A stretch of 64,000 nt of DNA, taken from Dictyostelium discoideum (Eukaryota). The notes below the pieces were generated by a model. The model searched no databases. It worked only from the letters and a program-made list of their open reading frames with translations, and was not told the origin of the DNA. The position numbers and the translations under genes are program-made. The stretch covers positions 3,104,001-3,168,000 of the forward strand of contig CM000151.3 in NCBI GenBank assembly GCA_000004695.1. The letters run 5' to 3'. Below are positions 1 through 64,000 of this stretch, piece by piece (positions within the stretch are counted from its first letter, which is position 1; each line of letters begins with the position of its first letter).

Positions 1-282
1 TCATCACCAAAACAATCACAACGTGGTTATTCACCAAAACAGCAATACTCTCCAAAACAATATTCACCAAAACAACAATATTCACCAAAACAATATTCAC
101 CAAAACAGCAACAACAACAGCAACAACAACAACAACAATTAGAACAATTGAGTGGAAGAATGTCACCACATAAATCCAATTTAAGTAGTACAAATCTTCA
201 TCATATTCATCATCATCATATTCATCAACAACAATCTCAACAACATAATAATACTACTGTTCATTCAAATAATTTAATTTTA

Positions 283-371
<89 letters not shown>

Positions 372-1209
372 CACTACAAATACAAGTAATAATCATACAT
401 CTGATCCATCAAAATCATCAAATTCAACACCTGAAACATCACCACCAATTAGTTCACCAAGAAGCAATAATAATAATAATTGTAGTTTAACTACAATAGT
501 AGGAGTAACAACACCACCACAACCATCATCAACAATTACTACACCACAATTCCAATCACCACCAATTTTATCAGGAAATAGTGGTAATATTAATTTATTA
601 AGTAGTAATGGTACAAGCAGCGGTGGAATTGAAATTAGTGGTAGTCAAATGATTCCACAAAAAGTATTGGTAGCAGAAGATAATACAATGAATCAAAAAT
701 TAATAAAGACATTATTAACTAAAAGAGGTTTTGATATTACCATTGCAAAAGATGGTAAACAAGCCTTAGATTTCTATCATGAAAGTAAAAATAAATCAAT
801 ACTTTATGATTGTATATTAATGGATATTCAAATGCCAGTTTTATCAGGTTTAGAAGCAACTTGTGCAATTCGTGAAATCGAAGCAAATGAAGGTGGTCAT
901 ATTCCAATCATTGCTGTAACTGCTCATGCAATGAAAGGTGATAAAGAAAAGTTTTTAGAATCTGGTGTTGATGATTATGTAACAAAACCAATTAACCCAA
1001 AGTTATTATATGAAGTAATAAATACTCAAATCTGTAAATATATTGAAGAAAATCGTTCATCATCTACAATAAATGAAAATAAAAATACAATTAATAATAA
1101 TAATAATAATACAAATAATAATAATAATAACAATAATTCAAGTAACCCTGTTAATAATAATAATAGCAATAGTATTGATGCTACTCAACAAGAATTAAAT
1201 AATGAATAA
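1..1209 (+). CDS. C-terminal part of a hybrid histidine kinase (5'-partial): (YSPKQQ)n low-complexity linker, then a CheY-like receiver (REC) domain.
   Basis: The frame is open from base 1 (SSPKQSQRGYSPKQQYSPKQYSPKQQ...). The REC motifs are VLVAEDN...ILMDIQMP (phospho-acceptor Asp)...AVTAH...VTKP (conserved Lys). Stop at 1207-1209. An N-rich tail follows the domain. Confidence 0.8.
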
Positions 1210-2136
1210 ATTCGTATTTAAATCTTACAACCATTTTAATTTTTTTAAATAATAATAAAAAAAACAAAAATACTTTTTTTGACATCAAAGTATTTAATTT
1301 AAAATTGTTATTTTTATTAATTTATTTTTTTCAATATCGAATATCATTATTATTTTAAATTTTACCAAAATTAGTATTGATCGATATTTTAAAATGGTTA
1401 ATAAGTTCACAAAAAAAAAAAAAATAAAAAAAAAAACCAAAGGGCCAAAATGATTTTTCAAATGATTTTTTCAATTTTTTTTTATTTTTTTTTTATTTTT
1501 TTTTATTTTTTTTTTTTATAAAATTTTATTTTTGATTTTTTTATATTTATTTTTTTTTTTAATTTTTATATTTTTTTTTCTACAAATTTATTTCTCTACA
1601 AAGTGATTTCTTTATATGTGTTGATTGGCACATAGAAATATCTATTTAGAAAATATAAAATGGCTGAAAGACAATCAGCATCATCACCAACTCCTTCTTC
1701 ACCACCACAACAACAACAACAAACACCTCAACAACCACCACAATAGTATGATTGATCAAATAAAAAATAAAAAAAAAAAAATTATTTGGATTATCCACAG
1801 AGATCAAAATATTAATAATAAATTATTTTTTTAAAATTTTATTTTAGTTTACTAAATTCAAAAAAGAATTTTAAAGTAAAAGTATTAAATGGTAGAGAAG
1901 TTGAAAGACACCCATTAAATTCAATTACAAAAACAGAGGATACAGGTAAACCAAAACAATCATCATTATCATCAAATGCAAGTTCACTTCAATCAGCAGC
2001 AGCAGCAGCATCATCATCAACAGCAACAACAGATATTGATCCATTAAACAACAATAATAATAATAATACAGATATTGATCCATTAAATAATCCATTAGAA
2101 AAAAAACATGATCCACTTTCAGAAACAATTGCAACA

Positions 2137-3717
2137 ATGGGTGGATTAAAATTAATAAAAGAAAATCATTTAACAAATTATGTTGATGAGAATTTTATGC
2201 CATGGGATACATTGAAACCATCGATTCTTCAACAATATACCTCTGATGATTCAAATCCAATTCAAGTTTCTTTTATGTCAACTGGTACAAGTGGTAAAAT
2301 TAAAATTCCAATCAATCGTTTAAATAAGATTTTAGAAGAATTGGAACAAGATAAAGAAGATTCAAAATCAACACAATTCTCTCAACCTGATATCATTATG
2401 GATTTAGAAACTTTACATTCTGAATTATTAAAAGCTTGGGCTGCTGAAGAAAGAGTTAGATCTTTAAAAATTGCAATTCAAGTATGTACTAATTTTCAAA
2501 ACTAAAAAATTAAAAGTAAAATTTATTAATATATCTCTTTTTTTTTTTTTTTTAGACAGCAAAATTATTATCAGATACATCATTAATTAAATTTTATCCA
2601 AGTAAATTTGTAATTGCAACAGAGATATTAGATACATTTGGTAATTTAGTATATGATAGAATTAAAAAGAGATTACAATCATCAAAAGAAAGTAAAAATC
2701 ATGAAATATTACTAAAGGAACAAGCAAAGGAAACTTGTAGAAATTGGTTCTATAAGATTGCATCGATTAGAGAGTTATTACCAAGATTGTTTGTAGAGAT
2801 TTCAATTTTAAAATGTTATGAATTCATTCAAGGTGATGTAAACACTGAACCAAAACAAGTGATTAATCGTATCAGTGAAATGATTAGAGGTATTGGTAAT
2901 CCATTGGTTGCAAATTACATTAGAGCTTATTTGACAAGAAGATCATTCGATCTTTGTCCAGAGTATAAGAAATTCGTCATTCAATTATTGAAAGATTTCG
3001 TTTTCACTCAAAAATCATACGAGAAATCAAAATATTTAGAGAATACCTTGTCAATGTATAGAATTACTCTCACTGATTATATGGGACTATATTCACCATC
3101 ATTGGAATGGTTACTACAATGTTTGGCTCATAAAGCAACACCTGAAACTTTGGAAGAGGTTTTAGAACTTTTCAGAGAATCAAAGAATTCTCTCCTCTTA
3201 AATCATATCATTAGTTCTTTCCCACCAGAATACATTTGTAGTAATTCAACAATGTTTTCAAATTTCATAAAGGATGCCGATACTCTCTCCTATCCAAAAT
3301 ATCAACTCTATAGTACTTTTGGTGTTAATTTGGTTTTAGGTCAACCTCCAAAGAATCAAATCTTATCAATTTTAAATGATGTTTGGAAAGTTGTTACAAA
3401 CTTTGAAAATATTAAAGATTATATTTCTGTTGCTGAAGTTTTTATTGAATATGTTTTAACTCATTGTTCTGTAAGTTGTTTTTTAAATTAAAAAAAAAAA
3501 AAAAAATTAAAAAAAATAGTTTTATTAATAGTTTTTTTTTTTTTTTATCTAATAGGAAAAAGAAACAGATGTTTTCTTAAAAGATATTCTTAGACATATT
3601 ATACCAGATAAAGGTTATGAAACAATTCAATCACATCTTCAATCAATTGTTTTAAAAATTTTTACACATATCTCTGATTTTGGTAAATTAGTTTCGTTTG
3701 TAAGTTTTGAACTATAT

Positions 3718-3766
<49 letters not shown>

Positions 3767-5224
3767 TTTAATTATTATTGATTAAATTAAAAAATAATTA
3801 TTGATTTATTATTTATTTTATTTTAAATAATATTATTTAGACAAACTTTTTACCATTATTAGATTTATTTAATGGTGAATCACAAAAACAAATTAGTAGA
3901 TCAACATTAGAAGCATTATCAACATCAAAAGTTATGACATCAGATCCAATATTGATAAATACATTCCTTACCTATGGTAAAGCATTACATGATTCATTGA
4001 ATAGTCTTAGTTTCCAAGATGAAGTTAGACAAGTCACTCAATTGGTTGTAAATTGTATCAATAAGATTGATTTCGGAAGAGATGTTGAAAAACAGTTAAA
4101 CTTTTATGTAGAGTGTAGACAAACCTTTATCAATTTCGATGGTGTAAAGAATAGATTGGTCTATGGTGTTTGTGAAATTTGTGAGAAAACTTTAAATTTG
4201 GTAAAAGGTAAACATACTCCAAAGACTACCTCTTTTATTCGTGCTTGTGTTGCCTATTGCTTCATTACAATTCCATCAATTGATGATATCTTTTTAAAGA
4301 TGAATCTTTATTTAGTCTCTTCATCTGTGGCTTTACAAAATCAAGCACTCTCTCAAGCCGATGCTTTATTAAAGGCTGCCATCACTTTTATTCAAGAAAT
4401 CCCTCCAATCTTGGAGTTTAAACAAGTTAAATCAACTGAAGATTGGACAATCTCTTATGTCTCTGATTTTATCTCACTTTTAGTTGTAACTCCTGGTCAT
4501 CCTGAAAGTGGTCCTTTCTATTTAGTAAAGGCTCTTTATAAAGTCATTAAAGAATATCAATGGGAATCAAGTTCAACTGCTAAATCAAAATTATTTATTC
4601 AATTATTATTACTTTGTTCTTCTTGGTAAGTTATTAAAAATTATTATTATTAAATTATAGTGAAAAAAATTTTTTTAATTATTAATTTTATTATTATATA
4701 TTTATTTTTTTTTTTAAAAAAAAAAAGGGCACAAACTTCATTACCATATCATATTGAAAAAGTTGAATCAAATGATCAATTATTTACAGAAGATCCAGAG
4801 TTTAATACAGAATTAACAGAATTTTATAATTCATTAATTAAAGAAATTTTATATGATTTAAATCTTTTGAAAGATGAACCAGATAATTTAGTAAGGTATT
4901 TTATTTTTTTTTTTTTTTTCATTTTTTATTTATTTATGTTATTTAATATTAACATTTATTAAAAAAAAAAAAAAAAATATATTATAGACACAGAAAAAAG
5001 TTGGTATCATTTGTATTGATTTAATAAATGCATTATTAAATGTTGGTGAATTAAATAGTAAGACAGCATCATTAATTTTCAATTTATATAATATGGCAAA
5101 GAAAATTATACCATCAACCTGTTTCAATGAAATTACATATTTAAAGAATACTCTTGCTTTTATTGGAACTCTTGAATCTAAAATGGGTCAGGATATTTTT
5201 AATAAACTTTCACAACAACAATAA
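2137..5224 (+). CDS. Six-exon gene encoding a VPS35-family alpha-solenoid protein (retromer VPS35-like, possibly a VPS35L/retriever-type subunit). Exons 2137..2481, 2556..3470, 3556..3699, 3841..4625, 4728..4890, 4988..5224.
   Basis: Consecutive ORF-track segments join in frame through GTATGT/GTAAGT...TAG introns of 74-130 nt. Phases are consistent: exon 4 ends TG and exon 5 supplies G, giving W. The motif ELLPRLFVEISILKCY resembles the VPS35 PRLYL motif. This is a long helical-repeat protein. The first in-frame ATG is at 2137, but the frame is open back to 1822, so the 5' end may lie upstream. Confidence 0.55.
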
Positions 5225-5991
5225 GAAATAATAAAAAAAAAAAAAAAAAAAAAAAAAAACTTTTAATAAAATATAATAAAAAAAGATTTTAAATTGTATT
5301 ACCCTAAATATGAATAAAATATTATTCCAAAAGTGATTATTTTAAATATTAATAGACCAACTTAAAAAAAAAAAAAAAAAAAAATATAAAAAACAATTTG
5401 TAATTAAAGTTTTTTTTTTTTTATTTTTTTATTTTTTTAAGTTTATAGTTTAAAATAACAAATCAAATTTTATTTTAATACAAATCTTACCTTAATTTCA
5501 GCCAGTTTATCTTTTTGAGATATTTTAAAGTTTTTGGTTTGGGAAGAAACTTTTTATTTTCCAAAATGTAACTATTTTTTTTTTTTTTAGGATTTAAAAT
5601 AATTTGGTTTTTGTGTTGAAAAAAAAAAAAAAAAAAAAAAAAATTATTAAAATTTAAGTTTTTTTTTCTTAAAAAATTAAGTTGTGGGTTAAAAAAACAA
5701 TTAAAATATTGTTATTTTTTAGGTATTTTTATATTAATTATGTTTAAAAATACCCCCTAAGGGACATAGTACCAGTTTGAAGTTTTAAGTTATTACATTT
5801 TAAGAAACCAACTATTTATTAATTAATTTTTTTAATTTTTTTTTTAATTTTTTTTTTTTTTTTATAAATAATTAAAAAGTTTTAAAAAAAAAAAAAAAAA
5901 AAAATATTATCAAAATATTCAAAAATAATAATTAACAATTAAAAAACTGGATTTTATAATACACATATATCACTAGAAATTTTTAAATATA

Positions 5992-6693
5992 ATGACAGAA
6001 GTTACTTACCAAATTCAAGACCAAATAAAACAATTTAACAATTTTAATCCCATTCAAAAAACAAATTATAAATATCAATATAATAGTGATAATGAAAATT
6101 CTTCTTTGGTTTATTTAATTAAAAATCCCAAACAAAACAATTTTAAAAATTATAATAATAAAATATGTAATTATAAAAGAAGTTTATCTTCTTCATCATT
6201 CCAAGGAAACGAAGAAAAAGAAACTAGAAAGAAAAATAAGGCTCAATTTTATGAAAATGATTTTGAAAATGGATTTGGAAATATTTCATCTTGGTTGAAT
6301 AATTCAATACCATATAAATGTGAAGATTGTAATGGAAATAATGAACCACCTCATCAAAAATTGAAATCTCAGGATATTCCATTATTCACTTTCTTTGAAC
6401 CACTTACTTTTATTCATGAAATTAATAAGGTTATTCATATTGAATTAGAGATAGCAGGGGTCGATAAAGATGATGTTAAAGTTGATCTCACTAACAATAT
6501 TCTTACAATTGTAGCAAAGAAGAAATCAGTTTATCCATTATTTCAAAATATGTGTGAATTTAAAAGACATGAAAAATCAATTGGTGTTTACAAAAGAGTA
6601 TTGGAATTTAATTCAAATACTGTTGACAAAGATACAATTAAAGCAAGATATGTTAATGGTATTTTATTAATTACAGTCAACAAATTTCTGTAA
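5992..6693 (+). CDS. Small heat-shock protein (HSP20/alpha-crystallin domain), intronless.
   Basis: The C-terminal domain EPLTFIHEINKVIHIELEIAGVDKDDVKVDLTNNILTIVAKK...GILLITV matches the alpha-crystallin fold signature. It is a complete ATG..TAA ORF of 233 aa. Confidence 0.7.
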   Translation: MTEVTYQIQDQIKQFNNFNPIQKTNYKYQYNSDNENSSLVYLIKNPKQNNFKNYNNKICNYKRSLSSSSFQGNEEKETRKKNKAQFYENDFENGFGNISSWLNNSIPYKCEDCNGNNEPPHQKLKSQDIPLFTFFEPLTFIHEINKVIHIELEIAGVDKDDVKVDLTNNILTIVAKKKSVYPLFQNMCEFKRHEKSIGVYKRVLEFNSNTVDKDTIKARYVNGILLITVNKFL

Positions 6694-7478
6694 AAAAAGA
6701 AATTTAAAAGTAATGAATATAATAGTATTAGTATATTATTATATTTTAATAAATGTAATAATATTAGAATATTATTATATTTTAATAAATATTTATTATT
6801 CAAAAATAGATTATAGAAATTTACCAATTTTGAATTTAATTATTTGGTTTTTATAATTATTATTATTATTAAAAAATGATTTAATTATAATAAAATAAAT
6901 ATTAATAATTAATATTTTTATAAAAAAAAACAATATTAAGATTTGAAAAGATTTATAATTGTTTTTCTCATTTTTAAAAAAATTTCAAAGTTCTGGTTAT
7001 TGAAATTTAGACTCACCAAAAGCATATATGGCATGTTTAATGTTGTATGGTGTTGATCATTTTATTAATACCGGCACATTGGATTACTGTTTTGGGCCAG
7101 AGCTAGAGAGCCAGAAATTGATTCAAAATGATTTTTATCAAAGAAATTACCAAATATAACTCGAAAAAAATAAATGTATAATAATATTTAATTTTTTAAT
7201 ATAAATAAATCTATATCCTTATTGGTGTGTTTTTATTAAATTAAAATAAAAAATATTGTATTTTATTTAAAAAAATTAAATATCTTCTTCCATACCAAAA
7301 AATAAAAATAGTAAATCTCAAACAATATTTTTTTAAAATTTTTTACCTTTTTTCAAAGATAATATTTATTTATTTTATATTTTATTTTATTTTATATTTT
7401 ATTTTATTTTATATTTTATTTTATTTTATTTTATTTTATTTTATATTATTTTATTTTTTGGAAATTTAATAAAAAGCT

Positions 7479-8293
7479 TTATAACATATCAGAATCATCT
7501 TTACCAAATCTGGTGATCATTGAATCGATCATACCTTGAGTTGAGTCATCAAAATCTTGAAGACAAACTTTACCATTTGAATTGAGATATGTATGAGCTT
7601 GAACAAATACCTTTCTTGGTTTCTTTTTAGCCAAAACTATATCTCTAATGGCGAGGAATTCTTCATTGACATGAGTATATTCATCGAATAATTTGATTGA
7701 GGCATCAATATTTGCAGTTGCTTTGTAAACCATTAATCTATTGAGGAAATCACCAACAGCTTTAACACCAATACCTCTAATTTTACTTTTATCAAGTTTG
7801 ACAATTACATCGTCGGCAGTCTTGTCTAAAGTGACAATACCAGAACGTAAGAATGTTGTTAAAATACAATATCTGGCTTGCATATGAGCTTGTCTCCATT
7901 TACCTGGTGCACCTTCACTTGGTGGACTATAAAATTCCAATGCACAGACACCAGCACGTGCCATAATCAACCAATTGACATAGTAGACATCTTCAGCTTT
8001 CTTTGGATCTGTGAAACCAAAGAGTTCAAGAATCTTTTCATCTGGTGATAAATAGATACCACAACATTCTGCTCTACATTCTTCCATTGGTGAACCCAAT
8101 GATTTGAAAACACTGTCATAAGTTTCACCAAATTTATATACTTCAGTCTTTGGGTCAATTGGTTTGTTTGTAAGTGGATTAATAACTTCACCAACTTTAA
8201 AGTTAACATTACCATTAGCATCTGTTGTGAAAAGTTTACCTGAACCATGACCATATAACTAAATAAATAAAAAATAATAATTAATACTTTATA

Positions 8294-8325
<32 letters not shown>

Positions 8326-10098
8326 GAAACTTACTTCATGAATGCCAACTTGTAATTCGAATGCTTCAGTTGATAATTCATTGAATAATTTTTGATCACT
8401 TTCTTGGATAAAAGTAACATACTCATCCTTTCTTGCGGCAATAACATTACCTAATGATACATTCTTGAAACCTTCAGTTTGACGAATATCATCATCTATT
8501 TGGTTTCAATTTAAAAAATGGAAAACAAAAAAAAAAAAAAAAAAGTTAGAAATAATTTTTAAAAAAAAAAAAAATTAATATTAAAAAAAAAAAATAAATA
8601 AACCTTACAATTACTTAAATTAATACCAGCTGGAATACCAGTTGTAGCAAATGTTAAAACTTCTAAAGAAGTAAAATCTGGTTTGTTGAATTTTTCTTTT
8701 TCAAAGCTCTTGTCCCATGGTAATTTTGATAAGAAAGTAGTGGCATTATCTGTTAATTTTCCAAATTTCAAACTCATTTCTTTGTTAACCATTGAAACGA
8801 AACCTTCCCATTCACCTCTTACACCATATGGATCACGATAACTTTCAATGAAACCAATATTAGTTTCAACAGCTCTAAATAAAAATAAATAAATAAATTA
8901 GTAAATTAATTAATTTTGATTAACAATAAAAAATAAAACTAAAAAAAAAAAAATAAAAAAAATAAAAATAAAAAAAAAACTTACGGAGAAATATCTTTAA
9001 TCCACCATCTTTGACTATCTTTATGATCATCAATTGAACCACTATAGAAAGAATCAATATATTTCTTGAGCATATTTGTTTGATTTTCATTTGCAGCGTA
9101 TGGTAAAGCCAATTTAAGATTATCTACTACTTTGGTTAAGTTCTTATTCCAATCACCATAGACGATATTAATGGTGTAACCATCGAATTGATGAGAGACA
9201 GTTGGAGTTGAAGTTGAAGCACTAGCAATCAAAAGGTTATAGTTATTCTCTGAAACTTTGAATAAACGAGTATTATATGGTGAAATGCTCTTTGAGTCCA
9301 TAAACTTTTGTACTTTTTCAATTTCAACCTTTGTAATATTTGGTGAATAATAGGTTGAAATACCATTACCATCAATACCCAATTCTCTTACTTGTTTATC
9401 TAATGAATACATTAATTCACTACATTTACCCCAATATTCATTGACTTTATTATCATTAACTTTATTAATAATTAATTGTAATTTTTCTTTTGAAATTCTT
9501 GGCTATATAAAAATAAATAAAAATAAAAAAATTAATAAACTATTATTATTTTTTTTTATTTTATTTTAAAAAAAAAAAAAATATACTTTACAATAAATTT
9601 ACTATCACCAAAACTTAAGTAATTACCCATATTACCATAAAAAGTTGCAGCATATGATAATAAATCAGAATATTCTTCTTCAGAAACAATATTTGGAACA
9701 ACAGTTGATTTTAAATTTTGAATTGAGAAAAGATTTTGAAAGAGATTAAAGATTGGACCACTTTCAATAGATGTTTGACCAAGACAAATTTTTGAACCCC
9801 ACCAACAGGCAACACTAATATGATGGGCATAGAGTTGTTCTTTCTCTGTTAATAGATTGAATGATTCACGAGCATTTAAACGATAAACTGGAATCTCCTT
9901 TGGTACAAGATGATTCTCTATTACTGATGATGGTACTGACATTATTAAATTATTTGTTGAATAAAATCTTTTATTAAAACTATTATTATTTTTATTGTTA
10001 TAGAAATTATTATTGTTATTGTTTAATATCAAAAGGGAATTAAATTTAAAATTTTTATTTTCAACAAAATTTTTTAATTTAAAAACTTTTTTTAACAT
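7479..10098 (-). CDS. dpp3: Dipeptidyl-peptidase III (M49 zinc metallopeptidase), 5 exons on the minus strand: 10098..9592, 9502..8985, 8874..8615, 8495..8335, 8258..7479 (741 aa).
   Basis: There is collinear similarity to DPP3 along the whole length: [90 protein letters not shown]. All splice phases check (0/2/1/0) with GTAAAG/GTAAGT/GTAATT donors and YAG acceptors. Confidence 0.88.
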
Positions 10099-10343
10099 TG
10101 GAAAAAAAAAAAAAAAAATTAAAAAAATAAAAAAAAAATAAAATAAACCAAATTTAAGTTCACTGTCACTATAATTTTTTTTTTATTAAAAAAGTTGATT
10201 TATTTCCACATGCAATTTCCAAAAAAAAAAAAAAAAAAAAAATTAAAAAAATTAAAAAATGAAAATTAAAAATAAAAATAAAAATTAATTTTTATTTTTT
10301 TTTTTTTTTTTTTTTGTATTAAAATAAATTATTATCATAAAAA

Positions 10344-10380
<37 letters not shown>

Positions 10381-10549
10381 TAATTCTCTTTCAGTATTAA
10401 TATCATTGCCAAATAAAATAAAATAATATATTTTTTTTTAGGTATATAACCTAATAAATAAAATAACAACAGTTTTTTTTTGATTTCTTTTTTTTTTTTT
10501 TTTTTTTTGAATTTTTTTTTGAATTTTTAAAAAAAAAAAAAAAAATTAA

Positions 10550-10581
<32 letters not shown>

Positions 10582-10675
10582 AAAAAAAGTTGCATTATTA
10601 ATAGCAATATTGGAAAAAAAAAAAAAAAAAAAAAATTTATATCATAAATTTATACATATATATTGTCAACATATA
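10099..10675. promoter_or_regulatory. Divergent intergenic/promoter region between dpp3 (minus) and the P-loop gene (plus).
   Basis: This is a 577-bp non-coding spacer of near-pure A/T homopolymer tracts between two divergently oriented start codons. No specific motif could be identified. Confidence 0.3.
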
Positions 10676-11337
10676 ATGACAACAACAACAAATATTATTA
10701 ACAATGGAGTGTCTTCATTTTCATTGAACAATAATAGTAATATACCTACCATACATTCACCAAGTAATCCAATAGTAGATTGTATTAGAGATGGTACAAT
10801 GGCATATATATATTTGGTAGATGAATCATATATACAACAACAACACCAACCAAATCCAAAATTCCCATCATTGATACCATTACCAAAGAAACTATATTCA
10901 ACCACACCAAATAAAACCACACCTTATCCATTCCAATTTCAACAAAACAATGAGAATTTATCAATTGTTAAAGAGGTAAATATTTAATAATTATTCATTA
11001 TATATTTTTTTTTTTTTAAAAAAAAAAAGTATAAAATAATTAATTTTTTTTTTTTTTTTTAAAAAATATTTTTATATAGATTTATAATTATATAAATTGT
11101 TTTGAAATTAAAGATTGTAGAGATTTTCATTGTGTAGATTCAATTAAAAGATATGCAAGATTTCATTTGAATTTAACATTGAAATTTATGGGATGTAAAT
11201 CAATTCATGCAAGACAAATTTCAAATACAGTGTTTGAACAACTTGAAAAGTGTAGAATTGAACAAAACAAACAATTAACTGCTACAAATAATAATGCAAT
11301 TGTTACAACTGATTCAATTACAAAAACTGAACAATCA

Positions 11338-11382
<45 letters not shown>

Positions 11383-13570
11383 GCAACAACAACAACACAA
11401 CCACCAATTTATTGTGTATCAATTCAAAGAAATATTTTCTATTATATCATTGGTCACATACTATCATGTTATCAATATTCAAAGCCACAATATATAATTG
11501 ATTTCCCTGTATCATGTGAAGTTCAAGATAAAAAACATTCTTTTACCATTTTATTGGGTGGTACATCTGGTTGTGGTAAATCAACACTCACTGCTTTATT
11601 AGCCTCAAGAATCGGTTTCACTGCTGTTATCTCTACTGATAACATTAGACAATTACTAAGAAAATTCATTAGTAGACAAGAATCACCTATACTTTGGGCT
11701 TCAACTTATCATGCTGGTGAAATCATTTCAAATCCATCATTATCACATAAAGAAAAAGTAATTAATTCTTTTTTTTTTTTTTTTTTTAAATGTTATATAT
11801 ATATAATTAATAACTTTTTATTTTTAATTTTATTTTATAGATTTTACAAGGTTATGAAGCACAAAATGAAATGATTTTTAATAAATTAGATATTTTAATT
11901 GGACATTATGAAAAGAGAAAAGAATCATTAATTGTTGAAGGTGTTCATTTAGATACTAAACTCATTCTAAGATTAGTAAAGAAACATCCATCTTGTATTC
12001 CATTTTTAATGTACATTAGTAATGAAGCAAAACATAAAGAAAGATTTGCAATTCGTTCAAAATATATGACTCTCGATCCTCATCAAAATAAATATACAAA
12101 ATACTTTAAAAATATTCGTATCATTAATGATCATTTATGTCATGGCGCTGATGAACATATGGTAAGTTTTTTAAATATAAATATATAAGGATAGAAATAT
12201 TGATTGATAGAAAGATTGATTAATAAATATTCCAATTTATATTTAAAATATTGATACATATATTTTTAGATTCCACAAATTGATAATACAAGTATTGATA
12301 GATCTTTAGCTACAATTCATGGCACCATCTTTGCTTGTTTAAAGAGAAAAGTACAATGTGGTGAATCTTATTATAATCATGAAACTGATAAGTATGTATT
12401 ATTGATCCTTTTTTAATAATAATAATAATTTCTAACATTAAAAAAAAAAAAAAAAAAAAAAAACTATTTAGAATGAATATGTTATATAATCAATATGAAC
12501 AAATTCAACATCAATTTTGGTCATCAAAGGGTATGTTGAGATTAATTCAAAAAAAAAAAACTGTTAGTCCTCATGGAAATAATAACGTCACCGGCGATGT
12601 AGATAATAATAATAGCAATAGTAACAACAATAATGTCAATAATAATAATGGTGATAATAATGGTGATAGTAATGTTGATAATAATAGTAATGATAATGAC
12701 AATAATAATAATAATAGTAATAATATTAGTAATATTAATAATGATAATGATAATAATAATAATGATAATGATAATAGTAATGTTGATAATAATAACGATA
12801 ATAGTGATAATAGTGTTAATAGTAATAATAGTATTAATAGTAATAATGGTAATGAGGGTAGTAATAATTGTAATGTTGTAAATGGTAATAATAGTAATAG
12901 CGATATATTAATTAAGGTTGAATACAATAAAAATAATAATAGTAGTAGTAACGATAATGAATACAAGAATAGCAATGACAATCATTGCAATATAAAAAAT
13001 GAAACCGAAAATAGTGATATTAATGGTTGTATCAATAACAACATCATCAGCTACAATAACAATATAAAGAATAACACTGATAATACCACTGGTAATCATA
13101 ATTATACCACTATGAATGGTAACAATGAAAATGATTGTAAAAATAATAATAATAATAATAATATTAAAACCATACCAAACGAGGGACAACAACAACCACA
13201 ACAACAACCACAACAGCAACCACCACAACAATCACAACAACAACCACAACTACAACAAAAAAAGCAACAAATACAAGAAGAACAACAAAATTTAAATAAT
13301 AATAATAAATCAATTGAAGATGATGAAGAAGCATTCAATAGCGATGATGAACATGATCATGAAGATGATTCAATTAGAGGTAATGAATCTGGTTCAGTTG
13401 GTGACCATGGTAATAGTGTTAAGAAATCCTCATTAAATGATAAAAATCATAATAATGGTAATAATCAAAGTAATGAAGATAATGACGATGATTCAGATAT
13501 TTCAGATTCAGATTCAGATGGTGGTGAAAGAATTGATTATTATTTAGATTGTGGTTCACTTGGTAGTTAA
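10676..13570 (+). CDS. P-loop NTPase of the 2-phosphoglycerate kinase-like (plant LPA1-like) family with an Asn/Asp/Ser-rich C-terminal extension of about 330 aa. Exons 10676..10975, 11080..11757, 11841..12161, 12270..12391, 12472..13570.
   Basis: Walker A FTILLGGTSGCGKSTLTALLASRIGFTAVISTDNIRQLLRK, followed by ESLIVEGVHLD (Walker B-like). All exons join in frame (phases 0,0,0,2). The last exon is mostly (AAT/GAT/AGT)n codons, ending in an acidic DSDISDSDSD tail. Confidence 0.6.
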
Positions 13571-13780
13571 AAAATTTTAAAATAAAAAAATAAAAAAAAT
13601 AAACAAACACAATATTAATTTTGTTCTATAAATAAAAAATAAAATAAAAAAAAACATTACTTTCATAATTTTCTCCACCCCCCAAACCTTTACTTTTGTG
13701 TATAAAAAAATTGAATTTTATTTAATAATTTTACAACTTTTGATTAAACCTAAAATTTTGTTTTATTTAAGTTTCTTCTC

Positions 13781-14163
13781 TTATTTCATACCTTTTAATT
13801 GTTGAACTTTTTGAGCTAAAATTTCATCAGTTAAATCTTGTGAAGGATTTTCAGAAAATAATGAAACATGAATTGGTGAAAAGAATTCATCAATCTTACC
13901 TCTATGAGTTGTTAGACGACCTTTAACCATTGGTGAAACTGATACGCCAACAAAGGTAATTTGAGCATGTTTTGGTTGAACGATACCATCGATAACATCA
14001 GTGGTCGCAACGATACCATAGTTTACATTTTGATCCTTTAAATGTGAGACTAACTCCTGAAGACCACCAGTACCTTTACCAACTAAACCTAATCTTTCTT
14101 TATCTTCATAACCAATTAACATCCAATTAATTGGATCAGATGATGTTTTAACTTGTTCAACTA
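13781..14163 (-). CDS. Second ADF-H unit directly downstream of the first, out of frame, with no ATG before its N-terminal NW.LIGY motif. It is either a fused second domain (two-ADF-H protein) or a truncated or decaying duplicate.
   Basis: NYELKKIVEQVKTSSDPINWMLIGYEDKERLGLVGKGTGGLQELVSHLKDQNVNYGIVATTDVIDGIVQPKHAQITFVGVSVSPMVKGRLTTHRGKIDEFFSPIHVSLFSENPSQDLTDEILAQKVQQLKGMK. The frame is open from 14163. The only ATG (14122) lies after the first helix. Confidence 0.4.
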
Positions 14164-14169
14164 TTTTTT

Positions 14170-14541
14170 TTAATTCATAATTTCAGTTTCACTTAATTCA
14201 CTCTTTAATGATGCAATGATTTCAACATTATAATGACCAAGTAATTTTGTAACTGATGTTTTATTTACACTGTATTTGGCTTTTTCAATGGCTTTAACAT
14301 TATCACCAATAAATGTAATATAAACGAATCTATCAGTTGGAATTCCATCAACATGATCAACTACTCTGAGAATTGCATAAACCATTGATGTATCATCAAA
14401 ATGTTCAATTAATTCATTAATACCTTTAGTACCAGTTGATAATAATTTAATTTTATCTGGTGATCCATCATAACTTTAAAAAATAAAAAAAAAACAGGAA
14501 AAAAAAGATAAAAATAAAAAATTAATATCTGAGATTTTTTA

Positions 14542-14573
<32 letters not shown>

Positions 14574-14754
14574 AGAAATAAAATTACCCAACTAATAACC
14601 AATTTGTGGCACTATCTGTTTTGTGGACAGATTTAACTGCATCATTAAAATCTTCAAGATTTGATACAGAAACGGAATTACCAGCTCCTGGGGTGCTCAT
14701 TGAGCCTGCTTTTCTTTCAGCTAATGAAAATCTTAATTGGCCATCTGTTGACAT
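14170..14754 (-). CDS. Coactosin/Abp1-like ADF-H (actin-depolymerising-factor homology) protein of 156 aa. Exons 14754..14588 and 14473..14170.
   Basis: MSTDGQLRF...DSATNWLLVG|YDGSPDKIKLLSTGTKGINELIEHFDDTSMVYAILRVVDHVDGIPTDRFVYITFIGDNVKAIEKAKYS... This is the ADF-H pattern (NWxLxGY, VxYAxxRV, KFVxIxWxGxxV-like). GTAATT...AAAG intron, phase 2. Confidence 0.7.
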
Positions 14755-14794
14755 TTTGTATTATCTTTTTTTTTTTTTTATTTGTTTCACTTTG

Positions 14795-14857
<63 letters not shown>

Positions 14858-15767
14858 TACACAAAAATATCTTTTTTTTTTTTTTAATTAAAAATTATTT
14901 GAAAAAAAAAGCCAAGTTTTATTTTAAATTCAATGACTTTTTTTTTTTTTTTTATAGGTTTTACATTTTTTTATTTTTTTTATATTTTTTAATCATAATC
15001 TTGATTTCAGCTATTTTATCTTTTTATTTATTTTTTCAATGAAAATGTATTTCAATATTATATTTCTGTAAGTTTAGGAAAAAACAAACTCATTCCCCCT
15101 TTTTTGCTTAAAAATTTATGTTTTTTTTTTTTTTTTTGGATGATTATATGGAACACTAACAACATCACCAACATTAGCACTAACCACCCAGAACAAGAAA
15201 AAGTAAATAAATAAAAAAAATAAAATAAAAACAAAAAATAATAAAAAAAAATAAAAGAAAATAAAATATCCTAGTTTTTGATTTTTCATTTTTTTTTTCC
15301 CCAAGTTATAAATTTAATGAATTTTTTTTTTTTTTTTTTTTTTTTTTGATATTTAAGGTTTTATTTTACATTTTTTATTTTTTTATTTTTTTTTTTGTCA
15401 TAACCTTGATTCCAACTATTTTATCTTTTTATTTATTTTTTTTTGAATGAAAATGTATTTTAATATTATATCCATAAAAAAGTTTGGAAAAAATAAATTT
15501 ATTATCTCTTTTTCCTAAATAGTTTTAAAGCTTAAAAATTTAAGTTTTTTGGATTGATTTAATTTTTTAAATTTATTTTTTATTTTTTTTTGATTTAATT
15601 TTCAAATTTCTTTTTTTTATTTTTTATTTTTTATTTTTATTTTTATTTTTTTTTTTTTTGATTAAATTTTCTTTTTTTTTCTTTTTTCTTTTTTTATTAT
15701 AAATTTATTTTTTTATATTTTTCTTTTTTTTTTCTCTCATAAACATTATTTGTATATAAAGAAATAA

Positions 15768-15811
<44 letters not shown>

Positions 15812-15856
15812 AGAAAAAAAAAAAAAAAAAGAAAAAAAAAAAAAAAAGTAAAAAAT

Positions 15857-33068
<17,212 letters not shown>

Positions 33069-33090
33069 ATTATTTATAAATAATTTAATC

Positions 33091-33121
<31 letters not shown>

Positions 33122-34427
33122 ATAAATAAACTATTTAAATTAATAAAAAAAAAAAAATCCAAATATTAAGGTTTTAATCAGTATTCGAAATTATCTGTAT
33201 ATTAATAAAAAAAATTAAAAAATAAAAAAAAAATAAAAAAAAAAAATAAACGATTTTTCATACTTTATTAGTTAACCACTCTTTTTTTAATAATTATTAA
33301 TTTTGAATAATTTTTTTTAAAATGATTTATGGCTCACTTAATTTTTTTTTTTTTTTTTTTTATTTAATTATTTTAAAATAGGTAAAAAAAAAAAAATTTA
33401 ACAACTAAACTGAGAAATAAAAAAAATTATAATAATAATACCCCATCAAACTAGTATCTCTAATAGAAACTGATTAATTTTTTATTATTTTTTTTTTTTC
33501 TTTTTGGGTCAAAAAATGAAAAAACATTTTATAGAGGCCCACATAATTAGGTAAATTTAAAAAAATGATATGAGTAGATATTATCAACGACCTATAGATA
33601 TAGATAATTAAGAAAATTATTTTTAATTATAAAAAAAAATGGCTATTTTCTTTTTTATTGTTTTATGGAATTGGAAATCAAATTCCATGAGGTAGCAAGT
33701 TTAAATATTGATCTATCAGGAGTTTGAATCATTTGATAGTAAAACGTTAGACAATTGAATAGGTTTGATTGTTTATGATTTTCAAAGTATTTATATGATA
33801 CTTTTCTCATTTTATTTTAGTTTTTTAATTTTTTTTTTTTTTTTTTTAATCATTTTCTATCAATACATTAAAAAAAAAAAAAAAATAATATAAAAAAAAA
33901 AAATAAAAAAAATAAAAAAAAAAATGTCAATTTTATATTTGATCACTTTGAATAAAAAAAAATAAAAAAAATAAAAAAAAATAAAAAAAAATAAAAAAAA
34001 AAATAAAAAAAAATAAAAAAAAATAAAAAAAAATAAAATAAAATAGGGTAATCACATCATGTCATGGTTTCTATCGATTTGTTTTTAGTTAATAACGACG
34101 TTGCAAATAACAAACAAATTCTTTTAAACCAGTTAACGACTTTTTTTTTTTTTAATTTTATTTTTTTTTAATTTTTTTAATTTTTTTTTTTTAAAAAATA
34201 TTTAGGCCAGAGAAAAAAAAAAAAAAAATATTTAGGCCAGAGAAAAAAAACTCACACCAGACCAAAAATTTTTAAAGACCAGTATAACAATTCTCGATAT
34301 CTTTTATTACCTGTATAATTATAATAATTATTTATATTTTTAGATATTTTAATTCGATTTAATAAAATTTATAGAATTTATAATATTTTATATAAAAATC
34401 TAAAATCTAAAAACAAAATAACCAAAT

Positions 34428-34482
<55 letters not shown>

Positions 34483-34625
34483 TCACACAAATAATCACAC
34501 AGATTTAGTAAACCAAATAAAAAATTAATATTCCAACATTTTTACCACAAATTAAATAAAAAATAAATAAAAAAATAAATTAATAAATAAATAAATAAAT
34601 AAATAAAAAAAAAAAAAAAAAAAAA

Positions 34626-35863
34626 ATGAAATTCATATATTCAATTTTCATAATAATTCAAATAATATTTTTCATAAATTTAATAAATGGTCAGATTGTT
34701 AGAGGACCAGATTTACAACTTGGGTACGTTGAAAATGGTACAATGCTCCTTGGTTCACCAAATGTCGTTAATATAGGAGATCAAAATTTTATGAATACAA
34801 AAGATTTATCAAATTCCTCATGGACAGACCACAGATACAATAGATATGATTGGTCATTCATTAGATTCCACATTAGAAATAATCAATCTGGTTTCGAAGC
34901 AACTGCTGATTTTCATCCAAGAGTCGACGAATTTTCAACTATTAAATTCAGTGGTAAGTATTGAAAAAAATAAAAAATTAATTTTAAAATTTTTTATAAT
35001 TTAATATATACTAATTTTATTTATTTGTTTTAAAATACATAAAGCAAATGGACTTATTCAATATTTAAATGAAACAAATAAAAATAGAAACGTTTTTAAA
35101 AATAGAGAAGTAGAAGGTTATACAGTTTGGGCAGAGATTCCATATTCTAAAAATGTAACATCTTTCACAAGTAGACTTGTTGATGTACCATGTCAAGAAA
35201 CTCTTACAAATGGTTCAGTCGTTGTTAGTACAGATAAAGCATGCCAAAACGTGACAGACATAACCACAGCAACCTACCAAAAAGTAGAAAATTATAATTC
35301 AACAGTTTTGGAACCAATCATTTTGCCACCAAAACATATCTTTGAATTTAGTACAAGAACATTTGTCAGCTATTTCACTATCATTTTCCAACTTGATAAT
35401 GGTGCCATTGTGGATGCAGTTTGGGATGGTGATAGAGATACTTCAATTTGTAAAAATTGTGATTCCTGTATCGATAATCAATGTGCAACCAAATTCGATG
35501 ATATGAGATGTGATGAAGGTGTAGGTTGTCAATTAAAATTCTTTTTAGCATGGGCTGGTGTTGATAAAAGTGGAAAAAATTGTGTTTCATTAAATAAGAT
35601 TCCAAGTAAATTCCAAGTAAGTTTTATTATTATTATTATAATTATTATTTTTTTTTGTATGGTAAAAAAAAAAAAAAAAAAAAACCTGGAACTAATAAAA
35701 TTAATTTTTCTTTATTATTACTATTATTATTATAGAAATACTCTGCTACTGCAATTAAGAATATGGGTACTGGTTTGGTTAGTGATTTCTTCTACAAAGT
35801 AATTATCATTTTCTTTTTTTTTTTTTTTTAAAAAACAATATCATCCAATTTACTAACATTTAA

Positions 35864-35953
<90 letters not shown>

Positions 35954-35991
35954 AGATCAATGATAATAACAACAACCCAAACACAGCTTAA
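34626..35991 (+). CDS. Secreted Cys-containing protein, family member A (332 aa), 4 exons: 34626..34953, 35045..35616, 35736..35798, 35956..35991.
   Basis: Signal peptide [23 protein letters not shown]. There is collinear similarity to the intronless paralog at 53833-54897 ([104 protein letters not shown]). The introns are GTAAGT/GTAATT...YAG. The last one contains a (TTA)n tract. Confidence 0.7.
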
Positions 35992-36433
35992 ATTTATTTA
36001 TACTTTATATTTATTATGTCAAATTGACATTATTTTTATAAAAAAAAAAAATAAAAAAAAATAAATACATGTAATAATATCGATATTATTACATTATAGT
36101 TTTTCGTATACTCCAATTGAAATAGATTTTAAATAATTTTTATTTTATTTTATTTTATTTTTAAATAAATAATTTTTATATTTAAAAACTAAATATATTA
36201 CATTATTTTATTATTATTTATAAATAGTTTAAAATTTAATTAAATGATTATTATTATTATTATTTTTTTTTTTTTTTTATTGTTAATTAAATATTTATTA
36301 GATTTAGAATTAAGGTCCCTAGATTTATTAATTTACTTTATAATTTTTATTATAAATGGTGAAATATATTATATTACATTTTATTGAAACCTGTTAATCT
36401 TTTTTTTTTTTTTCTTTTTTTTTCTTCTTTTTT

Positions 36434-36991
36434 TTAACTTGAAAAAGAAGGCATTTGTTTTAAATATAAATTTAACTGATTAATGAAAGTATCACATTTT
36501 ACTGTTGTACCATGTTTATAGATTGGATTCTTTATAACATATTCTACAAAAATTTGACTGTATATCTTTTTTAAATCATCTCTAAGGTCAGGGACATTTG
36601 GGTCAGACATTATTATAAATTTAATACATGATAATGTTTCATAATAATGTAATTTATAAGTTGATGTTTTATAACAATGAAATCCTGTTTTATCGTCAAT
36701 TCTAAAAGGAAAAAAAAAAAAAAAAAGATTATTAGTCATTATAATTAATTTTTTTTATACCAGAATTTGTGGTATTTTTTTTTTTTTTATAAATGTAAAT
36801 ATAAATAGGAGTAAAAAAAAAAAAACATACTTTTTTGGTGATGATGAAGTAATAAATGCTTTTAAGGAATAAAGCATACCAAACAATAATTTTTGATCCT
36901 CTGATTGATTTTGAGACTGTTTTTTTTTATTCCAATCTTCATAATATATACATGTTCCGTCTTTATTAAATATATATATGTTGTATATCAT
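36434..36991 (-). CDS. trappc1: TRAPP complex subunit 1 (Bet5), 142 aa, 2 exons: 36991..36831 and 36701..36434.
   Basis: MIYNIYIFNKDGTCIYYEDWNKKKQ...LLFGMLYSLKAFITSSSPK|K IDDKTGFHCYKTSTYKLHYYETLSCIKFIIMSDPNVPDLRDDLKKIYSQIFVEYVIKNPIYKHGTTVKCDTFINQLNLYLKQMPSFSS. This is collinear with human TRAPPC1 (MTVHNLYLFDRNG..YKLHYYETPTGIK..). GTATGT..TTTTAG intron, phase 2. Confidence 0.85.
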
Positions 36992-37017
36992 TTTGTTTGA
37001 AATTTGGTAGTTTTTTG

Positions 37018-37065
<48 letters not shown>

Positions 37066-38192
37066 AAAAAAAAAAAAAAATTAAAAAAAATTGAAATAAA
37101 AAAAAAAAAAAAAAATAAAATTAAAAAAAATAAAAAAATTAAATTGAATTCAGATCTGAACATTACCATTATTGACAGACCCGCTGTTAATTTTTATAGG
37201 TAATTATTTAACTTTTTTTTTTTTTTTTATTCACTTTAATCATTTTTCTTTGTTATTTGATTGACTAAATCATATTTTTTTTTTTTTTTTAATCGATCAA
37301 ACCTCAACAACCAGTCAACAGGAAATGGATGGACCAATCCATTTCAACCATATCAAGCATTATATAATCACTGCAACAATTTCAATGGGTTTTAAAAAGG
37401 TAATTTTTTTTTTTTTTTTTTTTTTTAATAATTGTATAATAATTAAATTTTAATGTTTTTAAATTTATTATTAAAGTGAAGTAGAAAGAATTAATTCTGA
37501 AAAGGAAAAAAAAAAAAAAAAAAATCAAATCTAGATTAAAAGGAGAAATTCAAAGATATATTTTAGAAACTCAAATATTCATTTTTTTTCCATTTTTAAC
37601 AGATACAAAACAAAATAATAGTAGAGGTTTAATTAAACCTAAAATTCAGAATAAAATTCAGGTTCAATTATACACCTATAGTTATTTTGTTTTGGATCTG
37701 TTAAAATTGGATAAAAAATGATTTTTTTTAGTTTGTAAAATATATTTTGATATTGACTCGGACAAATTTGTCATTTTGGTATCTTTTTTTTCTTTTTTTT
37801 TTTTTTGATTTTCAAAAATAAAAAAAATAAAATAATCAATATTGATTTATTATAATAAATAATGAAAAAAAAAAGAATTAATTCTATTTTTAACCCCTTT
37901 TTTTTTTATCATTTTTTTTTATTTGTTATTAATTTATGATTTTTTTTATTTTTTTTTAATTGTTTTTCTAAACAAATTTTTTTTATAAATTGTTTCCCAT
38001 TTTGAGTGCACTACAAAAAAAAAAAAAACTTGATTGTTCATCTTTGAGGTTTTACAAAAAATAGTTAATACTAGTTTTGCTTGTAAACGATAAAAATCAT
38101 CACGGGAGACATTTTTTCCCACATATAATAAGATAAAGTAACAACTGACAAATAAAATAACACCCAGTTTTTAGATTTAAATTTAATCTTTA

Positions 38193-38225
<33 letters not shown>

Positions 38226-39611
38226 AATTATAAAAATAGAAAAAAGATATGGTTGGGTTATTTAAAATAATAAAAAAAAAAAAAAAAAAAAAAAACCTGA
38301 AATATTCGTATTAATGGAAAACTTTGAAGGTGGAACAAAGGTTATTTTAAACAAGTATTTTCATTAAAGATTATAGGAAAAAAATAAATTAAATAGTTTT
38401 ATTTTTTTATTTGATTTATTATCTCATCAATGCTTGTTGCTGTAGTTGATAAAATATTGATGAAATAAATTAATGAAATTCTATGTCACCCCCTAAAAAA
38501 AATAAAAAAAAACAACAAAAAAAACCTTTGTATGTCCAATAAATCCAATTTATTTTTTATAAATAATTAATTAATTATTTAAGAAGTATAAAAATTTTAA
38601 GGAGATTTTTTATTTTTATTTTTTATTTTTATTTTTTATTTTATTTTATTTATTAAAAGGAAAAAAAACATTAATAATTATAAAACCAAGGAAAAATATT
38701 GTTTTAATTAAAACAAAGATTTTAAAGTTTTAAATTATTTACATTTTTGATTTTTGAAAAAAAAAAAAAAAAAAACAAGGAACTTTTATCATTATATATA
38801 ATCATTATATATAATTATTTTTATTATTATTATTATTTTAACTATTTTATGTTAATGATTAGAGTGATTTATAAATTATTTTTACTTGTTTAACTGCTAT
38901 GGAAATTGTATGACTGTTGATGATAATAGTTTTTAAAAAAATTATAATTTTATTATTATAAATAATATTTATAAAAATAAAAATAAAAATAAAGTTACAC
39001 TAAACAACAACAAAGGAGTAAAGAGCTACAAACTAAAAAAACTATACCATTATCACTTAAAATATCTGCCCAAAAGCAAGTATTAAAGTAAACCTTCTAG
39101 AACAATAGAAAATATAATAAAAGATTCACCCTATTGAAACCTTAAATGATTAACAAAAATTAGAATATAAACAAAAAGGTCATACCAAGGGAAACATCAT
39201 TTTGTTTATCAAAATACATAATTAATTATTTTAATACAAAATTATTATTATTATTATTTACAAATAAAATTACCTAGTTAATATTTTTAAAAATTTAAAA
39301 AAAATAAAAAATTTTATAAAGTAAAAAAGTAAAAATAAAAAGTAAAATTAAAAATTAAAAAGGGGGTAACATAATAAATAAACTACAAAAAATAAAAATT
39401 TTAAAATCATTAATAATCATTATTATTATTATAAATAATGAGGCAAACAGTTAAATTTAAAAAAAAAGAAAAAATGAATAAAAAAAAAAAAAAAATACAA
39501 ATGGACCGATAACTTTTTTTTACTTTTATTTTTTTAAAAATAAAAAAGTCATCTCCATACTAATAATATTTATTTGGTTATTTTTTTGGTTTTTAGGAAA
39601 AAAAAAAAAAA

Positions 39612-39711
39612 NNNNNNNNNNNNNNNNNNNNNNNNNNNNNNNNNNNNNNNNNNNNNNNNNNNNNNNNNNNNNNNNNNNNNNNNNNNNNNNNNNNNNNNNN
39701 NNNNNNNNNNN
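39612..39711. other. Assembly gap (100 N).
   Basis: A run of n characters. Confidence 1.
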
Positions 39712-40102
39712 TAAAATTAAAATAATAAAATATTAAAAATAAAAAAATTAGTGTGAATGAAACATTGACAATTTGGAAAATGAATAAATAAAAAAAAATA
39801 AAAAAAAAAAAAATAAAAAACAAAAAAAAAAATAATAAAAACAAATAGTAATAATAATAATAATATTGATACTAAAAAAATAAAATAAAATAAAATAAAA
39901 TAATCTAATAGACATATTTTTTATTATAAAAAAAAAATAATAAATAATCAAAAAGTAAGTATATTAAAATTTTTATATATACCCATACTTGAATCTTTTA
40001 GATAATGATTTATTTCATATGTGATGATGATTAAAGTAGAATTTAGGGTAGCTTTTTTTCTTTAAATTCATTTTAATGAAAAAACAAATATATTTTTAAT
40101 TT

Positions 40103-40139
<37 letters not shown>

Positions 40140-40361
40140 CTTTAATTTTATCACTATAAAAACAAAGTTTTTTTTTTTATTTTTTTATTTAATAATTATA
40201 AATTTAAAATTAACAGTAAAATTAAAAAAATAATAGTATACTATAAAAAATGGTATGGATAATGTGGTATTATTTATAATAACGTTTTAAAATATTAATT
40301 ATTTTCATTTATTTTTTTTTTTTTTTATTTTCTCAACAAAATTTTATAATTGTAGAACAAA

Positions 40362-40553
40362 ATGAATATCTTGATTGTAATTATTATTATTATAATAACA
40401 ATAAGTTTTTCCCTTGGTAATGTGAATGAATGTTATGCAAATTGCTTCAAAAAGAATACTAGATACTGTGGAAAGGATCAATTTCTTTGTGATGTAGTTG
40501 TTGGTAAATGCCAAGAAAGTTGTAATATTGAATTTGGTATTGAACAAAAATAA
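40362..40553 (+). CDS. 63-aa secreted Cys6 peptide (paralog 1), intronless.
   Basis: Signal peptide MNILIVIIIIIITISFSLG, then a mature peptide with the spacing C-x3-C-x7-C-x6-C-x6-C-x3-C (NECYANCFKKNTRYCGKDQFLCDVVVGKCQESCNIEFGIEQK). Confidence 0.6.
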   Translation: MNILIVIIIIIITISFSLGNVNECYANCFKKNTRYCGKDQFLCDVVVGKCQESCNIEFGIEQK

Positions 40554-40729
40554 ATAAATTTTAAAAATAATAATAATATCAATTATAATAATTATAATAA
40601 TAAATGAAAATTTTAAAACATATCAATGAATTAAAAATAAATATAAATTTAAAAAAATAATAATTAAATTTTTTATGTAATAATATGTTTTTTTTTTTTT
40701 TTAATCAAATTTAAAAATAAATAAAAAAG

Positions 40730-40765
<36 letters not shown>

Positions 40766-41107
40766 AAAAAGAAATAATTATTTTTTTTTTTTTTTTGTTG
40801 GGGGTAATTATGTATATAATTTCAAAAAATGGTAATAATTAATAAGATCTCCTTTTTTGTGGGTGTTTTTGGTATAAATATTAATGAAATTATATGAAAA
40901 AAACTTTATTAATACCACCCATTAATTACTATTATTTTTTTTTTTTTTTTTGTTTTTTAATATTTTTTTTTTTTTTTTTTTATTTTAAAATAAAAACAAA
41001 AATTTAAAAAAAGATTTTTAAATTTGACAAGGGTTTTAACTTTTTTTTTTTTTTTTTTTTTTTTAATTTATAAAATCTAATTATTGAAACAAAATAAAAA
41101 TAGAATA

Positions 41108-41400
41108 ATGGTAAAATAAAATTTTTTTTAACAATTTTTTTATTTATTTATACATATTTTTTATTAACAATAAAATATTTTTTTTTTAAAAAACAAATTT
41201 TAATCTTTTAGAAATTAACTCTCTTTTTTTGTATTTTTTTAGTGGTTTATTTAATGATAATATCATCAAATGGAATAAATGGTGATTGTTATAGTGATTG
41301 TGTTGATGATAATAGAGAATTTTGTAAAACTGAATGGTCAAAATGCGTTGTACTAATGCAAAAATGTAGAGATAATTGTGATGTACAATTAGAAAATTAG
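41108..41400 (+). CDS. 63-aa secreted Cys6 peptide (paralog 2). Exon 1 is the ATG alone (41108..41110). Exon 2 is 41212..41400.
   Basis: ATG|GTAAAAT...CTTTTAG|AAATTAACT gives MKLTLFFCIFLVVYLMIISSNGINGDCYSDCVDDNREFCKTEWSKCVVLMQKCRDNCDVQLEN. Its cysteine spacing is identical to that of paralog 1. Confidence 0.55.
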
Positions 41401-41927
41401 TAATAATAAAAAAAAAAAATAAAAAATAAAAATTTAAAATAAAAAATAAAAAAAAATAATAATGAAACATAAAATATTTATAACAAACATAATAAATATT
41501 TAAAAATTTTTAAAAAAAAAAATTTATTGTTATTTTACATTAAATAAAAATAAATTAATAAATTTTTTAAAAATATTAAAGATTTTAAAAATTATTATTA
41601 TTTAATCTTTTTTTTTTATAATATCTCCAAACAATTTACTTGTTTTTTTTTTTTTAAATTAAATGATACCTCAATTATTTACTCATTTGTTTGATATATT
41701 AAAATTGAAAAGAGTGTTAATTAAAAAAAAAATTTCCATTTTTATATAAAATGGAAAAGTATTAATGTTTAATATATTCTTTTCATCTTTTAATTTTAAA
41801 ACAAATAGAAACTATTTTTTTTTTTTTTTTTTTTTTTTTCCTAAAAAGAATAAATAAATAAATTATAACAAGCTTAATAATAATAATAAAATTTAAAAAA
41901 AGAGTGAAAATTAAAATAATTATTTAT

Positions 41928-43088
41928 TTATTTATTAAAAAAAGAAGGTGTAACTATATTAATATTATTACAATTTGAACAAGATAATTGAATTTCATGA
42001 TTTGAAGTTAATGTATTTAAAATTGGTATCATTGGTTTTGAATAATATAAACCTGTACATTTCTTTTGAGAACAATAAAACTTTGAAATCCAATTATCCA
42101 TTGAATCAATTGAATTTGAATCACCATTACATCTTGGACAAATACAATCAAAGTAATAACCATACTTTAATTCATCTTTTCTATCTTGTATTGGTTGATC
42201 TAATTCAATATAAGATATTGTCAATTGGTCACCCTTTTTAATTGGATATAATGATTTAAATGTCATATTACTACCATCTCTAACATCTGTACAATTTGGT
42301 ATACAAGAATGATTAAAATAACTACTACTTGGTGATACTGCAACACCAATACACTTATCATTCTTTGTCCAAATTCCAAATTGATTACATCTAGTTTTAT
42401 GTATAATTGATCTACTTTTTTCATTAATTTTCCTAATCATTTCAATTTTATCATCATTATTAATTATTGATTTTGTTGTTGTTGACCCTAATAATACTAA
42501 ATTAAACAATTCACTTATAAATTCAACGATTGAATCAATTCTTTCTTTTGCTGCTGGATTTGATTCTTCTGTAACTTGATTTTCTACTAAATCAAAAACA
42601 TCATCTAATGTATTTGTTAATTGTTCATTATCATTATTATTATTATTGTTGTTATTTAATTGTTGTTCAATAAATTTATTATTTAATAAAATATCTTGAT
42701 AATATCTTGATAACAAACCAACGATCATTCTAATTTCTGTAAATGTTTCAATATCAAAATTTGGATAAACTTTTAATTTTGGTGATTTTAATTTTTTATA
42801 AAATTTACATTCATAATGTTGATGTTTATTAATATTTTCATTTTTACATTGTTCATTACAATACCAAATTTCATTACATTGATTACATTTTAATGATAAT
42901 TTAATAACTGATGGTAATTGTTTAATACAATTAAAACATGATGTTGTTTTTAAAGTTTCTGATGTAACTGCAAAATATGATTTACATTTTAATAAATCTT
43001 CTCCAATTTGAATATCACGAGTTGCTATTAAATAACGACCTTCATTCTCTGAACTTTTTAATTCTAATCCATTAAAAGATTTAAACAT
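41928..43088 (-). CDS. SET and MYND domain (SMYD-type) lysine methyltransferase, paralog 1, intronless, 386 aa.
   Basis: MYND zinc finger CFNCIKQL...CNQCNEIWYCNEQCKNENINKHQHYEC. SET core FGIWTKNDKCIGVAVSPSSSYFNHSCIPNC...ELKYGYYFDCICPRC (post-SET Cys cluster). Confidence 0.8.
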   Translation of the reverse strand: MFKSFNGLELKSSENEGRYLIATRDIQIGEDLLKCKSYFAVTSETLKTTSCFNCIKQLPSVIKLSLKCNQCNEIWYCNEQCKNENINKHQHYECKFYKKLKSPKLKVYPNFDIETFTEIRMIVGLLSRYYQDILLNNKFIEQQLNNNNNNNNDNEQLTNTLDDVFDLVENQVTEESNPAAKERIDSIVEFISELFNLVLLGSTTTKSIINNDDKIEMIRKINEKSRSIIHKTRCNQFGIWTKNDKCIGVAVSPSSSYFNHSCIPNCTDVRDGSNMTFKSLYPIKKGDQLTISYIELDQPIQDRKDELKYGYYFDCICPRCNGDSNSIDSMDNWISKFYCSQKKCTGLYYSKPMIPILNTLTSNHEIQLSCSNCNNINIVTPSFFNK

Positions 43089-43333
43089 TTAATAATTAAT
43101 TTATTAATTTTTTAATTTTTTTTTTTTTCGATCAGTAAAAACCACAAAACTGTGTTTTAGAAAAAAAAAAATAAAAATAAAAAAAAATAAAAATAAAAAA
43201 AAATAAAAATAAAAAAAAAAAAAAAATGTGAAAATAAAAATAAAAATGTGAAAAAAAAAGTGGCATGAAATCGGGATTTAAATTTTATGTGAGAAAATAT
43301 GTTTTTTTATTTTTTATTTTTTTTTTTTTTTAT

Positions 43334-43872
43334 TTAATAATTTGGTTTATTTAAATAAAAATTTGAATTAACAATTAATTGATCATTACAAGTTGAACAT
43401 GATAATTGAATTTCATGATTATCAATGTTGGTTAATGATTGTAGTGATAATTTTAATTTTGAATAATATAAACCTGTACATTTCTTTTGATGGCAATAAA
43501 ATTTTGAAATCCAATTATCTAATGAATCCTCTAATTTACCAGTTGGATCAATATCTGTTGAATTACATCTTGGACATTGACAATGAAAGTAGTAACCAAA
43601 TTTCAAATAATCTCTACGTCTTTTAGTTGATTTATCTAATGCCAAATAAGAGATATTAATTTGGTCACCTTTTTTAATTGGAAATAATGATTTAAATGTC
43701 ATATCACTACCATCTCTAACCGATTCACAATTTGGTATACATGAATGATTAAAATAACTACTACTTGGTGATACTGCCATACCAATACATTTATCATTCT
43801 TTGTCCAAATTCCAAATTGATTACATCTAACTTTTTGAATTAATGGTCTAATTAATTTAATTAATTCTTCAA

Positions 43873-43962
<90 letters not shown>

Positions 43963-44575
43963 CATTACTATTATTATTTATTGTTAATTTTAATATATTT
44001 ATAATATATTCAATAATATTATCAATATATTCTTTTGCTACACTATTTGTTTCTTCATTTATATCATTTTCTACTAAATCTAATACACCATCCAATGTAT
44101 CTTTTATAAAATCTTCTTCATCATCTTGTTGATTATTTATTATTATTGATGAATTGAATTTATTATTTAATAATTTATCTTGATAATATCTTGAGAGTAA
44201 ACCAAGTATTATTCTGATTTCAGAGTATGAATCGAAATCGAGTTTTGAATTTTGAATTAATTTTGGTGATTTTATATTGTTGAAAAATGCACATTCATAA
44301 TGTTGATGTTTTGCTTGATTATCTTGTTTACATTTTTCACTACAATACCAAACTTCATTACATCCAAAACATCTTGGTACTTGTTGAGGTGATGGTGATT
44401 TAATTAACTTTATACAATTGTAACAACTATTCTTTTTAAAATCTTCACATGTAACTGCAAAATATGATTTACATTTTAATATACTCTCTCCAATGTCAAT
44501 ATCTCTATTTGCTATAATATACCTTCCCTCTAACTCTGAATTCGATAATTTTAATCCATCAAAAGATTTAAACAT
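43334..44575 (-). CDS. SMYD-type SET+MYND methyltransferase, paralog 2, intronless, 413 aa. It contains a poly-Asn insertion.
   Basis: It is about 70% identical to paralog 1 over alignable regions (MFKSFDGLKLSNSELEGRYIIANRDIDIGESILKCKSYFAVT...NHSCIPNC...YLKFGYYFHCQCPRC). The (ATT)n run at 43869-43960 encodes a 40-residue poly-N loop that is absent from paralog 1. Confidence 0.8.
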
Positions 44576-44718
44576 TTATTTTATTATTTTTTATTTTATT
44601 TTATTTTTGAAAAAAAAAAAAATAAAATTAATTTTTATTTTTTTTTTTATTTTTTTTTTATTTTTTTTTTGATCAAAAAAAATTTTTGGAAAAATGGGAA
44701 AAATGTGTTTTTGATTTT

Positions 44719-44776
<58 letters not shown>

Positions 44777-45693
44777 AAAATAGAATTGCCCCATCTTTCA
44801 AGATATTTAAAATTTGATGGACAAGTGGGAAGAAAAAAAAAATTAAAAAAAAATAAAAATGATAATAAAAAAAAAAAAAAAATTTGGAATTGAGAAATCA
44901 TGGCAGACTTGTCTTTTTTTTTTTTATTTTTTTTTTTTTTTTATTTATTTTTGTGCAGGGTTTTTTTGTAAAACCAAGATATTTTTTAAAACCATTTTAC
45001 ACAATAATTTTTTTTCTTTTTTTTTTTTTTTTTTTATTTTTACTATTTTTTTTTTATTTTTTTTTTTTTTAAAAAAATTTATTTGTTTAATTTTATTTCT
45101 TTTTTTTTTATTAATTATCATTATTATTTTTATTTTTTATTTATTTTTTTTTTTATTTTTTTTATTTTTTTTTTTAATTTTTTGAAAACTTCAAAATTAA
45201 TTTCTATTTTTAACATTTTTTTTTTTTTTTCTGCTCCCATTACCTTTCTAAACAATTTTTTTTTCAAAACGACTCCATTTTGATTATAAAATTGAAAAAA
45301 ATAAAAAAAAATTTTTTTAATCGAAAAAATTCAAATTTTTTATTTTTTTTTTTAATTTTTTAATTTTTTTTTTTTGTTTAATGCATTTCCAACAACAGCA
45401 TTGTCATACCACTCCAAACAAACTCATTTTAATCTTGTTGTATTATTGTTTTTTACTTTTTTTTCTTTTAAAAAAAGTAAATAAACTTTTTTCCAACAAA
45501 AATTTCACACATGCATTTTTTTTTTTACCTTTATCTTTTTGTAATTTAAATTAAATAATAATAATAATAAAAATAAAAATAATAATTAAAATAATAATAA
45601 AAATAAAAATAATAATAAAAATCTATATGATAATAATAATAAAAATAGTAAAATAATAATAATAATAATAATAAATAATAATAATAAACTAAA

Positions 45694-45753
<60 letters not shown>

Positions 45754-45952
45754 GTATTTTAATAATTCAAACTATTCACTGTCGGCACCAACAAAGTTTT
45801 TAAGACTATTTTCACAACTTTTTTTCTTTTTTTTTTTTGTCCATTACAGACAAAAAAAAAAATTTTTTTAAAAAAAAAAAAAAGATTTAAAAAATTAAAA
45901 AAAAAAAAAATTAAAAAAAAAAAATTGATATAAAAAAAAATAGATATAACAG

Positions 45953-45983
<31 letters not shown>

Positions 45984-46162
45984 TGAAAAAAACCAAAACC
46001 AAAAAAATAAAAAAAACAAACAATAACCAAATAATAATAATTTATATATTTTATATATAAATTTAAAATAAAAAAAATAGATTTACAATTTAAAAATTAA
46101 AATATTACTATAGCAATAATAGTAATAATTTAAAAAATATGAATAATAATATTAATAGTACT

Positions 46163-46252
<90 letters not shown>

Positions 46253-46383
46253 TCCAATAAAGACAATTATAATGGATATAAAACACCCAAGATCCAAAAC
46301 CAAATAGTAAACCCTCAAAGTATCAACCAATAAAAACACAAACTCAATTTAGTAAACCCGATATTGCCAAAAATATTGGAGAA

Positions 46384-46521
46384 TTGGTTGAATATTTAGA
46401 TAAAAAGAAACAATATATTGAAGGAAAAGCATCAACAACACCTTTATCAACTTCACCAACATTAAATTCAAAATCATCATTTAATAATAATAATAATAAT
46501 AATAATAACAATAATAATAAT

Positions 46522-46590
<69 letters not shown>

Positions 46591-47010
46591 TTTTCAGAAG
46601 ATGATGAATATTATAGTGATGATAATCAAAATAATCAAAATAATCAAAATAATAATAATTGTGAAGATTCAGAATTAAATATTGAAGAATATTCAAATAT
46701 ATTTAAAAAATTAAAACAAGAGAATAGTTTTAATGAAATTATAAATTTTACAGAGAGGGAAATTTTGGTATTATGTGAAGTTTGTAAACATTATTTTAGT
46801 GATTTCAAAAAGAATAAATTCAATAATTTCGATAAATTATTATTATATTTAGCATTTAGTAAAGCAGGATCAAGCACAACACACATTAGTAAAATGTTTA
46901 ACGTTACTCAAGTTACAATTAGTCGGGTTGTACAAAAGATACGTATTGTAATTGATCAACTTTCAAAAAGAGATTTACCATTTGATATATTTAGACCATC
47001 AGTTAATGGT

Positions 47011-47052
<42 letters not shown>

Positions 47053-47061
47053 TCAAATAAT

Positions 47062-47103
<42 letters not shown>

Positions 47104-48507
47104 CAAAATAATTTTAAAATTCAAAAGAATCCATATCATATTGGTTTAATAGTTGATTGTATCACTATTAAAACTACAATAGCAGATTCAAAGAAAAAGG
47201 AATACTTTGATCCAATTAATAACATATATGGCATTAAATTTATGGTTGCAGTTCAATTCAGTTCACCACATTATTCAATTTTTGTTTCTGCACCTTATCT
47301 TGGTTCAACACCTGATCTAACCATATTTAATCAACAAAAACATAATCTATTAAACTATCTTCAAAAACAAGATACACCTTCAGAAATTGATCAAACTGGT
47401 AAATTTAAATCATGGGCAATTTTAACTTTATTCGATCCTCAAACAGGTTCCTCATTACCTTATTCAAATTATTATAAAAATGTTAATGGTATGGTTCAAA
47501 TAGTTAATCAAAATCAAAATCAAAATAATCAAAATAATCAAAATAATCAAAATAGTCAAAATAATCAAAATAATAACAATCAAAGTAATTATTGTAATAA
47601 TAATAGTTTACCATCTAGTGCAACAACTACACCACCATTAAATTCACAAAATTATAATAATAGTAATAGTAGTAGTAGTAGTAATATACAGGAATATACA
47701 ATGACGACGACCATGATGACGGCAACGACGGCCACAATGACAACTACTACAACTACAAATACAAATTCAAAGTGTATTGATGAAATGAGAATAATAAATA
47801 TAAATGATAATTTAAAAGAATTTGAATCACATAGGATGACAATTGATAAATATTTTGGTAGATTATATGGGTTATGGGGAATTACTGGTAATTATCGGTT
47901 GGATCAACGTTTCATTGAAATCGATTTTAAAAATTTACAATGGTTAACAAATGTTCATATTCAAAAGAAAGATTTAGATAATGACGATTTAACTTTTTTT
48001 TATCAATTTAAAAAGAATTTATTTGAATCTGATAAAAGAATTACAAAAAGTAGAAAAAAAGATAAAAAAGTAACAAGTCCACAACAAAGAAGACAATCAA
48101 ATAGAAATCATGATATTAATAATAATAATAATAATAATAATAAAAATAATATTAATATTAATATCAATAATAATAATAACAATAATAATAGCAATAATAA
48201 TAATAGCAATAATAATAATAATAGCAATAATAATAGTAATAATAATAATAATAATGGAAATAGTGATGGAAATAATAATAGTGATAACAGTAAATATAAT
48301 ATTAATAATATTATTAATAAAAACAACATCAATAATAATAATAATAATAACATATCTTCATCTACAACCACCTCAACTTCAACTACATTTCAAAATCATT
48401 CATTTGATGATGAAGAGTATGAAGATGAATCATATGATACCTCTGAATATGACGATGGTGAATTAATTTTTGATGGAGATGATGAAGATAATAATTTTAA
48501 TAATAAT

Positions 48508-48541
<34 letters not shown>

Positions 48542-48612
48542 TAGAAACAAATAGAAATAAAAATGATGATCCTCGTGAAGATACTGGTCCATTTAAAAAA
48601 AGAAAATTTTAG
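46384..48612 (+). CDS. Harbinger/PIF-type DDE transposase-derived protein: N-terminal HTH plus a DDE_Tnp_4-like nuclease core, heavily interspersed with poly-Asn. The true start lies upstream; the frame is open from 46282 with no ATG.
   Basis: HTH-like REILVLCEVCKHYF...LLLYLAFSKAGSSTTHISKMFNVTQVTISRVVQKIRIV. Core blocks are HIGLIVDCITIKT (first Asp), YFDPINNIYGIKFMVAVQ...APYLGSTPDLTIF (second Asp) and HRMTIDKYFGRLYGLWGI (the Harbinger R..VE..FG.LK..W block, with Asp in place of Glu). Confidence 0.6.
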
Positions 48613-48619
48613 TGCAAAA

Positions 48620-48982
48620 TTTAAATTAAAACAAATAAAGAAAATGTTTATTTTTTTCCTTTTTTTTTTTTTATAATTTTAATATAATCAGTTTTTTTTT
48701 TTTTAATTATTTAGATATTTTTTTTATATGTTTATATATATACATTTTTTTTAAAAAAAAAAAAGTTGTAATTTATTCTATTCAAACCAAAACATTCTTT
48801 AATTGGTATGCTAATTGTAACATTTGATCGGTTGCTGAATTCCAACATTTTCCATCCATCAAATACACCTTTAATTCCTCTGGATCATCCTAAAATTTTA
48901 GGTTAAATTTTAAATCAAACAAACAAAGAAAATGTTTATTTATTTTTTTTATAAATGTAATTAATTAATTTTAATTTATACT

Positions 48983-49041
<59 letters not shown>

Positions 49042-49250
49042 CAATTAAATAATTCAAATATTCATTTTTTCATGTAAGTATATTTTCTTTAAAAAAAAAA
49101 TTTGTTGTAGTTTATTCTCCTCAACCCAAAAACATTCTTGATACTGCACGTTTTACTAATTGTTCCGTTTGGTTGGTTGCTGAACTCCAATATTTTCCCT
49201 TCCATCAAATCAACTGTAAATATTTTTGATGATTCTAAAATTATAAAAAA
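48620..49250. repeat. Diverged tandem duplication of about 300 bp (two copies, about 80% identical), immediately 3' of the Harbinger-like gene.
   Basis: Copy A is about 48630-48900 and copy B about 48910-49235. Shared blocks are caaa(c/t)aaagaaaatgtttattt...(T)n...caaaacattcttt(a/g)at...ggttgctgaa(t/c)tccaa(c/t)attttcc(a/c)tccatcaaat. Confidence 0.6.
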
Positions 49251-49260
49251 ATATTAGTTA

Positions 49261-49420
49261 TTGCTTTATTTTATTTTATTTTATTTTATTTTATTTTATT
49301 TTATTTTATTTTATTTTATTTTATTTTATTTTATTTTATTTTATTTTATTTATTTATTTATTTTTTTTATTTTATTATATTTTATTTTTTTATCTATTTG
49401 TTGTTTGTTTATCTATATAT

Positions 49421-49463
<43 letters not shown>

Positions 49464-49470
49464 TTTGTTT
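49261..49470. repeat. Compound microsatellite: (TTTTA)16, then (TTTA)n.
   Basis: Direct reading: 49261-49345 ttattttattttatttt...; 49401-49470 tatttatttattt.... Confidence 0.95.
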
Positions 49471-49934
49471 ATAAAAACAATATCAAATAATTTCAATAAT
49501 AATATTTATTTAAGACAAAAAAAAAAAAAAAACAATAGCAAATAAAACAGTATCAAAATATCAAATAAATGTTTGGTATTGTTTTTTTTTTTTTTTAATA
49601 TGCACAATTTAAAAAAATTAAAATAAATTAAAAAATAAAATAAATTTGCTGTTAAACAGTGAAAAAAAATAATTATTAGAAATTTTTTTTTGAAATTTGA
49701 ATTTAAACCACCTCCAACAACAAAAAAGTGCGCTAAATAACGGAATTGATTTTAAAATTTTTTTTATTTAAATGGGCCAAAAAAAAAAAAAAAAGTTTTT
49801 TCTTTTTATTTCAAAATTTTTTTTTTTTTCATAGTTCACAAACAAACATAACAAAAAAAAATAAATAAATAAAAACACAAATAATTTAAACAGTAAGTGA
49901 TAATCTATATAGTTTAGTTTTGGAATATGGTCTA

Positions 49935-49968
<34 letters not shown>

Positions 49969-50180
49969 AACACTACCAAATTTAAATAAACATTTCAATA
50001 AACTAATTAGTCTTACCATAACTTTACTTTATTTTTTATTTTTTATTTTTTATTTTTTATTTTTTATTTATTTTTTTTTATTTTATTTACACTTCATACC
50101 TAATTTTCCTTTATTCCAATTGCACATTACTTATAAACAATAGATATATAAATTAATAAAAAAAAAAAAAAATAAAAAAA

Positions 50181-50441
50181 ATGTCATCAAGAGATAAACA
50201 AGATAGTAGAAAGAAAGAATTTAAAAAATCACTCGATAGTGAAACAGCAAGAAGAAAGAGAGAAGAAAACTCAATTGGTATTAGAAAAAATGCTAGAGAA
50301 GAGTTAATGTTAAAGAGACGTGGTATCGTTCAACCAAATCCTTCAACTTCTTATCAAATTATCGTTCCACCAGAAGTTCAAGAACAATTCCAAAAATATG
50401 AAAATGAAACTATGGAAAATAAGGTAAATCATAATAGAATC

Positions 50442-50523
<82 letters not shown>

Positions 50524-51997
50524 CACATATTAATTTCTCGATTTTTTTTTTTATTTTTTATTTTTTATTTTTTTTTTTTTTTAATAGATTAAAAATTTAC
50601 CAGGATTAGTTACAGCATTAAATTCAAACGATCAAGCATATGTTTATTCATCATTAGTACAATTTAGAAAGTTATTATCAATTCATGCTTATCCACCAAT
50701 TGATCAAGTTATTGAATGTGGTATTATACCAAAATTGAATCAACTCTTACAATGTAATAATCCAAAGGTACAATTTGAATCAGCATGGGCATTGACCAAT
50801 ATTGCATCTGGTAATAATAGACAAACTCAAACTGTGATGGAAAGTGGTTCCGTACCAATCTTTATTCAGTTATTATGTGCAGAAACTACCGATGAAGTTA
50901 AGGAACAATGTGCTTGGGCATTGGGTAATATTGCAGGTGATACAGTTGATTCAAGAAACTATCTCTTGAAATATGGTGCAATGAATGCTTTAATTCCATT
51001 GCTACACTATGGTGAAGATAATGGTGCCACCACCACCTCAGCCAATTCCGAGCGTAAAATTGGTCTAATTCAAAATGTTGTCTGGACAATTTCAAATTTG
51101 TGTCGTGGTAAACCACAACCAGATTTCTCTGTGGTTAGTCAATGTTTACCAGCAATCAACGAGTTGATCAGAATTGAAAATCTTCCAAGTGAAATCTATG
51201 GTGATTTATGTTGGGCATTATCTTACCTCTGTGATGGTCCAAATACAAAGATTCAAGCCGTCATCGATAGTGGTGTCGTACCAAGATTGGTCAAACTATT
51301 GGAATATCCAGATAGTATCGTTTTCACACCAGCATTACGTGCCGTTGGTAATATTGTCACTGGTGAATCTAGCCAAACTCAAATAGTCATCGATAATAAT
51401 GGTGTTGAATTGATCACTCGTCTCTTGGCCGTTCAAAAGAAATCCATTCGTAAAGAATCATGTTGGGCATTATCAAATATCACCGCTGGTGAACCATCAC
51501 AAATCGATGTTGTCGTATCAAATCCAAAGACAGTGACAACCTTGATCAGTCTTCTCTCCCACAGTGAACATGACATTAAACGTGAAGCATGTTGGGCTTT
51601 ATCAAACTCTACCAATAATTCATCAACTAAATCAATTCAAACCTTGGTTCGTCACAATATCTTGAAACATTTTATCGATTTATTAAACTCTCAAGATTTA
51701 GTTATCCTTAAAATCGTCTTGGAAGGTTTAATCAATATCATTAAAGAAGGTGAAAAAACTAAAACTAAAACTGGTGTTAATCCATACGTTAACTTGATCT
51801 CTGAAATGCAAGGTGAATCCATCATTTATGATCTTCAAGAGCATCAATCAAAAGATGTTTACAAGAAAGCTTTCGAACTTATTGAATTCTTTGAAAGTTC
51901 AGATTATTCTGATTCTGAAAATTCTGAACCAAATATAAATCAAAATGGTCAATATGAATTTAGTTCAAATTATAATAGTAATTCAATTAATATTTAA
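50181..51997 (+). CDS. Importin-alpha (karyopherin-alpha), 551 aa, 2 exons: 50181..50423 and 50588..51997.
   Basis: Exon 1 is the IBB domain (RKKEFKKSLDSETARRKREENSIGIRKNAREELMLKRR). Exon 2 carries ten ARM repeats with the conserved W/N cargo-binding array (ESAWALTNIASG, QCAWALGNIAGD, NVVWTISNLCRG, DLCWALSYLCDG, ESCWALSNITAG, EACWALSN) and an acidic tail. GTAAAT..AATAG intron, phase 0. Confidence 0.9.
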
Positions 51998-52008
51998 ATA
52001 ATAATTAA

Positions 52009-52042
<34 letters not shown>

Positions 52043-52380
52043 CATGTCATCAATTTTAAAATTACTAGTAAATTAATATTTCAACTAGTAAATTAAAATT
52101 GTACAATCAATATTTGTATAGATTAAAAAAACAAAACAAACAAAACAAAACAAAACAAAAAAAAAAAACAAAACAAAATAACTAATATCATCTTTCAAAA
52201 TTATTAAGTTGATTTTTAAATGAATAATAATAAAAAAAAAAAAAAAACATCTAATTTTAAAATAATTATTTTCAAAATTCGTTTTTTCACTTTTTTTCAT
52301 TTTTTCTTAATTTTTATTTTTTTTATTTTTTTTTTAATTTTTATTTTTTTTTTTATTTTATTCTTTTGATCAAAACTAAA

Positions 52381-53360
52381 ATGATTACTAATAGATTAAT
52401 TAATTCATGTAAATCCTTAAATGGAATTGTTTCTAAAAGTTTACTAAATAATACTACTAAAAATGTTATTTTTCAACAACAACAACAAATTAGGAATATG
52501 TCGTCTTGGAAAAATTTTTTAAATCCATTTAAATATTATAAAGAAAATGCAGATACTCAACAAAAAAGAAGAGTGTAATTATTATAATTAATTATTATTA
52601 TTAATTATTATTTTTGAATTAATATTAATAGTTAGTTTTTTTTTAAAAAAAAAAAAAAAAAATAAATTTAAAAAAAAAAAAGTAAAAAAGAATTAGAAGA
52701 TGGTGTTTTATGGGATGTTAAAGAATTTATGAAAAATCCAACAATGAAAGTTTTTGTTGGATCACCAAATTTAATTAATGAATCACAAGCAGAAGTTGTA
52801 CCACAAATTAAAACAAAAGATTTGGATGGTAATAAATTGGAATTTCCAAATTGTTTAAATAAAGATAATAATGATCCATCATTATTAATCGTTTCAGTTA
52901 AACCATTTCATGCTGATAAATTTATAAAAAGTTGGTCTGAACCATTTAAAAAGGAATTCCCACAATTGGATATTCATAGTATATTTTTGGTTTCACAATT
53001 AGGTTATCAAATTTTATCACCCCTTTTAAAAAGTACTCGTAAAGGAAAGAATAATGATCTTACAGAATCTTGGTATAATTTACCAATGGCAATTAAAAGT
53101 AAATTATTATTATTTTTATTAATTATTATTATTATTATTTTAAATTTATATAATACTAATCTTTTTTTTTTTTTTTTTTTTTTTCAGAATCAAATACAAT
53201 TTTTGAAGATTTTGGTGTTACAAATCCATATTCATCATATATATTTTTAGTTGTTGATGGTAAAATTCGTTGGAAATCATCTGGTTTATCAACTCCAAAT
53301 GAAGTTGAAACTTTAAAAAAATTAACTAAATCTTTATTGGAGGATAAAAATAAAAAATAA
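52381..53360 (+). CDS. ATP10-like mitochondrial F1Fo-ATP synthase assembly factor (thioredoxin-like fold), 260 aa, 3 exons: 52381..52574, 52683..53098, 53188..53360.
   Basis: There is an N-terminal presequence-like region (MITNRLINSCKSLNGIVSKSLL..). The C-terminus reads SYIFLVVDGKIRWKSSGLSTPNEVETL, typical of the ATP10 family. Splice phases 2/1 are consistent. Confidence 0.45.
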
Positions 53361-53832
53361 AAAAAAATATAGATATTAATATAAATAATAGTTAATTAAA
53401 AAAAAAAAAAAAAAAATAAACCTTTTTATTTTTATGGTTTTTTTATTTTTTTATTTTTTTTTTTTTTATTCTGATCAACGGTTAAAAATAGATGGCTAAT
53501 TTTTAAATCTAACATTAAAACAAACACACCCAAATTTGTAATGTTTTTTTTTAAACACACAATAATTTCACACACTTACAAATAAAAAAAAAAAAAAATA
53601 AATAAATTCAAAACAATTAAAAATAAAAAAAAAAATTAAATAAATAAAAAATAAAATAATTAATCATTTAAAAAAAAAAATAAAAAAATAAAAATAAAAA
53701 ATAATAACACATATTTCTTTTTCACTCTACATATACAACACACATTGATAAAATAATAGTTTCTTTCTTTTTTTTTTTCTTTTTTTTTTTTTTTTTTATT
53801 TATAATAATATTTAAATTTATTTTTAAAAATA

Positions 53833-54892
53833 ATGAAATTAAATTATAATTTTTATTTTTTAATAATTTTATTAATATTTTTAATAATTAATAAAAATCA
53901 AAGTCAAATTGTTAAAGGACCAAAAATTTGGTCAAAACAAATTATAGATACAACATTTATGTTAAATCAAGGTATAAATTTCACAGTTAATAATATTACT
54001 AATGATTCAAATAAAATGTATCAAAGATATGATTGGTCATTTATGAGATTTTTCATACATAATAATAAAAGCAAATTATTAATGTCTACAGATTATCATC
54101 CAAGAGTTGACGAATTCACTACAATAAAAATACCAAATACTAATTTCATGGTTCAAAATGAGCATTATACAGTTTGGGCAGAATTCCCAGGTTTAAAAAA
54201 TATTTCAACATTTACAAGTGTTAGAGAGAATCAAACATTTCCATGCACATTTAATAATAGTATTGGTGTAATGGAAACTCTAACAAATTATACAGATTGT
54301 AAAAATAATACAAGTGGAAATTATACAAAAGAAGTTATAGTGAATACTGAAACTTTTAAATTGTATCCAATAATTTTACCACCAAAACATATATTTTCAA
54401 ATTTAACTCAATCATTTGTAAATTATTTTACAATTATTGTTCAATTAGAGAATGGTAAAATTGTTGATGCTGTTTGGGATGGTGATAGAATTCCTGGTAT
54501 GTGTGAAAAACAGTGTGATCAATGTATTGATTCTCAATGTGGTGTAAAAGTTAAGGATATGAAATGTAATGAATTAAGAGATAATGATAAATTATCAAAT
54601 TCAACAATAATTAATGGTACAACAACAACAACAACAACTACTACTGGCACATCAACAACTACACCATCTTCTACTCCGATTTTAATTAGAGATGGAATAC
54701 CAATTAATGGTTGTCAAGTTAAATCTTTTATTGCTTGGGCTGGTGTAGATAGGTTGGGTAAACCTTGCCAATCAATTAATAAAATACCTTCAAAATTTCA
54801 AGAATATTCTGCAACTTCAATAAAGAAAATTGGTACTGGTTTATTAACTGATTTCTTATATCGTGTTAATGACCAAAATAATCCAAATACTC

Positions 54893-54897
<5 letters not shown>
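53833..54897 (+). CDS. Secreted Cys-containing protein, family member B (354 aa), intronless paralog of the 34626 gene.
   Basis: Signal peptide MKLNYNFYFLIILLIFLIINKNQSQ. It shares all the conserved blocks listed for member A, plus a Thr-rich linker (TTTTTTTTTGTSTTTPSSTP). Confidence 0.75.
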
Positions 54898-54926
<29 letters not shown>

Positions 54927-55188
54927 ATTTATGTAAAATCAAATTGATACAAATTAATAAATTAAAAATAAAAGAAAATAATTTTTTTAATTAAAATATT
55001 AAAGTACGATAGTATATTAGTTTTAATTTTTTTTTTTTTTTTTTATTTTTAATTTTATTTTATTTTTTTTTTTTAATATTTATTTTTCTATTTTTAGAGT
55101 GGGGTTAATTAATGTCACTTTTTATAGTTGAAATTATATACACAAGATTATTATACTATTGCCAACCATGAATATTAATTTATTTTAA

Positions 55189-55219
<31 letters not shown>

Positions 55220-55374
55220 TAGTATTTAAATTGTAAATATTTTTTTTTTTTTAAAAAATTATACTATTTAATTTATTTATTTATTTATTTATTTATTCAT
55301 TAATTATATATTCATTTATTATAATAAGAATAAAAAAAAAAAAAAATTGTTTAAAAAAAAAAAAAAAAAAAAAA

Positions 55375-56613
55375 ATGAAAATTTTAAAATCATTAATTAT
55401 TGCATTTTCAATTGTTGGTGCAGTATTATCAAGTAATCAATGTAATGAAGATTATGAATGTGGTGTTGGATATCCATATGCAGCATGTAATGGTGGTTTA
55501 AATGTTTATCCAGGTATTAGTATGGATGGGAATGATAATTTAATTATTGCAGGTAAATTTAATAGTTCACAAGGTGGTCCATTTGGTACACCAAAAATGT
55601 TTAATATTCCAACTTCAGGTAATGGAAGTAATGAAATTTCTCAAAGAATTAATATCAATGGTGAAATTGAAAGTGGTGCAGGATCATTCAAACTTTATTC
55701 ATTCTATGATTATTTACCCCAATCAAATTATTATTATGTATTAATGAATCAAGGTGGATCAGCACCAATTTTCTCACTTATAGATGCAAATAATGGTGGT
55801 GATAAAGTTAAATATGTTTTCAATATTTTCAATACACCATTCGTTCCAATTTTTGATGATATTGAAAAATCAATGATCTATGGTGCTTATGGTATTTATA
55901 AATTAAATAAATTACCAACACAAAGAAGTGATGCTCAAGATGCAACATTAATTTATCAATCACAAATTGTTAATGGTTTAGCAAAAGATGGTAATGATTT
56001 ATATATGTCAACTTATGATGGTAAATTCTTAAAAGGTAAAGCTGATTGTTCAAATTGTACAAAAGATCAATTGATTGAAATTGGTAGTGATACTGATGCA
56101 AGTCATTTAACTGATTTCTTAGTCGAGGGTGATTTAATTGTATTCTCTCATTCAAATGGTATAACTGCTTATTCAAAATCTGCTAACTCTAATCAAGCCA
56201 TTAAATTAATCACTGGTGAAAATGTAATTTCAATGGTTTCAAAGGGTGGTGTCATTTATTATACAACTAAAGATGGTATTGTTAAATCAATTGGTATTGA
56301 TGGTAAAAATGGTAAAACTATTTATACACCAACTTCCAATCATCAATGTCAAGCTGCTGTTGGTTTCCAATCAATTGATGGTGTTTGTAAAGGTAAAACC
56401 TTATGGTATAATGGTATTCCAACTTGTACTCCATTAGGTGAAGGTGGTATCCCTGCTCAATGTTTCACAAGTGTTGATTGTGGTCCAACTCCATATTTCA
56501 CTTGTAATGGTACTTGTGGATGTGTTAATAATTTCAGTGGTTTAGATTGTACTCATTGTGATGGTAATGTTGAATGGTTAAATGGTATCCCATTATGTCA
56601 AATTCCACAATAA
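55375..56613 (+). CDS. Secreted protein (412 aa) with a C-terminal laminin-type EGF-like Cys module. Function unknown.
   Basis: Signal peptide MKILKSLIIAFSIVGAVLS. The C-terminal Cys pattern is CQAAVGFQSIDGVCKGK...CTPLGEGGIPAQCFTSVDCGPTPYFTCNGTCGCVNNFSGLDCTHCDGN. It is a complete ATG..TAA ORF. Confidence 0.6.
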   Translation: MKILKSLIIAFSIVGAVLSSNQCNEDYECGVGYPYAACNGGLNVYPGISMDGNDNLIIAGKFNSSQGGPFGTPKMFNIPTSGNGSNEISQRININGEIESGAGSFKLYSFYDYLPQSNYYYVLMNQGGSAPIFSLIDANNGGDKVKYVFNIFNTPFVPIFDDIEKSMIYGAYGIYKLNKLPTQRSDAQDATLIYQSQIVNGLAKDGNDLYMSTYDGKFLKGKADCSNCTKDQLIEIGSDTDASHLTDFLVEGDLIVFSHSNGITAYSKSANSNQAIKLITGENVISMVSKGGVIYYTTKDGIVKSIGIDGKNGKTIYTPTSNHQCQAAVGFQSIDGVCKGKTLWYNGIPTCTPLGEGGIPAQCFTSVDCGPTPYFTCNGTCGCVNNFSGLDCTHCDGNVEWLNGIPLCQIPQ

Positions 56614-56956
56614 TTTAATTTAATTTAATATTAACTTTAAAAAAAAAATAAAAAATAAAAAATAAAAAAAAAATAAAAAAAAAAAAAAAATATTCTTTTA
56701 ATATACAATAAATACTTTCCCACCATTGTAAAATGGTCAGAAAGTTATAAAAATTTCATTTAATTTTCCAATCCAATCAATATCAAAAATTAAAATTAAA
56801 AAAAAAATAAAAAAAAAATAAAATTGGATTTCTTTTTTTTTTTTTTTTTTTTTTCATAAAGAACAGTAAAAGAAGATAAGTGGGTTCCTAATAATAATTT
56901 TTTTATTTTATTTTTTTTTTTTTTTTTTTTTAACCACATCATTATCATCACATATT

Positions 56957-56987
<31 letters not shown>

Positions 56988-57300
56988 CATTTAAAAAAAA
57001 GTGCAATCACTATAAAACCAATTAAATATATAAATAAATAAATTTAATAAATATAATATTTTAATAAATTTATTTATAATATGAATAGAAAAAGACGTAA
57101 ATTATAAAATCCTTTTTTTTTTTAATCAATTTTCACAAATTTATTATTTAATTATTATTTTTATTATTTTAAAAAATTTTTATATTAAAAATTATTTAAA
57201 AAGAAATTTATTTATTTGTTTATATCCCCTTCTCTTTTCCCTCCCCCTCCCCAAAAAAAAAAAAAAAAAAAACTAAATATTATAATATTAATTTAAAAGA

Positions 57301-57573
57301 ATGGTTTTATCAAAGTTCCCAATTTTCTCAAGAAACTTACCATTGGTTAATTTGGTGATTGCAACTAGTGCATTAGGTTTTCAAATTACTGTATTATATC
57401 CATGGCACTTAGAAATTGATAGTAGCCATAAAGATTTAATTAAAAAAATGGAAGAACATGAAAAGTTATTAGAAAAAGGTAATCGTGTTATTAATCCAAA
57501 TATAATTGAAACTTCAAACTCAATTAAACAACAGCAATCAATTCCACCAACAATACTCCAAAAAGAAAAATAA
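57301..57573 (+). CDS. Small hypothetical protein (90 aa) with one predicted TM helix.
   Basis: ATG ORF MVLSKFPIFSRNLPLVNLVIATSALGFQITVLYPWH..., non-repetitive. No family recognised. Confidence 0.35.
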   Translation: MVLSKFPIFSRNLPLVNLVIATSALGFQITVLYPWHLEIDSSHKDLIKKMEEHEKLLEKGNRVINPNIIETSNSIKQQQSIPPTILQKEK

Positions 57574-58685
57574 AAATATTACACTGAACCAATTAAAATG
57601 CTGAGATTTTCCCTAATTAAAATCTCTTTTCATTTTTTTTTTATCCAAAAAAGGAAAAAAAAAAAAATAATAATCCTCTTGGTATGGGTTCTGTTTTTCA
57701 TATTCTAAAAATATTAATAAAATCACATAATTTCTTGTTTCACTAAAAATTTCCTTATTTATATATATCTCATTCTTTTTGTTTTAATTTTTATCTTTTA
57801 TTTTATTTTTTTTTTTATTTATTTGAAAATATTTCATATTATTTTAAAATATTTTATTAATTATTCATATTTTTATATAAAATTAATTTTATACCATTGT
57901 TTATCTTGGTTAATATGTAATGAAGTTTTTTTGGTTGATACCAAAAAAAAAAAAAAAATAATTTTAAAATCCCAAAAAAAAAAAAAAAAAAAAAAAACAA
58001 GACCCAACCGACCTAAACCATGAGTCATACTGGATAAAAAAAAAATAATAAAATAAAAAAAAATAAAATAATAAAATAAATGAAATCATATTAGTTTATG
58101 TTTTTCACAAACTATTTTTATAAAATATTCATTGATTTTATTGTTTTATTAATAAAAAACTTTTCAAAGTTAAAGTGGGAGATTTTTTATTTTTTTTTTT
58201 TTTATAACTCAATTTGGTAAATTTAATTTTTTCAGATTTTAATTTTTTTTTTTTTTTTTTTTTTATCCAACTTATTTTTAAAAATAATTATTTTTTTACA
58301 ATAAAATGTTCGTTGCAAAAAAAAAAAAAAAAAAAAAATGAGATAACCAATGGAATCAATCTAAAACTATTTATAAAATTTGATTTATCAAAAAATTAAA
58401 GGAATTGGATTGGTTTAAAAAAAAATAAAAAAAAAAAATGAAAATATTAAACTTTTATAAATAATGATAATATTTTTTTTTATTTTTTTTGGTTTTTTAA
58501 ATTAATAAATTATTATTTCATTGTAATTTTAATTATTTTTATTAAATTATTACCGAACTATTTTTTTAAACCAATTTAATTTTTTTTTTTTTTTAAAAAA
58601 GCAACATTTTTAATTATTTTTTTTTTTTTTTTACAACTTTAATTTATAATAATAAAAAAATAAAACAAACGGATAAAACTAACAA

Positions 58686-58716
<31 letters not shown>

Positions 58717-58719
<3 letters not shown>

Positions 58720-58825
58720 AAAATAATATTAACATTATTAATAATATTATTTTCATTAAATAAAAATTTAAATTTTGTTAGTTCAGAAGTAACAAAAAGT
58801 CGTATGTATATTATTTTTAAATAAT

Positions 58826-58874
<49 letters not shown>

Positions 58875-58888
58875 AATTAACAAATAAA

Positions 58889-58928
<40 letters not shown>

Positions 58929-60974
58929 TTTTTATTATTAAGTTGTTCAATTTTTGATCAATTACCAAAATTAAATAGTGATTTTGAACCAGATTATGGT
59001 GATATTTCAGTTGGAATGATAAAAAATGTATTGGAAGGTGATAGTCCAACATTAGCATCAAATGATCCAAATTTTAAACCATTTGTAAATGGTAAATTAA
59101 AAAATTTAAATTTATTTCCAACATGGTTTAATAAAAACCATACACAAAATGTAATGTTATTAAAGAAATTAAATTTAACATTGGATAAATCATCAAATAT
59201 TTATTCATTTGTAAAGGATGATTTCTTTCCAATTGATTATCAAGGTTGGGATGTTGATGAGAGTAATAGAATCTATTATGGTGGTAGAATTTTTACAGCC
59301 TATCATAACTTTCATTATTGTTTAAAGATTAATTCAGTATTCTTTTATCAAGGTACTGAAACTTTTAAATTTGAAGGTGATGATGATGTTTGGGTATTTA
59401 TTGATAAGAAGTTGGTCTTGGATTTAGGTGGTTTACATCCTGCTAGAAGAGGTACTGTTGATTTGACAAAGTTGGGTTTACAAGTTAACAAAACCTATTC
59501 CTTTGATTTCTTTTATTGTGAAAGACATACACCCTATAGTAAAATGAAAATTCAAACTGATATTCAAGCATTTTGTGCATGGTCTGATTATTGTGGTGTT
59601 TGTCAAGGTGATGGTTCAACATGTTGTAATAAAGACCTTGATTGTGATGACGATGATCCATGCACCATTGATAGTTGTCCATTACCAAATTTACCAATTC
59701 CAGGTGGTGATAAAATTTCAAAATATTGTAGACATACCAATATCACTTGTACACAACCATCAAATAATAAATGTGTAATCACTGGTTGTTCAAAAGATAC
59801 CAATGGTAAATGTGAAGTAATTGGTAATTTAGAATGTGCCGATAAATCTAAATATTGTATGACGCTAACTGGTTGTGATCCAAAACTTGGTTGTCAATAT
59901 AAATCAAATTGTATTGGTCCATGTTTAACTGGTGAATGTAATAATGGTAAATGTACCAGCATGGATGCTGATTATTGTTCCAATGAATTGGGTGAAGATC
60001 CATGTAAAATTTATAGTTGTAATGCAAAGAATGGTGGTTGTATGGCAACTCCAAAATGTACTTCCCCTTCCTCCTCCAATCCATGTGTTATTCCAACTTG
60101 CTCCGCTGATAAAGGTGTTTGTGGTACATACACTCAAAATAGTACAGAATGTAATTGTAATTGTAAATTAAACCCATGTCAAAAGAATAACTGTGATCAA
60201 AGTGTAAATCCACCAGTTTGCTCCCCACTACCAATTGATACCATTGATGATGGTAATCCATGTACAATCGATATTTGTGATAAAATAACTGGTAGTGTTA
60301 AACATACTCCAATGGAATGTTCTGGTTGTACCAAATGTAATAATGGAAAATGTATTCCAATTGAATCCAATTGTGATGATGGTAATTTATGTACCATTGA
60401 TCAATGTATGAACAATGGTAGTTGTATTCACACACCTCTATCATGTAATATCACCAATCCATGTATGGATTATACTTGTAATGCTGATATTGGCTGTGTT
60501 GGTGTACCAAAAATTTGTCCAAACAAAGGTAATTGTCTAATTGGTTATTGTGATGCTGGTGAATGTAAATTAAAAGATCGTATTTGTGACTCACCTTCAT
60601 TTTGTCAAATTTCTCAATGTTCCGATGTGACTGGTTGTATTGTTTTCGATAAAGTTTGTATACCTTCAAATCCAAAATGTGAAACTGGTGTTTGTATAAA
60701 TGCTACTTCAACTGAACCAGGAAGATGTGAATCGGTTGATTTTGATCCAAAACCTTTTGTTTGTAAACCCGCTGCAATCATATCAACCTCTGTTATTGTT
60801 GGTGTTTCAGTCGCTGCTGCTGTAGTTGCCATTGCTATTGTAGTTGCTTCTAAAAAAGGTTATGATGCATGGGCTGCTTCAAATAATAATTCTCTTGCAT
60901 CTTTAACTTCAAATCCTTTATATGAAAATCCAACTGGAAATGGTGATAATCCAATGTATCAACCAAATTCTTAA
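58717..60974 (+). CDS. PA14-domain type-I membrane protein of the Dictyostelium psi (psiA-like) family. Exons 58717..58801 and 58927..60974.
   Basis: Exon 1 is the signal peptide (MKIILTLLIILFSLNKNLNFVSSEVTKS, GTATGT donor, phase 1). Exon 2 carries the PA14 domain (FPIDYQGWDVDESNRIYYGGRIFTAYHNFHYCLKINSVFFYQGTETFKFEGDDDVWVFIDKKLVLDLGG), then more than 20 C.....C..D.C-type Cys repeats, a TM helix (IISTSVIVGVSVAAAVVAIAIVVA) and a tail with NPLYENP and NPMYQPN. Confidence 0.7.
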
Positions 60975-61184
60975 AAAAAAAAAAAAAAATAAAAAAAAAA
61001 AAAAAACAATTAAATTTTAATTTAAATAAAAATAAAACTATCTAAAAATATTGAAATAAAAAGTTTTGTTATTTTTTAATTTATTATAAAAAGCCCTTGC
61101 TGAGTTTTTTTTTCTTTGAAAGAAATGGGTTTAAAAATAAAAAGTCATAAAAAAAAAAAAAAAAATCAAAAAAAAAAAAAAAAT

Positions 61185-61219
<35 letters not shown>

Positions 61220-61260
61220 AAAAACAAAATACAGTTTCTCAAAAATAAATAAACAAATAA

Positions 61261-61363
61261 ATGGCCGATTACAATTGTATTGTATGTGTAATTTTATTAC
61301 ATAATATAAATAACTATTTAAAAAAAATAATTGTTTTCTAATTTTTTTATTATAATTATAATT

Positions 61364-61397
<34 letters not shown>

Positions 61398-61782
61398 TTT
61401 TGATAAAATAAAATAAAATAAAATAAAATAAAATAAAATAAAATAAAATAAAATAAAATAAAATAAAATAAAAATTGTTTAGATAAAATTACCAAATGGT
61501 GGTATTGTAAAAGTATTTTTTCAAGAATCATTAACAATTAAACAATTAAAACAAACTATTGCACAATCAATTCCAGGTTCAAATGAAGATTCATTAGTTA
61601 TTTCATTATCACCAAATACAGCTGATCAAACTAAAATAGTTAAAGCAATTAATTGGACAAAGTATTTAACTATTGATTGTGTAAAGAAAGCTTACCCTTT
61701 AGGTTTTGTTAATGCTTCTTCAATTGAATTTCCAGATGGCACTGATTCTTTTATCATGAGATTATATGTAACCTCAAAATAA
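61261..61782 (+). CDS. Small protein (108 aa) of unknown family, 2 exons: 61261..61287 and 61483..61782.
   Basis: MADYNCIVC|GTAATT...(AAAAT)14...TTGTTTAG|IKLPNGGIVKVFFQESLTIKQLKQTIAQSIPG...IEFPDGTDSFIMRLYVTSK. It is in frame (phase 0) and non-repetitive. Confidence 0.4.
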
Positions 61783-62264
61783 ATAAATAATATAATAAAC
61801 AAATTGTACTTTTAAAAAAAAAAAAAAAAACATAGAATAAAAAATATTGGTGGTTTTTGTTAATTTATTTCCTTGAATCAATTGATTCTTCAACATGAGA
61901 TTATTAAAGTTTAAAATAAAAAAAAATAAAAATAAAAATAGAAAAATGAAAATATATTATTTGTGTAAAAAACATAACCCTGGTTTATTTTTCACTTAAA
62001 ATGTTTTTTTTTAAACAAAAAAAAAAATAAATAAAGATATTTTTTGGGGTTTGTCATTTTTGAAAAATATCTGTTTAGAAAATGAAATTTTTTAAGAAAG
62101 AGAAATAAAATGGATTGGAAGGGTTTTGTTTGCTGGTATTTTATTTAATTAGCTTTGCCAACTTTTATTATTTTGGTTAAAAAGTGAAAATTTTTTTATA
62201 CCAGTCCAAAAAAAAAAAAAAAAAAAAAAATTTAAAATGTTAAAAAAAAAAAAAAAAATTAAAA

Positions 62265-62301
<37 letters not shown>

Positions 62302-62540
62302 ATTAAGCAAACAATCAGAAATTTTTTTGAATTTTTTTTAGCTGATTAATTTTCAAATCAAAAAAAGTGTGCGTAACACCAAATTGACCAATTCTAAAAA
62401 AAAGTTTTTTTTTTTATTATCAAATTACACAGAAAATTTTTTTCTTTTTTTTTTTTTTTTTCTTCTTCTTTGTGTTGGGTTGTAGTTATTATTTATTATT
62501 TATTTATTTGTTCATTTATTTTTGTACCATGAATTAATTT

Positions 62541-62640
62541 TTAAATCAAAAAAAACAAAAAAAAAAACAAAAAAAAAAACAAAAAAAAAAAAACAAAAAA
62601 AAAAAAAACAAAAAAAAAACAAAAAAAAAACAAAAAAAGA
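62541..62640 (+). repeat. (C A9-13)n minisatellite directly abutting the cblA ATG.
   Basis: caaaaaaaaaacaaaaaaaaaacaaaaaaaaaaaaacaaaaaaaaaaaaaac... with about 8 units, ending 10 nt before ATG 62651. Confidence 0.9.
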
Positions 62641-62650
62641 AAAAAAAAAA

Positions 62651-62752
62651 ATGAATAGAGCCACAATAACAAGTAATAAATCAAATGCTCCTTCATTTTT
62701 AAGTATTCCTTTACTAGCTCACAATAACAACATTAATAATAATAATAATAAC

Positions 62753-62783
<31 letters not shown>

Positions 62784-64000
62784 ATAGTAACAATAATGGT
62801 ACAACCACAACAACTACAACAACTACAATAACAACAATATCATATAAAAATAATATAAGTGAATTAATTACAATTATTGATAAAATTATTAAAGATTTAA
62901 ATAATTTTAAATCAAAAACGGTTTTAAATGATCAAGAATTTTCAGAATTAAATAATACAATACAATTTACAAAAACATCATTAGTTAATTATATTCATTA
63001 TGAAAATGAAAATAAAATCAATTTCAATCTATCAGATTCAAAAATAATTTGTAGTGAAATTAAAATCATTGAATATGGTATTGAATCATTTATATTTTCA
63101 ATATGTAAACTTTATCAAGATTTAATTCAATTTCAACAACTTTTATTAAAACTTTCATCACCTCCAACCACAATCACCTTTAACACAACAATCAATTCAA
63201 CAAATTCTTTTACTTCAAATTTAATTATAAATAATCTTTTAAAAGTTGATTCAATTTTAAAACAATCAATTGACCAATTATTAGCATTATTTCCACCATC
63301 ATCGTCATCATTGAATAATGAAAATAATAATAATAATAATAATAATTATAATCCATATGAATTATTAAGTAATGAAGCAAAAGTATTGTGGAATCAATTT
63401 GGTGGAAATAAAATAACATTTGTGCCATGGTCAATATTTTTTAAAGGATTTCAAAAGTTTTTCAATAAGGAGATATTAGCTTATGAATCAAGTTTAAGAT
63501 ATACATTAGATTTCACCCGGGATGGTTATGTTACACCATTCAAGCTATCAGTATTTATAAAATGGTTTGGAGCATTACCTGTATCACTTGGTATATTTCA
63601 AGATGTTATAAACTCAAAGATATTCAGTGGTTTCATATCTGGTATAGAGGCAACACAATTGTTATCGAGACAACAAGTTGGTTATTATTTATTACGTTGT
63701 AGTAAAACTATTGTTGGTGCATTCGCTATCACTTTTGTTGATTCTACAAATCATATTAGACATTGTTTACTCTATCCAGTGACTTCTTCAATCAATGGTG
63801 GTTTAACACTTCAAAAACCACCCGATATTTTTAAAAGTATTTTATCTTTTATTTTATCTTTTTCTTCAAAATTAAAATATCCAATTGGTCCTTTAGATAA
63901 TGATTTATTACCACCATTATCAATAATTAATAATAATCCAATTTTAATTTTACCTGATGAAAATAATAATAATCAAAATAATAATCAAAATAATAATAAT
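62651..64000 (+). CDS. cblA: Cbl-family E3 ubiquitin ligase, N-terminal TKB region (4H bundle, EF-hand, variant SH2). 3'-partial; continues beyond the window.
   Basis: ITFVPWSIFFKGFQ..LDFTRDGYVTPFKLSVFIKWFGALPVSL..GFISGIEATQLLSRQQVGYYLLRCSKTIVGAFAITFVDSTNHIRHCLLY aligns block for block with the human CBL TKB ([77 protein letters not shown]). Confidence 0.8.

Follow-up and report, generated by a model that had tools for sequence, protein, structure and literature searches.

A two-domain ADF-H gene of Dictyostelium discoideum, very probably broken by a recent deletion in its linker

One gene on the minus strand of the D. discoideum DNA analysed here, a stretch of 64,000 nt that is referred to below as the window, appears in two pieces: an ADF-H domain that runs into a premature stop codon, and a second ADF-H domain stranded in another reading frame behind it. 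The comparisons described below make it very probable that the two pieces are a single conserved gene for a protein with two ADF-H domains, recently broken in this strain, which is AX4 or one nearly identical to it, by a deletion of about 196 nt in the DNA coding for the linker between the domains. As an event this is an ordinary strain-specific gene truncation.

Layout of the locus

The features of the locus are collected in Table 1. Exon 1 encodes an N-terminal peptide, GQLRFSLAERKAGS, and then the start of ADF-H domain 1 as far as ...NWLLVG. Spliced together, exons 1 and 2 give the 156-aa open reading frame ending ...SETEIMN-TAA that an earlier note on this DNA had described, and Pfam recognizes Cofilin_ADF (PF00241) in residues 38-155 of this first unit (E=2e-24, 86 bits). 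The intron that separates the two exons is missing from contig L005, an intact allele with an uninterrupted 351-aa reading frame that looks like a transcript, and orthologous introns are found at the same position in L001 (126 nt), L003 (89 nt) and L004 (91 nt). As judged from these alignments, the intron is a genuine one.

Table 1. Features of the tandem ADF-H locus, in window coordinates
Feature	Position	Strand	Remarks
Exon 1	14588..14754	-	ATG 14754-14752; aligns to 4-206 of spliced contig L005
Intron, 114 nt, GTAATT...AAAG	14474..14587	-	Removal reproduces orthologue reading frame
Exon 2 to premature stop	14170..14473	-	Remainder of ADF-H domain 1; TAA 14172-14170
Stranded second ADF-H domain, -1 (= +2) frame	13781..14182	-	PF00241, E=1.4e-15
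32-nt GT..AG segment	14161..14192	-	Joining 14193 to 14160 reproduces P0002 exactly
Deletion junction, 4-bp GAAT microhomology	14173..14176	-	L001 alignment and overlapping BLAST segments
A8 run	14164..14171	-	Same length in intact L005-L010; reads L-K-K-I in frame

The second ADF-H unit that the earlier note had recognized in the +2 frame is equally clear. It reads NYELKKIVEQVK...QQLKGMK, includes the peptide IDEFFSPIHVSLFSENPSQDLTDEILAQK, ends at a stop at 13783-13781, and covers positions 2-125 of the 125 in the Cofilin_ADF profile with a score of 57.6 bits; the gathering cut-off of PF00241 is 22.4 bits, and both units lie above it. The two units are 26% identical to one another (E=9e-18). 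The frame of domain 2 is open from a TGA at 14185-14183, and its first ATG is the Met of MLIGY (14122), beyond the first helix, which bears out the observation that no ATG precedes that helix. The same unit had been said to begin 10 nt after the stop, and here the coordinates need correction: its KK codons begin at 14170 and overlap the stop, and the two open frames share 10 nt (14182-14173).

The N-terminal peptide GQLRFSLAERKAGS forms residues 1-18 (window 14754-14700, minus strand), ahead of domain 1, and is conserved from Dictyostelium to environmental relatives. It is predicted to be disordered (pLDDT <50) and could be a regulatory or phosphorylation site. The window as a whole is 21.8% G+C, and just upstream of the start codon, at 14800-14855, lies a run of about 55 A residues (T on the gene strand). 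In a near-identical second assembly, L002, the run is shorter by 20 nt, so its length is either unstable or poorly determined.

Intact orthologues and the linker deletion

A conceptual fusion of the two units was used as the query in a search of 5.8 billion proteins, which returned 12 proteins. All 11 orthologues consist of one continuous two-domain protein in which both units are covered. Intact proteins of 337-356 aa are encoded by other D. discoideum isolates, D. firmibasis, D. dimigraforme and D. citrinum, and likewise by Tieghemostelium lacteum, Acytostelium subglobosum and the source organisms of several environmental sequences. Their parts follow a common order. First comes a conserved N-terminal peptide, LRFSLAERKAGS; ADF-H domain 1 follows and ends ...SETEIMNKIQDASGSRNR; a linker rich in Ser and Thr, about 50-70 aa long, then runs to the conserved sequence ...PAVNTKSVGLTFNNESELK(Q/K)IVEQVK that leads into domain 2; and the C-terminus, directly after domain 2, reads ...QQLKGMK and is conserved in the form ...QxLKGxK. 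Neither the window units nor any of the orthologues match a Pfam family other than PF00241. The earlier note had suggested a comparison with orthologous dictyostelid loci; every relative turned out to carry one continuous in-frame gene, and none carried two separate genes.

One public gene model appears to depart from this pattern. The D. purpureum model DICPUDRAFT_88560 (300 aa) lacks the linker together with the start of domain 2, but in the genomic DNA of that species (L011 1001-2141, GL871119.1) the linker is continuous and in frame (...SGSRNRTGDSKPTTTH...SVGLTFKNESEIRAAIQKVK...). Since the genomic frame encodes the linker, the model must hold a false intron.

Intact alleles from within D. 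discoideum define the lesion at the level of single nucleotides. Among these are the assembly GCA_054859355.1 (L001), which is labelled D. discoideum and has an intact gene at the syntenic locus, and six alleles from Logan assemblies of public runs (L005-L010), the exons of which are about 99% identical to the window. Synteny is conserved, with a gene of about 5,500 aa on one side of the locus and one of about 846 aa on the other. Over roughly 7 kb around the gene, L001 differs from the window by about 2% in coding-rich aligned segments and by more in the spacers, and the Logan alleles differ from it by about 1%. A difference of about 2% is high within one species.

Alignment of the window with L001 is interrupted once, by a clean gap of 199 nt with identical flanks. 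The distance from the N156 codon to ATAGTT is 8 nt in the window, 204 nt in L005 and L006, and 207 nt in L001, and the missing linker-coding DNA thus amounts to 196 nt relative to L005 and L006 and to 199 nt relative to the more distant L001. Both numbers have the form 3n+1, hence the shift of frame. In the intact alleles the sequence GAAT stands at both edges of the missing DNA, and one copy is left in the window; the premature TAA is formed at the junction itself, where ...ATGAAT is joined to TAAAA.... Matches to the linker DNA elsewhere in the window, as might be left by a relocation, were limited to chance matches of 24 nt or less. Because the linker is present in all sister species and outgroups and synteny is conserved, the deletion, which is the disabling lesion of this locus, is the derived state relative to the intact syntenic orthologues. 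Two of the explanations offered in the earlier note, a genuine two-ADF-H protein with a polymorphism in the reference and a recently disabled fusion, therefore prove essentially right.

The same note had placed the frame shift inside the A8 tract, and this part of its account does not hold. Intact L005-L010 carry exactly TTAAAAAAAATAG, as does the window, with the run at the same length and in frame (Leu-Lys-Lys-Ile, within ELKKIV); only in L001 is it interrupted, as AAAACAAA (Lys-Gln). Moreover, the stop takes its T from the base ahead of the run and its As from the start of the run, and would therefore survive any change in run length. An indel in the A tract is thus ruled out as the cause, since the intact alleles have the same run.

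A deletion between two copies of GAAT could have come about through replication slippage or through microhomology-mediated repair. In either case an ancestral gene for a protein of about 350 aa with two ADF-H domains would have lost 196 nt, its frame would have shifted, and translation would stop at the TAA of the junction. Domain 2 would then be untranslated 3' sequence, and the allele could yield no more than 156 aa, with a single, slightly clipped ADF-H domain.

The extent of the clipping can be gauged from the structure that AlphaFold2 predicts for the intact protein, P0001. In this model two ADF-H folds, covering about residues 29-162 and 216-350, flank a disordered stretch (166-213); pLDDT averages 71.6 over the whole chain and is mostly 80-92 within the domains. 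Mapped on this model, the deletion spans residues 157-222. Domain 1 would lose the second half of its terminal helix (151-162), and gone as well would be the whole linker, strand 216-217 and the first turn of helix 220-232.

Where the gene is intact, both of its domains are under strong purifying selection. In comparisons with D. firmibasis and D. dimigraforme, dN/dS is 0.06-0.09 over the first part of the gene and 0.01-0.02 over domain 2, and values this low between species mean that the intact gene is functional and constrained. When the window is set against four intact alleles, no private change is found in the first part and two are found in domain 2, both synonymous; the amino-acid sequence of domain 2 is identical to that of P0001. 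The lack of any private amino-acid change in either domain points to a recent lesion, though two private substitutions give no power to date the deletion or to judge relaxed constraint. We infer a very young truncation or pseudogene allele. An undecayed domain 2 fits a very recent lesion, and it would also leave room for continued use of that domain.

Ways past the premature stop

One alternative to a deletion, that the reference is in error and the true genome has an intact linker, is very unlikely. The setting is one in which assemblies might go wrong: the region is AT-rich, the linker is low-complexity Ser/Thr coding sequence, and two accessions per protein for this segment of AX4 chromosome 2 imply that the segment is duplicated. 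The junction, however, is a clean microhomology deletion and not a homopolymer miscount, the linker DNA is found nowhere else in the window, and the identical junction recurs in L002 (GCA_054883475.1, a 3.6-Mb contig in which 3001-3970 corresponds to window 14754-13781). Over 7 kb the two sequences are 99.6% identical, with 3 mismatches and 24 gapped positions in 3 gaps, most of which are differences in homopolymer length. Because homopolymer lengths differ elsewhere, L002 is not a copy of the reference, and because the junction is the same, the deletion is not a miscount in one assembly. That said, the two may stem from one laboratory lineage sequenced twice, in which case L002 would not be an independent isolate.

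No AX4 protein for the locus was found among the homologues or their clusters, whereas neighbouring reading frames match AX4 proteins exactly; this would be expected of a locus that was never annotated or is marked as a pseudogene. The products of the 156-, 113-, 71- and 56-aa open reading frames are absent from a collection of 15 billion proteins, an absence that has no bearing on expression, and no evidence from raw runs, for or against the deletion allele, came up.

Three other reading frames in the window, at 41928-43088 (minus strand), 53833-54897 (plus) and 55375-56613 (plus), match AX4 chromosome 2 proteins exactly; the proteins are DDB_G0273589, XP_644417 and DDB_G0273145 (= DDB_G0273599). 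Each of the three has two EAL accessions, and one has two gene ids. The window seems to lie in a part of chromosome 2 of which AX4 carries two copies, and the broken ADF-H gene would then be present there twice. The first of these frames (386 aa, DDB_G0273589) belongs to a tandem pair of paralogous SET/MYND-domain reading frames on the minus strand; the exact sequence of its partner, at 43334-44575 (413 aa), is not in the protein collection.

If the deletion is real, domain 2 might still be made as a product of its own that starts at the Met of MLIGY, as the earlier note had proposed among other explanations; ribosomes would have to initiate internally, or reinitiate, at that codon. This is no more probable than an error in the reference. 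The ATG lies 48 nt past the stop with an intact 113-aa reading frame behind it, and the absence of private amino-acid changes from domain 2 would agree with continued translation. Such a product, however, would be missing strand 1 and helix 1, along with the Trp that is invariant in the NW motif, and the residues required for the Pfam match start as early as KKIVEQ. No space is left for a promoter, and none of the relatives has such an arrangement. The proposal finds no support.

Splicing offers another route past the stop. It had been stated that no GT..AG intron can bridge the stop, but the 32-nt segment listed in Table 1 does so, in frame, and GenBank holds a corresponding model, KAM9952279.1 (P0002), a fused two-domain protein of 275 aa annotated on L002. 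Although the segment has GT..AG ends and its removal restores the frame exactly, it is implausibly short, and its splicing is, if anything, slightly less credible than separate translation of domain 2. Its 32 nt compare with 114 nt for the real intron of this gene and lie far below the median of 104 bp (mean 133 bp) reported for D. discoideum introns (PMC4683709). The donor, GTGAAA, is unlike the GTAATT of the real intron, and L005, a spliced contig, reads straight through the GTGAAA donor as exon. Judged on the model of the intact protein, the product would also have no linker, and it would be without the helix that closes domain 1 and the beginning of helix 1 in domain 2. Against these mean and median lengths the segment does not pass as a spliceosomal intron, and KAM9952279.1 is judged to be an annotation artefact, a repair by the gene-finder that hides the truncation in the annotation of L002. 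Both KAM9952279.1 and DICPUDRAFT_88560 mask the true structure of the gene and need correction.

Recoding had also been proposed. Whether as a programmed -1 ribosomal frameshift or as transcriptional slippage on the A8 run, it can be set aside: the frames overlap (14182-14173) next to the run, but no X XXY YYZ heptamer precedes the stop (the sole one, A AAA AAA, starts at its last base), the downstream RNA fold is ordinary (z = -1.0), a change in run length leaves the TAA in place, and the relatives are all simply in frame. Heptamer, downstream structure and conservation in relatives, the marks of a programmed -1 frameshift, are thus all lacking.

Relation to known ADF-H proteins

With a broken two-domain gene as the preferred reading, the question becomes what kind of protein the intact gene encodes. 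ADF-H proteins are usually divided into five classes, ADF/cofilin, twinfilin, Abp1/drebrin, coactosin and GMF (PMC8727941). Among sequences in the PDB, the best matches are drebrin for domain 2 (5y1z, E=2e-11) and drebrin-like protein for domain 1 (1x67, E=3.5e-11), followed by coactosin-like protein (about 5e-8) and yeast Abp1 (4e-7); no twinfilin chain was found at E<0.01. Foldseek searches with the single domains likewise place coactosin-like protein, drebrin and Abp1 at the top, with TM scores of 0.79-0.89 and 22-27% identity, against 13-20% identity to cofilins, twinfilin and GMF (12-17% for twinfilin domains). Full-length twinfilin (7ccc_B) is the top match to the whole model, at 12% identity and by virtue of its two-domain layout. 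By these sequence and fold comparisons each domain is nearer the coactosin/Abp1/drebrin subclass than cofilin, twinfilin or GMF, in keeping with the assignment in the earlier note of coactosin-type, not twinfilin-type, domains.

The ADF-H domains of coactosin, Abp1 and drebrin bind along the sides of actin filaments and do not sever them. Two such side-binding domains on a flexible linker could bind bivalently, along one filament or between two. By analogy, the intact protein probably binds F-actin through both domains and acts as a tether, bundler or stabiliser.

Tandem proteins of this kind extend well beyond the dictyostelids. When 1.84 billion cluster representatives were searched with a profile, 240 proteins matched at E<1e-30, and among the best 150 of these, 80 have two domains, 53 have three and 15 have four to eight. 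The only named organism among the three-domain matches listed is Planoprotostelium fungivorum (PROFUN_11132, 501 aa); the other three-domain matches are environmental or transcriptome sequences labelled hypothetical. The N- and C-terminal motifs of the dictyostelid proteins are confined to a small subgroup of the tandem set. That set (P0020-P0168) has 2-8 coactosin/drebrin-type ADF-H domains per protein, reaches 1504 aa, and consists mostly of environmental eukaryote transcripts.

Literature searches on tandem, two, three, four or multiple ADF-H domains, including those of Amoebozoa, found no description of such arrays, and a search for a D. discoideum coactosin pseudogene found none either. 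The earlier note had expected a tandem protein with coactosin-type domains to be unusual; this stands for the literature searched and fails for the sequence databases, where such proteins are common. The five-class scheme (PMC8727941) does not cover tandem arrays of coactosin/drebrin type, which are numerous in environmental eukaryote data and uncharacterised.

These observations permit a broader reading, which we put forward tentatively and as rather less than an even bet: laboratory D. discoideum may be a natural truncation mutant of an actin-binding protein that belongs to an undescribed class of 2-8-domain coactosin/drebrin-type ADF-H proteins, with a range taking in Dictyostelia, Planoprotostelium and many uncultured eukaryotes. 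If so, decades of work on the Dictyostelium cytoskeleton would have been done without the full-length two-ADF-H protein, wild isolates with an intact allele would differ in actin organisation, and the 156-aa remnant might still act as an extra coactosin-like protein. Independently of this broader reading, the reference strain of a major model for actin biology very probably lacks the full-length form of a protein that is kept under strong purifying selection in all the other dictyostelids examined. Since other D. discoideum isolates have intact alleles, natural mutant and wild type can readily be compared.

As a lesion the deletion is routine, and the remaining interest of the locus lies in a strain without the full-length protein and in an unstudied family. 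Compared with known truncation alleles and unitary pseudogenes flanked by microhomology, the present allele shows the same features, namely intact orthologues, a single derived deletion that shifts the frame, 4 bp of homology at the junction, no further decay and no annotated protein in the reference, and there is no difference in kind.

The protein is less easily placed. Coactosin (COTL1; coaA in D. discoideum) offers the closest fold for each domain (1vfq/1t2l, TM 0.86-0.89, 25% identity), and 'Coactosin' is the name that UniRef assigns automatically to the orthologues. Yet coactosin is a single ADF-H domain of about 140-150 aa, whereas the ancestral gene here encodes two domains, a long linker and conserved terminal peptides; none of the intact orthologues is a single-domain protein, and only the truncated allele of the window would be one. 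The Abp1, drebrin and drebrin-like proteins (mAbp1, HIP-55) supply the best sequence matches in the PDB, and an ASGxR motif follows domain 1, but those proteins have an SH3 or a helical, charged C-terminal region and neither is present here, where PF00241 stands alone. Twinfilin, like the intact orthologues, has two linked ADF-H domains, an arrangement that is disrupted in the window; the linker here is longer, however, and the domain sequences are not of twinfilin type. The intact protein is thus a twinfilin-style tandem built from coactosin/drebrin-type modules, and it belongs to neither family as these are defined.

Follow-up and report, generated by a model that had tools for sequence, protein, structure and literature searches.

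Two tandem six-cysteine peptide genes of Dictyostelium discoideum, co-induced at the onset of culmination and probably encoding secreted helical hairpins

Gene models at the locus

The window considered here, i.e., the whole 64 kb stretch from chromosome 2 of Dictyostelium discoideum AX4, has a base composition of 22% G+C and contains long homopolymer runs. On its forward strand lie two small genes, designated copy 1 and copy 2, the former corresponding to an annotated ORF of 63 aa (40362..40553), namely MNILIVIIIIIITISFSLGNVNECYANCFKKNTRYCGKDQFLCDVVVGKCQESCNIEFGIEQK, and the latter giving a product of the same length, namely MKLTLFFCIFLVVYLMIISSNGINGDCYSDCVDDNREFCKTEWSKCVVLMQKCRDNCDVQLEN, once the ATG at 41108-41110 is joined to exon 2 at 41212-41400. 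Both sequences carry the pattern C-x3-C-x7-C-x6-C-x6-C-x3-C, and the identical six-cysteine scaffold noticed in the original prediction is borne out, since both ORFs are found at the expected places and the strict regular expression C.{3}C.{7}C.{6}C.{6}C.{3}C matches only these two in a six-frame translation of the window. From the observed codon frequencies, the chance expectation of the pattern is ~1e-6 per window, and none of 100 windows simulated under a Markov-1 model contained it. As also anticipated, both pre-peptides consist of a hydrophobic, signal-like N-terminus followed by a six-cysteine domain of 41-44 aa. The two precursors share 29% identity (BLASTP E = 4e-9 for the pair), little being common to the paralogues beyond the six cysteines and a Tyr following the first of them. 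Copy 1 matches exactly Q557F9_DICDI (UniProt Q557F9) of D. discoideum AX4, which is recorded under two gene identifiers, DDB_G0273255 and DDB_G0273585, because this strain carries a known duplication on chromosome 2; copy 2 is DDB_G0273395 of the same strain. The features of the locus are as follows.

38850..39095, + strand: what remains of a third, decayed paralogue (copy 0), aligning to D. firmibasis L001:4703-4999
40155..40190, + strand: putative core promoter of copy 1, with a TATAAAAA box ahead of an oligo(dT) run
40250..40252, + strand: probable one-codon first exon (ATG) of copy 1, AAAAATGGTATG being invariant across four genomes
40253..40355, + strand: probable phase-0 intron of copy 1, 103 nt, its donor being GTATGG and its conserved acceptor the TAG that precedes AAyAAAATG
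40356..40553, + strand: exon 2 of copy 1, containing the annotated 63-aa ORF, with predicted signal peptide to 40418, predicted mature peptide at 40419-40550 and stop codon at 40551-40553
40797..40938, no strand assigned: conserved non-coding block in the spacer between copy 1 and copy 2, with a G/T-rich box, GTGGGTG, at 40859-40865
41013..41065, + strand: putative core promoter of copy 2, with a TATA-like box, reading TTTATAAATTT in the three genomes other than AX4, ahead of an oligo(dT) run
41108..41110, + strand: one-codon first exon (ATG) of copy 2, AAAATAGAA(n)AATGGTAAAATA being invariant
41111..41211, + strand: phase-0 intron of copy 2, 101 nt, GTAAAAT...TTTTAG, both its donor GTAAAATA and its acceptor AG being conserved in four of four genomes
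41212..41400, + strand: exon 2 of copy 2, with predicted signal peptide at 41212-41274, predicted mature peptide at 41275-41397 and stop codon at 41398-41400

The gene models derive from an alignment of four genomes, namely D. discoideum, two assemblies of D. cf. discoideum (L002 and L003) and D. firmibasis (L001). Upstream of copy 1, the block ACTATAAAAACAAAG and its T-run are invariant in all four, and upstream of copy 2 the block AGATTTATAAATTTGACAAGGGTTTTAAC is likewise conserved throughout. A TATA box followed by a T-run is the usual layout of Dictyostelium promoters, and it is because of this resemblance that a promoter role is putatively assigned to both blocks. For copy 1, the acceptor TAG/AAyAAAATG at 40355/40356 (the slash marking the splice junction) is unchanged in the four genomes and the interior of the intron is rich in interspecies indels; the same structure is used by the D. 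firmibasis annotation P0005, which begins MNKMNKM. As such, copy 1 very probably starts one exon upstream of its annotated ORF, at the ATG 40250-40252, giving a protein of 66 aa.

For copy 2, the first exon consisting of nothing but an ATG, as originally proposed, is upheld by the invariance in four genomes of both the ATG/GTAAAATA junction and the AG acceptor. The 20-nt stretch AAAATAGAA(n)AATGGTAAAATA, in which the ATG directly abuts the GT donor, is the same in the four genomes, as is the AG before AAA, and the intron between them varies in length and contains many indels. Downstream of the acceptor, the frame is free of indels in all four genomes and its T-rich beginning encodes a hydrophobic segment. 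An overlapping minus-strand ORF of 94 aa (41186..41470), of low complexity, is present over this exon. Copies 1 and 2 thus have the one-codon first exon in common, and their shared layout of an ATG, a phase-0 intron of about 100 nt and a single coding exon fits with a tandem duplication.

In the spacer separating the two genes, the block 40797..40938 shows 73-90% identity with D. firmibasis per 30-column window, whereas in the neighbouring stretch around 40975-40990 only 3 of 24 columns agree. The block 40797..40938 probably regulates copy 2 in cis. It was also considered as a structured RNA, a reading rejected on z scores of -0.8 and -0.9, absence of covariation and absence of any Rfam match; for Rfam, nothing reached the gathering threshold over the whole window nor the E-value threshold over 38600-41600. 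A scan for bacterial promoters and terminators, irrelevant to a eukaryote, gave no enrichment.

Family, selection, expression and annotation

Scanning the orthologous loci with the cysteine expression uncovered in D. firmibasis an intact, unannotated third paralogue, i.e., a 98-aa ORF at L001:4703-4999 whose N-terminus resembles a signal, whose cysteines are spaced identically and whose C-terminal tail contains many N-x-S/T sites. In tblastn, this ORF matches copies 1 and 2 only weakly (E ~6e-4 to 8e-4 in a small database). Its counterpart copy 0 occupies the syntenic position in AX4 and in both D. cf. discoideum assemblies as a remnant lacking a start codon and bearing a deletion of ~41 bp, only LFNCYGNCMTVDDNSF followed by a stop remaining readable. 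The intact D. firmibasis copy and the remnant together imply that the family had at least three tandem members, one of which was lost in the D. discoideum lineage. Copies 0, 1 and 2 are pairwise similar, have the same cysteine spacing, and lie in tandem on the same strand, all within 2.5 kb. The recurrence of the spacing outside the pair, on which the original prediction had set store, is therefore found both in the sister species and in the third paralogue. No further member was detected by the same scan in the window or the orthologous loci, and the 100-N assembly gap at 39612-39711 is unlikely to hide an extra copy, since the loci of D. cf. discoideum, which are contiguous, carry only two.

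Outside the group, a HMMER profile of the mature domain, searched exhaustively against 1.84 billion representative proteins, returned the family only, together with one match judged spurious, namely P0006, a repetitive protein of 703 aa aligning through RCRDEMDV. Word-seeded homologue searches likewise gave nothing beyond the family itself, Pfam had no match for either peptide at E <= 10, and a sequence search of the PDB returned only a meaningless match (E = 0.7). As far as annotated proteins go, no member occurs outside D. discoideum, D. cf. discoideum and D. firmibasis.

Between D. discoideum and D. firmibasis, with dS of ~0.4-0.7, the dN/dS of the mature peptides is 0.08 for copy 1 and 0.23 for copy 2; against the D. 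cf. discoideum assemblies it ranges from 0.03 to 0.18, and taken by gene from 0.03 to 0.08 for copy 1 and from 0.09 to 0.23 for copy 2. Signal peptides drift much faster (0.2-1.3). Orthologue identity is 85%. The orthologues are under purifying selection, and the view of a rapidly evolving family has to be abandoned, mature-peptide dN/dS being only 0.03-0.23 and the orthologues strongly conserved. As for a hypervariable surface upon a conserved framework, it stands insofar as the surfaces differ between paralogues but fails insofar as each is conserved among orthologues: the scaffold is common and the surfaces are paralogue-specific, yet each is maintained. Surfaces that differ and are nonetheless conserved point to binding partners that may be specific to each paralogue.

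Expression was documented from the developmental RNA-seq of Rosengarten et al. 2015 (PMC4403905), where both DDB_G0273255 and DDB_G0273395 appear in Additional file 7, sheet filter_UP, column 28 (UP_Hr18_rapid) as well as column 29 (UP_Hr20_gradual); as no other occurrence exists in that file, the DOWN and suspension sheets contain neither of the two. Both genes are thus transcribed, and jointly induced as culmination begins (18 h), the support being membership of these gene lists, and the suggestion to consult developmental data proved fruitful with the two listed as induced together (UP_Hr18_rapid). The interval 16-18 h is one of the two rapid, synchronous intervals of change in development, marked by a steep rise of the prestalk genes ecmA and ecmB and soon followed by that of the spore marker spiA (PMC4403905). 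A searchable proteome supplement contained neither peptide, and within the portion of supplement text that is searchable for PMC6198379, PMC5282741, PMC11367525 and PMC12821622 the identifiers DDB_G0273255, DDB_G0273585 and DDB_G0273395 do not occur; a search of article main texts for the same three identifiers returned nothing.

That standard gene finders mishandle such a locus, as had been surmised, is confirmed by a truncation in AX4, fusions in D. cf. discoideum and omissions in D. firmibasis, so that the family is mis-annotated in every genome examined. In AX4, DDB_G0273395 is only 48 aa long, starting at an internal ATG (MIISSNG...; 41254-41400) and deprived of its signal peptide; because D. 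firmibasis has ATT at the position of this internal ATG, the 48-aa model cannot be ancestral. In D. firmibasis, the annotation at copy 2 is reduced to a stub of 16 aa, and both copy 2 and the third paralogue are uncalled. The 63-aa copy 2 sequence is absent from a collection of ~15 billion proteins. In the two D. cf. discoideum annotations, copies 1 and 2 are fused into KAM9984574.1 and KAM9997520.1 (110 and 114 aa, respectively). Three public annotations are corrected here, namely the signal peptide in AX4, the D. cf. discoideum fusions and the two missed D. firmibasis members.

The fused models imply a single gene for one two-domain protein, in which copy 1 would be spliced over a spacer of ~700 nt to copy 2 (junction 40536-41242), joining ...CNIEF to VVY...GDCYSDC, and AX4 does contain a suitable donor (G/GTATTG) and acceptor (TTTTTTTAG/TG). 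In D. firmibasis, however, this donor is destroyed (GGAGTA instead of G/GTATT) and the second acceptor CTTTTTAC is absent. The copy 1 tail that would be skipped, GIEQK/GVEQK, is conserved along with its stop codon and changes mostly at synonymous sites, copy 2 possesses its own conserved TATA-like box, T-run and invariant ATG/GTAAAATA, and the supposed linker is a hydrophobic, signal-like segment. Moreover, an intron of ~700 nt is long for the Dictyostelium genome, and such a fused gene appears very improbable. Even less credit can be given to the two being chance ORFs of AT-rich intergenic DNA rather than genes, a reading with next to no likelihood. While the window does hold many spurious ORFs, including the minus-strand one overlapping copy 2, chance is refuted by the rarity of the cysteine pattern, by orthologue dN/dS far below 1, by the conserved splice signals and by the presence of both genes in differential-expression lists. 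Copies 1 and 2 are real genes.

Predicted secretion and fold

In both paralogues and in all species, the N-termini align as M(N)K, a hydrophobic core of 16-18 residues, then S-L-G or S-N-G, the core being long for a signal peptide. Secretion is suggested by this arrangement of n-, h- and c-regions ending in S-x-G, by the need of the cysteines for an oxidising compartment and by the glycosylation-type tail of the third paralogue. Given the length of the hydrophobic core, an uncleaved membrane anchor may be envisaged as the alternative to a cleaved signal peptide.

AlphaFold2, run on shallow alignments of 3-4 sequences, predicts a helix-turn-helix for both mature peptides, with helices 4-19 and 23-40 in copy 1 (pLDDT 86) and 3-21 and 23-42 in copy 2 (pLDDT 82). 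In copy 1 numbering, cysteines 7, 11 and 19 fall on the first predicted helix and cysteines 26, 33 and 37 on the second. As 7+37, 11+33 and 19+26 amount to 44, 44 and 45 in an antiparallel hairpin, we infer a ladder of disulfides C1-C6/C2-C5/C3-C4. The place of a missing rung in this ladder would be taken by a conserved Asn15, facing Val29/30, and the 6-residue loop predicted to be closed by a disulfide bears a Lys in every paralogue. A Foldseek search against the PDB gave 0 matches; the best stand-alone structural matches of the peptides are the alpha-hairpinins, as a generic fold match. The mature peptides have pI of 6.3 (copy 1) and 4.3 (copy 2), with net charges of -0.3 and -4.3, respectively.

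Possible function and comparison with known systems

On balance, it seems rather likely that the locus comprises two separate, co-regulated genes, what is left of an ancestral tandem trio, whose products are secreted helical hairpins acting as specific protein binders. Well supported in this reading is the existence of two independent genes, regulated together and active at culmination, for pre-peptides whose mature portions are predicted disulfide-stapled hairpins. Each gene begins with an ATG-only first exon, followed by a phase-0 intron of ~100 nt, and would be driven by its own TATA and oligo(dT) promoter. Exon 2 would then provide a signal peptide of ~21 residues, predicted to be cleaved after S-x-G, followed by a mature peptide of 41-44 aa folding in the ER into an antiparallel two-helix hairpin locked by three ladder disulfides. 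Transcription of both genes jumps between 16 and 18 h, when slugs begin culmination, and the peptides would enter the extracellular space of the fruiting body as it rises. There, they may act through specific binding to a protein partner, as ligand or inhibitor, rather than by non-specific attack on membranes. Specific binding is favoured because the surfaces are non-cationic, paralogue-specific and kept under purifying selection. Going further, the peptides may have a signalling role. A bolder proposal, which we regard as quite unlikely, is a new class of amoebozoan extracellular signals, i.e., paralogue-specific disulfide-locked hairpin ligands of the slug-to-fruiting-body switch that would have arisen de novo in the D. 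discoideum group and act on surface receptors to time or coordinate the terminal differentiation of stalk and spores.

The main rival to specific binding is a role in defence of the fruiting body, a possible but less probable function, in which the peptides would protect the dormant spore mass or the stalk in the manner of seed alpha-hairpinins, either by protease inhibition via the disulfide-closed 6-residue loop or as antifungal or antibacterial agents. The alpha-hairpinins, which provide the best stand-alone structural matches, include trypsin inhibitors with a reactive Arg in the inter-helix loop that accumulate in dormant seeds (PMC7191063); in addition, the onset of expression coincides with the building of a dormant structure, and birth and death of paralogues is common among defence gene families. 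Against this, the fold match is generic, searches of Pfam, HMMER and the PDB disclosed no sequence homology to known antimicrobial peptides or inhibitors, and strong purifying selection together with the 85% orthologue identity speaks against an arms race. Neither is there positive evidence for the antimicrobial role put forward at the outset: the mature peptides are neutral to acidic, and pI values of 4.3-6.3 are unlike those of most membrane-active antimicrobial peptides. As such, a classical cationic antimicrobial peptide is not supported. Between binder and defence peptide, the choice turns on charge and selection pattern, which make the specific binder the most likely reading.

It is unlikely, in our view, that the peptides are small structural or matrix components of the spore coat, stalk tube or slime sheath. 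In Dictyostelium, proteins of the coat and of the extracellular matrix typically contain many cysteines, and the tail of the third paralogue abounds in N-x-S/T sites. Induction at 16-18 h also parallels the rise of ecmA/ecmB, just ahead of spiA (PMC4403905). On the other hand, all six cysteines are predicted to pair intramolecularly, leaving none for cross-links, and the peptides, with only 41-44 aa, are devoid of repeats and of similarity to coat or Ecm repeats.

Specific binding by secreted hairpins remains the preferred reading. The locus has some broader significance: a lineage-restricted family of probably secreted mini-proteins joins the short list of candidate extracellular factors of culmination, a stage for which several peptide signals still lack assigned genes. 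The two genes being tiny and adjacent in a tractable organism, a double knock-out and peptide add-back would be straightforward.

Among peptides of culmination, SDF-2 (from AcbA) and SDF-1 are small, secreted and active at that stage. Identity of copy 1 or copy 2 with SDF-1 or SDF-2 is rejected on size and sequence; SDF-2, a fragment without cysteines, comes from a cytosolic protein, is released unconventionally and bears no sequence relation to the family. The likeness would be one of functional analogy only. The timing of acbA is covered in PMC4403905.

Comparable scaffolds are found in several unrelated groups. Scorpion kappa-hefutoxins and OmTx, as well as cone-snail flf14/vil14, are secreted CX3C...CX3C helical hairpins, with C1-C4/C2-C3 connectivity, specific protein binding and block of K+ channels (PMC7191063). 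They differ in being much shorter (22-27 aa), in having two disulfides and in being venom components, and no homology to the Dictyostelium peptides was detected. In the small Tim (twin-CX3C) and CHCH (twin-CX9C) proteins, a helix-turn-helix is held by two juxtaposed disulfides between paired CXnC motifs. Lacking an ER signal, they depend on Mia40 for import; they are also longer and conserved universally, unlike the Dictyostelium peptides with their hydrophobic N-terminus, predicted to be cleavable, their predicted third disulfide and their very narrow taxonomic range. Membership of the small Tim/twin-CX3C group was discarded, with no Pfam match to zf-Tim10_DDP or CHCH at E <= 10 and a signal-like N-terminus present.

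The closest parallel is offered by the plant alpha-hairpinins, namely EcAMP1, nigellin-1.1, luffin P1, the VhTI/BWI-2c trypsin inhibitors and the vicilin-buried peptides, which are also of ~35-50 aa and form two antiparallel helices. Like the Dictyostelium peptides as predicted, they have one CX3C per helix and ladder disulfides connecting outermost to outermost cysteines, six-cysteine members exist among them, and both are made in a dormant dispersal structure. Alpha-hairpinins are known from plants and pair their cysteines as C1-C4/C2-C3 (PMC11591084, PMC7191063); they are defined by C-X3-C-X(4-20)-C-X3-C, or by CX3CX3C-X(4-20)-CX3CX3C in the 6C form, with no Cys in the X stretches (PMC11591084). 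In the Dictyostelium peptides, however, the outer CX3C motifs stand 21 residues apart, beyond the X4-20 range, and have two cysteines between them. Their extra cysteine pair lies near the turn, skipping one rung, where the plant 6C class has CX3CX3C...CX3CX3C (PMC11591084). The antiparallel helix-loop-helix is shared in the predicted models. Origin and precursor depart from those of alpha-hairpinins, the family being amoebozoan with one signal peptide and one module instead of a multi-module or vicilin precursor. Furthermore, the peptides are acidic to neutral, where alpha-hairpinins are Arg/Glu-rich or cationic, and Pfam, HMMER (1.84 billion representatives) and the PDB indicate no sequence homology between the two. 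The Dictyostelium peptides are therefore treated, on the strength of their predicted fold, as a structural analogue of alpha-hairpinins, from whose definition they depart by cysteine spacing, taxon and precursor type. Altogether, they constitute a genuine orphan family, modestly novel rather than categorically new, in which a known type of scaffold carries a new cysteine spacing and developmental regulation is clear. To the disulfide-stapled helical hairpins of plants, scorpions and cone snails, they would add a further, apparently independent one, now in the Amoebozoa.

Gene order around the peptide pair

In all four genomes (D. discoideum AX4, two D. cf. discoideum assemblies and D. firmibasis), the same order is kept, namely a DDB_G0273449-family gene, a sybindin gene, the peptide genes and two minus-strand genes, with a SET match on at least one of the latter. 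The downstream neighbour is as follows:

41928-43088 (-), gene for a 386-aa protein

For the orthologues of this protein at the related loci, a Pfam SET match is on record as a precomputed result. The protein itself presents an asparagine run as well as a cysteine-rich region, which by eye appears MYND-like.

Family members at the locus and loose matches elsewhere

At the orthologous D. firmibasis locus (L001; GCA_036169595.1, CM069770.1), two members fall outside the annotation, and the AX4 assembly is interrupted between the third-paralogue remnant and copy 1:

L001:4703-4999, intact 98-aa ORF, unannotated
L001, ATG ~6888 and exon 2 at 7002-7190, copy 2 orthologue
39612-39711, AX4 assembly gap, 100 N run

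The 98-aa ORF combines a predicted signal peptide, the identical six-cysteine spacing and an N-x-S/T-rich tail, and the copy 2 orthologue is annotated only as a 16-aa stub gene call. As for the gap, the D. cf. discoideum sequence is unbroken across the matching region, which contains no extra family member. Elsewhere in the window, loose matches to the cysteine pattern at 13186-13287 (-), 32687-32746 (-) and 60791-60847 (+) were rejected as peptide genes, being translated simple-sequence repeats with poly-Cys from TGT/TGC-like runs.

Conserved non-coding blocks

Two non-coding blocks are conserved, one downstream of the decayed third paralogue and the other between copy 1 and copy 2:

~39125-39215 (L001 ~5030-5140), second conserved block
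40797-40938 (L001:6587-6723; D. cf. discoideum loci L002:6410-6548 and L003:6469-6610), intergenic block of ~140 nt

Across the four genomes, the block at ~39125-39215 (AAAAGATTCACCCTATTGAAACCTTAAATGA ... AAAAAGGTCATACCAAGGGAAACATCATTT) is kept better than the third-paralogue pseudogene itself; it may correspond to a former 3' UTR or terminator, or else to an independent element.

Aligned with D. firmibasis, the intergenic block shows 22-27 identical columns out of 30, i.e., conservation at about the level of coding exons, and a nearby spacer stretch is practically unalignable (3/24 columns identical). Within the block lie inverted repeats, GGGGGT...ACCACCC and TATAATTTCA...TGAAATTATA. Since it exhibits neither an Rfam match nor covariation, and its fold stability is ordinary, the block probably serves copy 2 as a cis-regulatory module. 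A further feature of the block is its G/T-rich box, which reads GTGGGTG in D. discoideum, the D. firmibasis version being GTGTGTG, and which resembles the G-box (GBF) elements of post-aggregative promoters.

Follow-up and report, generated by a model that had tools for sequence, protein, structure and literature searches.

A tandem pair of SMYD-class genes

The 64,000-nucleotide (64-kb) stretch of Dictyostelium discoideum DNA analysed here, referred to below as the window, very probably contains two adjacent functional genes of the SMYD class which derive from one already intronless gene through tandem duplication in situ, and of which the upstream one carries a slippage-prone (AAT)n repeat in a tolerant linker of the SET-I region. 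The analyses below establish the anatomy of the two genes, their family, the conservation of the pair, the constraint acting on it, the polymorphism of the tract and the variability of the loop that contains it.

The two genes (P1 and P2) had been described in a first-pass annotation as lying head-to-tail, 245 bp apart; both proved to be complete open reading frames, and their positions were confirmed to the nucleotide (Table 1). Comparison of the two proteins by BLASTP gave 55% identity (E = 6e-150) and collinearity over the full length; this result and the alignment bear out the proposed correspondence through the MYND finger, the SET core (NHSCIPNC) and the post-SET cluster. In an exact-sequence look-up the P1 protein matched D. 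discoideum AX4 DDB_G0273589 (XP_644411.1) at every residue. Exact look-up of the P2 protein in the protein collection returned no match, and a called gene of 413 aa in assembly GCA_054883475.1 encodes an identical protein. Both genes are already annotated members of the D. discoideum SMYD family. A full-text search with the gene identifiers DDB_G0273589, DDB_G0273591, DDB_G0273253 and DDB_G0273393 found no paper. The spacer between the two genes presumably accommodates the 3' end of P2 and the promoter of P1; its counterpart is shorter in D. firmibasis (202 bp) and longer in D. citrinum (408 bp).

Table 1. Positions of the two genes and of their features in the window.
Feature	Position	Strand	Description
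P1 (paralog 1)	41928..43088	minus	complete single-exon CDS (ORF), 386 aa
P1 C-terminal Cys4 module	41967..42074	minus	C339, C344, C370, C373
P1 catalytic core	42129..42314	minus	NHSC aa 259-262, Tyr293, post-SET C315/C317/C320
P1 Asn8 tract	42633..42656	minus	aa 145-152; first variable loop of SET-I
P1 MYND-type zinc finger	42807..42938	minus	aa 51-94; aligns to SMYD2 residues 6-90
Spacer, P2 stop codon to P1 start codon	43089..43333	minus	245 bp, AT-rich, GC ~13-16%
P2 (paralog 2)	43334..44575	minus	complete single-exon CDS, 413 aa; upstream of P1, same strand
P2 C-terminal Cys4 module	43385..43495	minus	C361, C366, C393, C396
P2 catalytic core	43565..43750	minus	NHSC aa 276-279, Tyr310 in ISYL, post-SET C332-x-C334-x2-C337
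P2 Asn29 tract	43874..43960	minus	(AAT)29, aa 206-234, all codons AAT
P2 MYND-type zinc finger	44291..44425	minus	aa 51-95; ligands C51, C54, C69, C72, C78, C82, H90, C95

Family assignment and catalytic motifs

Both proteins matched the Pfam SET profile above its cut-off, with 44.9 bits for P1 (residues 17-293) and 27.4 bits for P2 (residues 17-310), and the zf-MYND match (residues 51-91) fell within these ranges. The SET domain is split into an S-sequence and a core SET by the MYND finger and the SET-I region. Phmmer searches against the PDB returned SMYD2 (3e-21), SMYD3 (3e-18) and SMYD1 (3e-17), the matches covering on the one hand the N-SET and MYND half and on the other hand the core-SET and post-SET half. 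SMYD2 was the closest solved relative of P1 (E = 3e-21), with two separate blocks aligned to it (residues 6-90 and 176-269), and a profile of the family matched SMYD2 at 1e-38. When an AF2 model of P2 (pLDDT 78, pTM 0.78) was submitted to Foldseek, SMYD2, SMYD3 and SMYD1 were again recovered at E ~1e-17, SMYD2 and SMYD3 being the top PDB matches. The first proposal, that of tandem SMYD-class paralogs combining a split SET domain with a MYND finger, is confirmed by these results.

The zf-MYND scores (20.9 bits for P2, 21.2 bits for P1) were just below the Pfam gathering cut-off of 22.7 bits, and one residue is inserted ahead of the last Cys of the finger, relative to SMYD2. The canonical spacing of the last MYND ligands is H-x3-C, while P1 and P2 have H-x4-C. 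Despite the score and the insertion, the eight-ligand finger (C4-C2HC) is complete, and all eight P2 ligands (8/8) were invariant in an alignment of 14 sequences. In the same alignment N276, H277, S278, C279, Y310, C332, C334 and C337 of P2 also occupied invariant columns, and the P2 core residues corresponded to C209, Y240 and C262/C264/C267 of SMYD2, as described for that enzyme (PMC3125274). The NHSC motif and the catalytic Tyr are intact in both copies, as had been noted, and so are the MYND ligands and the post-SET CxCxxC motif; the three post-SET cysteines and the NHSC Cys constitute the zinc site. From these intact motifs and from purifying selection (see below) we infer that P1 and P2 would act as SAM-dependent lysine methyltransferases.

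The proteins end 49-76 residues past the post-SET motif. Where SMYD1-3 have a TPR-like C-terminal domain, P1 and P2 have a module of four cysteines (Cys4) that fall in conserved columns of the alignment and may bind zinc. No helical repeat bundle was seen at the C-terminus of P2 in the AF2 model, in which short strands and helices surround the four cysteines. A TPR-like helical C-terminal domain is present in SMYD1-4 and absent from SMYD5; because SMYD5 lacks it too, its absence from P1 and P2 does not disqualify them as SMYD proteins.

An ordinary coding microsatellite in the SET-I region of P2

The first-pass annotation had reported an insertion of 40 Asn in P2 at positions 43869-43960. The tract turned out to be shorter, with 29 Asn, and to start a few bases away (Table 1); read on the plus strand, the repeat is (ATT)30 at 43873-43962. 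It belongs to a wider N-rich linker, NNNSND followed by N29 (aa 200-234, 43874-43978), in which 33 of the 35 residues are Asn. The boundary between SET-I and core SET, where the tract had been placed, must also be corrected, as the tract lies within SET-I, 19 residues ahead of the first core-SET strand, in the linker joining the last two long SET-I helices. Residues 203-225 of the AF2 model of P2 had a pLDDT below 50, between helices 178-204 and 221-252.

In the alignment this linker was of low complexity and variable in length in all dictyostelid orthologues; D. citrinum and D. firmibasis have T/S-rich sequence there, and P. violaceum has poly-Q. A microsatellite does encode poly-Asn inside the enzyme, as had been proposed, but the idea of a newly acquired loop of 40 residues is abandoned: the loop is ancestral and hypervariable, and D. 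discoideum is peculiar only in how long it is and how much Asn it contains. The alleles found across D. discoideum assemblies were N9, N29, N29SNNN and N56, all of pure AAT, and all the changes in tract length were in frame. The Asn tract of P1 likewise comprised 8, 10, 11 or 15 Asn depending on the D. discoideum assembly, and about 18 Asn stand at its position in P1 of D. firmibasis. Eleven pure AAT-type runs with 10 or more units were counted in the window, where 5 of the 22 long ORFs encode N runs of at least 10 residues. Simple-sequence repeats in coding regions, notably those encoding poly-N, are common throughout the D. discoideum genome (PMC9234386; PMC7466956). With its pure codon, its in-frame polymorphism and its location in a non-conserved segment, the P2 Asn run is a coding microsatellite of the ordinary kind, variable in length and situated in a flexible loop at the protein surface. 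The (AAT)n tract of the upstream copy would lengthen and shorten by replication slippage, and we assume that its length is nearly neutral. It would be tolerated because it is located in the variable low-complexity linker of SET-I, a stretch predicted to be disordered that joins the last two long helices of this region.

Alternatively, the poly-Asn could be functional, either as a prion-like or condensate element or as a "tuning knob" controlling substrate access via the alphaC-alphaD hairpin, and be maintained or varied by selection. Helices alphaC and alphaD of SET-I take part in substrate recognition by SMYD2 (PMC3125274), so that an effect of loop length is conceivable; the P2 linker joins the helices equivalent to these two. 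Regulatory proteins of D. discoideum are reportedly enriched in poly-N and poly-Q (PMC9234386). The P2 tract is moreover always read as Asn, and remains pure AAT over alleles of 9 to 56 units. However, this codon purity is a product of recent slippage and no sign of selection, and similar N tracts occur elsewhere in the window, in the ORFs counted above. The six-fold range of tract length among isolates, and the T/S- or Q-rich segments that replace the tract in sister species, argue against constraint on it, and the variability of simple-sequence repeats is reportedly as great in coding as in non-coding DNA (PMC9234386). We therefore consider a selected function of the tract unlikely. A more specific proposal, that the natural variation of linker length from N9 to N56 alters substrate access or drives length-dependent self-association, P2 being a tunable SMYD paralog functionally diverged from P1, appears quite improbable.

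As an ordinary microsatellite, the poly-Asn tract is one among thousands in D. discoideum coding sequences, and the locus as a whole has little significance beyond housekeeping. N9, N29 and N56 nevertheless form a clean natural allelic series in a catalytic-domain insert of an enzyme whose structural relatives are well understood, and this series may provide a test case for the tolerance of Dictyostelium to long Asn tracts in folded proteins.

Selection on the two copies

The pairwise dN/dS comparison suggested in the first-pass annotation was performed with a maximum likelihood (ML) codon model (GY94/F3x4). Orthologues of the same copy gave ratios of 0.03-0.105, and comparison of the paralogs gave 0.10-0.115. 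Values of 0.5-0.7, which looked like relaxed selection, were obtained between the paralogs with NG86; they were discarded as artefactual, the codon bias being extreme (GC3 7-9%). For the same comparison ML gives a dS of ~2 and a dN/dS of ~0.1. Judging from the ML ratios, both copies are under purifying selection, and both would have been kept under it since the duplication. Taken with the intact motifs, these ratios suggest that both genes are functional.

Between D. discoideum and D. firmibasis, dN was 0.086-0.104 for P2 and 0.044-0.052 for P1, indicating that amino-acid change is about two-fold faster in P2. This difference and the lower Pfam SET score of P2 (27 vs 45 bits) would be expected if one copy, most plausibly the faster-evolving, poly-Asn-bearing P2, were decaying or non-functional. 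Yet the P2 reading frame is open in 5/5 D. discoideum assemblies as well as in D. citrinum and D. firmibasis, its zinc ligands, NHSC motif and catalytic Tyr are all invariant, dN/dS between its orthologues is 0.03-0.105, and its tract changes length in frame without exception. Decay of P2 is thus very improbable.

Origin of the duplication

The collinear head-to-tail pair was also found in D. citrinum, in D. firmibasis and in four other D. discoideum assemblies. Bootstrap supports, obtained by explicit bipartition counting, were 100% for the P1 clade, 100% for the P2 clade and 80% for P1 and P2 together excluding D. purpureum, and the ML dS between paralogs (2.0-2.35) was saturated. The duplication had been thought to be recent; the presence of the pair in three species, the fully supported clades and the saturated dS contradict this view. 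Most probably the duplication occurred after the split from D. purpureum, as the 80% bootstrap value suggests; the D. purpureum gene is located 1.5 kb from a contig end, and a second copy there is possible. The duplication would then date from the ancestor that D. discoideum, D. citrinum and D. firmibasis share.

A comparison of synteny with D. purpureum, also suggested at the outset, was positive in part. The 407-aa neighbour of the D. purpureum gene matches a window ORF (55375-56613) and alone is common to both neighbourhoods; Rad51, which neighbours the gene in both D. purpureum and P. violaceum, was not found in the 64-kb window. Adjacent copies in the same orientation, orthologous pairs in other species and a kept neighbourhood are the features of tandem duplicates formed in situ, and P1 and P2 show them.

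Each of P1 and P2 consists of one uninterrupted ORF. The absence of introns from both had been correctly noted, but the view that this is unusual for the genome finds no support: the adjacent gene of 824 aa is likewise intronless, and D. discoideum has ~1.3 introns per gene. Its introns number ~17,300 in total (PMC2483917). The single-copy gene of P. violaceum is intronless, and that of D. purpureum is an uninterrupted ORF of 457 codons, in which the annotated in-frame 'intron' has a coding-like GC content (35%). Since both genes are uninterrupted, the intronless state is older than the duplication. In C. fasciculata, a genuine intron interrupts the post-SET motif of the orthologue.

Recent duplication, possibly via retroposition of a spliced mRNA, was put forward earlier and would account for the intronless copies. 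[quoted passage not shown] It is nevertheless extremely doubtful, since any intron loss is older than the duplication, the two copies lie next to each other head-to-tail and are not dispersed, a neighbour is common to the window and D. purpureum, and the age indicators given above (a pair common to three species, saturated dS, 100% clades) are all against it. A retrogene is an intronless copy of a parent that has introns, in most cases at another locus, and P1 and P2 do not fit this description. The preferred reading is that an already intronless gene would have been duplicated in tandem where it stood. The locus is ordinary and already annotated, and the duplication is old, ordinary and tandem.

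Comparison with known systems

The best PDB matches in sequence and fold were human SMYD2, SMYD3 and SMYD1 (3S7B, 3MEK and 3N71), at ~18-20% identity and a TM-score of ~0.5. The Dictyostelium pair has in common with them a SET domain split by a MYND finger, a large SET-I insert made up entirely of helices, the NHSC cofactor motif, the catalytic Tyr (Y240 in SMYD2) and a post-SET zinc site, CxCxxC, that is linked to the NHSC Cys. It differs from them by the H-x4-C spacing at the end of the MYND finger, by a small Cys4 module in place of the TPR-like C-terminal lobe, and by the length of SET-I, ~155 residues versus 84 in the human SMYD relatives, which is due to two low-complexity loops. Human SMYD5 resembles the pair in its lack of a TPR-like C-terminal domain, its enlarged SET-I and a homopolymeric tract of low predicted confidence, which is poly-Glu in SMYD5 (PMC9221539). 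The SMYD5 tract is, however, C-terminal and acidic, and SMYD5 has large structured MYND and SET insertions that the Dictyostelium pair does not have. We detected no specific relationship to SMYD5 at the sequence level, and no SMYD5 entry was present among the PDB matches of the phmmer and profile searches.

Within D. discoideum, DDB_G0277331 ('SMYD3/ASHR1-like', RblA-repressed) belongs to the same SET and MYND class and is another gene at another locus; it was the only Dictyostelium SMYD gene found with published expression data (PMC3386910). The 'SMYD3' of the RblA study was considered as a candidate for P1 or P2 and rejected, as it corresponds to DDB_G0277331.

The P2 tract has in common with the coding trinucleotide microsatellites of D. 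discoideum a repeat of pure AAT that encodes Asn, a hydrophilic segment, presumably exposed at the protein surface, and length polymorphism between isolates (PMC9234386; PMC7466956). It has no feature that distinguishes it from this general pattern, of which it is a documented case inside the insert of a catalytic domain.

Two intact SMYD-class genes

The window carries two intact genes of the SMYD class (SET plus MYND lysine methyltransferases), P1 and, upstream of it, P2 (see table). The first-pass annotation had described them as collinear minus-strand copies with intact SET motifs, and both points held. The ORFs are separated by 245 bp and their products align over the full length with 55% identity (E = 6e-150). 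The NHSC motif of P2 (N276, H277, S278, C279) and its Y310 were invariant in a 14-sequence alignment, as were C332, C334 and C337 and all eight MYND ligands (C51, C54, C69, C72, C78, C82, H90 and C95). Pfam SET scored above its gathering score in both proteins, and zf-MYND reached 21.2 and 20.9 bits, slightly below the 22.7 cut-off. A phmmer search against PDB retrieved SMYD2 (3e-21), SMYD3 (3e-18) and SMYD1 (3e-17) through two blocks, N-SET plus MYND (SMYD2 6-90) and core SET plus post-SET (SMYD2 176-269), while a family profile reached 1e-38. In the SMYD2 alignment, C262, Y293 and C315/317/320 of P1 correspond to C209, Y240 (presumably the catalytic Tyr) and C262/264/267. These four Cys form the post-SET zinc site of SMYD2 (PMC3125274). 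The AF2 model of P2 (pLDDT 78, pTM 0.78) gave SMYD2, SMYD3 and SMYD1 as best Foldseek matches in PDB (E ~1e-17, TM ~0.52). Both proteins would be active SAM-dependent lysine methyltransferases.

Both genes are already annotated. The P1 protein is identical to that of AX4 DDB_G0273589 (XP_644411.1). It has two AX4 GenBank accessions (EAL70485.1 and EAL70844.1), in keeping with the extensive segmental duplication on chromosome 2 of AX4. An exact-sequence look-up did not find the P2 sequence in the protein collection; in GCA_054883475.1, the gene call directly upstream of P1 has one exon and encodes the same 413 aa. A full-text literature search revealed no mention of the pair's gene identifiers. 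The Dictyostelium "SMYD3" reported as RblA-repressed is a different gene, DDB_G0277331.

The G+C content of the window is 21.8% (coding islands 20-28%, spacers 6-16%). Two small ORFs near the pair share a six-Cys pattern and are probably two exons that encode a small, Cys-rich, secreted protein with an internal repeat. The first one begins with a hydrophobic, signal-peptide-like stretch. Other D. discoideum assemblies have a single spliced 110-aa gene at this position (9284-10303 and 4692-5700 of the extracts).

Features of the SMYD region and of Asn-rich ORFs in the window
Feature	Window position	Strand	P2 residues	Basis or remark
P1, complete ORF, 386 aa	41928-43088	-		ORF analysis
P2, complete ORF, 413 aa	43334-44575	-		ORF analysis
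P2 Asn tract, N29	43874-43960	-	206-234	all codons AAT
(ATT)30 form of tract	43873-43962	+
Cys4 module after post-SET, P2	43385-43495	-		WISKFYC-x4-C ... C-x2-C
Cys4 module after post-SET, P1	41967-42074	-		WISKFYC-x4-C ... C-x2-C
SET-I long helix			114-135	AF2 model
SET-I short-helix region with first low-confidence loop			143-153 (loop)	AF2 model
SET-I long helix			178-204	AF2 model
SET-I second low-confidence loop, site of Asn tract			203-225	AF2 model
SET-I last helix			reaching 252	AF2 model
First core-SET strand			253	AF2 model
Small six-Cys ORFs	40362-40553, 41242-41400	+		CYANCFKKNTRYCGKDQFLCDVVVGKCQESC and CYSDCVDDNREFCKTEWSKCVVLMQKCRDNC
ORF homologous to D. purpureum 407-aa gene	55375-56613
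Other ORFs with long pure-AAT Asn runs	148-1209, 15857-16936, 18558-33068, 46384-48612			N30 in response-regulator receiver-domain protein; N55 in 359-aa ORF; N32/N17/N15 and Q17 in giant ORF >4,800 aa; five runs N10-N22 in neighbouring 742-aa ORF

When and how the pair arose

The duplication had been proposed to be recent, possibly by retroposition. D. citrinum, D. firmibasis and a further four assemblies of D. discoideum or D. cf. discoideum also carry the P2-then-P1 head-to-tail pair, accompanied by the same neighbours: importin-alpha, a gene of 824-932 aa without Pfam match, one with a Sybindin domain and a giant one of >5,500 aa. A neighbour-joining tree was built on 322 ungapped columns, the outgroups being P. 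violaceum, C. fasciculata and A. subglobosum. In it, P1 and P2 formed clades with 100% support each, and the node that unites them apart from the single-copy gene of D. purpureum had 80%. The dN/dS comparison suggested by the first-pass annotation (codon model GY94, F3x4) gave 0.10-0.115 between P1 and P2 inside each of three species (dS 2.0-2.35) and 0.03-0.105 between orthologues of each copy (dS 0.11-0.99). These results indicate that the duplication is old and that both copies are constrained by purifying selection. P2 evolved about twice as fast as P1. The higher NG86 values between paralogs (0.5-0.7) are an artefact of the GC3 of 7-9%.

In P. violaceum the orthologue has no intron (1353 nt for 450 aa and a stop codon) and the D. 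purpureum gene is a single uninterrupted 457-codon ORF. The intronless state is therefore older than the duplication and uninformative on its mode. The annotated in-frame intron of the D. purpureum gene, DICPUDRAFT_33308 (171 nt, 1996-2166 of the GL871058.1 extract), resembles coding sequence, since its GC of 35% exceeds that of the remaining ORF (29%) and is far higher than that of flanking non-coding DNA (9-16%). This gene model probably removed coding sequence wrongly, and the true protein would be 457 aa. The segment encodes an acidic peptide within the first variable SET-I loop. C. fasciculata (GL883008.1, gene 4001-5428 of extract) has a genuine GTATGT...ACAG intron splitting the post-SET motif between CxC and xxC. 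This intron, of about 81-84 nt, is in frame, stop-free by chance, and missing from P. violaceum and group-4 species.

Lack of introns had also been called unusual for this genome, which holds roughly 13,000 genes; the neighbouring 824-aa gene is intronless too. With ~17,300 introns genome-wide (PMC2483917), that view was not sustained.

Synteny with D. purpureum was partial. Its 407-aa neighbour gene is homologous to an ORF of the window, so that the pair still lies in its ancestral neighbourhood. The single SMYD gene adjoins a Rad51-family gene in D. purpureum (extract 3345-4555) and P. violaceum (extract 1814-2866); no Rad51 homologue was detectable across the 64-kb window, hence the neighbourhood is partly rearranged. 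The adjacency of the copies, their common orientation and the conservation of their surroundings speak for a tandem duplication in situ. A recent duplication by retroposition is refuted.

A polymorphic Asn tract within SET-I

The ATT-encoded loop of P2 had been described as N40 and placed at the boundary of SET-I, the helical insert of the split SET domain, and core SET. The pure AAT-coded run was confirmed, its length being 29 rather than 40 Asn (33 Asn in 35 residues with the preceding NNNSND). Core SET starts at P2 residue 253 (SMYD2 residue 183 in the alignment), therefore the tract lies between helices and not at the boundary. In the AF2 model, it sits in the link that joins the final two long helices of SET-I, which correspond to alphaC and alphaD.

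The tract is a repeat of a single codon that is polymorphic and occupies a loop that is not conserved and is modelled with low confidence. Pure AAT runs encode N9 in GCA_054859385, N29 in the window and GCA_054883475, and N56 in GCA_054859355; the D. cf. discoideum tract is N29SNNN (AAT). The connection is of low complexity and variable in every orthologue. D. citrinum and D. firmibasis have T/S-rich sequence there, P. violaceum has poly-Q, and the segment is rich in Q and K in both C. fasciculata and A. subglobosum. The first SET-I loop varies too (N8 to N15 in P1, about N18 in D. firmibasis P1). In P1 of a D. cf. discoideum isolate (3001-4185 of extract), the second variable loop has grown into a run rich in Thr and Ile, TTTTTTITITTTK; repeat expansion thus has hot spots in the two SET-I loops of P1 and P2 alike.

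Within the window, 11 pure AAT-type runs reach at least 10 units, and Asn runs of at least 10 occur in 5 of the 22 long ORFs. This agrees with reviews of the whole genome, which report that trinucleotide repeats in coding DNA, mostly poly-N and poly-Q, are abundant and polymorphic and that slippage is frequent even there (PMC9234386, PMC7466956). As a coding microsatellite, the poly-Asn tract is nothing out of the ordinary for Dictyostelium. Its length may change via replication slippage and, given that the loop is probably solvent-exposed, would be nearly neutral. A functional role of tract length is conceivable, as alphaC and alphaD help substrate recognition in SMYD2 (PMC3125274); the six-fold range of tract length within D. 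discoideum, and the other low-complexity sequence that sister species carry in its place, speak against it.

The C-terminal end

Downstream of post-SET, P1 and P2 have only ~50-75 residues, around four conserved Cys. In a distant 589-aa homologue, a long helical tail comes after the same Cys4 module; the proteins of dictyostelids end directly after the module, hence without a TPR-like CTD. SMYD1-3 possess such a TPR-like C-terminal lobe, whereas P1 and P2 do not. Since SMYD5 likewise has no CTD (PMC9221539), the missing lobe is compatible with membership of the SMYD family.

Follow-up and report, generated by a model that had tools for sequence, protein, structure and literature searches.

A probable domesticated PIF/Harbinger-type transposase gene with an altered catalytic site in the Dictyostelium discoideum species group

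The window analysed here, a 64,000-nucleotide stretch of chromosome 2 of D. discoideum AX4, carries a long open frame between a SET-domain gene (ending at 44575) and an importin-alpha gene (starting at 50181), with no other real ORF between these two. The frame runs on the + strand from 46282 to a TAG at 48610-48612 (776 codons, 27% asparagine), and the features recognised within and immediately upstream of it are as follows.

46139..46293, + strand: 5' coding part, with ATG 46139, an (AAT)n tract and then ...NGYKTPKI; its frame differs from that of the gene body in the window
46274..46428, + strand: conserved, Dictyostelium-specific N-terminal block, GYKTPKIPKPNSKPSKYQPIKTQTQFSKPDIAKNIGELVEYLDKKKQYIEGK, containing the deletion site
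46293..46294, + strand: site of a 1-nt deletion, AAGAT-CCAAAA in the window and AAGATACC, AAGCTTCC or AAGCTACC in other assemblies
46678..47001, + strand: Block A, N-terminal DNA-binding region of HTH type, made of helices and derived from the transposase (family HMM, hhalign)
47020..47109, + strand: poly-Asn linker from the DNA-binding region to the catalytic core, of species-variable length (pLDDT <50)
47113..47505, + strand: Block B, first half of the predicted RNase H-like core (Pfam DDE_Tnp_4 positions 1-69, E 2e-4; hhalign)
47155-47157, + strand: D1, in Block B
47302-47316, + strand: GSTPD, in Block B, with Pro (47311-47313) in place of the family His
47434-47436, + strand: D2, in Block B, preceded by a 2-residue insertion
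47506..47784, + strand: N/Q/S/T-rich insert within the loop that leads from D2 to the third catalytic position (pLDDT 28-50)
47785..48096, + strand: Block C, second half of the core and C-terminal helices (dN/dS 0.04-0.14), ending in a basic KRITKSRKKDKK patch
47845-47847, + strand: Asp codon in place of the catalytic Glu, within RMTIDKYFGRL of Block C
47944-47961, + strand: LTNVHI, in Block C
48124..48390, + strand: C-terminal poly-Asn region, of strongly variable length between species and strains
48391..48489, + strand: conserved acidic block, QNHSFDDEEYEDESYDTSEYDDGELIFDGDDED, kept in all orthologues
48589..48612, + strand: C-terminal PFKKRKF, then TAG, resembling a classical basic nuclear localisation signal

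A sequence-only reading of this DNA had described the ORF as intact, which it is not. Within 46282-48612 the first ATG comes no earlier than residue ~205, and the true start, ATG 46139, lies in another frame than the main body in the window, because one base is missing between 46293 and 46294 and the start codon is thereby cut off. In assembly L001 and six others, 46139..46293 is continuous with the main frame and the deletion site reads ATA, CTT or CTA, the deletion being private to the window sequence. Restoring the base gives an 824-aa ORF from ATG 46139 to TAG 48612, whose product is identical to that of L001; the missing base is the sole difference between the two coding sequences, with no further lesions. 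An intron at 46158-46291 (GT..AG) that might have rescued the frame was rejected, since the seven other assemblies have a plain uninterrupted ORF, and it was also ruled out by the window differing from L001 by a single missing base.

The deletion in the window copy is either an error of the reference sequence or a null allele of this strain. A true lesion in AX4, making the gene a null or pseudogene, would fit the position of the deletion in non-repetitive sequence, where assembly errors are less expected, as well as the loss of every in-frame ATG in the first ~205 residues, and strain assembly L013 also has a frame-breaking indel, in its C-terminal (AAT)n tract, so that disrupted alleles or errors recur. 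On the other hand, the remaining coding sequence matches an intact allele throughout, all seven other assemblies are in frame and single-base errors can occur in an old Sanger-era reference for DNA that is 78% A+T, and we therefore regard a true null as possible but rather doubtful. Annotation and experiments built on the reference sequence must check the missing base, as the deletion breaks the frame.

Much of what had been read from the letters about the protein itself was borne out. The quoted motifs GLIVDCITIK, GSTPDLTIF and RMTIDKYFGRLYGLWGI are present in the frame, and the proposed order of an HTH followed by DDE_Tnp_4 blocks was found, with an N-terminal helical region and then the core, collinear with DDE_Tnp_4 proteins of ~400 aa. 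The low-complexity inserts between the blocks are real, N/Q-rich runs lying at 46492-46584, 47020-47109, 47512-47589 (S/T-rich on to ~47784), 48124-48249 and 48505-48537, with one more at ~46166-46250 in the 5' part. Block A matches positions 8-139 of the family HMM (E 1e-14), is aligned in hhalign too, gives weak matches to Pfam HTH_Tnp_4 (E 0.1-0.3) and HTH_SB, and is modelled as helices with pLDDT >90 in the AF2 model. The conserved blocks also exceed pLDDT 90, and the Asn-rich tracts sit in the linker and in the loop from D2 to the third catalytic residue, both predicted by the model to be disordered; the long Asn-rich tracts in these two segments of the fold leave the conserved blocks undisturbed. 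The loop insert (47506..47784) differs in length and sequence among species. A Ser-rich insert occurs at the matching position in P0010, a relative from Monocercomonoides.

Outside the transposase-derived blocks, the N-terminal block (46274..46428) is near-invariant across five Dictyostelium taxa (dN/dS 0.02-0.09) and has no conserved counterpart among the aligned transposase relatives. At the other end, GPFKKRK(F/L) is found in 5/5 taxa; sequence pattern suggests a putative nuclear signal here, and also a candidate activation domain. The gene retains the N-terminal helical DNA-binding region and the RNase H-like core of a transposase. Its Dictyostelium-specific gains are the conserved block near the N terminus, the acidic block, the KKRK motif at the C terminus and the Asn-rich tracts.

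The origin of the conserved blocks was assessed using sequence, profile and structure comparisons. A phmmer search against 1.84 billion representative proteins returned 139 matches (best E 4e-21), arranged in three collinear stretches and confined to non-repetitive blocks, and the top ten all carry DDE_Tnp_4 above the Pfam cut-off (10/10). A 40-sequence family profile aligned to the core by hhalign with a probability of 99.9% (E 2e-37, 309 columns), and the family HMM matched the window ORF with E 1e-48. The AlphaFold model resembles piggyBac and Tn5 transposases and retroviral integrases, supporting a predicted RNase H-like DDE fold. Against Pfam directly, the whole ORF has no DDE_Tnp_4 match, because the low-complexity tracts mask the domain; once these were removed a match appeared at 21.5 bits, under the cut-off of 24.8. 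A similarity made by low-complexity sequence could account for this poor Pfam result, but it would not produce collinear matches restricted to the non-repetitive blocks, nor the hhalign score, nor an independent fold match to DDE transposases, and we consider the chance of such an artefact negligible. The comparisons are decisive, at the level of the family, for homology of the frame to DDE_Tnp_4 (PIF/Harbinger/IS5, 'PHIS') transposases, and both the Harbinger/PIF-like origin proposed earlier and the profile check for a DDE nuclease fold came out in the same direction.

The closest matches are protist and environmental transposase-like proteins together with Balamuthia and Monocercomonoides proteins, and relatives of the frame weakly match NCBIfam IS5 transposase models. 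The tree places the Dictyostelium genes on a long branch by themselves, with a protist transposase clade as nearest relatives. A sequence search of the PDB gave no match, nor did a word-indexed search with the de-repeated core in a protein collection without Dictyostelium orthologues; the missing dictyostelid protein matches are uninformative because these orthologues are absent from the collection searched.

The family to which the frame belongs is a real transposon. In Balamuthia, two copies set in unrelated flanks share 99.55% identity across 1787 bp and define an element of 1.8 kb with a single ORF, 74-bp TIRs and 3-bp target duplications, AAT and ATT (ANT), in the two insertions. A third Balamuthia copy (L014) is 66% identical and has no recognisable ends, and is thus of no help in confirming the target duplication.

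Such hallmarks were not found at the Dictyostelium locus. A search with complexity-filtered 14-mers (<=2 mismatches) against a direct-repeat control gave 5 inverted versus 4 direct matches, so that, in agreement with the earlier claim, there are no TIRs beyond chance; long inverted repeats reported by a generic finder were only A-run/T-run artefacts and were discarded. No element ends are definable, and 3-bp A/T words recur by chance in the flanks, which have ~12% G+C. Rfam searches of both flanks gave nothing credible. The absence of an adjacent Myb/SANT ORF, noted in the sequence-only reading, stands, neither flank holding a real ORF, but it loses its value as evidence for domestication because the family member in Balamuthia likewise has a single ORF. 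The extra copies with TIRs that would have spoken for an active element did not appear either, no second copy being present in the 64-kb window or in ~190 kb of related loci.

The order SET-domain gene, target, importin-alpha is shared by D. cf. discoideum, D. citrinum, D. dimigraforme and D. firmibasis, and by three more D. discoideum assemblies, which answers the question of syntenic orthologues raised at the outset. The orthologues in the four other taxa are intact ORFs of 818-932 aa, and over 343 codons the Nei-Gojobori dN/dS is 0.06-0.10 at a dS of 0.29-0.79 between species (Fisher p 1e-35 to 3e-47 for purifying selection). The orthologue was seen only in close relatives, the D. discoideum group; in D. 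purpureum and P. violaceum, where synteny is broken, there is none within 10 kb of importin-alpha. An autonomous PIF/Harbinger-type copy that is still or was recently active would also show the transposase architecture, the three acidic catalytic residues and the long open frame seen here. Against this stand the want of TIRs beyond chance and of a second copy in the 64 kb and the ~190 kb searched, the same position in five taxa at dS up to 0.79 and dN/dS <0.1, the large lineage-specific additions and the changes at multiple family-invariant positions, which together make an active element very improbable. We conclude that the gene, of 824 aa when its frame is whole, is probably a host gene derived from a PHIS (DDE_Tnp_4) transposase, as its domestication had been suggested from the letters, and that the domestication took place in an ancestor shared by the D. 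discoideum group.

The superfamily is characterised by the motif pattern D..K..D..D..R(3)E (PMC4122938). Like canonical PIF/Harbinger transposases, the Dictyostelium protein has a DDE_Tnp_4 core, with D340, K367, D393, D433 and R566-x3-D570 (824-aa numbering), whereas it shows no TIRs beyond chance, no recognisable TWA duplication and no Myb/SANT second gene, and its third catalytic residue is Asp. D1 (D340) is retained, as is D2 (D433), although the latter lies beside a 2-residue insertion and its D-x-G-Y motif is lost. The third position (D570), which the earlier reading had correctly given as Asp in the R..VE..FG block, is Glu in 40/40 transposase relatives, so that the triad is D-D-D instead of the canonical D-D-E. 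In addition, the His of GSxHD is Pro. The derived changes at the catalytic site are common to all five taxa. The RGPxPK motif conserved in the relatives is deleted as well. The stem lineage would have changed several positions invariant in 40 relatives: Glu to Asp, loss of the D-x-G-Y Tyr, the insertion before D2, His to Pro and deletion of RGPxPK.

Judged by these residues the protein probably does not work as a canonical cut-and-paste enzyme. To call it non-catalytic is a moderate inference only, because it keeps a D-D-D triad and because some other superfamilies, mariner and piggyBac among them, function with Asp at the third position; with three carboxylates kept, residual or altered nuclease activity is possible. 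The protein may accordingly be a working nuclease rather than just a DNA-binding scaffold, using D-D-D for host DNA processing in analogy with what has been proposed for vertebrate HARBI1. The Asp at all three carboxylate positions in 5/5 taxa, the high confidence with which the fold around them is modelled and the otherwise intact R(3)[D/E]..FGR motif are in keeping with this, although little can be read in either direction from the persistence of the triad within the group, since at a dN/dS of ~0.08 conservation is the rule for most residues. Its weight is reduced by the invariance of Glu in the relatives, by the destroyed D-x-G-Y and the insertion that displaces D2, by the Pro in GSxHD and by the fact that other DDE enzymes are usually crippled when Glu and Asp are exchanged for one another at this third site. 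We rate a working nuclease as a serious possibility that falls somewhat short of an even chance.

Comparison with known systems places the gene among domesticated PIF/Harbinger-type transposases. HARBI1 retains the canonical DDE and has a Myb-like, co-domesticated partner, NAIF1. The Dictyostelium gene resembles it as an apparently single-copy host gene that comes from a DDE_Tnp_4 transposase, has no transposon ends, and occupies one conserved locus under purifying selection with its acidic catalytic residues kept. It differs in showing D-D-D and other motif losses, in that no partner such as NAIF1 was seen, and in protein length, which is twice that of HARBI1 because of the Asn-rich tracts and added blocks. 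It probably represents an independent event in Amoebozoa, and is treated as an analogue of HARBI1, not as an orthologue. The label 'HARBI1-like' used in the sequence-only reading is apt as an analogy only; the protist transposase clade is nearest to the Dictyostelium branch, and the comparisons give no support for orthology.

In Arabidopsis, ALP1/ALP2 and HDP1 are PIF/Harbinger-derived chromatin factors (PMC4671723, PMC7282668, PMC5339849), likewise transposase-derived, with altered catalytic motifs and a nuclear chromatin or DNA role of the kind proposed here for Dictyostelium; the plant partners have been identified (PRC2; Myb-like HDP2), whereas the Dictyostelium function is inferred and has no known partner. 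Insect PIF-derived genes (DPLGs; PMC9710019) offer a parallel in that PIF-type transposases were domesticated repeatedly and in a lineage-restricted manner, the cases being identified, as here, by synteny, purifying selection and TIR loss, but in insects the MADF gene of the two-gene element is often co-domesticated, whereas the Dictyostelium parent family appears to be one-gene. A 3-bp ANT target duplication is the signature of Pangu and IS5, and Pangu elements are ~3.5 kb with two ORFs (PMC4482050). In Balamuthia, the two insertions examined show duplications of this form (AAT, ATT), and relatives weakly match IS5 models, but the Balamuthia element is 1.8 kb with one ORF, so that a Pangu/IS5-like parent is a tentative suggestion; the Dictyostelium gene itself shows neither recognisable ends nor duplications.

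As to function, the protein would be nuclear and would bind DNA via the inherited HTH and core, and by analogy with ALP1 and HDP1 in plants it is most likely a DNA-binding or chromatin-associated factor. A more specific and, in our estimation, unlikely proposal is that a one-gene IS5/Pangu-like transposase was co-opted as a nuclear D-D-D enzyme that cuts DNA in a transaction programmed by the host, such as extrachromosomal rDNA processing or the control of other mobile elements, in which the variable Asn-rich, prion-like loop tracts would tune assembly. If this held true, Amoebozoa would gain their first described functional domesticated PHIS transposase, and a real deletion in AX4 would make the usual laboratory strain a natural knockout.

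Domesticated PIF/Harbinger-type transposases are already well documented from vertebrates, insects and plants, whilst our literature searches found no such case described for Dictyostelium or other Amoebozoa and no paper describing the Dictyostelium gene. The probable domestication reported here would add a new supergroup to those with such cases, in a tractable organism that lends itself readily to knockouts and localisation, and would provide a clean test case for whether a transposase-derived protein with a Glu to Asp change and lost neighbouring motifs still cuts DNA.

The plus-strand frame at 46282-48612, which a sequence-only reading had taken for an intact Harbinger/PIF-like transposase-derived gene, comprises 776 open codons and contains the motifs quoted from it, whilst the massive poly-Asn embedding described there corresponds to an Asn content of 27%, in several long tracts. 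The window has a base composition of ~22% G+C, and the following features surround the target gene:

43334-44575, minus strand: SET-domain gene, one neighbour of the target gene
46282-48612, plus strand: main frame of the target gene
from 50181, plus strand: importin-alpha gene, the other neighbour
53833-54897: DDB_G0273145/DDB_G0273599, by exact protein look-up
55375-56613: EGF-like protein of D. discoideum AX4, by exact protein look-up

The paired identifiers DDB_G0273145/DDB_G0273599 presumably point to a duplicated part of chromosome 2. Elsewhere, one uninterrupted reading frame (18558-33068, plus strand; 4836 codons) takes up nearly one quarter of the window. Directly 3' of the target-gene stop codon ~300 bp are duplicated in tandem (48620-49250; 73% identity over 262 bp), with both units starting AAACAAA(T)AAAGAAAATGTTTATTT and carrying short minus-strand open frames (..KMLEFSNRSNVTIS.. 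and ..KILEFSNQPNGTIS..). Both units align to overlapping sequence in D. cf. discoideum, suggesting that the unit is single copy there.

For the window itself, the description 'intact' was wrong. The first ATG of the main frame occurs only at residue ~205, and the ATG lying upstream of it, at 46139, begins a stretch of 64 codons (MNNNINSTY(N)n...KTPKI) in another phase. In a second D. discoideum assembly (L001, GCA_054883475.1; 99-99.7% identity to the window over 20 kb) one additional A at the frame junction (AAGATACC vs AAGAT-CC in the window) brings both frames together in one continuous ORF of 824 aa, the protein being otherwise identical to that of the window. At 46293-46294 the window is one base short (AAGAT-CCAAAA), whereas the triplet there is ATA, CTT or CTA in L001 and six other Dictyostelium assemblies; the deletion, which separates the target gene from its ATG at 46139, is private to the window sequence. 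Either the reference is in error here or the lesion is strain-specific, in which case the laboratory strain would carry a null allele. An intron rescuing the split frame was considered and dropped, since the three bases present in the other assemblies give a plain continuous ORF.

Taken alone, Pfam support for the target gene is weak: the full window ORF gave no match and, with the repeats cut out, DDE_Tnp_4 reached 21.5 bits vs a cut-off of 24.8, over the first 69 profile positions only, and HTH_Tnp_4 an E of 0.1. At the level of sequence similarity, its relationship to transposases was settled by an exhaustive phmmer search (query, window 46678-48075; library, 1.84 billion representatives), which returned 139 matches at E <= 1e-3 (best 4e-21), ~400-aa proteins aligning in three collinear stretches that match the three non-repetitive blocks of the target gene. 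The ten best matches all passed Pfam DDE_Tnp_4, some also matching HTH_Tnp_4 and DDE_Tnp_1, and the best relatives matched NCBIfam IS5 transposase models weakly. The proposed Harbinger/PIF-like ancestry also held in profile comparison, where hhalign aligned a profile of 40 relatives with the de-repeated core at a probability of 99.9% (E 2e-37, 309 columns). An HMM from the same 40 relatives recognised the window ORF at E 1e-48, with no other match in the 64-kb window. Those relatives that could be named are from Balamuthia mandrillaris and Monocercomonoides exilis. Neighbour-joining grouped the Dictyostelium proteins in a single clade with a long stem, at much the same distance from each of the transposase relatives. 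The searched protein collection contains the neighbouring genes but neither the five Dictyostelium orthologues nor the product of the window itself, even though these genes are called in the assemblies; that it yielded no dictyostelid match therefore carries no weight.

Orthologous regions, fetched using the neighbouring genes as anchors, showed the order SET gene - target - importin-alpha, with an intact single-exon ORF, in four other taxa: D. cf. discoideum (829 aa), D. citrinum (824 aa), D. dimigraforme (818 aa) and D. firmibasis (932 aa). The gene is also present in two further D. discoideum strains, one at 887 aa and the other annotated at 747 aa (L013, GCA_054859355.1), where an indel within the C-terminal (AAT)n tract at ~4300-4320 creates a TAA, beyond which the acidic block and KKRK motif are still encoded, but out of frame; a microsatellite assembly error or a real truncation could account for this. 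Among orthologues the non-repetitive blocks are almost invariant, and every Asn tract differs in length. Nei-Gojobori dN/dS across the three transposase-derived blocks (343 codons) was 0.06-0.10, at a between-species dS of 0.29-0.79 (Fisher p for synonymous excess, 1e-35 to 3e-47), and a Dictyostelium-specific N-terminal block (46274-46428) was equally constrained (0.02-0.09). When both flanks were searched for inverted repeats with a complexity filter, five matches were obtained vs four in the direct-repeat control, in line with the reported absence of terminal repeats. Judged by the standard criteria applied in PMC9710019, these sequence data support a domesticated transposase rather than an active transposon, as originally proposed. 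The epithet 'HARBI1-like' may stand in the sense of an analogue, as which HARBI1 is treated here, rather than of a relative. Within 10 kb of importin-alpha no target orthologue was found in D. purpureum or Polysphondylium violaceum, where gene order differs: importin-alpha is preceded by Skp1 at a distance of a few kb, and the SET gene is not nearby. The gene is thus traced as far as the D. discoideum group, and a rearrangement specific to that group may have produced the order SET gene - target - importin-alpha.

The sequence-only reading had also counted the lack of a partner Myb gene towards domestication. Two Balamuthia contigs encode the same 411-aa protein (L010 and L011, at 5740-7524 in both), in each case within a compact, 1785-bp transposon with a single DDE_Tnp_4 gene. 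Exactly 1787 bp are common to both loci, between unrelated flanks, and their 99.55% identity makes recent activity probable; a third, diverged copy had no usable ends. The ends are ~74-bp inverted repeats starting GAGTGAAAATGGG (GAGTGAAAATGGGCATGATTG...), with AAT on either side of one copy and ATT on either side of the other (3-bp ANT target duplications), and the annotated gene requires a 17-nt 'intron' joining two frames. Canonical PIF/Harbinger elements have TWA duplications and a Myb-like second gene, whereas the Balamuthia element has ANT duplications and space for one gene only. That the Dictyostelium locus lacks a Myb gene is therefore uninformative on domestication. Within the PHIS superfamily, 3-bp ANT duplications mark the Pangu group and bacterial IS5 (PMC4482050), which, from two insertions, tentatively suggests that the Balamuthia element is Pangu/IS5-like.

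Comparison with the 40 transposase relatives gave the following catalytic positions:

47155-47157, plus strand: D1, in GLIVDCITIK, kept
47434-47436, plus strand: D2, kept, after a two-residue insertion (WAILTLFD vs WAILaD in relatives)
47845-47847, plus strand: third position, in RMTIDKYFGRL, Asp

The third position is Glu in 40/40 relatives, confirming the replacement already noticed. In addition, the invariant Tyr of D-x-G-Y at D2 is missing, Pro replaces the His of GSxHD and the RGPxPK motif, N-terminal in the family, is deleted; 31 of the highly conserved family columns (n=44) are kept and 13 changed. Since the derived states are common to all five Dictyostelium taxa, these changes date to the stem lineage and have been frozen since. 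Constraint covers a transposase-type helical DNA-binding region, the RNase H-like core, a basic patch, an acidic block and a terminal PFKKRKF motif, and the protein would be nuclear and DNA-binding. A working nuclease, for which the retained D-D-D triad speaks, is a serious but somewhat less probable alternative, because the stem lineage saw remodelling around the active site at several positions that do not vary in the mobile relatives; we moderately favour a DNA-binding or chromatin-adaptor role like that of ALP1 or HDP1.

The Asn-rich tracts lie in the inter-domain linker and the loop between D2 and the third residue, both modelled as disordered, and resemble the microsatellite expansions that are usual in Dictyostelium and tolerated in segments of this kind, rather than functional modules. 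The Monocercomonoides relative (P0010) has a Ser-rich low-complexity insert between D2 and the catalytic Glu (residues ~180-270), in the same loop as the N/Q/S/T-rich insert of the Dictyostelium gene, which points to independent expansion of a loop that seems generally permissive. The target gene is a further case of an already known process, transposase domestication.
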